In this document: positions 1 to 35,013 of the stretch, in pieces | Layout: each line of letters starts with the position of its first letter | How positions within the stretch are numbered: position 1 is the stretch's first letter | Assembly: GCF_001194135.2 (NCBI RefSeq) | Contig: NC_068981.1 | Span: 16,303,625 to 16,338,637 of the forward strand | DNA: 35,013 nucleotides | Direction: 5' to 3' | Origin: Octopus bimaculoides | Taxonomy: Eukaryota | The notes under the pieces: generated by a model | Told to the model about the DNA's origin: nothing | The model's input: only the letters and a program-made list of their open reading frames with translations | Databases searched by the model: none | Program-made: the position numbers and the translations under genes

Positions 1-925
1 GTCAGATGCGATGCCACTTCTAATTGCCTCTTCTAGTTTCTTAACTAGCTCACCCTCTATTCTGTTTCTGCCTATGGCTAGTGCTTTGCTATACCTAACC
101 GCTTCTGCTTTTATTGCTCTCTTGAGGGCAAACCACCATTTGTTATTGATGATGGCTCCCGTCAAAGCCCTCTTTACTAACGTGCTAATCCGGTCTCTGA
201 AAACTTGTCTCGACGGGGAAGACGCGTTTAGTTTCCAGTAACCGGGGCCCTGCCTATGTGTCTTATCTAAGTCTAGCGTACACGTCACAAGTTTCTGATC
301 CGTGTAGCTGATTATGTAAAATTGTGGACACCCTATGCTATCTCTATCTACACTCCTACACAGTACTCTATCTAGATATGATCTAGATGCGGTTTGTCCA
401 TGTCCACATTGGCGCATTCGGATGGTCGAGTCGGTACCTGTCAGATAGTTGAAAGCGTCTGAGCAGGTCTTTGAGGCATTTGCATCCCCGTCTATTCCTA
501 TCTCTGCCCATATAGTCTAGATGCGTGTCCAAGGTTGCATTCTAATCCCCCACTAAAAGTAAAGGACGAGACGTTCCTAGGAATACTTCTAGACGTCGAA
601 AGAAATCCGGCCTACCTGTTAAAGGTGGTGCGTATACTGATATGAGTCGAAAGGCATACCCTTCGCTGCCATCGACATCCAGAACAACCAATCTACCCTC
701 CGGGTCTATGAATACTGTCTTTACTTCGAGATCCAGACTCTTGCGAAAGAGTACCGCCGTGCCACTACCGCCCATTCTCGGCAGACAGGGAGAAAAATAA
801 ATGTTAAACTGTCTGCCAAACATGGACGTTAGGGCCCGCGGATCATGGAGTCTGGTCTCGCTTATGGCTATGATTTCTAGTTTGTGTGACTTTATGTCGT
901 TTAGGAGGTACCCTTATTTCCAAGG
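1..925 (-). mobile_element. L1/Tx1-clade non-LTR retrotransposon ORF2 5' part (APE endonuclease plus linker), pseudogenised and 5'-truncated; continues off the left edge
   Basis: Manual minus-strand translation: WK*GYLLNDIKSHKLEIIAISETRLH...GGSGTAVLF...GRLVVLDV...RLISVYAP...LLLVGD*NATLD...MWTWTN / frameshift near 390 / SRSYLDRVL...YTDQKLV...GPGYWKLNAS...WWFALK. The ISET, VYAP, GD(W)N, LDR and SDH-like motifs are APE motifs; GxGYWKLN is typical of L1/Tx1. Stops at 914-916 and 542-544. Confidence 0.9.
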
Positions 926-962
<37 letters not shown>

Positions 963-982
963 TGATTGATAGATAGATAGAT
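926..982. repeat. (GATA)n microsatellite abutting the truncated 5' end of the L1/Tx1 fragment
   Basis: TAGA repeats begin immediately after ...TTTCCAAGG at 925. Confidence 0.97.
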
Positions 983-1129
983 GTGATAAAAAGAAAATTT
1001 GTTGGAAGAAAGAAGGGAAAGAATTACTGCTGAGTGAGTTTACAGGCTTTAGTTTCTTTGAAAATACAAATCATAGTATAGTTACGTGCGTGAGGGACTG
1101 TATTCTATTTATTTGTGACAGATGTATAC

Positions 1130-1172
1130 ATGTATATGCATATACATACATACATGCATACACACACACACC

Positions 1173-1240
<68 letters not shown>

Positions 1241-1290
1241 CATACATACACACAAACATATATATGGTGGTGGTGGTGGTGGTGGTGGTG
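1130..1290. repeat. Compound (CA)/(TA)n and (TGG)n microsatellite
   Basis: Directly visible. Confidence 0.95.
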
Positions 1291-1678
1291 ACAAACATAT
1301 ACACAAAAACACACAAAACGGATTGGTAGAATGAGGGGTCAAATCCATATTACAGTTTAGGAAAGGGTCTGTTCCTTTCTATATCAATATAACAATATCC
1401 TATTTCTTGGATCAGAGTTGAGAGGAATCCAGTATTATCTAATTTGTGGTGAAAGCATTGATTAATGGAAAACTGTCAGGCGTAGGGATGAAACTAGAGG
1501 GAACATACTAAGCAATCATAGGAAAGCGTCAAATCGGAATTGAGAAAGTTGCATTTTTATTGTTTATTTATGATTCGATCCTGATATTTTCGAATGTATG
1601 ATTCGAAACTAATCATACCACATGCTAATTACATACAAAGATATCGGAAACAAATATGAGTGCTGTGTGTGTTTGTGT

Positions 1679-1770
1679 GTGAAGGTGCTTTATGACCGAG
1701 GAGTTAAAGAGGTTCGGTTGTCAATCACGTGGTACGGGCTCCTTAATGAGCTGATCTTAGGCGCATATCC
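1679..1770 (+). mobile_element. Possible very old tRNA-like SINE head
   Basis: GTGAAGGTGC...GAGGAGTTAAAG...TCAATCACGTGG loosely resembles the tRNA-like heads at about 23845 and 11440; promoter boxes are degenerate. Confidence 0.2.
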
Positions 1771-1904
1771 AGGTTTAGAAACCCAGGAGACAGATTTAAA
1801 AGGCACAGTCCTTGCCACACCTAATGTGCTGATTCTGCTGGGAATTATGTTAAAGTGATATGTAGCAATGTGATGCTCAGCCAATCGCATACTAATTTAG
1901 TGAG

Positions 1905-2053
1905 CATGTATAAACACACACATACACAGAGACACACAGACTCACACACAAGTACGTTCAATATATGTATATATATAAAAAGTTCATATACCTGCATACA
2001 CATACAAACACATGTGTGTGTATGTGTGTGTGTGTGTATGTGTGTGTGTGTGT
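1905..2053. repeat. (CA)n/(TG)n microsatellites
   Basis: Directly visible. Confidence 0.9.
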
Positions 2054-2916
2054 AGTAAACTGCAAGAATTTATAATATTACGAGAATAAAAGTATATACC
2101 AAATGCTGACTATATTAAAAATTCTAGTAAATGCATGTAGTTACATAATTTTTCTATTTATGGTCCGTTTGTACATATGTGATTGTAAGTTCGTGTACGG
2201 GTATGTGTGTCTGTGTTTCTGTGTGTGTTTCAAATGATACGGCCAATTACTTCATAGTTCAACAATTTTGTATTTTCTAAAATCTAAATAAGAAAATCGA
2301 TAGGAATGAATAATAAAAACATTCGCAATAAATGTCATAAAAGAGAACAGGAATCAGTGTAAAACTAACAGGAAATGTTCATTGGGCTTTTGTTGTGTTC
2401 TTGGGGCATAGGAAATAGAAATCATGTAGCGGATATATTCTCAACGTGGGTTGTGCATATTAATACTCTGACTAACATTCATATATATATATATATATAT
2501 ACGTGCCTATACGTACGCTTATATGTGTATGTATGTATCCGCGTGTACCGAGAGGTAACAGGTTATGGCGAATATATTCATCAATAATGTAACCGGAGAT
2601 TAGTATTCAATAGTCTAGTTTGAATAGTGAAATTTTCAATTTAACTTCACTGCCTATAAAGTGCCGTGCTTCTCACAAAACGTACTGTAGGCACAACCTA
2701 TTGTGTGTGTGAGTGTGTTTATGAGTGTGTTTCTGTCTCTGTGTGTGTGTGTATACGTGTTAGGTGAATAACTTGCCAAGTTGGTGTGATTTAATCGTGA
2801 CTGATAATTAAAAAGGCACATATCTTAATAATTCTTCTGCATAATTTAATATAAGTTGATACATGCCTATAACAAACACAGATTTTTCAACCTGTGTTTT
2901 ATGTGTATACATGATT

Positions 2917-2966
2917 TTGTGTGTGTGTATGTATGTGTGTGTGTGTGTGTGTATGTGTGTGTGTGC
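2917..2966. repeat. (TG)n microsatellite
   Basis: Directly visible. Confidence 0.95.
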
Positions 2967-3063
2967 GTTTTATATATAAACATATAAAAGAATTTGTAGT
3001 GTTCAAAGCAATTTTGGCCAGATATCAATTTAGATATACATTGTATAATATATCGTTTCAAAG

Positions 3064-3645
3064 AGGCGGTGAGCTGGCAGAAAGGATTAAACAAGTACCA
3101 GTTACGTACTGAGGTCGATATAATTGATTTAATCCGTTTGTCTCTCCTTGTTTGTCCCCTCTGTGTGTAGCCCCTTGTGGGCAGTAAAGAAATAAGAAAC
3201 GTTAGTGCACCAAGGCGGCGAGATAGCAGAAACGTTAGCGCACCGTGCGAAATGCTTAGCGGTATTTCGTCTGCGGTTACGTTCTGAGTTCAAATTCTGC
3301 GATCGACATTGCCTTTCATCCTTTCGGGGTCGATAAATTAAGCAACAGTTACGAACTGGGGTCGATGTAATCGACTTAATCCCTTTGTCTGTCCTTGTTT
3401 GTCCCCTCTATCTTTAGCCCTTTGTGGGCAATAAAGAAATAAGAAACGTTAGCACGCCGGGCGAAATGCTTAGCGGTATTTCGTCTGTCTTTACGTTCTG
3501 AGTTCAAATTCTGCCGAGGTCGACTTTGCCTTTCATCCTTTCGGGGTTGATAAATTAAGTACCAGTTGCGTAGTGGGGTTGTTCTAGTCGACTGGCTCCC
3601 TCCCCTAAAATTTCGGACCTTGTGCCTAGAGTAGAAAAGAATAAT
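3064..3645 (+). mobile_element. Nested/tandem array of tRNA-derived SINE-A: head + truncated body + AATAAA tail; full head + body + AATAAA tail; body + ordinary tail
   Basis: Heads AGGCGG(T/C)GAG..GCAGAA at 3064 and 3212. B-box-like GAGTTCAAATT at about 3287 and 3500. Body motif CCTTTCATCCTTTCGGGGT(C/T)GATAAATTAAG. 63-bp tail at 3132-3194 and 3379-3441, each followed by AGAAACGTTAG. Terminal tail ...GTGCCTAGAGTAGAAAAGAATAAT ends at 3645. Confidence 0.9.
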
Positions 3646-3857
3646 GGTTTCAAATTTTGTCACAAGGCCAGCAGTTTTCAGGAGGAGTAAATCGATTACA
3701 CAGACCTCAGTGTTTGACTGGTACATACTTTATCGAATCCGAAATTATAAAACGCAAAGTGGAACTCGACGGAATTTGGACTCAAAACGTAAAGACGGAC
3801 GAAATGCCGCTAAGCATTTTGTCCGGCGCGGCAACGATTCTGCCAGCTCGTCACCTT
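3643..3857 (-). mobile_element. SINE-A, full length, tail-to-tail with the preceding array
   Basis: Reverse complement reads AAGGTGACGAGCTGGCAGAATCGTTG...AAAATGCTTAGCGGCATTTCGTCCGTCTTTACGTTTTGAGTCCAAATT...GGCCTTGTGACAAAATTTGAAACCATTATT. Confidence 0.9.
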
Positions 3858-5091
3858 ATGCAGGATAAAATATCCTAATCGCAGTTATTAGGTAGCAATG
3901 ATGCAAGATCTTGCTGCCCGTGTAGCGGCACAAAGAAAAACAGACACCATGTATTTAATACTCCACTGCAGAAGACAGAGCTGTGACGAATTTCCATAAG
4001 TAATCTTTGTGAGTGGTTAATCGGGAACATGTTTTGTTGGCGGTCAATAAATTTTGAGAAAGTCTGGGTCATTTTACTTCTTGTAGAATAATAATTTTAA
4101 TATAGTTCATTGATTAAGAAGCGGTGGTAAGATGGGCATGTTTTCTTTATTCGACTTTTATATCAGATACCTCAATGAAAATCAACAGCCCTTGAGAGTA
4201 GAGTAGGCCGACGTACTTGAGAGTCAGCTTTTAGCATTTCTTTTGTAAATCTATTGAATTTTAAGGTCCAATTAAGAAATGGAAAATATTACATTCACGT
4301 GTTATTCATTTCCAAGACAATTAGGAACAAAAATAAAGTGAAGGGGCTATACAAGGGAGCAGCCAAGGTCCCTTGAGCTCGTGAATCTAACTCAAACCGA
4401 CAGTGTTCATGTTATTGTTTTATATATATGAGACCGTTTAGATTAAACCATGTATTAAACAAATCTTGTTTCAACATCGTATAGTACAAAGAAAGGGAAA
4501 ATAAATTAACACTGAGTCTTACGTTTCTAATAAATGAAGAACAACCGGAAGTTAAACATGACCAGCAAGGTGATATTGATGCAGTTATGGAGAAGCAACA
4601 ATTTCCGATATCATTCTGTATGTAATCGAACTTTCTCAAAGAGCCACTGTTCAATTAATGAATATTTACTGTTATTGGGCGATCTCCAAAATTTCCAAAA
4701 GAAATCGGTAGTTTTGCTTGTATAACTTGTCTCTAGCTGTGAGGACACCGGATTGTAGATGGACTCATGAATTTGTTAGTCGTTAATTACACTGACAACT
4801 AATTAGAATTTACATCACATCGTAGAGAGGGAAGGGCCTTCGTTTCGAAAGCAGTTCATGCCATTTTTTTCCCTTCCCGTTTCTTATTGTGACTGTGTAT
4901 GTTAATGACTTGGCAGGAAAATGGAGCTGCTTTTCTTAATTCTTTATAATAGTTAGATTTTTCTTTCTATGTACGAGTTCAAACTTCATTGCGAAGACAA
5001 TTTTTTCCTTTCAACACTTGAATACACGAGAATAAATAAAATATGTACCAGTAATTGTCTGGTAATGATTATATAAATTGTACATACATAT

Positions 5092-5269
5092 AGGCGCATG
5101 AGTGGCTGTGAGGTAAGTAGCTTGCTTACCAACCACATGGCTCTGCGTTCAGTCCCACTGCGTGGCACCTTGGGCAAGTGTCTTCTACTATAGCCTCGGG
5201 TCGACCAAAGCCTTGTGAGTGGATTTGGTAGACGGAAAATGAAAGAAGCCTGTCGTATATATATATATA

Positions 5270-5307
<38 letters not shown>

Positions 5308-5770
5308 GGTTTTTAAACTTTTAAATTTTCATATTCAAAAGAGACAGAGACTTCAAATTCGATATATCTTATGCTATATTGGTAACGGTTGCTACATCCT
5401 CTGGGAAAATTATTACTATNNNNNNNNNNNNNNNNNNNNNNNNNNNNNNNNNNNNNNNNNNNNNNNNNNNNNNNNNNNNNNNNNNNNNNNNNNNNNNNNN
5501 NNNNNNNNNNNNNNNNNNNNNNNNNNNNNNNNNNNNNNNNNNNNNNNNNNNNNNNNTGTGTGTGTGAGTGTGTTTGTCCCCACAACATCGCTTGACAACT
5601 GATGTTGGTGTGTTTACGTCCCCGTAACTTAGCGGTTCGGCAAAAGGAAGCCGATAGAATAAGTACTAGGCTTACAAAGAATAAGTCCTGGGGTCGATTT
5701 GCTCGACTAAAAGCAGTGCTTCAGCATGGCCGCAGTCAAATGACTGAAACAAGTAAAAGAGTAAAAGAGA
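5092..5770 (+). mobile_element. SINE-B (tRNA head, CORE-like segment, internal microsatellite, CR1-like tail), interrupted by extra sequence and an N gap
   Basis: A-box-like TGGCTGTGAGG, B-box-like GTTCAGTCCC, CCTTGGGCAAGTGTCTT (resembles the MIR/CORE motif CTTGGGCAAGT), (TA)n from about 5256, then the 3' half at 5557-5770 ending CAGCATGGCCGCAGTCAAATGACTGAAAC and (GTAAAAGA) repeats. That both halves are one copy is inferred from the copy at 23325. Confidence 0.8.
5420..5556. other. Assembly gap (N run)
   Basis: N characters. Confidence 1.
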
Positions 5771-6219
5771 GAGTATATTATCTCTGCAGATATTGGTATT
5801 GCTTCTAGAGAAATGTCACAAAGACATGCACAACCGAGGTATAGTGAATTCTAGTCGAAGCAACTTCGCACTTTCTCATCCCGATTAAACTGCTTTATGA
5901 AACACCCAGAACTGTAGGCCTTCTGTAACACAAGAAACTCACAGTTCTCAAATAAACTAAAATTTAATAACTTCAGTGTTTATCCAAATCCAATATACGG
6001 ATAGCTTGATGAGGAACGTAGAAACTATGCAAACTCAAAGTAAAGCAATTATACACCAAATATATTACCGTGTAAGTTAAACTTCATTTAATCCTTTAAT
6101 AAAGTTTCAGTAAAACGATTTCTACACCCGCACGTATAGATATATGTATGATTAAGGAATCTGTATTTCTAGCATTGTCCAGTTAATAGATTTATCAACA
6201 TATAAAACTGATTTATCAC

Positions 6220-6470
6220 TTTATAGCTGCGGTGGAATCCTTCATCAATCATACAGATCTGTTGAAGTTGCCAACAAGAAGAGACAACAGGGATATCTAA
6301 GTGAATTTATAAATTGAATAGTAATATCCATCAAATTCCACTGAATGTAGAGAGTGATGTGGTGGATTCACCTGAAATGTTTGAAGGCGAGCATTTTCCG
6401 TTCCCTTCTGGCCAAACTCTCAACACCTTATTTCAGTATTTCTTGAGGAGAAGAGGAATGTAGTGGAGAT
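6220..6470 (-). pseudogene. Possible highly decayed LINE endonuclease remnant
   Basis: One minus frame gives NPPHHSLHSVEFDGYY...SLLVGNFNRSV, reminiscent of YRPP...(L)GDFN; many stops. Confidence 0.2.
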
Positions 6471-6804
6471 GCTGATAAGACAGTAATCGCTTGATTTCGT
6501 TCCTGAGGTTTAATTTATGGATTAAATAGTAACGTTTGGAAACTATGTCCAGGCATGCTTATTTATATATGACTTAATCTCATCGGTTTCTTTTGTCTGT
6601 TTGTTTGTTTTTTGCGTATATTATATTGGTTTGTTGTGTTATTGTAACGATAATGATGGTCGGTCTCATATAACTATTTAATCCTGCAATTAAAGTTGCC
6701 TGGCCCTGAGATGGTGCGTTGTTTATAGTGTTTTTGTTATTGTCGTTGCTGATGTTGGTGGTGATAGATAGACAGACAGACAGGCAGGAATACAGAGAGA
6801 GAGA

Positions 6805-6824
6805 GAAAAATACAGACAGGTAGT

Positions 6825-6887
<63 letters not shown>

Positions 6888-6888
6888 C
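6805..6888. repeat. (GACA)/(GA)/(GATA)n microsatellite
   Basis: Directly visible. Confidence 0.95.
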
Positions 6889-7508
6889 CATGTGATGGAC
6901 AATTTTGAATTATAGTAGCAGAGATATTTTAAAATAAAGAGGTTTCCTCTTTCTACAATATTACGCCAAAGTATATATAATGCACATATGTATCATGATG
7001 GGTATATACAAATACATGCATACACACATTTTCACTTCTCTATGGCAATGCTAGGGTTTATAGTTATCTGCTATATACTCGGTGCTGCTGTCACTAACAA
7101 AACATCACATGTTTTCGTCATCCACTGCGCAACCGTTCACCCATTTGTTCTTCAGAATGTCTTCCAGAATTTAAGAATGTTTTGCCCCCAAATGGATTGA
7201 TTATACGTAGCATATGGAATTATGTAGCTACTCTTTTTTTCTCCATGGTTAAAAATCACATTATAACCAAGCATGCTTGTAAATATCGTACAGTCCCGAT
7301 GGTAACCGATATAAATCCTAAAGTTTATTTTCTATTCTTCAGATGCAGAAATTACTTCACTCAACTATGCATGTCATCGTTCGATGGTATTTTCTTTTTT
7401 TAACGAAATTCTTGTAAAAGAAAAAAATGCTTGAATGATTTTGTTTGTGTGTATTCCTGTATTGTGTATGATAACATTCATATATTTATTTACTAATTTG
7501 TACATGCC

Positions 7509-7650
7509 CAAATTCTGCCGAGGTCGACTTCCCCCTTCCATTCTTTCGCGGTCGATAAAATAAATACCAGTTGAGTTCAGGGGTCGATGTAATCAACTAG
7601 CCTCCTCTTCTGAGCTTGTTGACTTCGTAACAAAATGTGAAACCAATACT
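7509..7650 (+). mobile_element. SINE-A, 5'-truncated
   Basis: CAAATTCTGCCGAGGTCGACTT...GGTCGATAAAATAAATACCAG...GGGGTCGATGTAATC...AAAATGTGAAACCAATACT. Confidence 0.85.
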
Positions 7651-8040
7651 TAATAGTCAGAATATGAAAACAGATAAATTTAGACACATTTCACTTGATT
7701 AATTTGTAATACAATAAACAGAAACGTTACATCATTCGAAATGGAACCGCTTTTACCAACATTATCGTGTTTCAGCATGTAAGATGTGGCCATGCTGTAA
7801 CACCACTGTTATAAAATATAACTTTACACAATATTTTCATCAAATTGAGAAAAAGTTAACAAAGCTGATACACAAGATTATTTTTCCCCACGAAGCAAAG
7901 ATGGTTATTTGTCCTCTAATTAGGGATTATCAAAACCAGAAACTGTTCGGATTGATTCTTTATTATTTTTACTTTATTTTGTATTATTTTGCTTTTGCTG
8001 TCTACGGAGAGATGAAGCGTGTGGTGAAAACGCTGCAATT

Positions 8041-8082
<42 letters not shown>

Positions 8083-8234
8083 GAAGAGAAGATTACATCT
8101 TTATCAACATCACTTATTCCTTTGGAAGAAAAAACCATTTGTAATCTTCGAAACATATGTCGGAAATAAACGAATTCATTTAACATATGCGTATTACTCC
8201 ATTTATTAAATTTTATATCTACATATATATATTT

Positions 8235-8551
8235 GACTTGAATTGAACCGATTTCAGCTCATGAGTCCTCGCCATGCTGGGGCACTGCCATTTACCATTG
8301 CTACATAACGTTTCCTTCATTTTGGAACTTGACATTTGGTGCATCAGGGAGTTTAAGGCCGCTGCCTTCATTTGCACTTTTTGTTGTGAAGTTGGTTCAT
8401 CTGGGACTCTTGAGGTTAAGAGATCAAGTTTCGTCTTGAGGGAGGGTGCTAAAGAACTGTGATCCTTTAAATTCCAGGTTGTTGCAATATCTTGTCCAAA
8501 TTTTATGGCAAATTTGGAACCATTGGCACTATGCAATGGCGCGTTGTTTTA

Positions 8552-8552
<1 letters not shown>
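8235..8552 (-). mobile_element. CR1-type LINE 3' fragment; diverged copy of 18464-18810 with an internal deletion, flanked by (TA)n
   Basis: Peptide KTKLDLLTSRVPDEPTSQQKVQMKAAALNSLMHQ matches KSKLDLFLSRVPDEPTSRQEVQMRVAESNSILHQ of the larger CR1; shares the CAGCATGGC...CTGAAA 3' end. Confidence 0.85.

Positions 8553-8638
<86 letters not shown>
8553..8638. repeat. (TA)n(GA)n microsatellite
   Basis: Directly visible. Confidence 0.97.
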
Positions 8639-8641
<3 letters not shown>

Positions 8642-9012
8642 TCTTATAGATACAAAGTGCTAAGATATTCTACATAAATATGTCGTATAACTGCATCACG
8701 ATTATTCTGGTACAAATTTATTTTTATATTTTCAACATCTTATGAACGTATCAACACAACGATACTACAAATAAACTCCATAGGTCTGTTATGATCAAAG
8801 AATGTTTATACCACTCTGGGCTGCTTATATATTTAAATATATTGAAATCTAACACAAATACATACATGTAACAATATTTATATTTCATGTGTTTTATTTT
8901 TCTGTTTTCCTTTGAATTATTTTTTTAAATAAAAATTATTTAGATTAGTTATTTTCCTTCTATTGAGACAGATTGATAATTTTATAAGCTTTTACTTTTT
9001 TCATTAGTCGCT

Positions 9013-9250
9013 CTTCTTTTTCTTCTTCTTTTTCTTCTTCTTCTTCTTCTTCTTCTTCTTCTTCTTCTTCTTCTTCTTCTCCTCCTTCCTCTTCTTCTCT
9101 TTCTTCTTCTCCGCCTTCATTTCACCTTCTTATTTTCTCTTCTTTCTCATCCTCCTCTTTTTTTTCTTCTTCATCGCTATCATCATCATCATCATCATCA
9201 TCACCATCATCTTCTTCTACTTCCTCTTCTTCTTCTTCTTCTTCTTCTTC

Positions 9251-9288
<38 letters not shown>

Positions 9289-9470
9289 TTCACTGTCTCC
9301 TTTCACCTCCTACTTCTTATTTTTCTCTTCTTTGTTTCTGTCCTTGCTATCATCAGCATCATCATCATCATCATCATCATTATCATCCTTTTCTCTTCCT
9401 CTTCCTCCACTGAACCCCCTTCTCCTCCTCCTCGTCCTCATCGTCGTCATCCTCATTATTATCGCACTCA
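9013..9470. repeat. Compound trinucleotide tract (CTT)n/(CAT)n/(TTA)n/(CCT)n
   Basis: Directly visible; near-pure (TTA)n at about 9251-9287. Confidence 0.95.
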
Positions 9471-9479
9471 AACTATTGC

Positions 9480-34439: not shown

Positions 34440-34642
34440 ATCTTTGTCCCTCCCACCTTCATTTGGTAATCGGTGTCGGGATGTTTAAATCCCCGTGATT
34501 TGGCGGTTTGTTAAAAAATCCACGATATAACAAGTACCATGCATTAAATTATAAGTACTGAGGTCGATTTCTTCGACTTAACACTTAAGGATGCTACACC
34601 AGCATGAACGAAAACTATAGACTGCTTCAGATAAAAGATAAA
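34440..34642 (+). mobile_element. SINE-B 3' half, diverged
   Basis: TTTAAATCCCCGTGATTTGGCGGTT...AAGTACC...ATAAGTACTGAGGTCGATTTCTTCGACT...CCAGCATG, collinear with 5570-5750. Confidence 0.75.
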
Positions 34643-34685
34643 AACAGACAGACTGATAGACACACACACTCACAGAGTTAGTCCA

Positions 34686-34719
34686 ATAGATAGATAGAAA
34701 GTCAGACAGACAGGCAGGC

Positions 34720-34787
<68 letters not shown>

Positions 34788-34797
34788 CGATAGATAC
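34686..34797. repeat. (GATA)/(GACA)n microsatellite abutting a LINE-like 3' end
   Basis: Directly visible. Confidence 0.97.
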
Positions 34798-35013
34798 ATT
34801 TCTTTTATTAGCCACACAGGGCTCAACGAAGATGGGACAAATACAATGTAGAGCTTTTCTTTTTGGGAGGGGGAAGGAAGGAAAAAAAAAAAAGAAAAAA
34901 AAATTGGTGGTGTCGATCAAAAGGGATCGCAGGAAGGGAAAAAGGGGCAGTTCGATCAAAAGGGATCGAAAAAAAAGAAAAGGAAACGCCGATCAATAGG
35001 GATCGTGTATCAC
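34798..35013 (-). mobile_element. Probable 3' UTR and terminus of an L1/Tx1-type LINE, continuing off the right edge
   Basis: Minus strand is pyrimidine-rich with three CGATCCCTWTTGATCG motifs and ends ...TTTGTCCCATCTTCGTTGAGCCCTGTGTGGCTAATAAAAGAAAT, directly followed by (TATC)n. No ORF is visible in the window, so the clade is inferred. Confidence 0.55.

What the first reader, a model, noticed from the sequence alone, without database searches (positions are those of the whole stretch)
3064..3645. Self-inserting SINE: a tail-swapped SINE-A appears to retropose into the A-box region of its own family, building tandem arrays
Seen: both 63-bp AATAAA tails (3132-3194, 3379-3441) end ...AAAGAAATA and are followed by AGAAACGTTAG, which is the sequence inside the SINE-A head (GGC|AGAAACGTTAGC). 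The first unit is head (to GGCAGAA) joined to a body lacking its 5' part, like a 5'-truncated insertion. The second has a complete new head placed after AGAAACGTTAGTGCACC. The last unit has the ordinary tail. Inference: repeated target-primed reverse transcription at one site of the SINE's own Pol III A-box, either from a sequence-specific Tx1-type endonuclease (Tx1 families are known to target multicopy small-RNA genes and microsatellites) or from A-rich microhomology priming. Caveat: the putative TSD copies agree for 11 nt and then differ (TGCACC versus CACGCC).
Basis: partly seen in the sequence, partly recalled or inferred. Interest (0 to 1): 0.8.

Follow-up and report, generated by a model that had tools for sequence, protein, structure and literature searches.

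The report
SINE that inserts into its own head
A short retroposon subfamily in this (apparently octopus) genome has repeatedly pasted new copies into one exact spot near the start of older copies of its own family, building head-to-tail arrays. Comparison with related species shows one such paste happened only in this lineage.

Summary
Contigs from independent runs of the same organism cross its odd junctions at single-copy depth.

The locus is one old SINE-A with the ordinary tail (3063-3645, likely TSD GTTTCAAA). Two copies of the alternative-tail subfamily ("tail-1", ending AAAGAAATA) went in at the same nucleotide, GGC^AGAAAC, 16 nt into the head.
- Unit 2 (3212-3441) is full length and has a 17-bp TSD. 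Its three mismatches are all explained by CpG decay.
- Unit 1 (3084-3194) is 5'-truncated. It is absent from the orthologous contigs of two related organisms, where the head runs straight into AGAAACGTTAGTGCACCAAGGC. It is therefore a lineage-specific insertion.
- A third tail-1 copy (23990-24084) is also lineage-specific. It has a perfect 13-bp TSD at a non-SINE site that starts ACAAAC.

Genome-wide, 36-45% of tail-1 ends run on into AGAAACGTTAGC, and 11-15% of SINE-A copies carry tail-1 in place of their first 16 nt.

Three points stay unresolved:
- why this site is preferred (short-motif or microhomology priming versus a specific endonuclease);
- how much of the genome-wide share comes from later amplification of composites;
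- whether the site is truly a Pol III A box.

This is a new variant of known target-preferring retroposition.

The parts
3055..3062 (+). Left copy of the likely target-site duplication GTTTCAAA of the outer (oldest) SINE-A
   Evidence: Same 8-mer at 3647-3654, directly beyond the ordinary tail. Chance match is not excluded, because the right copy overlaps the tail of the minus-strand SINE.
3063..3083 (+). Head of the outer SINE-A (GAGGCGGTGAGCTGGCAGAAA), cut off from its body by the insertions
   Evidence: Present at the orthologous site in organisms B and E, but there it reads GAGGCGGT-TTGCAAGC-AGAAAC.
3084..3194 (+). Unit 1: 5'-truncated SINE-A copy with tail-1 (G variant, ...GGGCAGTAAAGAAATA); lineage-specific insertion at GGC^AGAAAC
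   Evidence: 83% identical to unit 2 over 102 nt. Absent from the orthologous contigs of organisms B and E, which join the head directly to 3195 onward. Flanked by AGAAA on both sides.
3132..3194 (+). Tail-1, first copy
3195..3211 (+). AGAAACGTTAGTGCACC: continuation of the outer head and upstream copy of the 17-bp target-site duplication of unit 2
   Evidence: Contiguous with the outer head in organisms B and E. 14/17 identical to 3442-3458, the three differences being transitions that fit CpG decay (reasoning).
3212..3441 (+). Unit 2: full-length SINE-A with tail-1 (starts AAGGCGGCGAG), older insertion at the same site
   Evidence: Its first 5 nt are present after the 17-mer in organisms B and E. 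AAGGCGGCGAG is the 5' end seen in the read consensus upstream of heads.
3379..3441 (+). Tail-1, second copy
   Evidence: About 16,000 reads deep in 1.9 Gb of sampled reads, against about 60,000 for the body.
3442..3458 (+). AGAAACGTTAGCACGCC: downstream copy of the 17-bp target-site duplication of unit 2
3442..3645 (+). Remainder of the outer SINE-A (lacks its first 16 nt here) with the ordinary tail-2
   Evidence: Tail-2 is the majority continuation at the branch point 3376-3378 (loose ends).
3647..3654 (+). Right copy of the likely outer target-site duplication GTTTCAAA
3650..3857 (-). Separate, older SINE-A copy on the minus strand, tail to tail with the array. Its tail seems to have been the target of the outer SINE.
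   Evidence: Contigs of organisms B, C and D cover 3633/3649-3798/3809.
23977..23989 (+). Left copy of the 13-bp target-site duplication ACAAACTATCAAC of the solitary tail-1 copy
   Evidence: Present once in the empty site of organisms B, C and E.
23990..24084 (+). Solitary 5'-truncated tail-1 copy at a non-SINE site; lineage-specific insertion
   Evidence: 87% identical to unit 2. Orthologous contigs of organisms B, C and E lack it and run from 23990 straight into the sequence of 24099 onward.
24085..24097 (+). Right copy of the 13-bp target-site duplication

Best explanation
A subfamily of the abundant SINE-A carries an alternative 63-nt 3' end (tail-1, ...AATAAAGAAATA). It is mobilised by target-primed reverse transcription (TPRT). 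Priming is strongly biased to sites that read A(G/C)AAAC on the strand of the element. The head of SINE-A has such a site 16 nt from its 5' end (AAGGCGGCGAGCTGGC^AGAAACGTTAGC), and this site is hit far more often than its share of such motifs predicts.

Each hit separates the resident copy from its first 16 nt and puts a new unit ending in tail-1 in front of AGAAACG. Where a TSD forms, it re-creates the site upstream, so the site can be hit again and head-to-tail arrays grow.

Shown at this locus:
1. An old SINE-A with the ordinary tail went in first.
2. A full-length tail-1 copy then inserted at the site with a 17-bp TSD.
3. After the split from related species, a 5'-truncated tail-1 copy inserted at the same site in the upstream TSD copy.

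Inferred:
- The preference comes from pairing between the nicked target strand and the A-rich 3' end of the RNA (AAGAAAT-A followed by AGAAAC reads like a second AAGAAAY unit), from nicking specificity of the unknown partner LINE, or from both.
- Homology between the new cDNA and the resident SINE helps the 5' end to join, which would often leave no duplicated head.
- Some composites were later copied as whole units.
For: Anatomy.

The array is real. Single-copy-depth contigs from independent runs of organism A span both unusual junctions.

Insertion is shown by presence/absence. Orthologous contigs of organisms E (X20, 469 nt) and B (X19) align to the unique left flank 2985-3070. They then read TTGCAAGCAGAAACGTTAGTGCACCAAGGC, which is head + 17-mer + start of unit 2 without unit 1 (flank orthology over 2760-3078).

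The solitary copy at 23990-24084 is absent in organisms B, C and E. Their empty site holds ACAAACTATCAAC once. This proves that tail-1 ends at ...AAATA, that TSDs are about 13 bp, and that the ACAAAC after the tail is target DNA.

Genome-wide, one search used a query with only 16 nt right of the junction.
- Depth falls from 10,796 / 12,076 / 10,552 reads at 3439-41 to 4,619 / 5,388 / 4,157 at 3448-50 in three runs. So 36-45% of tail-1 ends continue as AGAAACGTTAGC.
- The mirror query gives 4,690 / 5,417 / 4,153 junction-spanning reads against 43,898 / 37,275 / 30,144 at 3446-48, or 11-15%.
- Among the tail-1 ends that do not continue into SINE-A, about 70% of depth persists over AGA and about 30% over AAC. 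A random AT-rich flank would give about 13% and under 1% (my arithmetic).
- In the window, only 3 of 50 AGAAAC sites lie in SINE-A heads.

Independent origins: both head subfamilies, AGAAACG and AGAATCG, occur after tail-1 (T at 3446 in 15% of spanning reads against 21% of all heads).

The same junction lies on single-copy-depth contigs in four other organisms.

A link between 3'-terminal repeats and the first TSD bases is documented for other LINE/SINE pairs (PMC6007223).
Against: Full-length nested insertions should leave 'head + TSD + new head' junctions, as in unit 2. These are almost absent genome-wide: 1, 1 and 4 reads per run for 3239->3212, against about 4,500 junction reads. Most tail-1/AGAAACG junctions therefore have another 5' structure (truncated inserts, homology-resolved ends, template-switch chimeras) or are copies of a few composites.

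The junction shows no length variation at the 5% level or above, which also fits amplification of fixed composites.

A second fixed junction, tail-1 G variant | GGTATTTCG, has about 740-1,100 reads and occurs in several species. It looks like an amplified composite.

The excess over the AGAAAC motif frequency is roughly 10-25 fold. The hexamer alone does not explain it.

The partner LINE was not found.

The read libraries X21-23 look like proximity-ligation libraries, and only reads at least 90% similar to this copy were counted.

Insertion versus deletion is polarised by the TSD hallmark, not by an outgroup.
Confidence: 0.8

Rival explanations
1. One or a few ancestral composite (dimeric) SINEs were formed once: left unit ending in tail-1, fused to a right unit that starts at AGAAACG. 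They then amplified as whole units, like dimeric Alu. On this view the genome-wide junction mainly reflects copying of a fixed composite, and real self-insertion is rare.
For: The junction is fixed, with no indel variants at 5% or above.

'Head + TSD + new head' junctions are nearly absent.

A second fixed junction (tail-1 G variant | GGTATTTCG) is tied to a tail variant and present in organisms B, C and E.

Tail-1 contains no TTTT run, so read-through Pol III transcripts of a composite are conceivable (inference).
Against: It cannot explain this locus. Unit 1 is a lineage-specific addition at the site, and unit 2 has its own 17-bp TSD.

Both AGAAACG and AGAATCG right-hand units occur, at nearly their genome-wide proportions.

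One of the two verified lineage-specific tail-1 insertions in a 35-kb sample hit the site.

Even non-SINE flanks begin AGA/AGAA.
Confidence: 0.3
2. The arrays are chimeric cDNAs made in a single retroposition event. The reverse transcriptase stops about 16 nt from the 5' end of a SINE-A RNA (structure, modified base or cleaved RNA) and jumps to the 3' end of a tail-1 RNA. The downstream unit is left decapitated and the whole array has one TSD.
For: It predicts a complete upstream tail, a downstream unit truncated at a fixed point and no internal TSD. That fits the scarcity of 'goes back' joints and the recurrent second breakpoint at GGTATTTCG.

Template switching is the accepted origin of many composite SINEs (PMC4824008).
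Against: At this locus the units were added at different times and unit 2 has an internal TSD.

The solitary insertion shows that the A(C/G)AAAC after the tail is target DNA, not template.

Non-SINE flanks also start AGAA.
Confidence: 0.12
3. Local tandem duplication, unequal crossing-over or an assembly artefact created the repeated units.
For: Units lie 246-248 nt apart, and reads align across paralogous positions (joints).
Against: Independent runs reproduce the junctions at single-copy depth.

Units are only 83-85% identical, belong to different tail and head variants, and have different 5' ends.

The related species lack exactly one unit, bounded by AGAAA repeats.
Confidence: 0.02

Closest known systems
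LINE/SINE pairs whose 3'-terminal repeats match the start of the target-site duplication (RTE-, CR1- and L2-type 'stringent' partners; Nishiyama & Ohshima 2018, PMC6007223)
   Same: TPRT insertion with TSDs and frequent 5' truncation. The first bases of the TSD resemble the A-rich end of the element: tail AAGAAAT-A, targets AGAAAC and ACAAAC.
   Different: Reported overlaps there are one to a few bases and give only a diffuse target preference. Here a single site inside the element's own family receives 36-45% of the copies. The partner LINE and its clade are unknown.
Alu (and other L1-dependent SINE) insertions into the A-rich linker or poly(A) tail of resident Alus (own knowledge of the literature, not checked here)
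   Same: A SINE preferentially lands in copies of its own family because they contain the motif the machinery prefers. This produces nested and tandem SINE clusters.
   Different: Alu targets lie in the tail or linker, so the resident copy stays intact. Here the target is 16 nt into the head, the resident copy loses its 5' end, and the share of self-hits is much higher.
Sequence-specific non-LTR retrotransposons (R1/R2, Tx1-group elements such as those in snRNA, 5S or tRNA genes and microsatellites; own knowledge; SINEs with snRNA heads, PMC4494074)
   Same: Repeated insertion at one exact nucleotide of a multicopy, small-RNA-like sequence.
   Different: Those elements are almost confined to their target. 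Here more than half of the ends have other flanks, and a verified insertion sits in unique DNA at ACAAAC. No endonuclease was identified.
Dimeric and composite SINEs (Alu; the shrew-mole dimeric SINE, PMC13023118; template-switch hybrids in MetaSINEs, PMC4824008)
   Same: Head-to-tail joined SINE units with an A-rich junction. The tail|GGTATTTCG class seen in the reads behaves like such a fixed composite.
   Different: At this locus the units were added stepwise with their own TSD and species-specific presence. They were not inherited as one composite.

Membership tests
LINE-dependent retroposon (SINE) inserted by target-primed reverse transcription | Flanking target-site duplication that is present once in the empty site | tested here: met
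   The 13-bp ACAAACTATCAAC flanks 23990-24084 and occurs once in organisms B, C and E. AGAAA flanks unit 1 and occurs once in B and E.
LINE-dependent retroposon (SINE) inserted by target-primed reverse transcription | Constant 3' end with variable 5' truncation | tested here: met
   Three copies end ...AAAGAAATA. Their lengths are 230, 111 and 95 nt.
LINE-dependent retroposon (SINE) inserted by target-primed reverse transcription | 3' end shared with a partner LINE | not testable with these tools
   No LINE with this tail lies in the window. ORFs of 130 aa or more had no Pfam match. No searchable genome of the organism was available.
tRNA-derived SINE with internal Pol III promoter (A and B boxes) | Recognisable tRNA-like head | tested here: inconclusive
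   ARAGORN finds no tRNA in the window or in a read-derived consensus, and Rfam finds none. By eye, GAGTTCAAATTCC resembles a B box and TGGCAGAAACG partly resembles an A box.
Strictly site-specific non-LTR element (Tx1/R1/R2-like targeting) | Nearly all copies sit in one target sequence | tested here: not met
   Only 36-45% of tail-1 ends are followed by the SINE-A site. The verified insertion at 23990 is in unique DNA.
Strictly site-specific non-LTR element (Tx1/R1/R2-like targeting) | Partner encodes a Tx1-type (or restriction-like) endonuclease with that specificity | not testable with these tools
   Partner LINE not identified.
Dimeric SINE amplified as one unit | Whole composite flanked by one TSD, fixed junction, units of the same age and present together across species | tested here: not met
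   For this locus, unit 1 is absent in organisms B and E while unit 2 is present, and unit 2 has its own TSD. Genome-wide the question stays open.
Satellite or local tandem duplication | Near-identical units with identical boundaries, generated in place | tested here: not met
   Units are 83-85% identical and have different 5' boundaries. Growth by insertion is shown.

The most novel reading that the evidence does not exclude
The machinery that moves tail-1 RNAs recognises the SINE-A head itself, through an extended sequence or structure around GGC^AGAAACGTTAGC. The alternative is that it exploits homology between its cDNA and resident copies. Either way, the subfamily would use its own family as a 'safe haven'. 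Each hit would decapitate a resident copy and seed arrays, a route to dimeric SINEs and SINE-derived satellites that can be watched in progress across closely related species.
Probability: 0.25. Interest if true: 0.75.

Novelty: new variant of a known kind. Interest (0 to 1): 0.55.

Why it matters
It gives a dated, nucleotide-exact example of how head-to-tail SINE arrays and composite SINEs arise: by repeated insertion at a self-regenerating site, not by duplication.

It also shows a retroposon family in which a large share of new copies land in old copies of the same family. That lowers the damage to the host, inactivates resident copies by removing their 5' end, and distorts copy-number and age estimates drawn from repeat annotation.

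Because related species differ at such sites, the system could be used to measure target choice of a non-L1 LINE/SINE pair in a mollusc. Almost nothing is known experimentally for that group.

Tried and rejected
- Tandem Repeats Finder does not report the array; the units are too diverged and unequal.
- ARAGORN and Rfam give no tRNA or other RNA family for the head. The mir-297 hit at 2925-2992 is just the (TG)n microsatellite.
- I looked for the classical signature of full-length nested insertion ('goes back' joints head+TSD -> new head). It is almost absent. This ruled out my first simple model for the genome-wide junctions and led to the homology-resolved, truncated-insert and composite alternatives.
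- I tried to test linkage between the tail variant at 3431 (G in 16% of all tails) and the junction. The variant is not listed among junction-spanning reads, but the site is only 7 nt from the query end, so I treat this as inconclusive.
- No PacBio run was listed for the organism, so whole arrays could not be surveyed.
- Sequence strings of the SINE were not found in the paper library. Searches for papers describing self-insertion or arrays of cephalopod SINEs found nothing specific.
- ORFs of 130 aa or more in the window had no Pfam match, so no LINE partner was found.
- Template switching and local duplication were considered for this locus and rejected on the cross-species evidence.

Full report
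**1. What is in the sequence**

Reading 2700-4000, with coordinates checked by script, gives this layout on the + strand.

| Coordinates | Feature |
|---|---|
| 3055-3062 | GTTTCAAA, left copy of the likely outer TSD |
| 3063-3083 | SINE head GAGGCGGTGAGCTGGCAGAAA |
| 3084-3194 | 3' ~110 nt of the same SINE family, ending in a 63-nt tail (tail-1, 3132-3194, ...GGGCAGTAAAGAAATA) |
| 3195-3211 | AGAAACGTTAGTGCACC |
| 3212-3441 | Complete copy starting AAGGCGGCGAGATAGCAGAAACGTTAGCGCACC..., again ending in tail-1 (3379-3441, ...GGGCAATAAAGAAATA) |
| 3442-3645 | AGAAACGTTAGCACGCCGGGCG..., the rest of a copy that lacks its first 16 nt and ends in the other, commoner tail (tail-2) |
| 3647-3654 | GTTTCAAA again |

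The only adjustment is that the head starts at 3063.
- The units are 83-85% identical to each other (alignment).
- A further, solitary tail-1 copy lies at 23990-24084, flanked by a perfect 13-bp repeat ACAAACTATCAAC.
- An older copy on the minus strand (about 3650-3857) abuts the array tail to tail.

**2. Is the array real?**

Public runs of the same, coded organism A hold the locus.
- Contigs at single-copy depth (about 25-60) cover 2960-3114, which is the flank, the head and the head/truncated-body joint. In X1 and X3 the match is exact; the X5 contig spans 2960-3119 with one difference.
- Contigs in X1 and X5 match 3179-3270 exactly. This stretch is tail-1, the 17-mer and the new head.
- The nearest assembly gap is at 5420.

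Mis-assembly is excluded.

**3.

Raw reads of three 2026 runs of organism A (about 1.9 Gb sampled from each) were laid on queries designed so that only one side of the junction could anchor a read.

- *Query 3382-3457* (tail-1 plus only 16 nt beyond it). Summed depth drops from 10,796 / 12,076 / 10,552 at the last three tail bases to 4,619 / 5,388 / 4,157 at 3448-50, and to 4,274 / 4,906 / 3,786 at 3451-53. So 36-45% of all tail-1 ends at least 90% similar to this one continue as AGAAACGTTAGC.
- *Mirror query 3425-3500* (17 nt of tail plus the body). It gives 4,690 / 5,417 / 4,153 junction-spanning reads. This agrees with the first count. Against 43,898 / 37,275 / 30,144 reads at 3446-48, it means 11-15% of SINE-A copies carry tail-1 in place of their own first 16 nt.
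- *Chance expectation.* In the window AGAAAC occurs 50 times on both strands, and only three occurrences are in SINE-A heads, all in this array. A hexamer preference alone would give a few per cent, not 40%.
- *Other recurrent continuations after tail-1*:
  - GGTATTTCGTC..., which is SINE-A from about position 48, with 740-1,100 reads. It is tied to the G variant of the tail.
  - AGAA|GCTTGATTCCCAACCACATGG and AGAAAC|TGAAAGAAGCCCGTCG. Both match a different SINE, which is present in the window at about 5094-5256.
  - AT-rich unique flanks.
- *Flanks that are not SINE-A.* About 70% of their depth persists over AGA and about 30% over AAC. Random flanks would give about 13% and under 1% (my arithmetic). 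The bases after AAAGAAATA are therefore biased to AGAA(A)(C) whatever follows.

**4. Insertion or something else? Cross-species evidence**

*Unit 1.* Contigs of other coded organisms cover the unique left flank. I used a query ending inside the head (2985-3081), so that generic SINE heads could not anchor.
- The orthologous contigs of organism E (469 nt, also aligned over 2760-3078) and organism B align to 2985-3070.
- Both then continue with the identical 30-mer TTGCAAGCAGAAACGTTAGTGCACCAAGGC.
- This is the head, then the 17-mer of 3195-3211, then the first bases of unit 2.
- Unit 1 (3084-3194) is therefore absent, bounded in organism A by AGAAA on both sides and represented once in B and E.
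- Unit 1 is a lineage-specific, 5'-truncated insertion exactly at GGC^AGAAAC. The 17-mer is part of the outer head, and unit 2 was already there before the species split.

*The solitary copy.* The same trick was used here. Contigs of organisms B, C and E align to 23899-23990 and then read CATACATCATAGCGAGTCG..., which is the window sequence beyond 24098.
- The site is empty in those organisms and holds ACAAACTATCAAC once.
- This fixes the true 3' end of the element (...AAATA).
- It gives a TSD length of 13 bp.
- It shows that the A(C/G)AAAC after the tail is target DNA.

*Unit 2.* Its two TSD copies are AGAAACGTTAG-TGCACC and AGAAACGTTAG-CACGCC. They differ by three transitions. Starting from GCGCGCC, each difference is a CG>TG or CG>CA step. 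These are the changes that dominate the variant tables of the reads (C>T and G>A at CpG, 8-10% per site).

**5. Reconstruction of the locus**

1. An old SINE-A with tail-2 inserted, probably into the tail of the minus-strand copy. The TSD GTTTCAAA is likely, but the right copy overlaps that tail.
2. A full-length tail-1 copy (unit 2) inserted at GGC^AGAAAC with a 17-bp TSD. This re-created the site upstream.
3. In the lineage of organism A, a 5'-truncated tail-1 copy (unit 1) inserted at the re-created site.

One detail is unexplained. The eight head bases before AGAAA are consensus-like in A (GAGCTGGC) but read TTGCAAGC in B and E, a difference of 4 in 8. A possible reading is that the 5' end of the new copy joined by homology inside the resident head and replaced it. 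This would leave no duplicated head. It would also explain why 'head + TSD + new head' junctions are almost absent genome-wide (1, 1 and 4 reads per run).

**6. Mechanism and its rivals**

*Shown:* TPRT-type insertion (TSDs, empty sites, 5' truncation); re-use of one exact site; a strong genome-wide excess of that junction.

*Inferred:* the cause of the preference.
- The tail ends AAGAAAT-A and the preferred targets read AGAAAC or ACAAAC. The junction therefore looks like a second AAGAAAY unit.
- This fits the known link between 3'-terminal repeats and the first TSD bases, explained by primer/template pairing or by nick-site choice (PMC6007223).
- Both head variants are used: AGAATCG in 15% of junction reads against 21% of all heads.
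- The excess over the motif frequency is 10-25 fold. Something more than the hexamer acts. Candidates are a longer recognition sequence, help from cDNA/target homology, or later copying of composites.

*Composite-amplification rival.* It is supported by the fixed junction, by the scarcity of internal TSDs, and by the second junction class tied to a tail variant and shared among species. It probably contributes to the numbers, but it cannot account for this locus.

*Single-event template switching and local duplication.* Both are contradicted here by the stepwise history.

**7. Comparison with known systems**

- *What it works like:* target-preferring TPRT of a 'stringent' LINE/SINE pair. Its outcome resembles Alu-into-Alu insertion and the birth of dimeric SINEs.
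- *Not a strictly site-specific element:* more than half of the ends lie elsewhere.
- *Tx1-type endonuclease:* the proposal could not be tested because the partner LINE is unknown.
- *'A box' label:* it rests on a by-eye match, since no tool calls a tRNA.
- *Literature:* I found no paper in the library describing this behaviour for cephalopod SINEs. Repbase and Dfam could not be consulted.

**8. Verdict**

This is a new variant of a known kind. It is of moderate to good interest for transposon biology, mainly because the process is caught in progress between related species.

Limits:
- Read counts come from reads at least 90% similar to this copy.
- The libraries appear to be proximity-ligation libraries.
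- No long reads or assemblies could be surveyed.

Noticed in passing
reads of runs X21-X23 laid on window 3212-3500 (no window coordinates of its own): A perfect 30-nt palindrome AGGTTCGTCCATCGATCGATGGACGAACCT appears as the loose end of hundreds to thousands of raw reads at many different positions. It is absent from the window. Most likely it is a bridge or linker of a proximity-ligation library, not genomic sequence.
   Followed up: partly
window 3071-3078 versus orthologous contigs of organisms B and E: The eight head bases just upstream of the insertion site read GAGCTGGC (consensus-like) in this genome but TTGCAAGC in both other species. That is 4 differences in 8 nt, next to the lineage-specific insertion. 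The head may have been replaced during insertion.
   Followed up: partly
reads; corresponds to window 3194|3475 and 3441|3475: A second fixed junction, tail-1 (variant GGG[C/T]AGTAAAGAAATA) joined directly to GGTATTTCGTC (SINE-A from about position 48). It is seen in about 740-1,100 reads per run and in contigs of organisms A, B, C, D and E (joints 3194->3475; loose ends). It looks like an amplified composite subfamily.
   Followed up: partly
window 5094-5256: A copy of a different, apparently tRNA-like SINE (…GCTTGCTTACCAACCACATGGCTC…GACGGAAAATGAAAGAAGCCTGTCGT) followed by a (TA)n run. Two sites of this family (AGAAGCTTG in its head and GAAACTGAAAG near its end) are also recurrent continuations after tail-1 in the reads.
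   Followed up: partly
window 3640-3660: Two SINE-A copies lie tail to tail, sharing the AATAAT/ATTATT end. The plus-strand copy seems to have inserted into the tail of the minus-strand copy (TSD GTTTCAAA).
   Followed up: partly
window 5420-5556, 19040-19823, 24741-24750, 31414-32365: Runs of N (assembly gaps) make up 5.4% of the window. Several long 'ORFs' listed mechanically (e.g. 18970-19950, 31223-32758) run through them and have no Pfam match.
   Followed up: yes
window 2925-2992: A weak Rfam hit to mir-297 (31 bits against a gathering score of 90) lies on a (TG)n microsatellite. I treat it as a low-complexity artefact.
   Followed up: yes
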